A stretch of 23,637 nucleotides of DNA from a virus. Positions 1 to 23,637 of the stretch are shown here, one piece after another. The stretch lies in UHGV virus genome UHGV-1381150. One strand, written 5' to 3'. Below the pieces are notes generated by a model that had not been told where the DNA came from, made no database searches, and worked only from the letters and a program-made list of their open reading frames with translations. The position numbers and the translations under genes are program-made. Positions within the stretch are counted from its first letter, which is position 1; every line of letters begins with the position of its first letter.

Positions 1-710
1 CCCGACGTCGGGTCTGTGGTCAGCTTCCCGAAGGCTTCAGCGACCTTGTCCACCTCCACGCCGGATGCAGAGGAGAAACGCGCCACACTCTGGCTGATCG
101 CCTCAAACTGCTCACCACCACGCACACCGGCATTCACCAGCGCCGTCAGTGACTCGCTGGTCTGGTTAAACGTCAGCCCTGCCGCCTGCCCGGCTCTGGA
201 CAGGGCCAGAATACGATCTGCCGTCAGTCCCGCCTGATTGCCGGAAAGGACCAGCGTTTTGTTGAAATCGGACAGGGTTGAGTTGCCCTGATACCAGGCA
301 TACGCCAGCGCACCGGTCGCCACCGCCAGCGAGGTGGCCCCGACCATCGGCAGGGTGATCGCACCGGCAAGCCCCCTGAACATGGGGATCATCCCGCCGA
401 AGGAGTCCTTCACCTGACCACCCTGTTGCAGCAGGATCAGCCACGGACTTTGCCCGCCTGCAAGCTGCGTGGCCACGTCGGTGAACTGTGCAGGCAGCAT
501 ACGCATGGCGGCTTTATACTGCCCGACGGAAATCCCCGCTTTCTGTGCAGCCAGCGCCTGTCGGCTCAGCGACTGTTCAACGACTGCCGCTGTTTTTTTC
601 GCATCAGTTTCCGTACCGGAAAAATGACGCCTGACTCTGGCCATCTGCTCGTCAAATCTGGCCGCATCCAGACTTAAATCAACGACCAGATCGCCTACCG
701 GTTCAGCCAT
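1..710 (-). CDS. H: Tail tape measure protein gpH, N-terminal part; ATG at 710..708, gene runs off the window start
   Basis: Minus-strand translation from 710 reads MAEPVGDLVVDLS..., matching the lambda gpH N-terminus as recalled; absent from the ORF track because no stop lies in the window; correct position after G/T. Confidence 0.88.
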   Translation of the reverse strand, partial: MAEPVGDLVVDLSLDAARFDEQMARVRRHFSGTETDAKKTAAVVEQSLSRQALAAQKAGISVGQYKAAMRMLPAQFTDVATQLAGGQSPWLILLQQGGQVKDSFGGMIPMFRGLAGAITLPMVGATSLAVATGALAYAWYQGNSTLSDFNKTLVLSGNQAGLTADRILALSRAGQAAGLTFNQTSESLTALVNAGVRGGEQFEAISQSVARFSSASGVEVDKVAEAFGKLTTDPTS

Positions 711-1137
711 ACCGGACTCCTCCTGCGATCCCTTCTGATACTGTCATCAGCATTACGTCATCCTCCGTCATGTCCGCCACATCCGGGGAAGTAGGGATAA
801 CTTCATTCCCGTCCGGGCCAAAGCGGACACCTCCGGCAAGCCCTGCCGCTTTCTGCATCAGCACATCATCTTCAGGCTCTTCGTCAGCCTCGCGCCGGTT
901 CAGCAGACTGAAATCCAGCGGATGCATATCCGGATCGCTGAAAAACAGGCTGAGCACGGTGTACGTCAGCCCGGAAAAGTGCATATCCAGCAGAACATCA
1001 TGAAAATAATGGGTACTGTAAAAGCGGTGCCAGTCGGCATACTCCGTGGATGACATCCCGGCAAGCATGGCGCGCCAGTCAGGTCGCCCCATCTCACGCG
1101 CCAGTTTCAGGGCAAAACTCAGCTCACCGTCGAACAC
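703..1137 (-). CDS. T: gpT reading frame, expressed as a G-T fusion by -1 programmed frameshift (tail assembly chaperone)
   Basis: 144-aa ORF matches lambda gpT as recalled; overlaps the 3' end of G in the -1 frame; slippery heptamer at the junction. Confidence 0.85.
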   Translation of the reverse strand: MFDGELSFALKLAREMGRPDWRAMLAGMSSTEYADWHRFYSTHYFHDVLLDMHFSGLTYTVLSLFFSDPDMHPLDFSLLNRREADEEPEDDVLMQKAAGLAGGVRFGPDGNEVIPTSPDVADMTEDDVMLMTVSEGIAGGVRYG

Positions 1138-1541
1138 TTTCCCGCAGAAACAGGCTCTGCAGGCCCGGCGTCCTCTGCCTGTTCAGGGGCATCATTCACA
1201 ACAAACTCAGACATACCGGACAGACGCATTACCACATTTTCAGCCTGAGCAATTGCCTCTGTGGGCCAGGTGGTAAGCACTTCCTGCTCAATTTGTTTAA
1301 CGGCTTCATTCATGGACGGCATCTTTGTCTTCTGCGGATGGTTATGCCACAGGGACATCGCCACCAGAAAAGCACCGGTTCTGACGAGATCTTCCACGCT
1401 CACCTGTCGATTGAGACTGGATCCCGCCTGTTCTGCCTGTCGTTTCAGCAGGGCGAGATGCTCAATTCGCTGCAGGGCTGACAGTTCAGAAAGCGTGACG
1501 CTCATACCGTTATATTCAAATGATTCGGTTTTCAGGAACAT
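1119..1541 (-). CDS. G: Tail assembly chaperone gpG
   Basis: 140-aa ORF MFLKTESFEYNG...AGKCSTVS matches lambda gpG as recalled; synteny V-G-T-H. Confidence 0.9.
   Translation of the reverse strand: MFLKTESFEYNGMSVTLSELSALQRIEHLALLKRQAEQAGSSLNRQVSVEDLVRTGAFLVAMSLWHNHPQKTKMPSMNEAVKQIEQEVLTTWPTEAIAQAENVVMRLSGMSEFVVNDAPEQAEDAGPAEPVSAGKCSTVS
1137..1143 (-). other. Slippery heptamer GGGAAAG (plus strand CTTTCCC) for the G-T -1 frameshift
   Basis: Heptamer read directly in the G/T overlap, just upstream of the G stop (1119-1121). Confidence 0.7.
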
Positions 1542-1556
1542 CGCTGACTCTCCGGA

Positions 1557-2297
1557 TTAACTGTCGGTGACGGTGATTCCTGCAACCACAGCAAGTTCAC
1601 CATTACCGGATACAACCGGAATGTTGACCTTGCCTGCAGCAACACCTTTCACGGTGATGGTCATACCACTGACCGACACGGTGGCTTTTGTTTTATCCGC
1701 AGACACCGCACGGAAGCTCTTGTCGGTTGCGCCTTCCGGCTGGAATGCCACGGTCAGCGTGATGCTCCGCCCTTTCACCACCGAAGTGCTGGCAGGCGTC
1801 ACGGTCATGCCGGTTGCCGCTGTTACCGTGCTGCGATCTTCTGCCATCGACGGACGTCCCACGTTGGTGACTTTCACCGTGCGGGTGATCACTTCCTTCG
1901 CCGTCACCGCCTTACCGATACTGCTGACCCAGCCGCGGAACACATCGACCGTGCCGTTCGGGAAGCGGATTTTATAGGCACGGGTATCCCCTTTATTAAA
2001 CCACGCCAGCAGCGCCTGCTGCCCCTGCTCTCCGGGCATCCACGCCAGCGTGAAGCTGGTATCTCCGGCAGATTTCTGCCCCTGCCCGGTCGCAGTCCAG
2101 TCCGCATTTTCATCATCGAGATAGCTGTCGTCATAGGACTCAGCGGTCAGTTCGCCGGGCGTCAGGTCTTTAACTTTTGCCAGACGCGACCAGTCAACGT
2201 CTGAAAGCGGATTCGCATAAGGGTCACCGCTCCCGTTATAAACCCACAGGGTGGTCCCGGCCCCTTTCACCGGTGCCAGAGGATTTGGTGTTGGCAT
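1557..2297 (-). CDS. V: Major tail tube protein gpV (start at internal Met, [18 protein letters not shown]...)
   Basis: Matches lambda gpV as recalled; the ORF-track N-terminal extension is not used in lambda. Confidence 0.9.
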
Positions 2298-2304
2298 ATC
2301 GTCC

Positions 2305-2700
2305 TCACATTTCATAGGTAATGACATAAGTCAGATCGGCTGAACTCCACAGGCCCGCATCATCGTCGCGCCGATAGTCATAGCCACTGGCCACCATACT
2401 GGTGATCAAATCTGACAGCGCCGGGATATCGCTCATCACCGGATAAATCCGGGACTCCATCCACGAATCCAGCTCTGAATCCGGCACCTGAGCAGGCAGG
2501 AAAACTTCAATATGCAGCTCCGCCTGCCAGGTATCGCTGTCCAGCTCTTCGCCCGTGTATTCAGCGCCGGTGAGATAAACGGCAATTGCCGGAAAATCTT
2601 CCTCATCAAAAACAGCGGGGCGACCATCAAAAAGCGTCGCCCCGGTGTCATGCTTCTCCAGTGCATCCAGTACGGCTGCACGGAGTTCAGTATGTTTCAT
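2305..2700 (-). CDS. U: Tail terminator protein gpU
   Basis: 131-aa [23 protein letters not shown]... matches lambda gpU as recalled; stop of Z overlaps its start. Confidence 0.92.
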
Positions 2701-3275
2701 CGCTTTATTACCATCCTCAGTTGATGCTGCAGCGCATAGCCCAGCTCTTTCGGAAGACGTTCACGCCGTATCCGCTCAATATTTTGTTTAAACGCCGTGG
2801 TCAGCGGCACCGCCATCGGGATTTTCACCACATCAATGGGGTAACGGTTTTTCCCGGCCACACGCTGCATGACATGCCACCGGCCATTTTTCAGTTGCTG
2901 AATAAACGCGCCGGGAATACGACGGTTACCCACCACAAGCACGCTGCCGCCACCTTTCAGGGATGAACGCTGCCCCTTTTTACGACGCCTGCGGCGCGAA
3001 AGGACAACCCGCGCATTACCCAGCCTGATTACGGGCAAATCCCCCCGGTTAACTTTGATTCTGGCCTGCGGATTTTTGACCGTGGCCCTTTTCAGCCTGG
3101 CCCTTTCCTTTACCAGTTTCCGGCGTACCTTTGTCTCACGGGCAACCTGTGACGCCGACTGCGATATCGCGGATGACGCAACGCGGTTAATGGCCATTGC
3201 GGCGGCACCGGGCACCGCCGTTCTGCTGATACGGCTGAGGTTTTCAACGGCCTGCTCAAGACCTTTTATGGCCAT
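2697..3275 (-). CDS. Z: Tail completion protein gpZ
   Basis: 192-aa ORF MAIKGLEQAVENLSRIS... matches lambda gpZ as recalled. Confidence 0.92.
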   Translation of the reverse strand: MAIKGLEQAVENLSRISRTAVPGAAAMAINRVASSAISQSASQVARETKVRRKLVKERARLKRATVKNPQARIKVNRGDLPVIRLGNARVVLSRRRRRKKGQRSSLKGGGSVLVVGNRRIPGAFIQQLKNGRWHVMQRVAGKNRYPIDVVKIPMAVPLTTAFKQNIERIRRERLPKELGYALQHQLRMVIKR

Positions 3276-3286
3276 TCATCCCCCTT

Positions 3287-3640
3287 TCAGCGGCGACGGT
3301 TAACGGCAGGCGGTACGCCCCGCCCAAGCCAGAGATGACAGCTTCCGCCATCATCCGGCGAAATCCGGTCTATCCAGAAGTTTTCCTCACCGATGGTCAG
3401 CGTGTCGCCGCGCCGCAGCTGCCGCACATCATCAGTCCGGACAAACAGGGACGGGCTGGAGCCTTCAACGCGCACGCCCTGTCCGGCATAGCTGATATTT
3501 TCAGGGTCATCAAAAACACCACGTATCACAGCACCGGACTGCTCACCGGATGTCATGGTGGCTGACGTTCCCATGTACCCGCGTATCGTTTCATCGGCGC
3601 AGGCAATGGCAGCATCGAACAGGTTATCGAAATCAGCCAC
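3287..3640 (-). CDS. FII: Head-tail joining protein gpFII
   Basis: 117-aa ORF MADFDNLFDAAIA... matches lambda gpFII as recalled. Confidence 0.92.
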   Translation of the reverse strand: MADFDNLFDAAIACADETIRGYMGTSATMTSGEQSGAVIRGVFDDPENISYAGQGVRVEGSSPSLFVRTDDVRQLRRGDTLTIGEENFWIDRISPDDGGSCHLWLGRGVPPAVNRRR

Positions 3641-3651
3641 AGCGCCTCCCG

Positions 3652-4047
3652 TTATTGCATTCTGGCCAGGCCGCGCTCTGTCATTTCAGCTGCCACACCG
3701 GCAGAGACACGAAACGCCGTTCCCGGCAGCACAAATGCCACAGCCTCATCCCGCGTGGCGTGAAGTGCATCAGTATGCAGCGTCACCAGTGCCACAACCG
3801 TGACCAGATCAGCCGTATCAGTCACGGTATCCGGCTGCGCTGATACAACCTCATTTTCATGCACGGTCAGCACATTTTCCGGGCTGACAGACGTGTCCTG
3901 ACCGGCTGCGTCATCCGTGTCATCAAGCTCCTCTTCCAGCTCTGCCACACGGAGCGCCAGTTCTTCTTTCGTCCCCGTCAGGCTGACATCACGGTTCAGT
4001 TGCTCACCCAGCGAACGGAGACGGGCAATCAGTTCATCTTTCGTCAT
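3652..4047 (-). CDS. FI: DNA packaging/head assembly protein gpFI (start at internal Met MTKDELIARLRSLGEQ)
   Basis: Matches lambda gpFI as recalled, with a more divergent middle; the ORF-track N-terminal extension is unlikely to be translated. Confidence 0.85.
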   Translation of the reverse strand: MTKDELIARLRSLGEQLNRDVSLTGTKEELALRVAELEEELDDTDDAAGQDTSVSPENVLTVHENEVVSAQPDTVTDTADLVTVVALVTLHTDALHATRDEAVAFVLPGTAFRVSAGVAAEMTERGLARMQ

Positions 4048-4088
4048 GGACTCCTCCACAGAGAGAAAATGGCCCCGAAGGGCCATGA

Positions 4089-5114
4089 TTACGCCAGTTG
4101 AACGGACACGAACTCATCAGGATCAGCCAGCAGCATCAGCGGTGCTGACTGAATCATGGTGAACTCTCGCGCCGGATCGCCGGATGTCTTCCAGTTTTTC
4201 GGATAACGGGGAGACGCATTAATACCCTCACTCAATGCATCCGCATCCTGAATACAGCCATAGGTGCGCAGACCGCGTGCATGAGTGTTACCCAGCACCA
4301 TCGTGTTGTCCGGCAGGAAGTTCTTTTTGACGCCGTTTTCCACGTACTGTCCGGAATACACGACGATGGCCACATCGCCATACATTCCCTTATAAGACAC
4401 CGCTTTGCCCAGGTCTTTTACCGCTGTCTCCAGTTCGGAATGAGAGCCGCGACGGGTATCCAGCTTCTCCCTGACGGCTTTGAAGGAACGGAACAGCGCC
4501 CAGCCTTTCGGGTCAAACACGATGATATTCACCACACCGCTGGCGTTCAGCGCGTAGGCTTCGATATCGTCGGTCGGGTCATACGTGGACTTGTCGCGCT
4601 TGCTCCACCCCGTGCTGCCGGACTGCGTGATGTTATTCGCTTCACTGCGACCCATATCCACCTCAACCGGATCGAAGGCTTCACCGGTCATGGTGTATTT
4701 GCCCTTAAGCACGGCAGAAACTGCCTGCATCTCTTCGACCTGAGCAATGGCCAGCTCTTCGTCACGCATGTTCTGCATGATGATGCGACGGCGGCGGTAA
4801 GCCGGGTCCGCCAGATTCTGCGGATCTTCATCCAGCAGGCGACGCAGGGTCATCTGCGGATTCACTTCATGCTTCGGCTTGACATATCCCGGCGTAAATT
4901 CAGAGGTGGAGCCGCCACGGGAACGGATAACCTCACCGGAAACAATCGGCGAAACGTACAGCGCCATGTTTACCAGTCCCGGAATTTGTGAGAGATAGAC
5001 TTTCTCCGTAGTGAAGGGATAGCTCTCACGGAAAAAGAGACGCAGAAACAGCGGATCAAACTTAAATTTCTGCTCATTTGCCGCCAGCAGCTGGGCGGTT
5101 GTGTACATCGACAT
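4089..5114 (-). CDS. E: Major capsid protein gpE (start MSMYTTAQLLAANEQ, 341 aa)
   Basis: Near-identical to lambda gpE as recalled. Confidence 0.93.
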   Translation of the reverse strand: MSMYTTAQLLAANEQKFKFDPLFLRLFFRESYPFTTEKVYLSQIPGLVNMALYVSPIVSGEVIRSRGGSTSEFTPGYVKPKHEVNPQMTLRRLLDEDPQNLADPAYRRRRIIMQNMRDEELAIAQVEEMQAVSAVLKGKYTMTGEAFDPVEVDMGRSEANNITQSGSTGWSKRDKSTYDPTDDIEAYALNASGVVNIIVFDPKGWALFRSFKAVREKLDTRRGSHSELETAVKDLGKAVSYKGMYGDVAIVVYSGQYVENGVKKNFLPDNTMVLGNTHARGLRTYGCIQDADALSEGINASPRYPKNWKTSGDPAREFTMIQSAPLMLLADPDEFVSVQLA

Positions 5115-5169
5115 AAAAAAATCCCGTAAAAAAAGCCGCACAGGCGGCCTTTAGTGATGAAGGGTCAGG

Positions 5170-5502
5170 TTAAACGATGCTGATTGCCGTTCCGGCAAAC
5201 GCGGTCCGTTTTTTCGCCTCGTCGCTGGCAGCCTCCGGCCAGAGCACATCCTCATAACGGAACGTGCCGGACTTGTAGAACGTCAGCGTGGTGCTGGTCT
5301 GGTCAGCAGCAACAGCAAGAATGCCAACGGCAGCACCGTCGGTGGTGCCATCCCACGCAACCAGCTTACGGGTGGAGGTATCCGGCATCAACGGAGTCAT
5401 TGCTGGCGTTTTCTTACTCAATCCGCCGGGCGCGGTTGCGGTATGAGCCGGGTCACTGTTGCCCAGCGGCTGGTAATGGGTAAAGGTTTCTTTGCTCGTC
5501 AT
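5170..5502 (-). CDS. D: Head decoration protein gpD (start [12 protein letters not shown], 110 aa)
   Basis: Near-identical to lambda gpD as recalled. Confidence 0.93.
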
Positions 5503-5511
5503 AAACATCCC

Positions 5512-6117
5512 TTACACTGGTGTGTTCAGCAAATCGTTAACGGCATCAGATGCCGGGTTACCTGCAGCCAGCGGTGCCGGTGCCCCCTGCATCAGACGAT
5601 CCAGCGCAGTGTCACTGCGCGCCTGTGCACTCTGTGGTGCTGCGGCCAGAATGCGGCGGGCCGTTTCCACGGTCATACCGGGGGTTTCTGCCAGCACGCG
5701 GGCCTGTTCTTCGCGTCCGTGAGCCTCCTCACAGTTGAGGATCCCCATAATGCGGCTGTTTTCTGCCGCAACCGCAGCGGTGATCTGCGCGTTCACGTCC
5801 GGCTGCGCCGCGCTGGCGTTTTCGCCCTCCGTCGCTGGCACCACGTCAGTAACGTCAGCCTGCGAAGCAGTGGCTGAAACAGTTGTTGATTGAGTCTCTT
5901 TGGTCATTCGCCCTCCTGAGAGACGGGATTTACGTGCATCCAGTGCATCACGCATGACGGTGATCGCATCGGTGCTGTTGACAAGTTCATCAGCCAGTCC
6001 GGCATCAATGGCCTCCTGACCGCTGTACACTGCAGCCTCGGTATCCAGCACAGCCTGCACGGACAGGCCGGTATATGCCGACACCTTCTGCGCAAACATC
6101 CGGCGGGTTGCATCCAT
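5512..6117 (-). CDS. Nu3: Scaffolding protein Nu3, nested in frame in the 3' third of C (starts MDATRRMFAQ)
   Basis: In-frame internal Met at the position homologous to the lambda Nu3 start (C residue 239); inferred by analogy. Confidence 0.6.
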   Translation of the reverse strand: MDATRRMFAQKVSAYTGLSVQAVLDTEAAVYSGQEAIDAGLADELVNSTDAITVMRDALDARKSRLSGGRMTKETQSTTVSATASQADVTDVVPATEGENASAAQPDVNAQITAAVAAENSRIMGILNCEEAHGREEQARVLAETPGMTVETARRILAAAPQSAQARSDTALDRLMQGAPAPLAAGNPASDAVNDLLNTPV

Positions 6118-6811
6118 CCGGGACTGCAGTGTCTCCCGGACATCATCCGGTAGATGGCTGTAGGGGTTGCCATCCACCTTATGGCTGCCGCTGTAAATCA
6201 GCGTGATTTCCACGCCCTGTTTCTCCAGCGCAGCACCGTAATTACTGTGAGCCATCATGACGCCGATGGAGCCTGTCCGGGCGGTCTGCGTGACCAGACG
6301 CCGGGAGGCGGCACTGGCAAGCAGCTGACCTGCGCTGCAGTTCATGTCATTGGCCAGCGCCCATACCGGCTTTATGTCACGCACACGGGCGATGATGTCA
6401 GCGCAGTCAAATGCCCCTGCCACCATCCCGCCTGGCGTATCCATATCGAGCAGAATGCCATCCACCATCGGGTCGCTGGCAGCCTGTTGCAGACGGGCGA
6501 TAATGCCGTTGTAACCGGTCATTCCCGAATACGGCTGCAGCGCCCGCGTCCGGCTGACCAGCGTGCCGGACACCGCCAGCACGGCGATGCCGTTCATGAC
6601 CTGATAACTGCGGGCCTGTCGTGGTCCGTCATCATCACCGGATAACGCCAGCGCCGCGGGTGCCTCTCCGGCAGTCAGGCTGTCGCCGGATACTGCATCC
6701 GTCAGGCGGCTGATCCCAAGCTGGCCTGCAAGCGCACAAAAGAAAACCCGCGCATAGGCGGGTTCAAGCATCAGCGGCTCATTAAAGGCCATGCTGGCAA
6801 TATGCGGGAGA

Positions 6812-6831
<20 letters not shown>
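5512..6831 (-). CDS. C: Head maturation protease/scaffold gpC (GTG start, 439 aa)
   Basis: Matches lambda gpC as recalled from VTAELRNLPHIASMAF; 20-bp overlap with B as in lambda; the ORF-track N-terminal extension is rejected. Confidence 0.88.
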
Positions 6832-10512
<3,681 letters not shown>

Positions 10513-10538
<26 letters not shown>

Positions 10539-11058
10539 TCAGCAACCCCGGTATCAGTTCATCCAGCGCGGCTGCTTTGTTCATGGCTTTGATGATATCC
10601 CGTTTCAGGAAATCAACATGTCGGTTTTCCAGTTCCGGAAAACGCCGCTGCACCGACAGGGGGATCCCGTCGAGAATACTGGCAATTTCACCTGCGATCC
10701 GCGACAGCACGAAAGTACAGAATGCGGTTTCCACCACTTCAGCGGAGTCTCTGGCATTCTTCAGTTCCTGTGCGTCGGCCTGCGCACGCGTAAGTCGATG
10801 GCGTTCGTACTCAATAGTCCCTGGCTGGAGATCTGCCTCGCTGGACTGCCGCAGTTCTTCAACCTCCCGGCGCAGCTTTTCGTTCTCAATTTCAGCATCC
10901 CTTTCGGCATACCATTTTATAACGGCGGCAGAGTCATAAAGCACCTCATTACCCTTGCCACCGCCTCGCAGAACGGGCATTCCCTGTTCCTGCCAGTTCT
11001 GAATGGTACGGATACTCGCACCGAAAATGTCAGCCAGCTGCTTTTTGTTGACTTCCAT
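10513..11058 (-). CDS. Nu1: Terminase small subunit Nu1
   Basis: 181-aa ORF MEVNKKQLADIFGASIRTIQNWQEQGMPVLRGGGKGNEV... matches lambda Nu1 as recalled. Confidence 0.95.
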
Positions 11059-11260
11059 TGTTCATTCCACGGCCAAAAACAGAGAAAGGAAACGACAAAG
11101 GCCCAAAAGTTCGTTTTCAGCACCTGTCGTTTCCTTTCTTTTCAGGGGGTATTTTAAATAAAAACATTAAGTTACGACGAAGAAGAACGGAAACGCCTTA
11201 AACCGGAAAATTTTCATAAATAGCGAAAACCCGCGAGGTCGCCGCCCCGTAACCTGTCGG
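11059..11260 (-). other. cos site: cosB between Nu1 and cosN; cosN 12-nt cohesive-end sequence GGGCGGCGACCT on the minus strand at 11236-11247
   Basis: Reverse complement of 11141-11247 reads GGGGCGGCGACCTCGCGGGTTTTCGCTATTTATGAAAATTTTCCGGTTTAAGGCG..., matching the lambda left end as recalled; sequence is continuous across cosN. Confidence 0.85.
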
Positions 11261-11282
11261 ATCGCCGGAAAGGACCCGCAAA

Positions 11283-11299
11283 ATGATAATAATTATCAT
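11283..11299. promoter_or_regulatory. Perfect 17-bp palindrome ATGATAATAATTATCAT containing the 7-1-7 Fur-box consensus TGATAAT-n-ATTATCA
   Basis: Read directly from the sequence; 15/15 match to the idealised Fur box; lies about 150 bp upstream of the plus-strand ORF at 11447. Confidence 0.5.
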
Positions 11300-11446
11300 C
11301 TGCATGTCACAACGTGCATCTACGCCATCAAACCACGTCAAATAATCAATTATGACGCAGGTATCATATTAATTGATCTGCATCAACTTAACGTAAAAAC
11401 AACTTCAGACAATACAAATCAGCGACACTGAATACGGGACAACCTC

Positions 11447-11680
11447 ATGTCAACGAAGAACAGAACCCGCAGAACAACAACCCGCAACATCCGCTTTCCT
11501 AACCAAATGATTGAACAAATTAACATCGCTCTTGATCAAAAAGGGTCCGGGAATTTCTCAGCCTGGGTCATTGAAGCCTGCCGCCGGAGACTGTGCTCAG
11601 AAAAAAGAGTTTCTCCTGAAGCAAACAAAGAAAAGAGTGACATTACTGAATTGCTCAGAAAACAGATCAGACCAGATTGA
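11447..11680 (+). CDS. Small basic protein (77 aa), possible ribbon-helix-helix DNA-binding fold
   Basis: ORF on the strand opposite to the late genes next to cos (the bor position in lambda); RNIRFPNQMIEQINIAL...FSAWVIEACRRRL resembles a strand-helix-helix pattern; family assignment uncertain. Confidence 0.45.
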   Translation: MSTKNRTRRTTTRNIRFPNQMIEQINIALDQKGSGNFSAWVIEACRRRLCSEKRVSPEANKEKSDITELLRKQIRPD

Positions 11681-11736
11681 AGCAATTTAGATAATCGTGC
11701 AGACTACGCCCCTCATATCACATGGAAGGTACTACA

Positions 11737-12147
11737 ATGGCTCAGGTTGCCATTTTTAAACAAATATTCGATAAAGTGCGAAATAATTTAAACTATCACT
11801 GGTTTTATTCTGAACTAAAACGTCACAATGTCTCACATTACATTTACTATTTAGCCACAGAGAATATTCATCTTGTTCTTGAAAACGATAATACGGTTTT
11901 AATAAAAGGACAGGGTAAGGTTGTAAATGTAAGATTTTCAAAAAATAAATGCCTTATAGAAGCCACATTAAAAGGATTCAAATCAGGAGAGTTATCATTT
12001 TACGAATACAGGAAAAATCTTGCTACAGCAGGGGTTTTCAGATGGATTACAAATATCCACGAAAACAAAAGGTATTACTATACCTTTGATAATTCATTAC
12101 TCTTTACTGAGAACATTCAGAACACTACACAAATATTTCCGCACTAA
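11737..12147 (+). CDS. Hypothetical moron protein (136 aa from [11 protein letters not shown]), possibly DUF1398/YbcV-like
   Basis: GGAAGG Shine-Dalgarno 8 nt upstream of the ATG at 11737; AT-rich codon usage; family call is from memory only. Confidence 0.55.
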
Positions 12148-12637
12148 ATCATAACGTCCGGTTTCTTCCGCGCCAGAACCGGACTCGCTGGCATGATGAA
12201 ATATGTGTACCCGGTAACCCCGGTGTGCATCGTTTTTGATTATTCCCGCACACTCGCGCAGAAGGAGTTCCCCGTCGGGCTGCGGTCTCTGTTAATACGG
12301 GAATACGGCGACGATACAGCGCATGATGTGTCAGGCTTGAATACCTTTATCCTTTAAAAGGGATATCAGTTAAGTTATCCCGTGTAGGGTATAAGCCATT
12401 ATCAAAGCCACTCTGTAGGAAGTGCTTTTGTAATGGCAATAAAAAGCCCCGCGAATGCGAGGCTAAATCCTGGTATTTGTAATGACTGGCTCTTATCTCA
12501 ACGCAGCCCCTTACCGCGCGCAAAATGCTCAATATCAAGCATCAGCAATGAGATGTTTAATCTGGATTCACTCCAGAAGTGAGCACCACCCTGTCTACAG
12601 AGCCAGATGTGAAGGATGATGAGTAAAATTATCGCTA

Positions 12638-13075
12638 TCATCGAAGGCATTGCGTCCTGATGTACTCCTGCAGGTAGTTAACCTGCGCGGTTATCCTGTC
12701 GATTCCACTTCGGAGACGGTAATAATTGAGTTCAGCATCTGCTGTAAGTCTTGGGCTTTCTCCATCGCCCATGCTGCTGGCTCCGGTCTTTGACTTTGCA
12801 CATGAGGCGGCGACTTGCAGCCGCTTACGCCCAGCAGAAACATCATCACGGAGACTTTCGATAGTCGCGTTAGCATCAGCAAGCTCCTTTGTATATCTGG
12901 CGTCGAGTTCTGCTACGTCACGTTGACGCTTCTGCATGTCAGCGATGATGGATGTGGCTTTGTCGCGCTGGGCTTTGTAGGCGATGGCGTTATCACGGTA
13001 ATGATTAACAGCCCATAACAGGCAGACGATGATGCAGATAACCAGAGCGGAGATAATCGCGGTGACTCTGCTCAT
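12638..13075 (-). CDS. Rz: Spanin inner-membrane subunit Rz (i-spanin)
   Basis: 145-aa [34 protein letters not shown]... matches lambda Rz N-terminus as recalled; start overlaps R stop (ATGA). Confidence 0.9.
12691..12876 (-). CDS. Rz1: Spanin outer-membrane lipoprotein Rz1 (o-spanin), embedded in the +1 frame of Rz
   Basis: Nested ORF with signal peptide and lipobox LLGVSGC followed by a proline-rich segment; ATG at 12876. Confidence 0.8.
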
Positions 13076-13548
13076 GCCTCAATCTCTCTGACCGTTCCGC
13101 CTGCTTCTTTGAATTTTGAAATCAGACTGTCAGCCTTATGCTCGAACTGACCATAACCAGCGCCCGGCAATGAAGCCCAGATATTGCTGCAACGGTCGAT
13201 TGCCTGACGAATATCACCGCGGTCAATCATCGGTAAAGCGCCACGCTCTTTAATCTGTTGCAATGCCACAGCGTCCTGGCTTTTCGGAGAGAAGTCTTTC
13301 AGGCCAAGCTGCTTACGATAGGCATCCCACCAACGGGAAAGAAGCTGGTAACGTCCGGCTGCTGTTGATTTGAGTTTTGGGTTTAGCGTGACAAGTTTGC
13401 GAGGGTGATCGGAGTAATCAGTAAACAGTTCACCACCGACAATAACATCATAACCGTGGTTACGTGTCGGTTGTCGCCCGTTATCCGTTCCTTCTGACCA
13501 TGCAACCATATCCAGGAAAGCTTTACGCTGGGAATTTAGTACCTGCAT
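13072..13548 (-). CDS. R: Endolysin R (lambda-type lytic transglycosylase)
   Basis: 158-aa ORF ...[47 protein letters not shown]... matches lambda gpR as recalled; AAGGAG Shine-Dalgarno upstream. Confidence 0.93.
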
Positions 13549-13551
13549 AAA

Positions 13552-13887
13552 TTACTCCTTCGAGCTACCAAACTTGTTACCGATTACTCTCATTGCAGCC
13601 CCACGAATAGCATCGACACCGATCAGCCCCACCCCACCACCAATGGCAACAGAAAGCGATTTAGGCCATCCGACATACTCAAGCGCGGATGCAAAGGTCA
13701 ACGTCAGAGCGCCACATAGCAAAATCTCGAGCGTTTTTCGCTTCCAGCCACCACCACCGCCAAAATAGGCGATGCGCAAACCAGCCATAACAATCGACAT
13801 AATCACTGCGCCCAGCGGCGTATCTCCACGCCACCAGCTCTGAAACAACTCCAGCCAGTCCGGCCAAGTATTTGGGTTATGAGGCAT
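13552..13887 (-). CDS. Holin, class I-like with three predicted transmembrane segments, not lambda S type (start at internal ATG, MPHNPNTWPDW...)
   Basis: Immediately upstream of R; hydrophobic segments LGAVIMSIVMAGLRIAYF, TLEILLCGALTLTFASALEYV, LSVAIGGGVGLIGV; charged C-terminus; start is ambiguous (ORF track begins at 13983). Confidence 0.75.
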   Translation of the reverse strand: MPHNPNTWPDWLELFQSWWRGDTPLGAVIMSIVMAGLRIAYFGGGGGWKRKTLEILLCGALTLTFASALEYVGWPKSLSVAIGGGVGLIGVDAIRGAAMRVIGNKFGSSKE

Positions 13888-13963
13888 TTCGTCATCTCTC
13901 ACCTCGCGATATTTGCGGGTGCTGTGTTGGAAATAAAAAGGCCACGCAACGTGGCCACCAGAA

Positions 13964-15016
13964 TTATTTCCCCACCAGTTCACTTACCTCTTTCACCGTC
14001 TGATTAAATCGCTCTGACTCAAGTTCAACACCTAACGCCCGACGCCCCAGCGCCATTGCCGCTTTTATTGTGGAACCGGATCCCATAAAGAAATCAGCAA
14101 CCAGATCGCCTTGTCGACTACTGGCACTGATTATTTGCCGGAGCATATCCGCAGGCTTCTCACACGGATGTTTACCCGGGTAGAACTGAACGGGTTTATG
14201 CGTCCAGACGTCGGTATAAGGCACGGAAACTGATACGGAGAAATAGCGCCGGAGAGTTTTAAACTCATCCAGCAATTCAGAATATTTGCGATTCAGTGAA
14301 TCATAAGATGCCACCAGCTGGTGGTGTGGTTGTTCCAGTTGTTGTTCCTGAAATTTCTCTGCCGCTATACGGGAAAACAGTGCCTGCAACTTCCGGTAGT
14401 CAGCCTCATTCGGCAACTGCCACTGACTGGCACCAAACCAGTGGGAAACCATATTTTTCTTACCTGTGGCTTCGGCAATTTGTTTTGCCGTTATACCCAG
14501 TTCGGCACGAGCATCCCTGAAATACGATATCAGCGGTGCCATTATGTGCTGTTTGAGTTCCCTTTCTTTTGCCGCATAGCCGTCACTTTTGCCGCGATAT
14601 GGCCCCTGGTAATGTTCAGCAAACAGAACGCGCTCTGTGGCAGGAAAATATGCGCGCAGACTTTCTTTATTACACCCATTCCAACGTCCGGACGGCTTCG
14701 CCCAGATGATATGGTTAAGCACGTTGAAACGTTCACGCATCATGATCTCAATATCAGATGCCAGGCGATGCCCACAGAACAGGTAAAGGCTTCCGGCAGG
14801 TTTCAACACCCGCCAGAACTGGGCCAGACAGTGGTCCAGCCACTTAAGGTAATCTTCGTCCCCTTTCCACTGATTGTCCCAACCGTTGGGTTTCACCTTG
14901 AAGTAAGGCGGATCGGTAACAATCAGGTCAATGGAATCATCAGGCAGGGACTGAATAAAATGCAGGCAATCAGCGTTGATTAAATCAACACTGTTTATTT
15001 TTACAGTATTTTTCAT
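13964..15016 (-). CDS. DNA methyltransferase, beta-class amino-MTase (N6-adenine or N4-cytosine)
   Basis: 350-aa ORF with catalytic motif IV DPPY (IVTDPPYF) near the N-terminus and an AdoMet-binding FxGxG-like motif (DFFMGSGST) near the C-terminus, i.e. the IV-before-I order of beta-class enzymes. Confidence 0.85.
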   Translation of the reverse strand: MKNTVKINSVDLINADCLHFIQSLPDDSIDLIVTDPPYFKVKPNGWDNQWKGDEDYLKWLDHCLAQFWRVLKPAGSLYLFCGHRLASDIEIMMRERFNVLNHIIWAKPSGRWNGCNKESLRAYFPATERVLFAEHYQGPYRGKSDGYAAKERELKQHIMAPLISYFRDARAELGITAKQIAEATGKKNMVSHWFGASQWQLPNEADYRKLQALFSRIAAEKFQEQQLEQPHHQLVASYDSLNRKYSELLDEFKTLRRYFSVSVSVPYTDVWTHKPVQFYPGKHPCEKPADMLRQIISASSRQGDLVADFFMGSGSTIKAAMALGRRALGVELESERFNQTVKEVSELVGK

Positions 15017-15165
15017 GGATCAGTAAGCGTAACTCTGGTAGGCTCACTCTGCTTTTGCGCTAAAGCAGTGGGCCGTGGTTCGCTTGTGACCAGTAAGCAT
15101 GAGCGAATGGCTGGCAGGTGCTACCAACACCCACCAGCCGCCCATTTTCACAAATTAAAAGTCCT

Positions 15166-15360
15166 TCATTGCTGAAGGCGTCTGTAACAGCCGAACTGGT
15201 AATCTGCCAGCCCCGCCATAACCAACTGGGTCAGTATTAACTGACAGCGTTCGCGTGAAAGATATGTGTTTTGTGCAATCTCCCCGACTGTTGCCGGTTC
15301 GATGCTTAATTCATTAAAAACAACTTTCGCCGTTTCTGTCATATCTTGCTGTTTTAGCAT
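15166..15360 (-). CDS. Small winged-helix-like protein (64 aa from MLKQQDMTETAKV...)
   Basis: AGGA Shine-Dalgarno upstream of the ATG at 15360; VGEIAQNTYLSRERCQLILTQLVMAGLA resembles a wHTH recognition region; weak support. Confidence 0.4.
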   Translation of the reverse strand: MLKQQDMTETAKVVFNELSIEPATVGEIAQNTYLSRERCQLILTQLVMAGLADYQFGCYRRLQQ

Positions 15361-15482
15361 GTCTTTTTTCCTTCTGGTTAACATGACATACCAATAACTC
15401 TTGTCTAAAAAGCCAGCAAGATAAAAAGTCAGTATTCACGACCACCAGCGTGTTTACCGTACTGCACCAGGTTTACAGGTAC

Positions 15483-15506
15483 AAAAAAACCCGCTCGACG
15501 GCGGGT
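15483..15506 (-). terminator. Rho-independent terminator for the minus strand (hairpin CCCGCT-CGAC-GGCGGG followed by a 7-T run on the minus strand)
   Basis: Plus strand reads AAAAAAACCCGCTCGACGGCGGGT; GC-rich 5-6 bp stem with a U-tract on the minus-strand side; only TTT on the plus-strand side. Confidence 0.55.
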
Positions 15507-15553
15507 TTAAGTTGTGTGGCGAAGTAACCACTCTTAACACAATACAATACTTT

Positions 15554-15582
15554 TTGCGTACGCGTTATAGTTTTCTTACAAT
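15554..15582 (+). promoter_or_regulatory. Candidate sigma70 promoter of the DUF262/HEPN operon (-35 TTGCGT, 17-bp spacer, -10 TACAAT)
   Basis: Hexamers read directly; followed by AAAGGA RBS (15595-15600) and ATG at 15609; prediction only. Confidence 0.4.
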
Positions 15583-15608
15583 CAACTTTCAATTAAAGGA
15601 ACGAAAAC

Positions 15609-16769
15609 ATGACTACACTCAAAGAACTCAAAGAAGAGCTTGCTCAGATACAAGATGAACACGCTAAGAACAGAAAAAAGGCTGAAATTGCAGCTTTAAC
15701 CGCTTCCGCTGACAATGAAATCAGACTCGCTCAGAGAAACATTGGATACAATGTACGTGAGTGGACCGTTGAAGTCATTATTCAAAAGTATGGTGATAAT
15801 ATTGAAAATGACAAAAACGAGCTTTTTATTCCAGATTATCAACGTGATTACAAGTGGGATACAAAAACAGCCTCTCGCTTTATAGAAAGTATTCTATTAG
15901 ACTTTCCAATACCTTACCTTTACATTGCTGATGTATTTAATGAAGACCCTGAATTAGATGGTAGGGTAGAAATCATTGATGGTTCACAACGGATACGCTC
16001 TATTTATTATTTTTGGAACGATCAATTTGAGTTAAAGGATTTGAAAGAGCTTAAAAGTTTAGAAGGTTTCAAATTTTCAGATCTTTTAGCTAGCCGCCAA
16101 AGAAGATTTTTAAGAGCTTCACTAAGATTTATTGAGTTGAAAGGTGATGTTGAGGAACAACATAGAAGAGATTTATTTGAAAGGATCAACTCAGGTGTTA
16201 AAAGATTAGAAGCGATGGAAGTGAGGCATGGCTCAGATGCTGCTACCTCAATGTTCTATAAAGATGTTGTGACCCCATGCTCAACAAACTCACTTTTTTC
16301 CCAACTAGCTCCATTATCAGACCGGAAACGGTCGAATGGCGATCATCGTGAGTTAGTTTTGAGATTTTTTGCATATTTAAATGATTTAGAAAACTATAAG
16401 GGATTTGTCCGTCCCTTTATTGATAATTATTTAAATGAACAAGCAGCAGCTGTGACTACTCAACAAGATGTTGATAATTTTAAACATGATTTTGAAATGA
16501 TGCTTGCTTTTGTTGCTACCCATTTCCCTATTGGCTTTAAAAAGACCGCAACAAGTAAAACCACCCCACGAGCCAGATACGAAGCCATTGCCGTGGGAAC
16601 TGCACTTGCATTAAAAACTAACCCACAACTCCAGAGTCCAGCCGTACCTGTAGGTGAATGGCTATTTGAAGAGGAATTTGAAACACTTGTTACTGCTGAT
16701 AGTGCAAACAATACCAGCCAGCTAAAAAACAGAATCTTTTACGTTAAAAATAAGTTGTTAGGGATTTAA
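15609..16769 (+). CDS. DUF262/ParB-like (GmrS-type) NTPase-domain protein with an uncharacterised C-terminal half
   Basis: 386 aa; motifs IPDYQRDYKW (aa 74-83) and IIDGSQR (aa 122-128) match the hallmark motifs of DUF262 domains; N-terminal coiled-coil-like segment; AT-rich gene. Confidence 0.8.
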   Translation: MTTLKELKEELAQIQDEHAKNRKKAEIAALTASADNEIRLAQRNIGYNVREWTVEVIIQKYGDNIENDKNELFIPDYQRDYKWDTKTASRFIESILLDFPIPYLYIADVFNEDPELDGRVEIIDGSQRIRSIYYFWNDQFELKDLKELKSLEGFKFSDLLASRQRRFLRASLRFIELKGDVEEQHRRDLFERINSGVKRLEAMEVRHGSDAATSMFYKDVVTPCSTNSLFSQLAPLSDRKRSNGDHRELVLRFFAYLNDLENYKGFVRPFIDNYLNEQAAAVTTQQDVDNFKHDFEMMLAFVATHFPIGFKKTATSKTTPRARYEAIAVGTALALKTNPQLQSPAVPVGEWLFEEEFETLVTADSANNTSQLKNRIFYVKNKLLGI

Positions 16770-16771
16770 AA

Positions 16772-17461
16772 ATGAGTCTAATTGATTTACGAGATGAATA
16801 TGAAGAAAGAGCAAGAGACATTATGGAACTGCTTTCTCTTGCATCATCTATAGAGATTCATACTCAGCAGTTAGATCCGCAAGCGCATCAAGATGAAATA
16901 GAATCTAATATCCTAAGGGTAAATATTTTAAAATCATCCGTTCATATGATGCTATATAATCAAGTTGAAAATACTGCCAGAGGTTGCATCGAGTCAATTT
17001 ATGATCATTTACAAGATAATGAGGTGAATTACGCATCACTCAGGGAGAAGCTTCAAGTAAATATATTACATAGAATTGTTTCAGATAATGAAACAGGGCA
17101 ATCCCTTTATAAAAAGATAGGCACTGACATTTCCAAAAGAATAATTTCAGCCTCATTGAATATTCGTAAAGAATTCAATGGTAATGTTTGCAAGCCTGTA
17201 TTACACAAAATAACGCAGGCTTACGGAATAACTATCGCAAACTCACCTGAATGTAGAAATGGTATTGACTTAGACTTGCTTAAGGATATCAGAAACGAAC
17301 TCGCGCATGGAAGTACTAGCTTCTCTAAAAAGGGGCAAATTGACCCCTTAGAAGAAGTTAAGTCTAGAGCAGAGAGAGTTGATCTATATCTTCGTTTATT
17401 AATAAACTCAACTGAAGATTATATTATCTCTAACGGATATTTATCCCCTCAACATGCCTAA
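16772..17461 (+). CDS. HEPN-like protein (Rx4H motif RNELAH), putative effector partner of the DUF262 protein
   Basis: 229 aa; starts 2 nt after the stop of the upstream gene; predicted all-helical; conserved-looking R-x4-H motif at aa 174-179 (nt 17291-17308). Confidence 0.6.
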   Translation: MSLIDLRDEYEERARDIMELLSLASSIEIHTQQLDPQAHQDEIESNILRVNILKSSVHMMLYNQVENTARGCIESIYDHLQDNEVNYASLREKLQVNILHRIVSDNETGQSLYKKIGTDISKRIISASLNIRKEFNGNVCKPVLHKITQAYGITIANSPECRNGIDLDLLKDIRNELAHGSTSFSKKGQIDPLEEVKSRAERVDLYLRLLINSTEDYIISNGYLSPQHA

Positions 17462-18470
17462 CAAACGTTCTCCCTATTACTTGGCCAATTATAGGGGGAA
17501 CAGCATTACCAATCATCGTTCCTAACTTTTGGAATGAAAAAGGCGTATTTTTTCCAATAAATTTATAATCCATAGGAAAAGATTGTAAAATAGCAGCTTC
17601 ACGCAAAGTTATTGCTCTATTTTGCTCAGGATGTCCGAATCGCCCATTACCATATCCATAACATTGGGTAGTTATTGTAGGACTAGTATCGTCCCAAACC
17701 ATCCGTCCATAAACACTTTTATAGGTAGCACCTGAATGCTTTTTATGGCAATCCGCTCTAATTTCTTCAGGCCAATCATCCCACGTACCACCTGGTAAAG
17801 AGTGCAAGATTCGTTTAAGGTTAATATCCCTTAATTTAGGCGAACGATGCAATGGATCACTTTCGAGTTTCTCCCCTGCACCTATTTTTGGCAACTGACC
17901 AATAGCATCCTTTACTGTAACTTTACGGCTTACTTTTTTTTGATCAAGGCTGATTGGCCCCAATATGGACCCAATTAGAATTAATCTACGTCTATTTTGA
18001 GGCAAGCCATACTCGGAACATTTTACAACGTCGTACCACAGATGATACCCAAGAGTCTTTAATACACTAACAAACTCTTCAAAAACCTTATGATTTCTAA
18101 GTTGAGGAACATTTTCCATAGTCACAAGCTCTGGCATGACATCACTTACAATCCTCTGAAACTCAGATAAAAGACGCCACTTTGTATCATCTTTTCTGCT
18201 ATTTGGATTACGATACTTGGAAAACGGTTGGCAAGGGGCACAGCCTGCAAGTAATCTAATATTTCCTTCCTTGAACATAGCAGACACATCGCTGGATTGC
18301 AGTTCAGTAACTGACTGGTTAATGAACTTCGTTAAGGGATTATTGCTCTCAATAGCGAAACGGCAGGACTCATCAATATCAATGCCATGAGAAACTTCAA
18401 TCCCGGCTTTTTTTAGCCCAAAAGTTAAGCCCCCTGCGCCACAAAAAATGTCTACTGCTTGAATGTTCAC
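17430..18470 (-). CDS. DNA (cytosine-5)-methyltransferase, Dcm-like (GTG start with GGAG Shine-Dalgarno)
   Basis: 346 aa with canonical m5C-MTase motifs in order: I FCGAGG, IV GCAPCQPFS, VI ENV, VIII QNRRR, a variable target-recognition region, and C-terminal GNAV. Confidence 0.9.
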   Translation of the reverse strand: MNIQAVDIFCGAGGLTFGLKKAGIEVSHGIDIDESCRFAIESNNPLTKFINQSVTELQSSDVSAMFKEGNIRLLAGCAPCQPFSKYRNPNSRKDDTKWRLLSEFQRIVSDVMPELVTMENVPQLRNHKVFEEFVSVLKTLGYHLWYDVVKCSEYGLPQNRRRLILIGSILGPISLDQKKVSRKVTVKDAIGQLPKIGAGEKLESDPLHRSPKLRDINLKRILHSLPGGTWDDWPEEIRADCHKKHSGATYKSVYGRMVWDDTSPTITTQCYGYGNGRFGHPEQNRAITLREAAILQSFPMDYKFIGKNTPFSFQKLGTMIGNAVPPIIGQVIGRTFVRHVEGINIR

Positions 18471-18489
18471 AAGATTCTCCGTTACTTTA

Positions 18490-18535
18490 CCCTGGTATTA
18501 TATACACATAAAAGTTGGGAAAGTAGAATGATTTT
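18490..18535 (-). promoter_or_regulatory. Candidate late promoter pR' with presumed Q-utilisation site (-10 TATAAT at 18502..18497 on the minus strand)
   Basis: The 79-bp Q-to-MTase intergenic region contains a perfect TATAAT on the minus strand about 30 nt upstream of the MTase start; the -35 is weak (TACTTT), as is common for activator-dependent promoters. Confidence 0.35.
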
Positions 18536-18549
18536 ACATAGCACTTAAC

Positions 18550-18903
18550 TCATTGTATTAAATAAAAAAATGACAAGCATCCATCAATAAACCCCATAGC
18601 TGTTTGCATATCTTTTCGAACTGTTCCGTCTGAACATTTCCGCTTCTTTGCAATTGTACGGAGCGAAATGCCAACAACAAAGTGAGCAATTATCAGCTCA
18701 TACTCTGCCGGCTTGTATTTACGCAACCTAGCGACACAACCGTCTATTATGATGCCCTCATCATCATCGCACTGAATCCGGGACTTTCTGCCATGAGGTA
18801 AAAGCCGCTTGAAGCCAGCAGCTACCGGTTGCCAGTCCACACCACTGTTTTCTGCAGCAGCCCATGCCCCCCAGCGGTCCAAAACTTCATACATATCACG
18901 CAT
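18550..18903 (-). CDS. Q: Late-gene antiterminator Q (QuuD/Q21-like family)
   Basis: MRDMYEVLDRWGAWAAAENSG...QCDDDEGIIIDGCVARL resembles E. coli DLP12 QuuD as recalled; located directly upstream of the late operon. Confidence 0.8.
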   Translation of the reverse strand: MRDMYEVLDRWGAWAAAENSGVDWQPVAAGFKRLLPHGRKSRIQCDDDEGIIIDGCVARLRKYKPAEYELIIAHFVVGISLRTIAKKRKCSDGTVRKDMQTAMGFIDGCLSFFYLIQ

Positions 18904-18920
18904 CAACTTTCTCCACAAAA

Positions 18921-19916
18921 TCAGGCCAGCACGCCAATTGCCAGCGCACGATCGATAAAACGAAATATCAGCTCCAGCTGGGAGCCATACATCTCTTCAA
19001 ATGCCACGGTATCTGCATGCAGCTCGTCGTGATGCTTTCTGCACAAAGGCAACACAAAGAGGTCATGCGCTTTTGTACCCATTCCACCCTGACCGTGACC
19101 TATCAGGTGGTGGGGATCATCAGCAGGCTTTCCACAACATGCACACGGCTGTGTCTTAACCCAGCGCGTGTACTTTTCATTAACCCAGCGGCGACGTTTT
19201 GGGCGTAACATAAAAGACTCCGGCGACTCCGGATCCACTTTCAGCGCCAGCACCTTTTTCGCCTTATCCTGGATGATGCTGGTAGCAGGAACCGAAGGCA
19301 CAAGGTCACTTTCCCGGGTGACAGACGGCACAACAGGCTTCGGTAATCTCAGTGCCTTACGGGCTGCACTTTCCGGTAAGGCATCCGCCAGGTCATTACG
19401 AATCAGCCACCAGCACAGTTCCGGCATTGTCACAACGTGACTGTCATCAAAACCGAGATCCCGACGCACAACAGACAACACCCAGCGGGCACAGTTATCC
19501 GTTGCCATTGATTCCAGCCGTTCCGTGAACTGATCGCGCAGCTGGTTATCGCAGTGCCAGCACAGACGGATTGCACCCGGAGCGTGTCGCATTGTGGTCA
19601 TGTTCTCGCTGTGCCAGTCGGAATGAGGCCACTGGCAGCCTTTTTCACGAAGTAACCAGCTTTCAAGACATTCCACGCCACCAGCACGACGGATCACTGC
19701 CTCATTGCGGAACACGGCCCAAACGGCAGGATCATCCGCCAGCGGTTGTGACGCCGCGGGAACGGCACCACTGGCGAAAGATGAATAATGCTCCGGCTCA
19801 GGCTCCAGCAGGACACGCCCCTGCATAAACAGGGGCATCAGCTCTGAACCGGGCCTGAACAATACGATCCCCATACGCGGGGCAATTTCAGGGGTCAGTA
19901 GTGCTCTCACGGTCAC
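18921..19916 (-). CDS. DUF968-like protein with C-terminal HNH-like Cys/His cluster
   Basis: 331-aa ORF with CACCGKPADDPHHLIGHGQGGMGTKAHDLFVLPLCRKHHDELH near the C-terminus; typical position upstream of Q; start ambiguous (GTG at 19916 or ATG at 19874). Confidence 0.7.
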   Translation of the reverse strand: MTVRALLTPEIAPRMGIVLFRPGSELMPLFMQGRVLLEPEPEHYSSFASGAVPAASQPLADDPAVWAVFRNEAVIRRAGGVECLESWLLREKGCQWPHSDWHSENMTTMRHAPGAIRLCWHCDNQLRDQFTERLESMATDNCARWVLSVVRRDLGFDDSHVVTMPELCWWLIRNDLADALPESAARKALRLPKPVVPSVTRESDLVPSVPATSIIQDKAKKVLALKVDPESPESFMLRPKRRRWVNEKYTRWVKTQPCACCGKPADDPHHLIGHGQGGMGTKAHDLFVLPLCRKHHDELHADTVAFEEMYGSQLELIFRFIDRALAIGVLA

Positions 19917-19917
19917 C

Positions 19918-23637: not shown

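Follow-up and report, generated by a model that had tools for sequence, protein, structure and literature searches.

What does a perfect 17-bp palindrome control when it lies beside the cos site of a lambda-like prophage? The palindrome is found in a 23,637-nucleotide stretch of viral DNA, the whole of which is termed the window here. The original prediction read it as a Fur box and proposed that two plus-strand cargo (moron) genes next to cos, beginning at 11447 and 11737, are iron-regulated through it in the lysogen. The question raised by this locus is therefore twofold: whether the palindrome is an operator for Fur, and whether the neighboring cargo genes, the cos site itself, or some other transcription is what the operator serves.

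Palindrome and Fur-box match

Direct reading of the window sequence confirms that ATGATAATAATTATCAT, at 11283-11299, is a perfect 17-bp palindrome, the symmetry of which is lost at the next outer pair, A11282/C11300. As had been proposed, the core of the palindrome, TGATAAT-A-ATTATCA at 11284-11298, agrees with the 7-1-7 Fur motif TGATAATnATTATCA at 14 of 14 positions, and no other 7-1-7 site in the 23.6-kb window is free of mismatches; in shuffled sequence, 0.93 7-1-7 sites occur with up to three mismatches. The classical Fur 19-mer GATAATGATAATCATTATC is matched at 16 of 19 positions at 11279-11297, with 0 expected from shuffles, and at 15 of 19 positions on the opposite strand at 11285-11303. 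These two overlapping matches delimit an extended operator of ~25 bp, a perfect 7-1-7 core with partial hexamers on its flanks, which, judged by its sequence, could accommodate two overlapping Fur dimers. The extension beyond the core is symmetric in a logo compiled from 17 contexts, AAA-yGATAAT-r-rTTATCA-tTTrCA. The cleanest case of an extended, four-hexamer operator is seen at the right end of phage mEp237 (locus L123), where the box is contained within a perfect 25-bp palindrome, GCAAATGATAATGATTATCATTTGC. An Rfam scan of the window returned no matches.

Setting of the box in the window

The window sequence belongs to a lambda-like prophage whose late genes lie on the minus strand (Table 1). 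The cosN site named in the original prediction is present, and the other parts of a lambda-type cos are found with it: the cosN 12-mer is accompanied by cosQ at lambda spacing, by three R sites, and by Nu1 downstream. The gap between cosQ and the palindrome is only 5 nt, a proximity that the prediction had missed, and 148 nt separate the end of the palindrome from the ATG at 11447. Because the palindrome lies outside the 7-bp cosQ and outside the R4-like segment GGAAAGGA, no defined cos subsite contains the box. The location had been likened to that of bor in lambda, which is loosely right: the box does lie in the Rz-to-cos interval, but bor is absent here. Family searches place the two cargo ORFs in the DUF3950 and DUF1398 families, and a structure-database search found no PDB relative of the DUF3950 protein.

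Two other parts of the prophage carry recognizable genes. The segment from 13964 to 18470 resembles a defence-type insertion within the late regulatory region; it comprises a plus-strand pair encoding GmrSD_N (DUF262) and HEPN proteins, flanked by minus-strand methylase genes. The early region encodes a protein with a LexA_DNA_bind domain and a PerC-like protein.

Table 1. Features of the window, with positions in nucleotides from its first letter
Feature	Position	Strand	Remarks
Terminase large subunit	8613-10538	-	
Nu1, terminase small subunit	10513-11058	-	Homologue of nohA and nohD; Pfam Phage_Nu1, E = 3e-100
cosB, three R-site cores	11081-11196	-	CGTTTCC/GGAAACG cores, lambda arrangement
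R1 core	about 11081-11097	-	
R2 core	about 11124-11139	-	
R3 core	about 11180-11196	-	
cosN	11236-11247	.	12-nt cohesive-end sequence AGGTCGCCGCCC, identical to annotated lambda DE3 cos
cosQ heptamer	11271-11277	-	GGGTCCT (plus strand AGGACCC), packaging-termination subsite; sequence and cosN spacing as in lambda
Extended Fur operator	11279-11303	.	Two overlapping 19-mer matches
Fur-box palindrome	11283-11299	.	ATGATAATAATTATCAT
Best sigma-70-like promoter over the box, predicted	11283-11310	-	10/12 match
YlcI/YnfO-family ORF	11447-11680	+	77 aa, DUF3950 (family search)
YdfO/YbcV-family ORF	11737-12147	+	136 aa, DUF1398; Pfam E = 3e-43; PDB 2HH8 (YdfO) E = 3e-67
Rz	12638-13075	-	
Holin	13552-13983	-	
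N6/N4 methylase	13964-15016	-	
GmrSD_N (DUF262) protein	15609-16769	+	
HEPN protein	16772-17461	+	
C5 methylase	17430-18470	-	
LexA_DNA_bind-domain protein	21122-21481	-	
PerC-like protein	21448-21945	-	

Copies of the element in E. coli K-12 and lambda

E. coli K-12 MG1655 contains two copies of the element, one in the prophage DLP12 and one in Qin. In DLP12, the identical 17-mer is located between ylcI and nohD, and the layout around 'nohB' (now nohD) is that of the window: a Nu1 homologue, cosN, cosQ, the box, ylcI (DUF3950), and ybcV (DUF1398). The two sites differ at two flanking bases, 11278 and 11302, and DLP12 is a decayed prophage, whereas the window has an apparently complete terminase and head region. 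In Qin, a lambda-type variant of the box lies between nohA and ynfO. Lambda itself carries GTGATAATGATTATCAT at 48451-48467 (core 48452-48466), in the same cosQ-adjacent place as the window box. An unannotated 64-aa YlcI-type (DUF3950) ORF is found 148 nt past the lambda box, at about 48109-48303 on the complementary strand; that lambda has both the box and the first ORF had also been overlooked. Qin and lambda thus resemble the window in the cosQ-adjacent position and in the downstream DUF3950 ORF. They differ from it in that the central and the outermost bases are G rather than A, as a consequence of which their palindrome is 15 bp rather than 17 bp long.

Both K-12 copies have a history as Fur sites. 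The central 19 nt of the window operator are identical to those of the DLP12 site, which is the 'nohB' Fur cluster. This cluster received a score of 25.3 bits and ranks third in strength in the K-12 genome (Chen et al. 2007, PMC2189734), and for it these authors refer to the Fur titration assay of Stojiljkovic et al. (1994). Their 'nohA' site, of 22.3 bits, was given at the old coordinate 1634624, which corresponds to the center of the Qin palindrome after a 1976-bp nohA coordinate shift. Vassinova and Kozyrev (2000) had recovered a nohA fragment by in vivo selection, and nohA, the Qin/lambda-type variant, was gel-shifted by 150 nM Fur; nohA and nohB were both described as clusters of 3-4 overlapping Fur sites (Chen et al. 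2007, PMC2189734). The window palindrome and the Fur sites 'nohB' (DLP12) and 'nohA' (Qin) are one and the same element, and as such the palindrome is already known as a Fur box.

Fur binding in CFT073

Two further copies are covered by Fur binding data from CFT073. A ChIP-seq summit at 3046729 (nohB, c3174), with a height of 20.55 (Banerjee et al. 2020, Table S5A), lies 3 bp off the center of a 17-mer at 3046724-3046740 that is identical to that of the window and is embedded in the same Nu1/cos/box/ylcI layout. This peak is weak compared with that of fepA, at about 3000, and the published data contain no ChIP-exo peak at the identical 17-mer. The weakness of the c3174 peak could reflect poor read mapping in repeated prophage DNA, or occupancy could be truly low. 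Poor read mapping may explain part of the weak or missing signals at lambda-type copies generally; in K-12, the ChIP-exo tables list no Fur peak at the DLP12 or the Qin copy.

The second CFT073 summit, at 1424721 (nohA, c1568), has a height of 283 (Banerjee et al. 2020, Table S5A). It falls on the degenerate box ACGAGAATAATTATCAC, which is cosQ-adjacent in another CFT073 prophage, and a ChIP-exo peak at 1424699-1424711 (Gao et al. 2023) falls on the same box. The c1568 copy differs from that of the window in that its box has two mismatches and its cargo genes are unrelated. Its peak is stronger than that of c3174, and it is the one copy for which derepression in a fur mutant is documented. Two Sakai ChIP-exo peaks, ECs0835 and ECs1988, were considered as related sites and rejected, since they are located inside tape-measure genes.

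The identification of the palindrome as a Fur box is thus upheld by the perfect consensus match together with Fur titration, in vivo selection, gel shift, ChIP-seq, and ChIP-exo on homologous or identical copies. The palindrome is a genuine, high-affinity Fe2+-Fur operator in our reading, and binding of Fur to this very site is very likely. The experiments that had been suggested as checks have to a large part been carried out on the identical or near-identical copies of K-12 and CFT073, with a positive outcome for Fur titration and gel shift and a negative one for fur-mutant expression in K-12.

Promoters and transcription at the box

The best sigma-70-like promoter predicted over the box is on the minus strand. 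Its putative -35 hexamer, GTGACA (11310-11305), and -10 hexamer, TATCAT (11288-11283), are separated by a 16-nt spacer, and the predicted promoter points into cosQ, cosN, cosB, and Nu1. The promoter scan as a whole shows no enrichment over shuffles, and neither lambda nor the other contexts conserve the minus-strand -35; the corresponding hexamers of Qin and lambda, GTGATA and TATCAC, are poorer than those of the window. No plus-strand -35/-10 pair over the box was found in the scan, the nearest weak candidate being at 11337-11367. The literature yielded no mapped transcription start at the box: searches for ynfO and ylcI start sites and a review of the lambda lysogen transcriptome were empty near cos, and a paper on ydfO and ionic liquids has no bearing on Fur.

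These observations bear directly on the proposal that the box is the operator of a plus-strand cargo promoter, such that in the lysogen Fe2+-Fur would repress the DUF3950 and DUF1398 genes at 11447 and 11737 and iron starvation would induce them. The position of the box upstream of two ORFs that read away from it is as this proposal would have it, but both the 148 nt between box and ATG and the results of the plus-strand scan count against it. Expression in K-12, where the box and the gene layout are the same, is mostly adverse as well. Published RNA-seq of K-12 fur mutants shows no derepression of nohA/nohD, ynfO/ydfO, or ylcI/ybcV. In an MG1655 fur mutant, ydfO, ybcV, nohD, and nohA are essentially silent and unchanged. 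In a W3110 fur mutant, the cos-proximal genes of DLP12 and Qin do respond, which could be taken in favor of the proposal, but they go down, with log2 changes, from low counts, of -3.7 for ybcV, -5.3 for ybcW, -5.1 for ynfO, -2.0 for ydfO, and -2.8 for nohD, and a decrease for ylcI also. The direction of the W3110 changes is the opposite of simple Fur repression.

The observations most in keeping with a cargo operator come from the c1568 prophage of CFT073, in which the genes on both sides of the degenerate box are up by log2 2.1-2.9 (4- to 8-fold) in fur mutant RNA-seq. The cargo-side genes C_RS07340 and C_RS26755 account for values of 2.3-2.9 and one head-side gene for 2.1, and the ChIP-exo peak sits on the box. 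The derepressed cargo genes are, however, unrelated to those of the window, and both the CFT073 Nu1 homologues and the identical-layout c3174 locus are absent from the published table of Fur-dependent operons. The idea of iron-regulated cos-proximal genes is therefore partly supported. It is favored by a relative with different cargo; for the 11447 and 11737 ORFs it is a conjecture, against which stand the negative plus-strand promoter scan at the box and the K-12 counterparts, which do not rise on deletion of fur.

Linkage of the box to cos across phages

Comparison with other phages shows with which of its neighbors the box travels. A BLAST search of a phage collection returned several mosaic phages whose similarity to the window is confined to the stretch from cosB up to and including the palindrome, beyond which they diverge. 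Stx1a phages, PhiR12_2, and PhiR63_2 have a slightly degenerate box beside cosQ and are without DUF3950 and DUF1398. Conservation within the lambda-type cluster was uninformative, as diversity was too low and cosB poorly aligned, and was replaced by a test across contexts. For this test, 190 loci with the cosN-to-cosQ pattern were grouped by the sequence past the box into 22 unrelated downstream contexts. A box with at most three mismatches is located 4-7 nt after cosQ in 16 of the 22, including lambda, phi80, and, in degenerate form, N15; among control windows of DNA from the same loci, a match with at most three mismatches is reached in 3 of 484. Across contexts, the arms are nearly invariant, whereas the central base differs and the stretch that separates cosQ from the box differs in both sequence and length. 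The cos/box segment was found in 4450 of 5426 complete E. coli genomes (82%). HK97, which has a different cos, has no box. A contig scan with GGTCGCCGCCC-N-AGGACCC was unspecific, nearly all of its matches being chance occurrences in GC-rich genomes, and no paper discussing a link of the Fur box to cos was found in literature searches.

In many contexts the neighboring gene reads toward cos rather than away from it, as is seen in mEp237, at PHI80_66 of phi80 (perfect box), at gp59 of N15 (degenerate box), and in several IMG/VR loci. The box is found at cosQ whatever the downstream genes, and thus counts as the outer border of the conserved cos module, not as a component of the DUF3950/DUF1398 cargo cassette. 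A regulatory site belonging to a moron moves with its cargo, and this one stays at cosQ when DUF3950 and DUF1398 are replaced or absent. The comparison with known cases is instructive. Like the stx1 gene, which is Fur-regulated prophage cargo, and like sitABCD of lambda-like phages, the window presents a host Fur box inside a lambdoid prophage. The stx1 and sitABCD boxes overlap the promoter of the cargo gene itself and move with the cargo, whereas the window box moves with cos. Retention of the box in Stx1a phages and PhiR12_2, which lack these ORFs, and in contexts whose neighboring gene reads toward cos (mEp237, phi80, N15, and several IMG/VR contexts) weighs against a tie between the box and the two cargo genes, and with the transcriptional results it makes an operator dedicated to a plus-strand cargo promoter somewhat unlikely. 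In phi80, a 76-aa ORF ~0.9 kb from the box, PHI80_64 (L323 1661-1891), is annotated as a 'putative Fur-regulated protein'; it has no Pfam or NCBIfam family match.

A variant of the cargo reading is that the palindrome is an autoregulatory operator of the DUF3950 protein, the sequence of which we take to be ribbon-helix-helix-like. A palindrome in front of its own gene is a frequent target of a small DNA-binding protein of this type, but family and structure searches give no sign of DNA binding by DUF3950, every position of the box fits the Fur consensus, and identical and homologous copies are bound by Fur. Since the box persists in phages that lack the DUF3950 gene, this highly improbable reading is effectively refuted.

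The box is absent from the other 6 of the 22 contexts, in which cosN and cosQ are identical. In a complete-looking prophage of E. coli S1-CAM-01-A (L322 4040-5876), a gene pair encoding a 'beta family protein' and a 'sce7726 family protein' abuts cosQ and the box is gone. Gifsy-1-like loci (L254, L278, L285, and L311) have no Fur box in the first 75 nt past cosQ; in these, a homologue of pliG (PDB 4DY5, 'Gifsy-1 prophage protein', E = 2e-69) is preceded at ~30 nt by a palindrome, ATTGTTATAATATAACAAT, which resembles the E. coli Zur box and may be one. The Gifsy-1-type pliG locus is thus similar to the window in having a metal-regulator-type palindrome within 45 nt past cosQ, and it is different in that the palindrome lies ~20 nt further out and directly upstream of its own cargo gene. 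In five other loci (L251, L266, L267, L281, and L300), the place of the Fur box is taken by an intrinsic terminator, GCCGGATTTCTCCGGC, with its T-run on the late-transcript strand. In all 5 checkable terminator loci, the cosB side lacks a Nu1 homologue; L251 has capsid-like genes before cos, and this element looks like a satellite.

The tight linkage invites the reading that the box is an accessory part of cos, with bound Fur or the AT-rich palindrome itself slowing or positioning terminase and so tuning cosQ-dependent packaging termination, or else protecting or marking the right DNA end, which is the first to enter the cell. The offset of 4-7 nt from cosQ, maintained in the 16 contexts with any flanking genes in any orientation, is in keeping with this, as is the end of homology between mosaic phages just past the box. 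The annotators of phi80 include the box in a 55-bp feature named 'cosQ, aka R4 region'. It is also the case that cosQ defects are suppressed by slower packaging motors. On the other hand, the six contexts with identical cosN and cosQ and no box, among them the complete-looking prophage, the Gifsy-1-like loci, and the satellite-like elements, indicate that the box is not essential for a working cos. Saturation mutagenesis reportedly delimited cosQ to 7 bp, and the literature searches found no published link between Fur and lambda packaging. An accessory role in packaging is accordingly considered quite improbable.

At the other extreme, Fur may bind a site that has no physiological function, a strong consensus match that hitch-hikes with cosQ because the two are only 5 nt apart. 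Transcriptional output at the lambda-type copies of K-12 and CFT073 is weak or nil, as would be expected, and the diversity of the lambda-type cluster is too low to demonstrate selection. The pattern across unrelated contexts is harder to reconcile with a functionless site: the arms have been retained despite variation in the 4-7 nt spacer and at the central base, and a neutral 15-bp AT-rich segment would be expected to decay or to be recombined away in more than 6 of 22 lineages. Absence of function is thus unlikely.

Discussion

The probable explanation of the palindrome is a genuine Fur operator that marks the outer limit of the cos module and through which Fur exerts a weak, possibly bidirectional, and context-dependent control of cos-proximal intergenic transcription. 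In the iron-replete lysogen, Fur on the box would block RNA polymerase from the AT-rich, -10-like hexamers inside it. The only decent promoter-like arrangement of the window would direct minus-strand transcription into cosQ, cosN, cosB, and Nu1. Under iron scarcity, release of Fur would allow weak transcription from the intergenic region, possibly in both directions. The sequence, its linkage to cos, its conservation, and, from the literature, the binding of Fur to identical or homologous copies are observations, whereas we infer both the promoter that is controlled and the size of the effect; any effect on the 11447 and 11737 ORFs is probably small.

A bolder version would make the Fur operator a selected, integral subsite of the right end of the lambda-family cos rather than a cargo regulator. 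Host iron status would then act at cos through Fur occupancy, either by gating transcription into the terminase/head operon in the lysogen or by setting a protein 'speed bump' at 5 nt ahead of cosQ and so adjusting the termination of packaging. The intrinsic terminator at the position of the box in some box-less relatives fits the idea of gating transcription into the terminase/head operon. This version is speculative, and its prospects of being right appear slight.

As a Fur box, the palindrome is nothing new. What makes it mildly interesting is that lambda, phi80, N15, and most lambda-like prophages carry one of the strongest Fur consensus sites of E. coli at a distance of 5 nt from cosQ and keep it there regardless of the neighboring genes, with a transcriptional output that is weak or absent where it has been measured. 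Its conservation beside cosQ is a modest curiosity. If Fur does have a role at cos, the iron status of the host would be linked to phage packaging or to silencing of the terminase genes.

Follow-up and report, generated by a model that had tools for sequence, protein, structure and literature searches.

The methyltransferase gene and its setting

The window, the whole 23,637-nucleotide stretch of DNA analysed here (UHGV virus genome UHGV-1381150), is a lambda-like prophage, with flanking lambda-like genes that include Q, S, R, Rz, Nu1, gpA, portal and capsid E. Along the minus strand, replication-region genes come first, with RusA-type and KilA-N genes, a DUF968/HNH gene and Q (18918–18550); past the methyltransferase lie the holin, endolysin, Rz, Nu1, gpA, portal, S49 protease and capsid E genes. 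The methyltransferase is on the same strand as Q and the lysis genes, with terminators on both sides, in a cassette ordered as terminator, small winged-helix open reading frame (ORF), leader of about 136 nt, methyltransferase, terminator and holin. The features of this region are the following.

13552–13887, minus strand: holin of the lambda family, which follows in the late operon (PF05106, E=5.9e-27; TIGR01594, E=1.2e-36; phrog_126)
13940–13956, minus strand: terminator-like hairpin and U-tract between the methyltransferase stop and the holin start (scan: GGCCACGTTGCGTGGCC then TTTTTATTTC)
13964–15016, minus strand: N6-adenine DNA methyltransferase, beta-class, M.EcoGI/M.EcoGII family (ORF, PF01555, motifs, identity to M.EcoGII, Foldseek)
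15017–15152, minus strand: conserved structured non-coding leader of about 136 nt, reaching to the methyltransferase ATG (conservation, covariation, covariance model)
15166–15360, minus strand: small winged-helix ORF of 64 amino acids if read from the ATG at 15360, or 72 in its longest form, which begins at 15384 (phrog_331, E=6e-35)
15487–15508, minus strand: terminator-like hairpin and U-tract at the tR' position, upstream of the cassette (scan: AAACCCGCCGTCGAGCGGGTTT then TTTTGTACCT)
15509–15561, minus strand: conserved block, about 53 nt long, with variable cargo on one side and the terminator on the other (alignment of relatives)
15609–16769, plus strand: DUF262/GmrSD_N (PF03235) protein (PADLOC NsnA, E=6e-45; PD-T4-2_A, E=5e-27)
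16772–17461, plus strand: MAE_28990-type HEPN protein (family match)
17430–18470, minus strand: m5C methyltransferase (PF00145, E=2.7e-54)
18550–18918, minus strand: antiterminator Q (PF06530, E=5.4e-46; phrog_79)

The gene at 13964–15016 starts with ATG and has an intact frame of 350 codons (ORF analysis). The PF01555 (N6_N4_Mtase) profile matches residues 29–341 of its product with a strength far beyond chance (E=9.6e-42; 143.9 bits, compared with a cut-off of 26.7). DPPY (motif IV) occupies residues 35–38 and FMGSG, inside DFFMGSGST, residues 310–314. Motif IV is ahead of motif I, which is the beta-class order of catalytic region, recognition region and SAM-binding FxGxG. All testable features that define the beta-class amino-methyltransferases are present in the protein, and the preliminary description of a 350-residue enzyme of this class holds. 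It is not of the Dam type (alpha-class): the motif order is that of the beta-class and the Dam family is absent from the Pfam and NCBIfam matches. The best NCBIfam matches are beta-class models, each under its cut-off. PADLOC returned generic 'MTase_II' models only, which is no sign of a defence system. Two antisense ORFs within the gene (14321–14983 and 14296–14520) have no Pfam match and were taken as shadow ORFs.

The AlphaFold2 model of the protein, which is of moderate confidence (mean pLDDT 70.7), consists of two Rossmann-type halves with a helical insert between them; at this confidence, the insert helices span residues 146–173, 177–184, 190–194 and 204–223. Searched against the PDB with Foldseek, the model matches beta-class N6-adenine methyltransferases best (M.BceJIV and CcrM, E=1e-16; MboIIA, 4.5e-15; RsrI, 3e-14). 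A phmmer search of the PDB agrees, with M.BceJIV as the best match (E=3e-23) over the catalytic halves only. The PDB holds no solved structure for M.EcoGII or a close relative.

The preliminary description left the product as m6A or m4C. An N4-cytosine product would fit the facts that PF01555 spans both N6-adenine and N4-cytosine enzymes and that N4-cytosine enzymes are among the weaker structural matches. However, motif IV reads DPPY, and M.EcoGII, to which the protein is about 81% identical, is a proven N6-adenine enzyme; on that identity the choice falls on m6A. An inactive remnant is contradicted by the intact frame and the conservation of all catalytic motifs. We regard an N4-cytosine methyltransferase or a remnant as highly improbable. 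Decay of the catalytic motifs across homologues, which the preliminary description had named as evidence against its reading, was not seen: DPPY is kept in all 114 full-length homologues and FxGxG in 112 of them.

Family membership and sequence specificity

The methyltransferase belongs to an already characterised family, and the same gene is annotated in sequenced phages. It aligns colinearly over its full length with M.EcoGII with two single-residue gaps, 283 of 349 residues (about 81%) being identical; identities to M.EcoGII are approximate because the reference, taken from Table S1 of PMC11551740, was read from a machine-converted PDF with a few conversion errors. The best phage match to the sequence read in this way is 93%, which reflects conversion errors and/or allelic differences. 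With the same approximation, the N-terminal catalytic half shows 89% identity, while the recognition region (residues 160–237) and the C-terminal half show 77% each. The preliminary description had called for a comparison of the recognition region with characterised methyltransferases; across residues 160–237, no insertion or deletion separates the protein from M.EcoGII, and 23% of positions differ. The model places a helical insert (four helices, with a helix-turn-helix) at about 160–237 with moderate confidence, in agreement with the published description of the family (PMC11551740).

M.EcoGII methylates adenine whatever the context (PMC5778455). Among the sequences retrieved, the window protein is the closest natural sequence to Anc291, a reconstructed ancestor to which it is 89% identical and to which it is nearer than M.EcoGII is; identity to a deeper ancestor, SUPREM/Anc284, is 70%. 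Both DNA and RNA are substrates of all the reconstructed ancestors; specificity was examined for two of them, Anc291 and SUPREM, which are without site preference on RNA (PMC11551740). Among enzymes whose recognition site is proven, the nearest is M.PflMI, at only 27% identity to M.EcoGII (PMC11551740). The window protein thus lies well inside the non-specific clade, bracketed by M.EcoGII, Anc291 and SUPREM, and, judged from its sequence, it is probably non-specific.

Alternatively, this branch could have gained or kept specificity, unlike M.EcoGII, which would make the protein a sequence-specific orphan m6A methyltransferase. The 23% divergence of the recognition region, against about 19% overall, leaves some room for such a change, and the homologues carry the NCBI label 'site-specific DNA-methyltransferase', though this is a generic name. 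The closeness to ancestors without site preference on RNA, the distance to the nearest site-specific enzyme and a recognition region unaltered by insertions or deletions all argue against it, and we consider this alternative unlikely.

M.EcoGII is prophage-borne, silent during normal growth and deleterious if constitutively expressed (PMC5778455; PMC12707154). Terminators flank the window gene, and its leader would occlude the start region, a context compatible with silence in the lysogen and toxicity on expression. The methyltransferase has each testable feature of the M.EcoGI/M.EcoGII clade, prophage location included.

The M.EcoGII family has been called 'a very large family' in E. coli prophages and enterobacterial phages (PMC5778455). 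A tblastn search of phage genomes found products 98–99% identical to the window protein annotated in vB_EcoM-720R4, mEp460 (gp53), cdtI (orf56), Ayreon and SfV (orf48), and products 82–85% identical in Stx2c-converting phages, phiP27 and Citrobacter phage phiNP. At the megablast level, 1256 of 5426 complete E. coli genomes carry the gene, mostly at 95–99% identity; the window thus adds one more copy of a characterised family whose gene occurs in about one complete E. coli genome in four. Relatives with 61–82% protein identity are spread through the Enterobacterales, with Morganella, Proteus, Xenorhabdus and Photorhabdus among them. Some prophages carry truncated or interrupted copies, so the methyltransferase is dispensable for prophage maintenance.

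The late cassette and the defence-like island

The preliminary description placed the methyltransferase directly upstream of the holin. The holin is the next gene, but its start is most likely the ATG at 13887 and not the GTG at 13983, because the PF05106 and TIGR01594 profiles match from residue 33 of the long ORF. A gap of 76 nt therefore follows the methyltransferase, and it contains the hairpin at 13956–13940. Terminators are annotated in the SfV and Ayreon records at the counterpart of this hairpin and, as a rho-independent terminator, at that of the hairpin at 15487–15508; both records give the same order of Q, terminator, small ORF, methyltransferase, terminator and S. A crude scan found a similar hairpin and T-run 3' of the methyltransferase in 33 of 70 relatives. 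The upstream hairpin is kept in SfV, cdtI, Ayreon, mEp460 and 1720a-02, and in the alignment the cassette is kept in the same five phages from this first terminator on. In other genera, the gene after the methyltransferase usually encodes a predicted small membrane protein, several of which are holin-like as judged by eye.

Upstream of the first terminator, the block at 15509–15561 is kept in the window, 1720a-02, cdtI, CFS3313 and THO-003 irrespective of the content upstream of it; in 1720a-02 it starts about 50 nt past the Q stop codon. The late (pR') transcript may begin at this block. A scan for sigma-70 promoters gave 13 matches, compared with 12.5 in shuffled sequence, and did not locate the late promoter. 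A TTGAAA-17 nt-TATAAC sequence at 15591–15563, picked by eye, is a candidate late promoter, but unlike the block at 15561–15509 it is not conserved in relatives. The short terminated transcript was considered as a possible StxS, an RNA of 258 nt described from the Stx1 and Stx2a phages of Sakai (PMC7547250), and no Rfam match to any family was found for it here. The Q protein of the window, 58% identical to that of the Stx2 phage 1720a-02, is likely to be the trans-acting switch that lets the late transcript pass both terminators. The conserved architecture of the cassette makes the methyltransferase the first cargo of the Q-dependent late transcript, and its location between terminators fits the silence in lysogens reported for M.EcoGII.

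The m5C methyltransferase, DUF262 and HEPN genes all lie between Q and the cassette. The Q-to-lysis region thus encodes two methyltransferases of different chemistry, as described previously, one matched by PF01555 and the other by PF00145 (17430–18470). The 2.9-kb segment of DUF262, HEPN and m5C genes is complete in all 107 E. coli genomes that have any part of it, as two alleles (100% and about 87% identity), and this gene association has already been described for MAE_28990 HEPN proteins (PMC3710099). The island has a GC content of 33–40%, compared with 48–52% for the cassette and the prophage backbone. Its site holds a different two-gene cargo in CFS3313, in which the N6 methyltransferase gene is 99.8% identical at the nucleotide level, as it does in cdtI, and is without cargo in SfV and 1720a-02. 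In strain THO-003, which carries the second island allele, the N6 methyltransferase survives as a truncated pseudogene. The interval that separates Q from the late-transcript start is a swap site for defence-like cargo.

No adjacent, co-inherited restriction endonuclease gene was found, in line with the preliminary description; the neighbours of the N6 methyltransferase are the winged-helix ORF and the lambda-family holin. The presence of DUF262 (GmrSD_N, PF03235) and HEPN genes 600 bp upstream, on the opposite strand, could suggest that the enzyme supplies the modification activity of a restriction-modification-like unit formed with them. This is very improbable: the N6 methyltransferase occurs in 1256 genomes whereas DUF262/HEPN occurs in 107, always with the m5C enzyme; SfV, 1720a-02, cdtI and CFS3313 have the N6 cassette without DUF262/HEPN, which is missing from most prophages with the N6 gene; and the GC content of the island differs. 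Co-occurrence, GC content and cargo swaps together place the m5C enzyme in the defence-like island and make the N6 methyltransferase an orphan, an independent gene of the backbone. The previous label of a second orphan methyltransferase is therefore loose, since the N6 enzyme is an orphan and the m5C enzyme is tied to the island (107 of 107). Two explanations had been offered for the pair. Stacked anti-restriction does not survive, as the m5C enzyme belongs to the DUF262/HEPN island; the other, in which one methyltransferase goes with the defence module and the second is an orphan, agrees with the co-inheritance of the m5C enzyme with DUF262/HEPN and the independence of the N6 enzyme.

A structured leader and a model for late methylation

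The small ORF upstream of the methyltransferase matches phrog_331, a family annotated as of unknown function, and has weak Pfam matches to DprA_WH (0.0053) and TrmB (0.0083); NCBI names its homologues 'TrmB family transcriptional regulator'. It is found upstream of the methyltransferase in 65 of 86 loci searched (tblastn) and is annotated as SfV orf47, cdtI orf55 and mEp460 gp52. The ORF is without an Xre/HTH_3 match in Pfam, unlike what C-protein control would entail. A regulatory role for it is possible.

Between this ORF and the methyltransferase, the leader is the most conserved part of the cassette compared here: across 38 loci from other genera, mean nucleotide identity to the window is 87.5% for the leader, 74.8% for the methyltransferase coding sequence and 64% for the small-ORF region, and the leader exceeds the coding sequence in 37 of the 38. 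A small protein encoded in the leader was considered and rejected, as most relatives lack the candidate 33-residue ORF of the window (MGGWWVLVAP...), having a stop after 7 codons. No Rfam family reaches its gathering score anywhere in the window; within 13900–15650, there are just two sub-threshold matches at chance level (fstAT, E=0.32; Trp_leader, E=0.87).

The leader of the window folds better than its shuffles (z=-2.9). In a MAFFT alignment of 39 sequences, the consensus structure has 40 pairs, with 93.8% of cells paired compared with 28–42% when the partners are slid, and 10 pairs show compensatory change, compared with 3.8+-1.4 in shuffles (0 of 500). The covariance-model alignment, which leans toward the model, gives 95.4% of cells paired (28–40% with partners slid) and 13 pairs with compensatory change (4.7+-1.6; 0 of 500). 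A covariance model of the leader yields one strong match (E<=8e-18) per source in 53 loci and the window (54 sources), and every strong match ends at the methyltransferase ATG. Its three weak matches are at 2019–2098 of locus L012 and, truncated, at the methyltransferase start of loci L056 and L059.

In the last helix of the leader, GGTCACAAGCG pairs with CGCTTACTGATC, the 12 nt directly 5' of the start codon, and four pairs of this helix covary. No Shine-Dalgarno sequence is visible in these 12 nt. With the start region paired to the leader and no Shine-Dalgarno sequence, translation of the toxic methyltransferase is probably restrained. We tentatively propose that the leader and the winged-helix protein might form an undescribed cis-regulatory device that would keep translation of the toxic, indiscriminate methyltransferase low or delayed in the late phase. 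The ligand of such a device could possibly be the winged-helix protein or the methyltransferase itself. While the methyltransferase is known, the leader is possibly a new element of the locus. Together with its winged-helix partner, it could explain how the phage tolerates a toxic methyltransferase, and the pair could serve controlled expression of M.EcoGII-type enzymes.

Taken together, the locus most probably encodes an M.EcoGI/M.EcoGII-family DNA adenine methyltransferase, an orphan that a lambda-like E. coli prophage expresses late. The intrinsic terminator downstream of Q would keep the gene silent in the lysogen. Upon induction, Q-modified RNA polymerase would pass this terminator and transcribe the winged-helix ORF, the leader and the methyltransferase, after which the transcript would cross the second terminator into the holin, endolysin, spanin and head genes. 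Translation of the methyltransferase would probably be held back by the pairing of the leader with the start and by the missing Shine-Dalgarno sequence. By analogy with M.EcoGII, for which gel filtration and AlphaFold2 homodimer models are available, the enzyme is probably a homodimer, and its helical helix-turn-helix insert would bind DNA without reading the sequence. With SAM in the FxGxG pocket and DPPY in the catalytic loop, it would methylate adenine at N6 in essentially any context. Because late, non-specific methylation would act on replicating genomes, progeny genomes would be packaged heavily m6A-modified, which may protect them from many adenine-sensitive restriction systems during a single round of infection of the next host.

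The most likely function is thus late, near-indiscriminate m6A marking of progeny DNA that would blunt restriction by the next host; in the literature, too, the anti-restriction role of the M.EcoGII family is an inference (PMC5778455; PMC12707154). Its main role might instead be regulatory or RNA-directed, acting on the timing of late expression, as a packaging mark like P1 Dmt, or through m6A on RNA. The gene heads the late operon with a conserved leader, the substrates of M.EcoGII also include RNA and DNA:RNA hybrids (PMC5778455), and packaging or regulation is the role of some orphan methyltransferases of phages (PMC12707154). However, the activity of M.EcoGII on DNA is about 90-fold above that on RNA (Table S3 of PMC11551740), a dependence of packaging or regulation is unreported, and truncated copies persist in prophages, though these are possibly defective elements. 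A role of this kind is therefore decidedly doubtful. With m6A marking of progeny as the preferred function, and given that the enzyme is m6A-forming and probably non-specific, methylomes of induced lysogens are expected to show diffuse adenine methylation and no motif.

Comparison with known systems

The closest characterised relatives are M.EcoGII (EGT69837.1) and M.EcoGI of E. coli O104:H4 C227-11, which are non-specific N6-adenine methyltransferases (PMC5778455). The window protein shares with M.EcoGII the beta-class order, a length of 349–350 residues, approximate colinear identity of 81%, the helical recognition insert and carriage by a prophage. By contrast, about 19% of residues differ, and the window allele, which is known from sequence, belongs to the SfV/cdtI/mEp460 sub-branch nearer to Anc291. 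Enzymes of the M.EcoGII type are sold as reagents and are widely used for chromatin footprinting.

The solved beta-class N6-adenine enzymes CcrM, M.BceJIV, M.RsrI and M.MboIIA have the same catalytic fold and motifs as the window protein. They differ in being only about 20% identical and sequence-specific, with a helical recognition insert that is different or absent, and several of them act in restriction-modification systems or cell-cycle control.

Hia5/Hin1523 are non-specific adenine methyltransferases of Haemophilus prophages and, like Mom, are late functions that broadly modify adenines in progeny DNA. Mom of phage Mu, like M.EcoGII, is kept silent in lysogens and is toxic upon artificial expression (PMC12707154), although its chemistry is unrelated.

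Among phages, SfV (orf48), cdtI (orf56), mEp460 (gp53) and Ayreon (putative DNA methylase) encode the 98–99% identical protein in the same cassette, and their leaders are identical to that of the window over 136–149 nt, with one mismatch in Ayreon. They differ in having other Q types or holins, and the interval between Q and the cassette is empty or holds different cargo. In Stx2 phages (such as 1720a-02 and Stx2a/Stx2c-converting phages), a methyltransferase of the same family, 83–85% identical where compared, lies between Q and stx2. Phage 1720a-02 shares the small ORF and the leader with the window, and there they directly follow a homologous short Q; the gene after its methyltransferase is stx2A and not a holin.

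Leader and winged-helix ORF upstream of the methyltransferase

Two features lie upstream of the methyltransferase, the 350-aa beta-class N6-adenine enzyme of the M.EcoGI/M.EcoGII family:

15017-15152, minus strand: non-coding leader of ~136 nt, directly 5' of the methyltransferase ATG
15166-15360, minus strand: small winged-helix ORF of phrog_331, a function-unassigned family

The leader is better conserved than the gene that follows it: mean identity to the window over 38 loci is 87.5% for the leader and 74.8% for the methyltransferase coding sequence. An alignment of relatives reveals covariation within the leader, the predicted pairing partner of which is the start region of the methyltransferase. 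No Rfam family matched the leader when the window was searched, and an ORF within it is not conserved across relatives. The winged-helix ORF, homologues of which are labelled 'TrmB family transcriptional regulator' by NCBI, immediately precedes the methyltransferase in 65 of the 86 loci searched with tblastn. Phages cdtI, mEp460 and Ayreon, which share the cassette, carry a divergent allele of this ORF (55% identity), despite which the 136 nt of leader adjoining the ATG are identical.

Unusual database matches to the methyltransferase

Methyltransferases that share 79-83% identity with the one in the window occur on contigs that carry the labels Vagococcus, Geobacteraceae, Chryseobacterium and Collinsella (loci L016, L029, L031 and L050, all genome_contigs matches). 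These most likely represent enterobacterial contamination or mis-binning, the labelled taxa not being the true hosts. In three matches from a protein database (P0006, P0043 and P0111; 407-439 aa), a 99%-identical methyltransferase part is joined to other domains, some of them Rz-like; these fusions appear to be artefacts of gene calling or assembly.

Cargo positions in the late region

Between the antiterminator gene Q and a conserved block that precedes the first terminator, prophages swap cargo, and the content of this interval differs from one to another; a further gene sits between Rz and Nu1:

15562-18549 (7492-9123 in locus L087; 457-2122 in locus L004): cargo swap site
15509-15561, minus strand: conserved block preceding the first terminator, ~53 nt long
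11722-12147, plus strand: DUF1398 gene (PF07166, E=3e-43)

At the swap site, the window carries a DUF262/HEPN/m5C island, CFS3313 and cdtI carry another gene pair on the opposite strand (in CFS3313, hypothetical proteins of 313 and 149 aa), and SfV and 1720a-02 have no cargo. The block is kept among short-Q-type prophages irrespective of upstream cargo, and may be a late-transcript start or Q-utilisation region; the promoter was not located. The DUF1398 gene lies on the strand opposite to Rz and Nu1, in an interval that is a typical moron position and that is occupied by ynfO in CFS3313.

The DUF262/HEPN/m5C island

15609-18470: three-gene island encoding a DUF262/GmrSD_N protein, a MAE_28990 HEPN protein and an m5C methyltransferase

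The island is low in GC (33-40%). Any part of it occurs in 107 E. coli genomes, all three genes being present in 107/107, as two alleles. The second allele is found in 73 genomes; in THO-003, the one strain of that prophage lineage inspected, the M.EcoGII-type gene (L088 2441-2899) is annotated as a truncated pseudogene and is joined to a DUF6645 fragment. In some O157:H7 genomes, the first 362 nt of the M.EcoGII-type gene are its sole remainder.

Within the island, the m5C methyltransferase (minus strand) and HEPN (plus strand) genes are convergent, their 3' ends sharing 32 bp (17430-17461). The DUF262/GmrSD_N protein matches the PADLOC models NsnA and PD-T4-2_A. Finally, the gene content of the island agrees with the published HEPN-ParB-methylase association (PMC3710099).

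Follow-up and report, generated by a model that had tools for sequence, protein, structure and literature searches.

An AT-rich island beside Q and its alternative cargos

The window analysed here, a 23,637-nucleotide stretch of the virus genome UHGV-1381150, carries DNA of an E. coli lambdoid prophage in which an AT-rich block is located between the gene for the antiterminator Q and the lysis cassette. The features of this region are listed below.

12638..13983, minus strand: lysis cassette (holin, lysozyme, Rz/Rz1); ORFs, Pfam Phage_holin_3_1 and the annotation of relatives
13964..15016, minus strand: N6/N4 DNA methyltransferase, backbone, outside the island; Pfam N6_N4_Mtase, E=1e-41
15166..15384, minus strand: small 72-aa ORF, backbone, outside the island; conserved in relatives
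15487..15567, minus strand: conserved late-control element downstream of the island; alignments, register check across 9-10 phages including Yersinia, terminator scan
15508-15487, minus strand: intrinsic terminator hairpin and T-run within this element; terminator scan
15533-15522, minus strand: invariant GAGTGGTTACTT within this element, kept in all phages with this Q family
15544-15539, minus strand: probable pR' -10, TATTGT; conserved register, predicted start near 15532
15555..15583, plus strand: candidate promoter of the DUF262-HEPN operon; -35 TTGCGT, 17-nt spacer, -10 TACAAT
15568..18570, no strand: AT-rich cargo island, about 3.0 kb, GC 0.37; blastn breakpoints, alignments, Q C-termini, composition
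15609..16769, plus strand: DUF262/ParB-like protein, 386 aa; Pfam GmrSD_N, E=6e-26; PADLOC NsnA, E=5.9e-45, and PD-T4-2_A, E=4.6e-27
16772..17461, plus strand: MAE_28990-family HEPN protein, 229 aa; Pfam HEPN_MAE_28990, E=3e-17
17430..18470, minus strand: C5-cytosine DNA methyltransferase (Dcm), 346 aa, GTG start; Pfam DNA_methylase, E=3e-54
18497..18502, minus strand: candidate dcm promoter -10, TATAAT, followed by a GGAG ribosome-binding site; read by eye from the sequence
18550..18918, minus strand: antiterminator Q, distantly Q21-like; Pfam PF06530, E=5e-46; Q21 structures match at E=0.002

The preliminary description of this region had recognised a block more AT-rich than its flanks, had set its limits at 15400-18550 between Q and the lysis genes, and had proposed that composition, codon usage and alignments to relatives be compared. 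The block is real and its position holds. Its left limit was misplaced, 15400-15567 being conserved backbone, and the actual right edge is found not at 18550 but at 18570/18571, within the final codons of Q. These edges are the blastn breakpoints against mEp460_4F5, Stx2a_WGPS2, cdtI and SfV; the left one is fuzzy (15567-15588, according to the relative used for comparison), and comparison of the Q tails showed that the C-terminus of Q (...DGCLS-FFYLIQ) is rewritten by the island junction. The GC content computed for 15568-18580 was 0.368, against 0.492 in the left flank (12638-15567) and 0.534 in the right flank (18581-21500), and in sliding windows it dropped from 0.49-0.58 outside to 0.34-0.41 inside, over roughly 15250-18750. 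The GC3 values were 0.27-0.31 in the three island genes and 0.43-0.67 in the backbone genes. Synonymous codon usage also differed clearly between island and backbone (summed chi-square 403, 41 df), with CTG at 3 vs 47, TTA at 39 vs 6 and AGA at 31 vs 5 per 1000 codons; the island is thus compositionally foreign.

Exactly three long ORFs, all intact, were found in the island. The AT-rich 40-mer quoted in the preliminary description was located at 15621-15660 on the plus strand, in the part of the first gene encoding the N-terminus. As had been stated there, AB5-toxin-like ORFs and tRNA-like sequences are absent: the island contained no toxin gene, no tRNA (ARAGORN) and no Rfam match. No direct or inverted repeats pointing to transposition or site-specific insertion flank it.

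Alignment to relatives defined the boundaries and at the same time revealed other cargo at the same site. Relatives with 92-98% identical flanks carry different genes at exactly this position, or none (SfV), and the closest backbone relative, E. coli EC-129, has two unrelated genes there. The alternative cargos include a TIR-TM protein (PADLOC 2e-57), an OLD-like ATPase-Toprim with a Dcm, a NYN protein and unknowns, always on the strand opposite to the late genes. The Dcm in the TK3046 cargo was considered as an orthologue of the window Dcm and rejected, only 96 nt being alignable at 73%. For the alternative cargos of mEp460_4F5, cdtI and Stx2a_WGPS2, PADLOC gave no match, and Pfam matched only the first cdtI gene (DUF6731). 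Cargo is therefore swapped at this slot, and the earlier view of a horizontally acquired block, not an ancestral core, is borne out by the foreign composition and by the different cargos within nearly identical flanks. Of 5426 complete E. coli genomes, 1412 matched some part of a 15400-18550 query, mostly its backbone edges, and 107 of these contained the island itself. In our literature search we found no account of lambdoid phages with a defence hotspot next to Q, and such an absence is not proof.

The linked DUF262, HEPN and C5-methyltransferase genes

The gene identities are clear and the catalytic motifs are intact. The DUF262/ParB-like protein, a predicted NTPase that would sense DNA and whose C-terminal domain is helical, contains the motifs QRDYKW, DGSQR and FERIN, of the general forms QRxxxW, DGxQR and FxxxN, which are invariant among 35 homologues. 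Its AF2 model (pLDDT 82) gave BrxU, Noc, SspE and ParB as the best fold matches, all weak (E 0.01-0.07), with BrxU at the top. No nuclease domain was detected in this protein, its C-terminal half being helical without a nuclease match; the DUF262 region gave only a weak PADLOC REase_II match (E=7e-4). The HEPN gene starts 2 nt past the DUF262 stop codon, and its product carries an intact Rx4H motif, invariant across homologues; the protein is the predicted effector nuclease, most likely an RNase. It matched no PADLOC family at E<=0.01, and thus PD-T4-2_B was unmatched; searches of PDB sequences and of NCBIfam with the DUF262 and HEPN proteins also gave no match. The C5-methyltransferase exceeds the TIGR00675 cutoff, contains all of the motifs FCGAGG, PCQ, ENV, QNRRR and GNAV, and matches DNMT1 and M.HaeIII in the PDB; its gene is convergent with the HEPN gene, the 3' ends overlapping by 32 nt. 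No PD-(D/E)XK, HNH, GIY-YIG or PLD domain was found in the island proteins, and no ATPase gene lies within the island.

The three genes were adjacent in 12/12 assessable, independent contexts, with HEPN identity down to 29%. These contexts include the cargo of a Tn7-like element, an integrase island, a site beside McrBC, the interior of a type I R-M locus (hsdMS..hsdR), prophages of Klebsiella, Yersinia and S. bongori, and P2_4B2, in which a 30-40% identical triad follows the replication gene, a position known as P2 defence hotspot #1. The layout in Gammaproteobacteria is a fixed convergent overlap, the linkage persists in two distant members despite an altered gene order, and the three proteins co-diverge. 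Because the triad recurs in this way, even in rearranged form, it is best regarded, on comparative evidence, as one mobile functional unit. It is widespread, as judged from about 1,270 HEPN cluster representatives; in the isolate phage collection no close homologue of the HEPN gene was found, and only P2_4B2 and Moraxella phages matched, at 27-30%. The preliminary suggestion of defence cargo agrees with the NsnA and PD-T4-2_A matches of the sensor, the Rx4H-bearing HEPN protein, the C5-methyltransferase and the occurrence of the triad in recognised defence contexts.

Operons of ParB, MAE_28990 HEPN and DNA methylase genes were predicted by Anantharaman et al. (2013; PMC3710099), who list the association in a table only. 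The island contains the same elements, namely a MAE_28990 HEPN with Rx4-6H and, next to it, a ParB-superfamily gene and a DNA methylase, but here as cargo of a lambdoid prophage slot and in the fixed convergent-overlap layout of Gammaproteobacteria. In Menshen (NsnABC), NsnA, a ParB-DUF262 + ParBDB protein, is the best PADLOC match of the island sensor (profile positions 11-302 of 385, spanning the ParB-DUF262 domain and the helical domain after it), whereas the NsnB ATPase and the NsnC inPIN-nuclease effector are missing from the island and the HEPN and methylase genes come next instead. PD-T4-2, from the E. coli isolate ECOR65, consists of DUF262 followed by HEPN, its ORFs spanning 1.54 kb in total; it confers protection from T4 in its native setting and also when these two genes alone, with no methylase, are cloned on 1.8 kb of DNA (Vassallo et al. 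2022, PMC9519451). The island has the same order and a sensor matching PD-T4-2_A, with NsnA scoring higher, but its HEPN protein is larger and lacks the PD-T4-2_B match, and a C5-methyltransferase is always linked to the pair. A classical type II R-M system pairs a methyltransferase with a DNA endonuclease of a known REase fold; in the island a methyltransferase is present, and for an endonuclease only the weak REase_II match mentioned above was seen.

In the type IV restriction enzymes GmrSD, BrxU and SspE, DUF262 serves as the sensor domain (PMC10952713; PMC12065111); their N-terminal NTPase/sensor carries DGxQR, as it does here, and BrxU and SspE are among the top fold matches of the island sensor. 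The island protein has only GmrSD_N without a DUF1524 HNH domain, its effector is a separate HEPN protein, and type IV systems lack a linked methylase. The DUF262-HEPN pair could be a modification-dependent, type IV-like system that works in the manner of PD-T4-2, GmrSD or BrxU and senses the hypermodified cytosines in T-even-like phage DNA, with Dcm an unrelated orphan methylase that helps the mobile element only epigenetically or in anti-restriction. The use of DUF262 as a sensor in these enzymes, the top rank of BrxU and the two-gene action of PD-T4-2 on T4 speak for such an arrangement. Against it, the constant presence of a C5-methyltransferase beside the pair, in rearranged orders and in very different mobile elements, would be difficult to account for if the enzyme were an unrelated passenger; the three proteins also co-diverge, and we consider this arrangement rather unlikely.

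Many R-M systems stabilise their carriers by post-segregational killing. In the same manner, the methylase and a toxin might form a selfish addiction module that stabilises a prophage or transposon, any defence being incidental. This is still less probable, given that the triad sits in slots otherwise holding defence genes (the TIR-TM and OLD-like cargos of the present slot, the P2 hotspot, McrBC and type I R-M). Addiction and defence are not mutually exclusive.

The late-control element and the position of stx

The small ORF and the N6-methylase, conserved in SfV, cdtI, mEp460 and Stx2a_WGPS2, are the first late-operon genes, and the late-control element precedes them. Transcription from its predicted start to its terminator would yield a leader of about 50 nt, and in SfV the homologous hairpin is annotated as a terminator after that phage's own Q. 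A TATTGT -10 at 15549-15544 was rejected, since the Yersinia, LST200A and AH20I049 phages do not share it, whereas the one at 15544-15539 is conserved. A paper on the Stx pR' (PMC6266700) gives no pR' location for this Q type. Since the conserved -10-like TAnnnT, the invariant 12-mer and the terminator are all located downstream of the island, the latter appears to be bounded by Q on one side and by the late promoter pR' on the other, and to stay out of the Q-antiterminated late transcript by which stx is driven.

The preliminary description had equated this locus with the position of stx, and this part was not upheld. In Stx2a_WGPS2 the Q gene belongs to the same type, aligning at 95% nt identity as far as the same break (18581), and is followed by two plus-strand unknown genes in the island slot, the small ORF, the N6-methylase, ileZ/argN/argO and stxAB. 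Since both slots are filled in this phage, with the small ORF, N6-methylase and tRNAs between them, the Q-to-lysis interval comprises two separate slots. The stx slot, downstream of tR' and the N6-methylase and before the holin gene, is empty in the window. A stx-type moron would follow pR'-tR', lie on the late strand and be expressed by Q antitermination; the island, with pR' taken at its predicted position, does not answer to this description. Its expression with the late genes under Q control, to which its place between Q and the lysis genes and the late-strand orientation of dcm might point, is largely refuted and very improbable in view of the two filled slots of Stx2a_WGPS2, the Q-family-specific promoter-like element and terminator downstream of the island, the lack of conservation directly after Q among phages with the same Q, and the antisense orientation of DUF262 and HEPN (two of the three genes) to late transcription.

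The candidate promoter of the DUF262-HEPN operon has its -35 in the conserved backbone and its -10 on the cargo side. By eye, a TAnnnT hexamer 16-18 nt from a conserved TTGCG(T/G) was seen in 7/9 cargo variants, including the window. The candidate TATAAT of dcm falls within the 79 nt that separate the stop codon of Q from the start of dcm. A consensus promoter scan called neither of these by-eye promoters, and the -35 of the dcm candidate is weak.

Proposed function and implications

The reading we favour, with a probability of roughly 0.6, is that the island (15568-18570) is a defence cassette of three genes that is horizontally mobile and here occupies the slot from the Q stop to pR' in a lambdoid prophage with a PF06530, Q21-like Q; within this reading, the role in defence, the logic of the signal, RNA as the target and the promoters are inferred. 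The C5-methyltransferase would mark host and prophage DNA, and the DUF262/ParB-like protein would act as an NTP-dependent sensor of the modification state of incoming DNA that licenses its partner HEPN nuclease. The system would thus be R-M-like, its "restriction" arm consisting of a ParB-type sensor and a HEPN effector. As the latter is most likely an RNase, the outcome would be translation arrest or abortive infection, not DNA cutting. In the lysogen, the sensor/effector operon would be transcribed from a promoter of its own that points away from phage transcription and is antisense to it, while dcm, co-oriented with Q, would be expressed from its own promoter and, upon induction, also by read-through of the early transcript, so that progeny DNA would be methylated. 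Since the PD-T4-2 clone works without a methylase, this enzyme may not be needed for self-protection.

A bolder extension of this reading, which we hold only tentatively and consider improbable in full, is that the Q-to-pR' interval is a previously undescribed docking site for defence cargo and that the triad is an R-M-like system without a DNase restriction arm, in which a ParB-type sensor of C5-methylation unleashes a HEPN RNase. The -35 TTGCGT would come from the backbone, where it overlaps the probable Q-binding region, and the -10 from the individual cargo; if so, cargo would be on in the lysogen and off, or silenced by antisense transcription, once Q loads and the phage becomes lytic.

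The association of these genes was already predicted in 2013, defence against T4 has been validated by experiment for its two-gene relative PD-T4-2, and the three-gene cassette is probably an anti-phage defence system as well. It raises the question of how a ParB-like sensor and an RNase-type effector are tied functionally to a cytosine methylase. In annotation, genes between Q and the lysis cassette should not all be assumed to be late morons under Q control in the manner of stx. In Stx2a and Stx2c phages, the Q-proximal slot holds uncharacterised genes next to those for the toxin. As in the P2/P4 prophage defence hotspots (Rousset 2022; Vassallo 2022), unrelated defence cargo is exchanged at a fixed site between conserved phage genes. 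The present slot differs from those hotspots and from the Q-to-stx "pR' region" of Stx phages in its antisense cargo and in its place, which is the interval from Q to pR' in lambdoid phages whose Q belongs to PF06530. It may be considered a lambdoid counterpart of the P2/P4 hotspots, easily found right after Q, and with cargos that so far comprise TIR, OLD-like, NYN, DUF262-HEPN-Dcm and several unknowns, it could be a productive place to search for new defence genes.

Prophage layout and borders of the cargo block

The window is a lambdoid prophage with its late genes on the minus strand. Read from right to left, a LexA-like gene, a frameshifted rusA, a KilA-N gene and a DUF968 gene precede Q, which is followed by the AT-rich three-gene island, a 72-aa ORF, an N6/N4 methyltransferase gene, and then holin, lysozyme and Rz; beyond Rz lie a second AT-rich stretch, Nu1, terminase, portal and head genes. 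The rusA of the relatives, a single 390-nt gene, is represented at 20735–21125 by two overlapping ORFs (20916–21125 and 20735–20992), and because of this apparent frameshift the prophage may be decaying. The final 416 nt (23222–23637) match the IS3-family element of the phage Stx2a_WGPS2, inverted and at another insertion point, and the early/replication region seems to be interrupted by an IS at the window edge. The second AT-rich stretch (11100–12450, GC 0.35–0.43), bordered by the small terminase gene on one side and Rz on the other, may be another cargo slot, since its two genes are antisense to the late genes, as with the island.

Genes of the two AT-rich stretches and Q
11447–11680, plus: YlcI/YnfO-like protein
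11722–12147, plus: DUF1398 protein
15609–16769, plus: DUF262/GmrSD_N protein, 386 aa (E=6e-26)
16772–17461, plus: MAE_28990/RiboL-PSP HEPN protein, 229 aa (E=3e-17)
17430–18470, minus: complete C5-cytosine methyltransferase, dcm (E=3e-54)
18550–18918, minus: Q, Pfam PF06530 (E=5e-46); Q21 structures matched weakly

The AT-richness noticed in the preliminary description, whose quoted 40-mer is located at 15621–15660, was borne out by all measures applied. Sliding-window GC is 0.34–0.41 across ~15250–18750, and within the boundaries mapped by comparison the island has 0.368, the flanks 0.492 and 0.534; the GC3 of the island genes (0.27–0.31) lies below that of backbone genes (0.43–0.67), and synonymous codon usage differs strongly between the two (chi-square 403, 41 df). 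No tRNAs, as already described, and no Rfam families were found in the island, nor flanking repeats around it. The block had been placed at 15400–18550, and its edges required a small correction, to ~15568–15588 on the left and 18570/18571 on the right. Homology on the left breaks at 15567 with mEp460_4F5, 15588 with Stx2a_WGPS2, 15577 with cdtI and 15507 with SfV, and on the right at 18581 or later with the same four phages. The right junction falls within Q, the tail of which is rewritten at 18550–18571, ending ...DGCLS-FFYLIQ in place of the usual ...DG(V/C)LSML (ML or MLDVKLEME in other phages). In Q21, RNA polymerase is contacted by the final residues, so the altered tail might affect antitermination.

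Alternative cargo at the Q-proximal slot

Alignment with related lambdoid prophages mapped these breakpoints and revealed other genes at the same site, in agreement with the proposed horizontal acquisition: the island is swapped cargo. The closest overall backbone, EC-129, is 97.6% identical across 80% of the window.

Cargo found at the slot in related phages
mEp460_4F5: uncharacterised 308-aa gene and a small minus-strand ORF
EC-129: 308-aa gene and an uncharacterised 182-aa gene
cdtI: DUF6731 protein and an uncharacterised 147-aa protein
Stx2a_WGPS2 (L004, 7615–9178, plus): uncharacterised 343-aa and 179-aa genes
E. coli TK3046 (L010, 1959–4798): OLD-like ATPase-Toprim protein (PADLOC HEC-04, 1e-34), then a different Dcm
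40EC: NYN protein
LST200A: TIR-TM protein (PADLOC 2e-57)
AH20I049: uncharacterised 148-aa protein
SfV (different Q type): none

The main cargo genes of the relatives are all directed opposite to the late-gene strand, the only late-strand exceptions in the slot being the small mEp460_4F5 ORF and the window's own dcm. The OLD-like and C5-methyltransferase genes of TK3046 constitute a second nuclease-plus-Dcm pairing at this location. Additionally, in Shiga-toxin phages whose Q is of this type, Stx2c phages included, two uncharacterised genes fill the slot, stx following a few kb downstream; in Stx2a_WGPS2 neither has a Pfam or PADLOC match. These genes are candidate defence genes.

The late control element and the separate stx slot

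Immediately downstream of the cargo, with respect to late transcription, lies an element whose conservation extends to every phage carrying a Q of this family, the Yersinia phage included; it reads ...ACGCGTACGCAAAAA..TAnnnT(5 nt)GAGTGGTTACTT... and continues into a GC-rich hairpin with a T-run. In its hexamer (window 15544–15539), T-12, A-11 and T-7 are kept in nine diverged phages while the middle varies, a pattern expected of a real -10. The homologous hairpin is annotated in SfV as the terminator after that phage's own Q. Since the -10-like hexamer and the hairpin are conserved and the sequence immediately 3' of Q is unconserved among same-Q phages, pR', the Q-utilisation site and tR' probably all lie within 15487–15567, and the island would occupy the interval from Q to pR' and lie outside the late transcript that is subject to antitermination. 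Taken as a -10, the hexamer would put the start near 15532 and give a terminated leader of ~50 nt. This putative constitutive leader RNA (15481–15544, minus) would run from pR' to the terminator, in a position analogous to that of lambda 6S RNA or StxS sRNA, and its predicted initial 12 nt (GAGTGGTTACTT) do not vary in any of the phages compared.

The preliminary description had placed the island at the position of stx, rightly as to the variability of the Q-to-lysis region but wrongly in detail. As the gene order of Stx2a_WGPS2 (Q, two-gene cargo, small ORF, N6-methylase, tRNAs, stxAB, nanS-p, holin) demonstrates, stx occupies a second slot, downstream of the Q-proximal one, and in the window, where the methylase and holin genes directly adjoin, nothing occupies this second slot.

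The three-gene cassette as a unit and its proposed function

The HEPN gene starts 2 nt past the DUF262 stop codon and is convergent with the C5-MTase gene, which it overlaps by 32 nt. The best PADLOC matches of the DUF262 protein are NsnA (6e-45) and PD-T4-2_A (5e-27); its motifs QRDYKW, DGSQR and FERIN do not vary among 35 homologues (53–91% identity), and its AF2 model (pLDDT 82), in which no nuclease domain was found, gives BrxU, Noc, SspE and ParB as top fold matches with weak E-values. The HEPN R174-x4-H179 is invariant in homologues down to 26% identity, and every catalytic motif is present in the C5-MTase.

All three genes occur together in every assessable homologue neighbourhood.

Genomic contexts of the triad
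Pseudoalteromonas: Tn7-like cargo
Yersinia mollaretii and Klebsiella pneumoniae: lambdoid prophages, directly after PF06530 Q
Salmonella bongori: prophage
Vibrio owensii: integrase island
A Pseudomonas: adjoining McrBC
L017 (5001–7858): inserted in a type I R-M locus, with hsdM/hsdS on one side and hsdR on the other
P2_4B2 (P2-like Peduovirus; L022, 140–3041): defence hotspot after the replication gene
Another E. coli prophage: variant at 86% nucleotide identity

At L017 one defence system is thus nested within another. In P2_4B2, DUF262 and MAE_28990 HEPN proteins 30–40% identical to those of the window are accompanied by a convergent C5-MTase gene, annotated at only 234 aa, which may be truncated. 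Two distant family members retain all three genes in other orders (DUF262-HEPN-methylase co-directional, and methylase-DUF262-HEPN). The three proteins co-diverge, HEPN evolving fastest, and the cassette is more AT-rich than its flanks in every host. The HEPN family comprises ~1,270 representatives of 50% clusters. Of 5426 complete E. coli genomes, 107 carry the island, frequently with 100% identity (1412 E. coli genomes match any part of the 15400–18550 query, mostly via the backbone edges); no close copy was found among the isolated phages of the collection.

The triad cannot be classed as Menshen, since it has neither NsnB nor NsnC, or as GmrSD, since the DUF1524 domain is lacking; nor is it PD-T4-2 in the strict sense, because that system's B component is unmatched and the triad includes a linked methylase. 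Its composition agrees with the ParB-HEPN-methylase operon that Anantharaman et al. predicted in 2013 (PMC3710099), and it therefore belongs to a kind known from prediction. The DUF262 domain of GmrSD, BrxU, SspE and Menshen is regarded as an NTPase/sensor. Most likely, the methylase would mark resident DNA, and the ParB-like DUF262 protein would sense the DNA modification state in an NTP-dependent manner and activate the nuclease HEPN (most likely an RNase), whereby infection would be stopped. The main alternative is a type IV-like system that senses hypermodified phage DNA, the methylase simply travelling with it. This alternative is favored by the related two-gene system PD-T4-2 (DUF262 and HEPN, 1.5 kb), which defends E. 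coli from T4 in its native setting as well as when cloned (PMC9519451) and works independently of a methylase; against it stands the C5-MTase linkage, invariant across rearranged gene orders and unrelated mobile elements. Expression of the plus-strand genes could be provided by a candidate promoter combining a backbone -35 (TTGCGT, 15555–15560) with a cargo -10 (TACAAT, 15578–15583), an equivalent of which is seen in most other cargo variants, and that of dcm by a candidate promoter (TATAAT, 18502–18497) or by read-through from Q.

As annotation, the cassette is ordinary, because PGAP already names all three proteins. No description of the lambdoid Q-proximal cargo slot was found in the literature searched, and this slot looks useful as a defence hotspot.

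What the first reader, a model, noticed from the sequence alone, without database searches (positions are those of the whole stretch)
15609..17461. Coupled DUF262(ParB-like)/HEPN-like operon antisense to the phage late operon: candidate undescribed defence module
Seen: two plus-strand ORFs (386 aa and 229 aa) separated by 2 nt, with their own promoter-like hexamers (TTGCGT-17 bp-TACAAT) and AAAGGA RBS, on the strand opposite to every flanking phage gene. The first has the two hallmark DUF262 motifs (IPDYQRDYKW, aa 74-83; IIDGSQR, aa 122-128) but no HNH/DUF1524-type nuclease half. The second is helical with an R-x4-H HEPN-type motif (RNELAH, nt 17291-17308). Established: DUF262 domains are the NTP-binding modules of GmrSD/BrxU type IV restriction and SspE; HEPN domains are typically RNase effectors of abortive-infection and toxin-antitoxin systems. 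Inference: a split GmrSD-like or Abi-like system with HEPN in place of the usual HNH effector, carried as a lysogenic-conversion moron in the Q-to-lysis hotspot. I cannot match it to a named system from memory, but novelty is unverified.
Basis: partly seen in the sequence, partly recalled or inferred. Interest (0 to 1): 0.85.

Follow-up and report, generated by a model that had tools for sequence, protein, structure and literature searches.

The report
Prophage methylase–DUF262–HEPN defence cassette
The two genes are real.

Summary
Gene A (15609-16769, 386 aa) is a DUF262/GmrSD_N protein (Pfam 5.8e-26). Gene B (16772-17461, 229 aa) is a full-length MAE_28990-type HEPN protein (2.9e-17), and its RNxLAHG motif is invariant in 72 relatives.

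The functional unit is larger than the finding. A C5 cytosine methyltransferase (17430-18470, minus strand) overlaps the 3' end of B by 32 nt. An orthologue sits next to A-B in 67 of 80 genome loci from many phyla, in three gene orders, and in 62 of 62 informative viral contigs. All 107 E. coli genomes with the cassette carry all three genes.

The module is a low-GC insert between Q and a conserved late-region terminator of a lambdoid prophage.

It is not undescribed. Anantharaman et al. [quoted passage not shown] PD-T4-2 (DUF262+HEPN) and PD-lambda-5 (ParB/HEPN + methylase) are validated E. coli relatives or analogues. B does not match the PD-T4-2_B model, the cassette does not match the full gene set of any PADLOC system among the hits obtained, and I found no experimental work on this triad.

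Best reading: an R-M-like module. The methylase marks self DNA, A is an NTPase/DNA sensor, and B is an RNase-type effector. Novelty: a new variant of a known kind. Interest is moderate.

The parts
15487..15508 (-). Strong intrinsic terminator on the late-operon strand. It marks the left edge of the variable moron slot.
   Evidence: Terminator scan: 8-bp stem with 5 GC pairs and a T-run. The homologous sequence in phage Ayreon is annotated 'terminator'. Homology to other lambdoid phages stops at about 15540-15575.
15550..15583 (+). Conserved upstream block of the A-B operon. It holds the promoter-like hexamers TTGCGT (15554-15559) and TACAAT (15577-15582), and the overlapping palindromes GCGTACGC (15556-15563) and ACGCGT (15560-15565). 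A candidate promoter plus operator.
   Evidence: The sequence is shown. The hexamers match the consensus at only 8 of 12 positions. The block is invariant in four enterobacterial cassettes that are about 73-87% identical overall. The palindrome is found only in the enterobacterial clade.
15609..16769 (+). Gene A: a DUF262 (ParB/Srx-fold) NTPase-type protein. It has an N-terminal helix, the motifs QRxxxW (78-83), DGxQR (124-128) and FxxxN (190-194), and a helical C-terminal domain (about residues 210-384). The architecture is NsnA-like.
   Evidence: Pfam GmrSD_N 5.8e-26. PADLOC NsnA 5.9e-45 and PD-T4-2_A 4.6e-27. The motifs are at least 95% conserved across phyla. The AF2 model has pLDDT 85, and its best PDB matches are BrxU, ParB CTPases, Noc, SspE and KorB.
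16772..17461 (+). Gene B: a stand-alone HEPN protein of the MAE_28990 family, 2 nt downstream of A and probably translationally coupled to it.
   Evidence: Pfam PF18737 2.9e-17 over the full length. Y62, E66, G137, R174, N175, L177, A178, H179, G180, S183 and F184 are invariant in 72 relatives at 20-37% identity. An A homologue lies directly upstream of B in 80 of 80 genome loci and 64 of 64 viral loci.
17291..17308 (+). RNELAH, the R-x4-H HEPN catalytic motif of B (R174...H179).
   Evidence: 100% conserved.
17430..18470 (-). Gene M: a C5 cytosine DNA methyltransferase (346 aa, GTG start). It is convergent with B and overlaps it by 32 nt. All catalytic motifs are present (FCGAGG, PCQ, ENV, QNRRR, GNAVP).
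   Evidence: Pfam DNA_methylase 2.7e-54; PADLOC MTase_II 1.2e-88; TIGR00675 1.8e-34. Orthologues at E 1e-105 to 1e-135 lie next to A-B in 67 of 80 genome loci, and orthologues (family-profile E 1e-156 to 1e-171, one weaker at 2e-46) in 62 of 62 informative viral loci. The target-recognition region (about residues 185-268) is highly conserved across phyla.
18471..18549 (-). Q-M intergenic region. It holds a conserved TATAAT (18502 to 18497) and an RBS GGAG (18480 to 18477) ahead of the methylase GTG. Candidate methylase promoter, possibly also the Q-dependent late promoter.
   Evidence: The sequence is. The block TGTATATAATA...ACGGAGAATCTTGTG is conserved between E. coli and Klebsiella. Its identity as pR' is an inference only.

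Best explanation
The locus is a three-gene, horizontally mobile defence cassette of restriction-modification type. It is carried as a moron between the Q antiterminator gene and a conserved late-region terminator of a lambdoid prophage.

Proposed mechanism:
- The C5 cytosine methyltransferase (M, 17430-18470, minus strand) marks the host and prophage DNA at one fixed sequence motif.
- Gene A, a DUF262 ParB-fold NTPase with a helical DNA-binding-type C-terminal domain, reads DNA. It behaves as an NTP-driven switch or sensor for DNA that lacks the mark, or for otherwise foreign DNA.
- Gene B, a MAE_28990-family HEPN protein co-translated with A, is the effector. It is most likely a metal-independent endoribonuclease that shuts down translation, giving an abortive-infection or growth-arrest outcome. 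This may happen alongside DNA nicking or cleavage by the ParB-like domain.

Shown here: the domain identities, the conservation of the catalytic motifs, the strict A-then-B order, the linkage and co-inheritance of M, the mobility of the cassette, and its position in the prophage.

Inferred: that M protects self DNA, that A senses methylation status, that B cleaves RNA, and that M is transcribed in the lysogen from the promoter just downstream of Q while late transcription runs antisense through A-B.
For: Domains and motifs.

A-B pairing: A lies directly upstream of B in 80 of 80 genome loci and 64 of 64 viral loci, with gaps or overlaps of a few nt.

M linkage:
- M is adjacent in 67 of 80 genome loci, in three different gene orders (40 A-B-<M, 14 A-B-M>, 13 M>-A-B), with gaps of -89 to +129 nt.
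- Four of the 13 loci without M are contig-end cases and one has a divergent C5 methylase.
- M is adjacent in 62 of 62 informative IMG/VR contigs.
- All 107 E. coli genomes with any part of the cassette have all of it.
- The same triad occurs in a Vibrio integrase island, in a Pseudomonas island next to McrBC, and in Klebsiella prophages with two different backbones.

Co-inheritance: pairwise identities of the three proteins co-vary (A-B rho 0.88, A-M 0.63, B-M 0.54).

Fixed specificity: M is the most conserved gene (median 50% identity to the window, against 40% for A and 25% for B), and this includes its target-recognition region. That implies one shared specificity.

Foreign origin: the island is low in GC.

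Precedents:
- The MAE_28990/ParB/methylase operon was predicted to be R-M-linked, and that paper proposed HEPN as a second-line RNase in R-M systems.
- PD-T4-2 (DUF262+HEPN) protects against T4 both in its native strain and in K-12.
- PD-lambda-5 (ParB/HEPN + methylase) was described as a compacted prophage 'RM+Abi' system.
- DARNA shows that a HEPN tRNase can be switched on by DNA.
- DUF262 acts as an NTPase sensor in GmrSD and SspE.
Against: - No recognisable DNA endonuclease domain (PD-(D/E)xK, HNH, GIY-YIG or PLD) is present. A classical 'restriction' step is therefore unproven.
- Eight cyanobacterial loci keep intact A and B with all invariant residues but have no adjacent methylase, and one (L012) has only a methylase remnant. 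So A-B can be tolerated without a linked M, at least where other methylases may substitute.
- PD-T4-2 works without a methylase.
- The methylase target sequence is unknown.
- No fused A-B proteins appear among the top 150 family representatives, so there is no fusion evidence for a complex.
- The promoter assignments rest on weak consensus matches.
Confidence: 0.6

Rival explanations
1. Two independent morons sit side by side: a PD-T4-2-like two-gene DUF262+HEPN abortive-infection system that does not read methylation, and an orphan or anti-restriction phage cytosine methylase whose job is to protect phage DNA from host R-M systems.
For: PD-T4-2 protects without any methylase. Eight cyanobacterial loci have intact A-B without an adjacent M, and L012 has a decayed M. 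Phages commonly carry orphan methylases, and this prophage has a second one, an N6/N4 type at 13964-15016.
Against: M adjacency holds in three gene orders across many phyla, and in 62 of 62 informative viral contigs. The cassette is all-or-none in 107 E. coli genomes. The identities of the three proteins co-vary. It is always the same orthologous methylase family, with a conserved target-recognition region. Chance neighbours would not keep one specific methylase family.
Confidence: 0.17
2. A is the restriction endonuclease: a ParB-like nuclease that cuts unmethylated DNA, as Anantharaman et al. assumed. B is only a back-up suicide RNase, released when the DNA-targeting arm is inhibited, as PrrC is with EcoprrI. 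On this reading the cassette is a true type II-like R-M system plus an Abi component.
For: The 2013 annotation reads 'ParB nuclease' and the same paper proposes a multi-pronged model. All 53 A-family members tested weakly match a PADLOC 'Type II restriction enzyme' model that contains a DUF262 domain (best 1.2e-17). PD-lambda-5 is called RM+Abi.
Against: In the characterised DUF262 proteins (GmrSD, BrxU, SspE) the DUF262 domain is the NTPase/sensor and a separate DUF1524 HNH domain does the cutting. A has no such domain. The closest structural matches are CTPase clamps of the ParB type, not nucleases.
Confidence: 0.15
3. It is an addiction (toxin-antitoxin-like) module that stabilises the prophage. 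B is a HEPN toxin, and A and/or M neutralise it. It has no primary anti-phage role.
For: HEPN proteins are frequent TA toxins. R-M-like cassettes behave as selfish addiction modules. C-terminally truncated B alleles exist in a few E. coli genomes.
Against: The cassette sits in defence contexts: next to McrBC, and in the prophage moron hotspot together with other defence genes such as HicAB, BsuBI/PstI R-M and a reverse transcriptase. Its closest relatives with data are anti-phage systems.
Confidence: 0.06
4. It is a type IV-like, modification-dependent system, as the 'split GmrSD' idea implies. A-B attacks foreign modified DNA and M is unrelated to self-protection.
For: The DUF262 domains of GmrSD and BrxU recognise modified cytosines, and PD-T4-2 targets T-even phages.
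Against: A modification-dependent nuclease that is obligately linked to a cytosine methylase would be self-harming unless it excludes that mark. The conserved linkage of M to A-B argues for the opposite polarity.
Confidence: 0.04

Closest known systems
MAE_28990-family HEPN / ParB / DNA-methylase operon (Anantharaman, Makarova, Burroughs, Koonin & Aravind 2013, Biol Direct 8:15, Table 1)
   Same: The same three components. B is a full-length member of Pfam PF18737, the family built from that study. Microcystis aeruginosa loci (L021, L070) carry the same A-B-<M arrangement. The Rx4-6H motif is conserved.
   Different: That entry is a one-line comparative-genomics annotation. It gives no name, no experiments and no mechanism. 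The copy studied here is in an E. coli lambdoid prophage.
PD-T4-2 (Vassallo et al. 2022, from E. coli ECOR65)
   Same: A two-gene DUF262-then-HEPN operon in E. coli. A matches the PD-T4-2_A model (4.6e-27, and 53 of 53 family members match). By the authors' HHpred analysis, PD-T4-2B belongs to the same RiboL-PSP/MAE_28990 HEPN neighbourhood.
   Different: B does not match the PD-T4-2_B model: no hit at E<=0.1, and only 2 of 72 relatives match, at E about 0.005. B is 229 aa against about 165 aa. PD-T4-2 has no methylase and spans only 1540 bp. A matches NsnA better than it matches PD-T4-2_A.
PD-lambda-5 (Vassallo et al. 2022, from E. coli ECOR7)
   Same: A prophage-borne combination of a ParB-fold domain, a HEPN-like region and a DNA methyltransferase. 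The authors interpret it as a compacted RM+Abi system with broad protection.
   Different: It is analogous, not homologous. The ParBc (PF02195) domain and the weak HEPN region are fused in one protein of about 500 aa, and the methylase is a Dam-type N6-adenine enzyme (PF02086). Here the proteins are separate, the ParB-fold domain is DUF262, and the methylase is a C5 cytosine enzyme. A and B did not hit any PD-lambda-5 PADLOC model; for M only the best 25 of 62 PADLOC hits were shown, and none of those was a PD-lambda-5 model.
Menshen (NsnABC)
   Same: A is most similar to NsnA (5.9e-45, and 53 of 53 family members match) and shares the ParB-DUF262 plus helical C-terminal (ParBDB-type) architecture.
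   Different: There is no NsnB ABC ATPase and no NsnC inPIN effector. The partners here are a HEPN protein and a methylase.
GmrSD / BrxU / SspE (DUF262+DUF1524 enzymes)
   Same: An N-terminal DUF262 NTPase domain with the QRxxxW, DGxQR and FxxxN motifs. BrxU is the best structural match to the A model.
   Different: There is no DUF1524 HNH nuclease domain. Those enzymes are single-chain and modification-dependent or phosphorothioate-sensing, and they are not paired with a C5 methylase.

Membership tests
MAE_28990 HEPN/ParB/methylase operon (2013 comparative-genomics class) | HEPN protein matching PF18737 above the gathering score | tested here: met
   64 bits against a cut-off of 26.8; residues 6-223 align to profile positions 5-211 of 211.
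MAE_28990 HEPN/ParB/methylase operon (2013 comparative-genomics class) | Conserved Rx4-6H catalytic motif | tested here: met
   RNxLAHG is invariant in 17 close relatives and in 72 distant relatives.
MAE_28990 HEPN/ParB/methylase operon (2013 comparative-genomics class) | ParB-superfamily gene in the same operon | tested here: met
   The DUF262 gene ends 2 nt upstream of B. The same holds in 80 of 80 genome loci and 64 of 64 viral loci.
MAE_28990 HEPN/ParB/methylase operon (2013 comparative-genomics class) | Adjacent DNA methylase gene | tested here: met
   The C5 methylase overlaps the 3' end of B. It is adjacent in 67 of 80 genome loci and in 62 of 62 informative viral loci.
PD-T4-2 | DUF262 protein matching the PD-T4-2_A model | tested here: met
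   4.6e-27, and 53 of 53 relatives match. NsnA scores higher.
PD-T4-2 | HEPN partner matching the PD-T4-2_B model | tested here: not met
   No hit at E<=0.1 for B. Only 2 of 72 relatives hit, at E about 0.005.
PD-T4-2 | Two-gene system without a methylase | tested here: not met
   A conserved methylase is linked here. PD-T4-2 spans 1540 bp with two CDS.
PD-T4-2 | Protection against T-even phages | not testable with these tools
   Needs plaque assays.
Menshen (NsnABC) | NsnA-like ParB-DUF262 protein | tested here: met
   PADLOC NsnA 5.9e-45.
Menshen (NsnABC) | NsnB ABC-ATPase and NsnC effector genes downstream | tested here: not met
   The downstream genes are a HEPN protein and a C5 methylase. 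Neither gave an NsnB or NsnC hit.
GmrSD/BrxU/SspE | DUF262 N-terminal NTPase domain | tested here: met
   PF03235 5.8e-26. The top Foldseek hit is BrxU, 7p9k.
GmrSD/BrxU/SspE | DUF1524 HNH nuclease domain, fused or as the partner protein GmrD | tested here: not met
   No DUF1524 or HNH hit in A or B.
Type II restriction-modification system | Methyltransferase with a complete set of catalytic motifs next to the restriction gene(s) | tested here: met
   PF00145 2.7e-54; motifs I, IV, VI, VIII and X are present in the sequence.
Type II restriction-modification system | A recognisable DNA endonuclease (PD-(D/E)xK, HNH, GIY-YIG, PLD or half-pipe) | tested here: not met
   Only DUF262 and HEPN were detected. 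The A family matches a DUF262-containing PADLOC 'REase_II' model only weakly (7e-4 for A, best 1.2e-17 in the family).
Type II restriction-modification system | Methylation of the target site protects DNA from the restriction arm | not testable with these tools
   Needs methylome data and phage-passage experiments.
PD-lambda-5 | ParBc-HEPN fusion protein plus a Dam-type (PF02086) methylase | tested here: not met
   Here the DUF262 and HEPN proteins are separate and the methylase is a C5 enzyme, PF00145. The PD-lambda-5 domains are taken from the authors' HHpred table.

The most novel reading that the evidence does not exclude
The cassette is a methylation-gated abortive-infection system. Self/non-self discrimination is epigenetic, as in R-M systems: a C5 methylase marks self DNA. 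The 'restriction' arm contains no DNase. Instead, a ParB-fold NTPase clamp loads on unmarked DNA and licenses a HEPN RNase. This would be a widespread mode of immunity, spanning many phyla and carried by phages, that couples the methylation status of DNA to an RNA-targeting effector.
Probability: 0.3. Interest if true: 0.8.

Novelty: new variant of a known kind. Interest (0 to 1): 0.55.

Why it matters
If the model holds, this is a compact, very widespread immunity module. The HEPN partner alone has 682 clusters at 50% identity with E<=1e-10, and the module occurs in cyanobacteria, proteobacteria, actinobacteria, Bacteroidota, planctomycetes, spirochaetes and phages. It would use R-M-style epigenetic self-marking while apparently lacking a canonical DNase, pairing a ParB-type NTPase with a HEPN effector.

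It would supply the missing experimental example for a gene neighbourhood predicted in 2013. It would also help explain how PD-T4-2 and PD-lambda-5 work.

It occurs in about 2% of complete E. coli genomes, including ST131 and O111:H8 strains. That makes it directly testable in the standard phage-defence workflow, and relevant to phage therapy and to the transformability of clinical strains.

If it is instead just a two-gene Abi system beside an orphan methylase, it is one more member of an already validated class.

Tried and rejected
2. Sequence search of A and of the B profile against PDB chains: no hit for A and nothing meaningful for B.
3. Inferring the methylase target. The PDB relatives are DNMT1, M.HaeIII and uncharacterised enzymes, and they match mainly the catalytic core. 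The ST131 methylome paper covers a strain without this methylase and did not assay m5C. The target remains unknown.
4. Looking for A-B fusion proteins as evidence for a complex. The top 150 B-family representatives are all stand-alone proteins of about 200-265 aa (shorter entries are fragments).
5. Obtaining the actual PD-T4-2 sequences for a direct alignment. Only accessions are given, and the draft ECOR65 contig is not in the collections I could read. I used the PADLOC profiles instead.
6. Conservation was used instead.
7. Rfam and tRNA scans of the window were empty.
8. I considered and rejected filing the locus as Menshen (no NsnB or NsnC), as GmrSD (no DUF1524) or as PD-lambda-5 (different domains and a different methylase class).
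9. The palindrome GCGTACGC upstream of A was tested as a possible family-wide element or methylase site. It is confined to the enterobacterial clade.
Full report
**1. Observation**

The window contains two plus-strand ORFs where the finding places them. Gene A is at 15609-16769 (386 aa) and gene B at 16772-17461 (229 aa), 2 nt apart. The quoted motifs are at the quoted residues: IPDYQRDYKW at 74-83, IIDGSQR at 122-128, and RNELAH at 174-179, which is nt 17291-17308.

Profile searches confirm both domain calls well beyond chance.
- A matches Pfam GmrSD_N/DUF262 (PF03235) at 5.8e-26. No DUF1524/HNH half is detected.
- B matches HEPN_MAE_28990 (PF18737) over its whole length at 2.9e-17, and RiboL-PSP HEPN at 1.4e-7.

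RefSeq/PGAP already names the two proteins 'DUF262 domain-containing protein' and 'MAE_28990/MAE_18760 family HEPN-like nuclease'.

The promoter-like hexamers exist: TTGCGT at 15554-15559, 17 nt, then TACAAT at 15577-15582. They match the consensus at only 8 of 12 positions, and the consensus scan finds no more sites in this region than in shuffles. They do, however, lie in a block (TTTTGCGTACGCGTTA....TTTCTTACAATC) that is invariant between E. coli and Klebsiella copies that are otherwise about 73% identical. A functional promoter or operator there is therefore plausible.

**2. The real unit is three genes**

Immediately downstream of B, convergent and overlapping it by 32 nt, lies a 346-aa C5 cytosine DNA methyltransferase (M) at 17430-18470 on the minus strand. 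It matches Pfam DNA_methylase at 2.7e-54, PADLOC MTase_II at 1.2e-88 and TIGR00675 at 1.8e-34. A, B and M together form a low-GC island: 34-41% GC at 15501-18500, against 45-58% in the windows on either side.

Using an alignment of B homologues, I fetched 80 loci from species-representative genomes. They cover cyanobacteria (including Microcystis aeruginosa, the source of the MAE_28990 family name), several classes of proteobacteria, Verrucomicrobiota, Actinomycetota (Collinsella, Micromonospora, Nonomuraea), Bacteroidota, Planctomycetota, Leptospira and Chloroflexota. B is 24-37% identical to the window protein in these loci by tblastn best segment (20-37% in the alignments).

- In 80 of 80 loci an A homologue lies directly upstream of B.
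- In 67 of 80 loci a close orthologue of the window methylase (E 1e-105 to 1e-135) is directly adjacent. This occurs in three different gene orders (40 A-B-<M, 14 A-B-M>, 13 M>-A-B), with gaps of -89 to +129 nt.
- Of the 13 loci without M, four are cut by contig ends and one (L052) has a divergent C5 methylase.
- The other eight, all cyanobacterial, truly lack an adjacent methylase and are flanked by what look from their sequences like housekeeping genes.

In 64 IMG/VR viral contigs, A is adjacent in 64 of 64 and M in 62 of the 62 contigs that extend far enough.

Among 5426 complete E. coli genomes, 107 carry the cassette and every one carries all three genes at full length. There are two alleles: 34 genomes at 99% identity or more, and 73 at about 87%, including ST131 and O111:H8 strains.

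Independent look-ups show the same triad in three other settings:
- beside an integrase in Vibrio owensii;
- beside McrBC in a Pseudomonas strain;
- in the same Q-to-lysis slot of Klebsiella prophages with two different backbones.

Pairwise identities of the three proteins co-vary across loci (A-B rho 0.88, A-M 0.63, B-M 0.54). M is the most conserved of the three: median identity to the window is 50% for M, 40% for A and 25% for B. The target-recognition region of M (about residues 185-268) has 33 positions that are at least 90% identical across phyla. For C5 methylases that argues for one shared sequence specificity.

**3. Conservation of the catalytic machinery**

- In A, the three DUF262 motifs described for this superfamily are at least 95% conserved across phyla: QRxxxW at 78-83, DGxQR at 124-128 and FxxxN at 190-194. 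So are several residues of the helical C-terminal domain (E248, R252, E325, G330, D364, R375).
- In B, Y62, E66, G137, R174, N175, L177, A178, H179, G180, S183 and F184 are invariant in 72 sequences whose mean column identity is 29%.

The AF2 model of A is confident (pLDDT 85.4). Its best PDB matches are BrxU (GmrSD family), the ParB, Noc and KorB CTPase clamps, and SspE. That agrees with a ParB-fold NTPase plus a helical DNA-binding-type domain, as described for NsnA.

The model of B is mediocre (pLDDT 70.6), and the fold searches returned only generic helical bundles. The HEPN assignment therefore rests on sequence profiles and the invariant R-x4-H motif.

**4. Genomic setting**

The window is a lambdoid prophage. 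The genes identified are terminase Nu1 and gpA, Rz, holin, an N6/N4 methylase, a DUF968 protein, a KilA-N protein and the Q antiterminator at 18550-18918 (PGAP annotation).

The cassette lies between Q and a strong minus-strand terminator at 15508-15487. That terminator is conserved in other lambdoid phages and is annotated as a terminator in phage Ayreon, where the same slot holds unrelated small ORFs.

M is on the late-operon strand. It is preceded by a conserved TATAAT (18502 to 18497), a GGAG ribosome-binding site and a GTG start. A-B is on the opposite strand.

My inference is that M can be transcribed from the promoter just downstream of Q (its own promoter, or pR') in the lysogen. On induction, Q-modified transcription would then run through M and antisense across B and A before reaching the terminator. 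This would raise methylase expression and damp A-B while phage DNA replicates. None of this has been tested.

**5. Comparison with known systems**

*(a) The 2013 comparative-genomics class.* Table 1 of Anantharaman et al. [quoted passage not shown] The paper proposes that R-M-linked HEPN domains are second-line RNases. The present locus meets every descriptive feature of that class.

*(b) PD-T4-2* (Vassallo et al. 2022) is a 'DUF262, HEPN' pair from ECOR65. It protects against T4 in its native strain and in K-12. A matches the PADLOC PD-T4-2_A model (4.6e-27, and 53 of 53 relatives match), although NsnA of Menshen scores higher (5.9e-45). B does not match PD-T4-2_B: there is no hit at E<=0.1, and only 2 of 72 relatives match, at about 0.005. 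PD-T4-2 also has no methylase and a shorter B, about 165 aa.

*(c) PD-lambda-5* is a prophage 'ParB/HEPN, methyltransferase' pair that its authors call a highly compacted RM+Abi system. Its ParBc-HEPN fusion and Dam-type methylase are analogous to this cassette, not homologous.

*(d) Menshen and GmrSD/BrxU/SspE.* Menshen lacks a counterpart here for NsnB and NsnC. GmrSD, BrxU and SspE have the DUF1524 nuclease that A lacks.

The literature library holds only the 2013 paper for the term MAE_28990. A 2025 review of restriction-modification mentions DUF262 only for GmrSD and SspE and does not mention HEPN. A 2026 preprint still lists PD-T4-2 merely as a HEPN-containing system. Subscription-only papers are not covered by these searches.

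**6. Mechanism**

The best-supported reading is an R-M-like module, confidence about 0.6.
- M marks self DNA at a fixed motif.
- A is a ParB-fold NTPase with a DNA-binding domain. It senses DNA that is unmarked or foreign and switches on B.
- B is a HEPN endoribonuclease-type effector.

The support is the obligatory and order-independent linkage of one specific methylase family to A-B, the co-inheritance of the three genes, and the known roles of DUF262 (NTPase sensor in GmrSD and SspE) and of HEPN (RNases, including the DNA-activated tRNase DARNA).

The evidence against is as follows.
- No DNase domain is present.
- Intact A-B pairs without an adjacent methylase occur in eight cyanobacterial loci, and L012 has only a methylase remnant.
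- PD-T4-2 works without a methylase.
- The methylase specificity is unknown.

The methylase-less cases could be explained by unlinked methylases with the same specificity. From memory, cyanobacteria carry several conserved solitary methylases.

The rivals are:
- two independent morons (0.17);
- A as a true ParB-like restriction nuclease with B as a back-up Abi RNase (0.15);
- an addiction module (0.06);
- a type IV-like, modification-dependent system (0.04).

**7. Verdict**

The finding is real and biologically coherent, but its coordinates miss one third of the system, and its claim of an undescribed architecture does not hold.

It is best filed as a new variant of a known kind: DUF262+HEPN defence of the PD-T4-2 type, with an obligately linked C5 methylase. 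Equivalently, it is an E. coli prophage member of the ParB/HEPN/methylase neighbourhood predicted in 2013, and it remains unnamed and experimentally untested.

Interest is moderate (0.55). It is widespread, easy to test in E. coli, and could reveal how DNA methylation status is coupled to a HEPN effector. A specialist would not, however, be surprised by its existence.

Noticed in passing
window 15556-15565: The overlapping palindromes GCGTACGC and ACGCGT sit between the -35-like and -10-like hexamers upstream of gene A. They are 100% conserved in E. coli and Klebsiella cassettes and in a relative whose B is 57% identical (L112). They are absent from the Vibrio, Pseudomonas and cyanobacterial relatives. 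This may be a clade-specific operator or a methylation-sensitive control site.
   Followed up: partly
window 18550-18918, compared with L086 and L088: Homology of about 73% between the E. coli and Klebsiella prophages runs continuously from the terminator (about 15484) through A, B and M and into the Q gene (to about 18904). Q itself is relatively low in GC (0.45). The antiterminator gene may therefore travel with the cassette as one mosaic module.
   Followed up: partly
L004, L009, L015, L019, L034, L044, L047, L053 (whole loci); L012 6569-6796: Eight cyanobacterial loci carry intact A-B pairs with all invariant residues but no adjacent methylase, and are flanked by what look from their sequences like housekeeping genes. 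In L012 only a 75-aa remnant of the methylase is left next to intact A-B, whereas its close relatives L018 and L023 keep the full methylase.
   Followed up: partly
proteins P0011, P0012, P0016 (E. coli genomes): C-terminally truncated alleles of B (192 aa, frameshifted after about residue 186, so the last predicted helix is lost) occur in a few E. coli genomes. This may be natural inactivation of the toxic arm.
   Followed up: partly
window 13964-15016 (minus strand): A second DNA methyltransferase gene in the same prophage, of N6/N4 type (PF01555, 9.6e-42). It lies between the terminator and the holin gene and is conserved at that position in phage Ayreon and other lambdoid phages. It is not part of the cassette.
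   Followed up: partly
window 11200-12500: Another AT-rich stretch (GC 0.36-0.44) lies between Nu1 and Rz. It has two plus-strand ORFs antisense to the phage genes: 11447-11680 (77 aa, no family assigned) and 11722-12147 (141 aa, DUF1398, 3.3e-43). This is a second moron-like insertion.
   Followed up: partly
L086 and L089 11742-13158; L087 11583-13070; L086 5007-5638: Klebsiella prophages that carry the same cassette also carry other defence-type cargo nearby: a BsuBI/PstI-type restriction enzyme with an N6 methylase, a reverse transcriptase (RVT_1), and a HicAB pair between the cassette and the holin gene.
   Followed up: no
window 18921-19916 and 19918-20715 (minus strand): Upstream of Q lie a DUF968 protein with an HNHc-like C-terminus (1.6e-80) and a KilA-N domain protein. 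In strain AR437 the same prophage is partly degraded, with several pseudogenes, and sits next to a tRNA-Thr gene and proA.
   Followed up: no

What the first reader, a model, noticed from the sequence alone, without database searches (positions are those of the whole stretch)
17430..18470. Dcm-like C5-methyltransferase convergent with, and overlapping by 32 bp, the 3' end of the HEPN-like gene
Seen: a minus-strand m5C-MTase (motifs FCGAGG, PCQ, ENV, QNRRR, GNAV) is the first gene after the Q gene and candidate late promoter; its last 32 nt (17430-17461) overlap the end of the plus-strand HEPN-like gene. It appears to share the AT-rich composition of the DUF262/HEPN genes (by eye), suggesting the three genes arrived together. 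Inference, three alternatives: (a) modification partner of an RM-like system whose restriction arm is DUF262+HEPN; (b) a phage anti-restriction MTase expressed first in the late transcript; (c) convergent overlap gives antisense interference, so late transcription silences the defence operon during lytic growth.
Basis: partly seen in the sequence, partly recalled or inferred. Interest (0 to 1): 0.7.

Follow-up and report, generated by a model that had tools for sequence, protein, structure and literature searches.

The report
Methylase partner of a DUF262–HEPN defence cassette
The cytosine methylase is real and is the conserved third gene of a mobile three-gene, restriction-modification-like defence cassette (methylase + DUF262 + HEPN) sitting between the phage's Q gene and its true late promoter, so it most likely marks "self" DNA and is not a late phage gene.

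Summary
The sequence facts hold. A 346-aa C5-cytosine methyltransferase lies at 17430-18470 (-), with all catalytic motifs. It converges on a HEPN gene with a 32-bp overlap, inside a ~3-kb AT-rich island that also carries a DUF262 gene.

Comparative evidence supports reading (a). The methylase travels with DUF262 + HEPN_MAE_28990 in 14 of 15 lineages examined. These include non-phage settings (Tn7-like cargo, Vibrio chromosome, a McrBC island) and three gene orders. In 5,426 complete E. coli genomes both halves occur in 107 genomes, at 108 places each; a whole-cassette query gives the same 107.

Readings (b) and (c) lose their premise. The block matching phage 933W's annotated pR'-qut-tR' lies at 15568->15483, beyond the cassette, and fires away from it. 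The methylase instead has its own conserved TATAAT, GGAG and GTG start.

The association was noted in one table line in 2013. A methylase-less DUF262+HEPN pair (PD-T4-2) is a validated defence system. I found no experimental study of the three-gene form. Verdict: a new member of a known but uncharacterised kind, of moderate interest. The methylation motif and the HEPN target (RNA or DNA) remain unknown.

The parts
17430..18470 (-). C5-cytosine DNA methyltransferase, 346 aa, GTG start. Proposed modification (self-marking) component.
   Evidence: ORF. PF00145 E=2.7e-54. PADLOC MTase_II 1.2e-88 and DrmMII 7.7e-85. All motifs present, and the region between motifs VIII and IX is conserved across lineages.
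18468..18506 (-). The methylase's own expression signals: conserved TGTATATAATAC (-10 TATAAT at 18502->18497), GGAG at 18480->18477, GTG at 18470->18468.
   Evidence: Conserved in the window, E. coli E19, Yersinia mollaretii and S. bongori while the flanking sequence diverges. Actinobacillus also has a TATAAT upstream. Promoter activity is inferred, not shown.
17430..17461 (.). 32-bp tail-to-tail overlap of the methylase and HEPN coding regions, with no intergenic terminator.
   Evidence: Comparable overlaps of 4-65 bp occur in 8 other convergent loci.
16772..17461 (+). HEPN_MAE_28990 protein, 229 aa, with an invariant RNELAH (Rx4H) motif at residues 174-179. Proposed effector nuclease.
   Evidence: PF18737 E=2.9e-17 and PF18735 E=1.4e-7. 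Motif invariant in alignments. AF2 model is all-helical, pLDDT 83. The family has 1947 50%-identity representatives.
15609..16769 (+). DUF262/GmrSD_N (ParB-like NTPase) protein, 386 aa, with YQR and DGSQR motifs. Proposed DNA or modification sensor. Its stop lies 2 nt before the HEPN ATG, so the two form an operon.
15554..15582 (+). Candidate sigma-70 promoter of the DUF262-HEPN operon: TTGCGT, 17 nt, TACAAT. It overlaps pR' back to back.
   Evidence: Read from the sequence. Not listed by the consensus scan. Inference only.
15483..15568 (-). The phage's late control region, homologous to 933W pR'-qut-tR': -35-like ATAACG 15568->15563, -10 TATTGT 15544->15539, core GTTAAGAGTGGTTAC 15538->15524, qut-equivalent 15525->15518, terminator 15508->15483.
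   Evidence: Aligns with the pR', qut and terminator features annotated in NC_000924. Conserved in all Q21/933W-family phages examined whatever cassette they carry, and absent upstream of the terminator in SfV, which has a different Q. Terminator found by the scan.
18550..18918 (-). Antiterminator Q (Q21/933W family). Its last ~7-10 codons belong to the inserted cassette.
   Evidence: PF06530 E=5.4e-46. Homology to related Q genes stops at window ~18571-18581. The C-terminal tails differ between cassettes.
15576..18575 (.). Approximate extent of the ~3.0-kb AT-rich three-gene cassette, inserted between the Q 3' end and pR'.
   Evidence: Homology breakpoints and the GC profile.

Best explanation
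The methylase is the modification component of a self-contained, horizontally mobile, three-gene restriction-modification-like defence module.

Proposed mechanism:
- From its own promoter it methylates cytosine C5 at a still unknown short motif in the host and prophage DNA.
- The DUF262 protein is a ParB-fold NTPase of the kind that reads DNA modification in BrxU, SspE and DndI. It reads that mark.
- When it meets DNA lacking the mark (an incoming phage or plasmid), it activates, or acts together with, the HEPN nuclease. HEPN then cuts nucleic acid, most likely RNA, which would give an abortive or translation-arrest outcome.

Context in this prophage:
- The cassette is cargo inserted in a hotspot between the 3' end of Q and the late promoter pR'.
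- The convergent, overlapping layout is inherited from the module's gammaproteobacterial lineage. It is not an adaptation to late phage transcription.

Shown: gene identities, motifs, boundaries, linkage, and the position of the pR' homologue.
For: 1. Identity of the parts.

2. Linkage across lineages. PF00145 + GmrSD_N + HEPN_MAE_28990 lie side by side in E. coli (two alleles), S. bongori, Y. mollaretii, Pseudoalteromonas (next to TnsC/D/E), Actinobacillus, V. cholerae (between housekeeping genes), Pseudomonas M47T1 (next to McrBC), Enhygromyxa, and five metagenomic lineages. Only the most distant lineage (L019, 21% identity) lacks the methylase. That makes 14 of 15.

3. Three gene orders occur: convergent, M>DUF262>HEPN, and DUF262>HEPN>M. 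Linkage therefore survives rearrangement.

4. Identities fall together across lineages: DUF262 100/90/80/71/58/50/36, HEPN 100/91/69/57/42/33/27, methylase 100/94/78/66/53/53/23.

5. Within E. coli, the methylase alone and DUF262+HEPN alone are each found, full length, in 107 of 5,426 genomes at 108 places. The whole-cassette query covers at least 80% in the same number of genomes.

6. A Vsr mismatch-repair gene, the usual companion of active m5C methylases, is adjacent in L015 and L016.

7. In the one genome seen with a frameshifted methylase (strain 639), the only change in 1,853 nt of DUF262+HEPN is D245N, at an invariant DUF262 position. Restriction-arm decay also occurs: HEPN frameshift variants of 192 aa exist.

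8. The DUF262 model resembles BrxU, SspE and DndI. The HEPN Rx4H motif is invariant.

9. The methylase has its own conserved -10, SD and GTG.

10. Literature: Anantharaman et al. [quoted passage not shown]
Against: - No biochemical or genetic test exists for this trio in the searched literature.
- The related two-gene PD-T4-2 (DUF262+HEPN) protects E. coli K-12 when cloned without any methylase (PMC9519451, Table S2). DUF262+HEPN pairs are therefore not inherently dependent on a methylase. L019 also lacks one.
- Neither DUF262 nor HEPN is a proven DNase here, and the HEPN fold search gave only unspecific helical hits.
- The methylation motif is unknown.
- The strain 639 case is n=1. The frameshift is in an A8 run and could be a sequencing error. 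About a quarter of DUF262 positions are invariant in alignment A7, so a chance hit is plausible.
Confidence: 0.62

Rival explanations
1. The methylase and DUF262/HEPN are functionally linked, but with licensing logic as in SspABCD-SspE. DUF262 senses the m5C mark on the host's own DNA, and this activates or positions the system against invaders. Methylation is then required for defence rather than for self-protection, and losing the methylase would inactivate the system rather than kill the cell.
For: - DUF262 of SspE is reported to sense phosphorothioate modification and trigger NTPase and nicking (reviewed in PMC10952713).
- PD-T4-2 relatives are not toxic without a methylase.
- The strict co-occurrence fits this reading as well as the best explanation.
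Against: - The strain 639 pattern, a frameshifted methylase with a substitution at an invariant DUF262 residue, is what a toxic restriction arm predicts, although weakly.
- Nothing in the sequence separates the two logics.
Confidence: 0.15
2. PrrC-like two-layer system, as proposed by Anantharaman et al. 2013. The ParB/DUF262 protein is itself the restriction DNase paired with the methylase. HEPN is a latent RNase, held inactive by the RM proteins and released as a suicide back-up when the RM layer is neutralised. This is a sub-variant of the best explanation with different roles for the two proteins.
For: - PMC3710099 section 10 argues this for RM-linked HEPN families and calls the partner a 'ParB nuclease'.
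Against: - In characterised DUF262 proteins (GmrSD, BrxU, SspE) the nuclease activity is assigned to DUF1524, not DUF262 (PMC10952713).
- This 386-aa protein has no recognisable nuclease domain beyond the ParB fold.
Confidence: 0.12
3. Reader's (b). An orphan phage anti-restriction methylase that protects phage DNA from host restriction enzymes. It is expressed first in the late transcript and only happens to lie next to DUF262/HEPN.
For: - Lambdoid phages commonly carry orphan methylases.
- This window has one, the N6 methylase at 13964-15016, which is conserved in SfV, cdtI, phiP27 and the Stx phages just downstream of tR'.
Against: - The Dcm-like gene is never found without DUF262/HEPN in 5,426 E. 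coli genomes.
- It accompanies them in non-phage contexts.
- It lies upstream of, not within, the pR' transcription unit.
- Related phages with the same Q type lack it and carry other cassettes at the same site.
Confidence: 0.04
4. Reader's (c), modified. Convergent transcription through the overlap silences DUF262/HEPN during lytic growth. The source would not be pR'. It would be early pR-derived transcripts that read through Q and the methylase. The same layout could also set the methylase-to-restriction ratio when the cassette enters a new host.
For: - No terminator-like site is predicted between Q and the methylase, or between the two convergent genes.
- The overlap leaves no room for one.
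- The convergent overlapping layout recurs in 9 lineages.
Against: - Five lineages have co-directional operons, so convergence is not needed for function.
- Overlap length and sequence are not conserved.
- The late promoter points away from the cassette.
- No expression data are available.
Confidence: 0.07

Closest known systems
MAE_28990 HEPN / ParB (DUF262) / DNA methylase operons (Anantharaman et al. 2013, Biol Direct 8:15, Table 1)
   Same: The same three components are present. The HEPN protein matches PF18737 above the gathering score and has an intact Rx4H motif. It is in an operon with a DUF262/ParB gene, next to a DNA methylase.
   Different: That description is one line of comparative genomics, with no mechanism or experiment. 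Added here: the prophage Q|pR' hotspot context, the convergent overlapping layout, the methylase's own promoter, the linkage statistics, and a conserved methylase target-recognition region.
PD-T4-2 (Vassallo et al. 2022; DUF262 + HEPN, E. coli ECOR65)
   Same: A DUF262 protein followed by a small HEPN protein, carried in E. coli accessory DNA. It is experimentally protective against T4. The window's DUF262 protein matches the PD-T4-2_A model at E=4.6e-27.
   Different: - PD-T4-2 is a two-gene, ~1.5-kb system that works in K-12 without a methylase.
- The window's HEPN does not match any PD-T4-2_B model, even at E<=10.
- The DUF262 protein matches NsnA better than PD-T4-2_A.
- The trio here always brings an m5C methylase.
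SspABCD-SspE and DndBCDE-DndI (modification-sensing DUF262 proteins)
   Different: The modification here is C5-methylcytosine, not phosphorothioate. The nuclease module is a separate HEPN protein instead of a fused DUF1524 HNH-type domain.
GmrSD / BrxU type IV restriction enzymes
   Different: The C-terminal DUF1524 nuclease is absent. Type IV enzymes attack modified DNA and have no cognate methylase, whereas this protein is strictly linked to one.
Menshen (NsnABC)
   Same: The DUF262 protein is NsnA-like (PADLOC NsnA E=5.9e-45). The Menshen survey also notes methylases next to some Menshen loci and asks whether ParB-DUF262 targets unmodified DNA (PMC12065111).
   Different: No NsnB ATPase or NsnC effector gene is present. 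HEPN takes their place.
Classical type II restriction-modification with convergent genes
   Same: A stand-alone m5C methylase is paired tail-to-tail with the presumed restriction genes. The pair is mobile, AT-rich, and strictly co-inherited.
   Different: No recognisable restriction-endonuclease fold. The restriction arm is a ParB-like NTPase plus a HEPN (typically RNase) protein.

Membership tests
C5-cytosine DNA methyltransferases (PF00145 / TIGR00675) | Profile match above the curated cut-off | tested here: met
   PF00145 scores 185.2 bits against 22, covering 4-335 of 346 aa. TIGR00675 scores 119.9 against 100.65.
C5-cytosine DNA methyltransferases (PF00145 / TIGR00675) | Catalytic motifs: I (FxGxG), IV (PCQ with the catalytic Cys), VI (ENV), VIII (QxRxR), X (GNAV) | tested here: met
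   DIFCGAGG, GCAPCQPFS, TMENVP, LPQNRRR and IGNAVPP are all present and conserved in 9 homologues.
C5-cytosine DNA methyltransferases (PF00145 / TIGR00675) | Methyl transfer to C5 of cytosine at a defined motif | not testable with these tools
   Needs methylome sequencing. The ST131 methylome paper gave no information on this gene.
E. coli Dcm (CCWGG) orthologue | Match to the Dcm subfamily model NF007772 | tested here: not met
   17.7 bits against a cut-off of 710. 'Dcm-like' applies only at the superfamily level.
MAE_28990 HEPN-ParB-methylase operon (Anantharaman 2013) | HEPN protein of the MAE_28990 family with the Rx4-6H motif | tested here: met
   PF18737 scores 64 bits against 26.8. RNELAH is invariant in 22 sequences.
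MAE_28990 HEPN-ParB-methylase operon (Anantharaman 2013) | Adjacent ParB/DUF262 gene and adjacent DNA methylase gene | tested here: met
   DUF262 lies 2 nt upstream of HEPN, and the methylase overlaps the HEPN 3' end. The same trio is found in 14 of 15 lineages.
PD-T4-2 (PADLOC definition) | PD-T4-2_A (DUF262) model match | tested here: met
   E=4.6e-27, although NsnA scores higher at 5.9e-45.
PD-T4-2 (PADLOC definition) | PD-T4-2_B (HEPN) model match | tested here: not met
   No PADLOC hit at E<=0.01. At E<=10 the only hit is RTasHEPN at 0.019.
Menshen (NsnABC) | NsnA followed by the NsnB ATPase and the NsnC effector | tested here: not met
   Only the NsnA-like protein is present. The next gene is HEPN, and there is no ATPase gene in the cassette.
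GmrSD/BrxU/SspE-type enzymes | DUF262 N-terminal NTPase domain | tested here: met
GmrSD/BrxU/SspE-type enzymes | Fused C-terminal DUF1524 (HNH-type) nuclease | tested here: not met
   No DUF1524 hit. The protein is 386 aa with a helical C-terminal half.
Restriction-modification system (functional sense) | Methylation by the cognate methylase protects DNA from the linked nuclease arm | not testable with these tools
   The only evidence is indirect: strict linkage and the strain 639 frameshift with D245N.
Q-dependent late transcription unit of the prophage | The gene lies downstream of pR'/qut and its terminator tR' | tested here: not met
   The homologue of 933W's annotated pR'-qut-tR' is at 15568->15483 (-), downstream of the cassette and transcribing away from it. 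Promoter activity itself was not measured.

The most novel reading that the evidence does not exclude
The trio is a distinct class of restriction-modification system with no restriction-endonuclease fold. A ParB-like NTPase reads the m5C status of a fixed motif; the methylase target-recognition region is conserved from E. coli to Vibrio, Pseudomonas and metagenomic lineages. On meeting unmarked DNA, it unleashes a HEPN RNase. A DNA-methylation self/non-self check would then be coupled to an RNA-level, abortive-type effector.
Probability: 0.3. Interest if true: 0.7.

Novelty: new member of a known kind. Interest (0 to 1): 0.45.

Why it matters
- If methylation really gates a DUF262-HEPN arm, this would be a simple three-gene model for how ParB-fold DUF262 sensors read DNA modification. 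That question is open for PD-T4-2, Menshen and Dazbog. It would also show how an RM-type self/non-self check can be wired to a HEPN nuclease.
- The cassette is in about 2% of complete E. coli genomes, including ST131 strains, and in Klebsiella, Enterobacter, Salmonella bongori, Yersinia and Vibrio. It could therefore affect phage therapy host range and plasmid uptake.
- The analysis also defines a cargo hotspot between Q and pR' in Q21/933W-family lambdoid phages, including Stx phages. That site holds several uncharacterised two-gene cassettes.

Tried and rejected
- The genome-contig scan with the HEPN alignment returned only 2 loci, so it gave no census. I sampled contexts one by one with the look-up of encoding contigs (all 12 look-ups used).
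- I tested whether the two-gene cassettes at the same site in phages 569R4 and Stx2a_WGPS2 are PD-T4-2. They have no Pfam or PADLOC hits.
- PDB hits for the methylase (Dnmt1, 3G7U, HaeIII, HhaI) do not reveal its target motif. Counts of common m5C motifs in the cassette were uninformative.
- The ST131 methylome paper does not cover this gene.
- My first guess for pR' (TTGAAA, 17 nt, TATAAC at 15592->15564) was dropped. Its -35 is not conserved among related phages, and the 933W alignment places the -10 at TATTGT 15544->15539.
- The consensus promoter scan found no more sites than in shuffled sequence (13 against 11.0 +/- 3.7) and listed neither promoter discussed here.
- The A8 run in the methylase as a conserved phase-variation tract: it is present only in the two E. 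coli alleles.
- The Q21 paper gave the family assignment (PF06530) but not the binding-site sequence, because figures are not held.
Full report
**Where the window comes from.** It is an E. coli lambdoid prophage; for example, it is 100% identical over the cassette to strain AR437. Phage rightward and late transcription runs on the minus strand. The order on that strand is:
- RusA, a KilA-N protein, DUF968/YdfU, and Q (18550-18918, PF06530, the Q21/933W family);
- the C5 methylase (17430-18470);
- on the opposite strand, DUF262 (15609-16769) and HEPN (16772-17461);
- an intrinsic terminator (15508->15483), a small wHTH ORF, an N6 methylase (13964-15016), and the lysis genes.

**Checking the observation.**
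- The ORF, its GTG start and its five named motifs are present.
- It scores far above the curated cut-offs for PF00145 and TIGR00675. It is not an orthologue of E. coli Dcm: NF007772 gives 17.7 bits against 710.
- The HEPN stop codon lies 32 nt inside the methylase ORF.
- GC is 0.40, 0.35 and 0.37 for the three genes, against 0.46-0.56 for Q and DUF968. GC3 is 0.27-0.31 against 0.43-0.57. The "by eye" composition claim is therefore correct.
- Homology to related phages stops at about 15575 on the left and at 18571-18581 on the right, inside the last codons of Q. This defines a ~3.0-kb insert.

**Is the methylase part of the DUF262/HEPN unit?** I took HEPN homologues from 90% down to about 21% identity, and DUF262 homologues, and read their neighbourhoods.
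- PF00145 + GmrSD_N + HEPN_MAE_28990 are adjacent in 14 of 15 lineages.
- Prophage settings: E. coli (two alleles), S. bongori, and Y. mollaretii, the last again between a PF06530 Q and the holin.
- Non-phage settings: Pseudoalteromonas inside a Tn7-like element, V. cholerae between housekeeping genes, and Pseudomonas M47T1 beside McrBC.
- Others: an Actinobacillus MAG, Enhygromyxa, and five metagenomic contigs.
- Only the most distant pair (L019) lacks a methylase within 5 kb.
- Three gene orders occur, so the association survives rearrangement.
- The three proteins diverge in parallel.
- Vsr, the repair partner of active m5C methylases, is adjacent in two loci.
- In 5,426 complete E. coli genomes, the methylase alone and DUF262+HEPN alone each hit 107 genomes at 108 places, all full length. 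A whole-cassette query gives the same 107 genomes. There are two alleles, one of them in ST131 strains.
Reading (a) is supported.

**A small natural experiment.** In strain 639 the methylase is annotated as frameshifted (A8 to A7). The only difference in 1,853 nt of DUF262+HEPN is D245N, at a position invariant in 17 homologues. This is what a toxic restriction arm predicts. However, it is a single case, the frameshift lies in a homopolymer, and roughly a quarter of positions are invariant in that alignment. Independent HEPN frameshift alleles of 192 aa also exist, so the restriction arm can decay.

**Where is the late promoter?** Readings (b) and (c) need it between Q and the methylase. The evidence points elsewhere.
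- In phages with the same Q family but other cargo (569R4, Stx2a_WGPS2, cdtI), Q's stop is 12-23 nt from a convergent foreign gene. A ~90-nt block directly upstream of the terminator is conserved whatever cassette is present. SfV, with an unrelated Q, shares only the terminator.
- That block aligns with the pR' (-35 TTTACG, -10 TATCAT), qut and terminator features annotated (as putative) in phage 933W, where pR' overlaps the Q 3' end.
- In the window the equivalents are -10 TATTGT at 15544->15539, the core GTTAAGAGTGGTTAC at 15538->15524, and tR' at 15508->15483. The -10 keeps the pattern TAxxxT in all eight phages.
- The cassette was therefore inserted between Q and pR', and late transcription starts beyond it and runs away from it.
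- The methylase has its own signals: TGTATATAATAC, GGAG and GTG. These are conserved in four enterobacterial lineages while the flanks diverge.
- These are sequence inferences. No transcript data were available.

**How it probably works.**
- The DUF262 protein has the YQR and DGSQR motifs. An AF2 model (pLDDT 83) is closest to BrxU, PadC, SspE, KorB/ParB and the DndI-system protein. In BrxU and SspE, DUF262 is described as an NTPase that responds to DNA modification and controls a fused DUF1524 nuclease (PMC10952713).
- Here DUF1524 is absent. A separate HEPN protein with an invariant Rx4H motif follows in the same operon.
- The most economical model: the methylase marks self DNA, DUF262 reads the mark, and HEPN is the effector.
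- Anantharaman et al. proposed a variant in which the ParB protein is the DNase and HEPN a PrrC-like back-up RNase. An SspE-like licensing logic is also possible. These are listed as rivals.
- The methylase region between motifs VIII and IX is unusually conserved across all lineages. This suggests one fixed target motif for the whole family (inference).

**Comparison with known systems.**
[quoted passage not shown] It is the only paper in the library that names this HEPN family.
- PD-T4-2 is a validated DUF262+HEPN pair that works without a methylase. The window's HEPN does not match its model, so this locus is a relative, not a member.
- It is not Menshen (no NsnB or NsnC) and not a GmrSD-type enzyme (no DUF1524).
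- PADLOC v2 has no model for this HEPN.
- I therefore class the locus as a new member of a known but experimentally uncharacterised kind.

**Limits.**
- The 15 lineages are a sample, not a census.
- Promoters and the direction of the methylation logic are inferred.
- The methylation motif and the HEPN substrate are unknown.

Noticed in passing
window ~15576-18575; L003 2084-3479; L005 1897-3460; L013 3050-4438; L014 2980-4209: The site between the Q 3' end and pR' is a cargo hotspot in Q21/933W-family lambdoid phages. 569R4 (286+182 aa), Stx2a_WGPS2 (343+179 aa) and cdtI (313+147 aa) each carry a different two-gene cassette there, opposite to the phage's late-gene direction. phiP27 carries a 409-aa GIY-YIG nuclease gene. 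The 569R4 and WGPS2 proteins have no Pfam or PADLOC hits, which makes them candidate unknown defence systems.
   Followed up: partly
window 13964-15016 (-): An N6/N4 DNA methylase (PF01555, PADLOC MTase_II 3e-152) is conserved in SfV, cdtI, phiP27, 569R4 and Stx phages, just downstream of tR'. This gene, not the Dcm-like one, is the backbone orphan methylase placed early in the late transcript.
   Followed up: partly
window 15539-15582: The candidate promoter of the DUF262-HEPN operon (TTGCGT 15554-15559, TACAAT 15577-15582, + strand) overlaps the pR' homologue back to back. Its -35 lies in the conserved phage block. Occupancy of pR' could therefore influence expression of the defence operon. 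This is pure inference.
   Followed up: no
L025 (E. coli strain 639, NZ_CP187284.1) 748-3608; window 17934-17941 and 16341: The methylase is frameshifted in an A8 run, and there is a single G>A change giving D245N at an invariant DUF262 residue. This may be compensatory inactivation, or the frameshift may be a homopolymer sequencing error.
   Followed up: partly
window 17320-17335 (HEPN codons ~184-190); P0011, P0012, P0016: Several E. coli sequences carry a HEPN allele truncated to 192 aa by a 1-nt slip in the AAAAAGGGG run (...SFSKRGKLTP*). The last helix is lost.
   Followed up: partly
L015 9676-10086; L016 5730-6137: Vsr (very-short-patch repair endonuclease) genes lie next to the trio in two distant metagenomic lineages. 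This fits an active m5C methylase.
   Followed up: no
L008/L009 8607-9334; L018 3016-3587: A HigB-toxin/HTH_3 antitoxin pair lies beside the trio in S. bongori prophages and in an unrelated metagenomic contig.
   Followed up: no
window ~11000-12500: A second AT-rich island (GC 0.35-0.43) lies downstream of the Rz gene. It carries a + strand DUF1398 gene (11722-12147, PF07166 E=3e-43) and is probably another moron locus.
   Followed up: no
L008-L010 ~7792-8129: In S. bongori the Q gene next to the methylase is degraded into three frame-shifted fragments, while the trio is intact. The cassette outlives the phage's late regulator.
   Followed up: no
window 15166-15384 (-): A small 72-aa ORF with weak wHTH similarity (DprA_WH/TrmB, below cut-off) is the first ORF after tR'. 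It is conserved in SfV (orf47), phiP27 (L23) and Stx phages. Its function is unknown.
   Followed up: no
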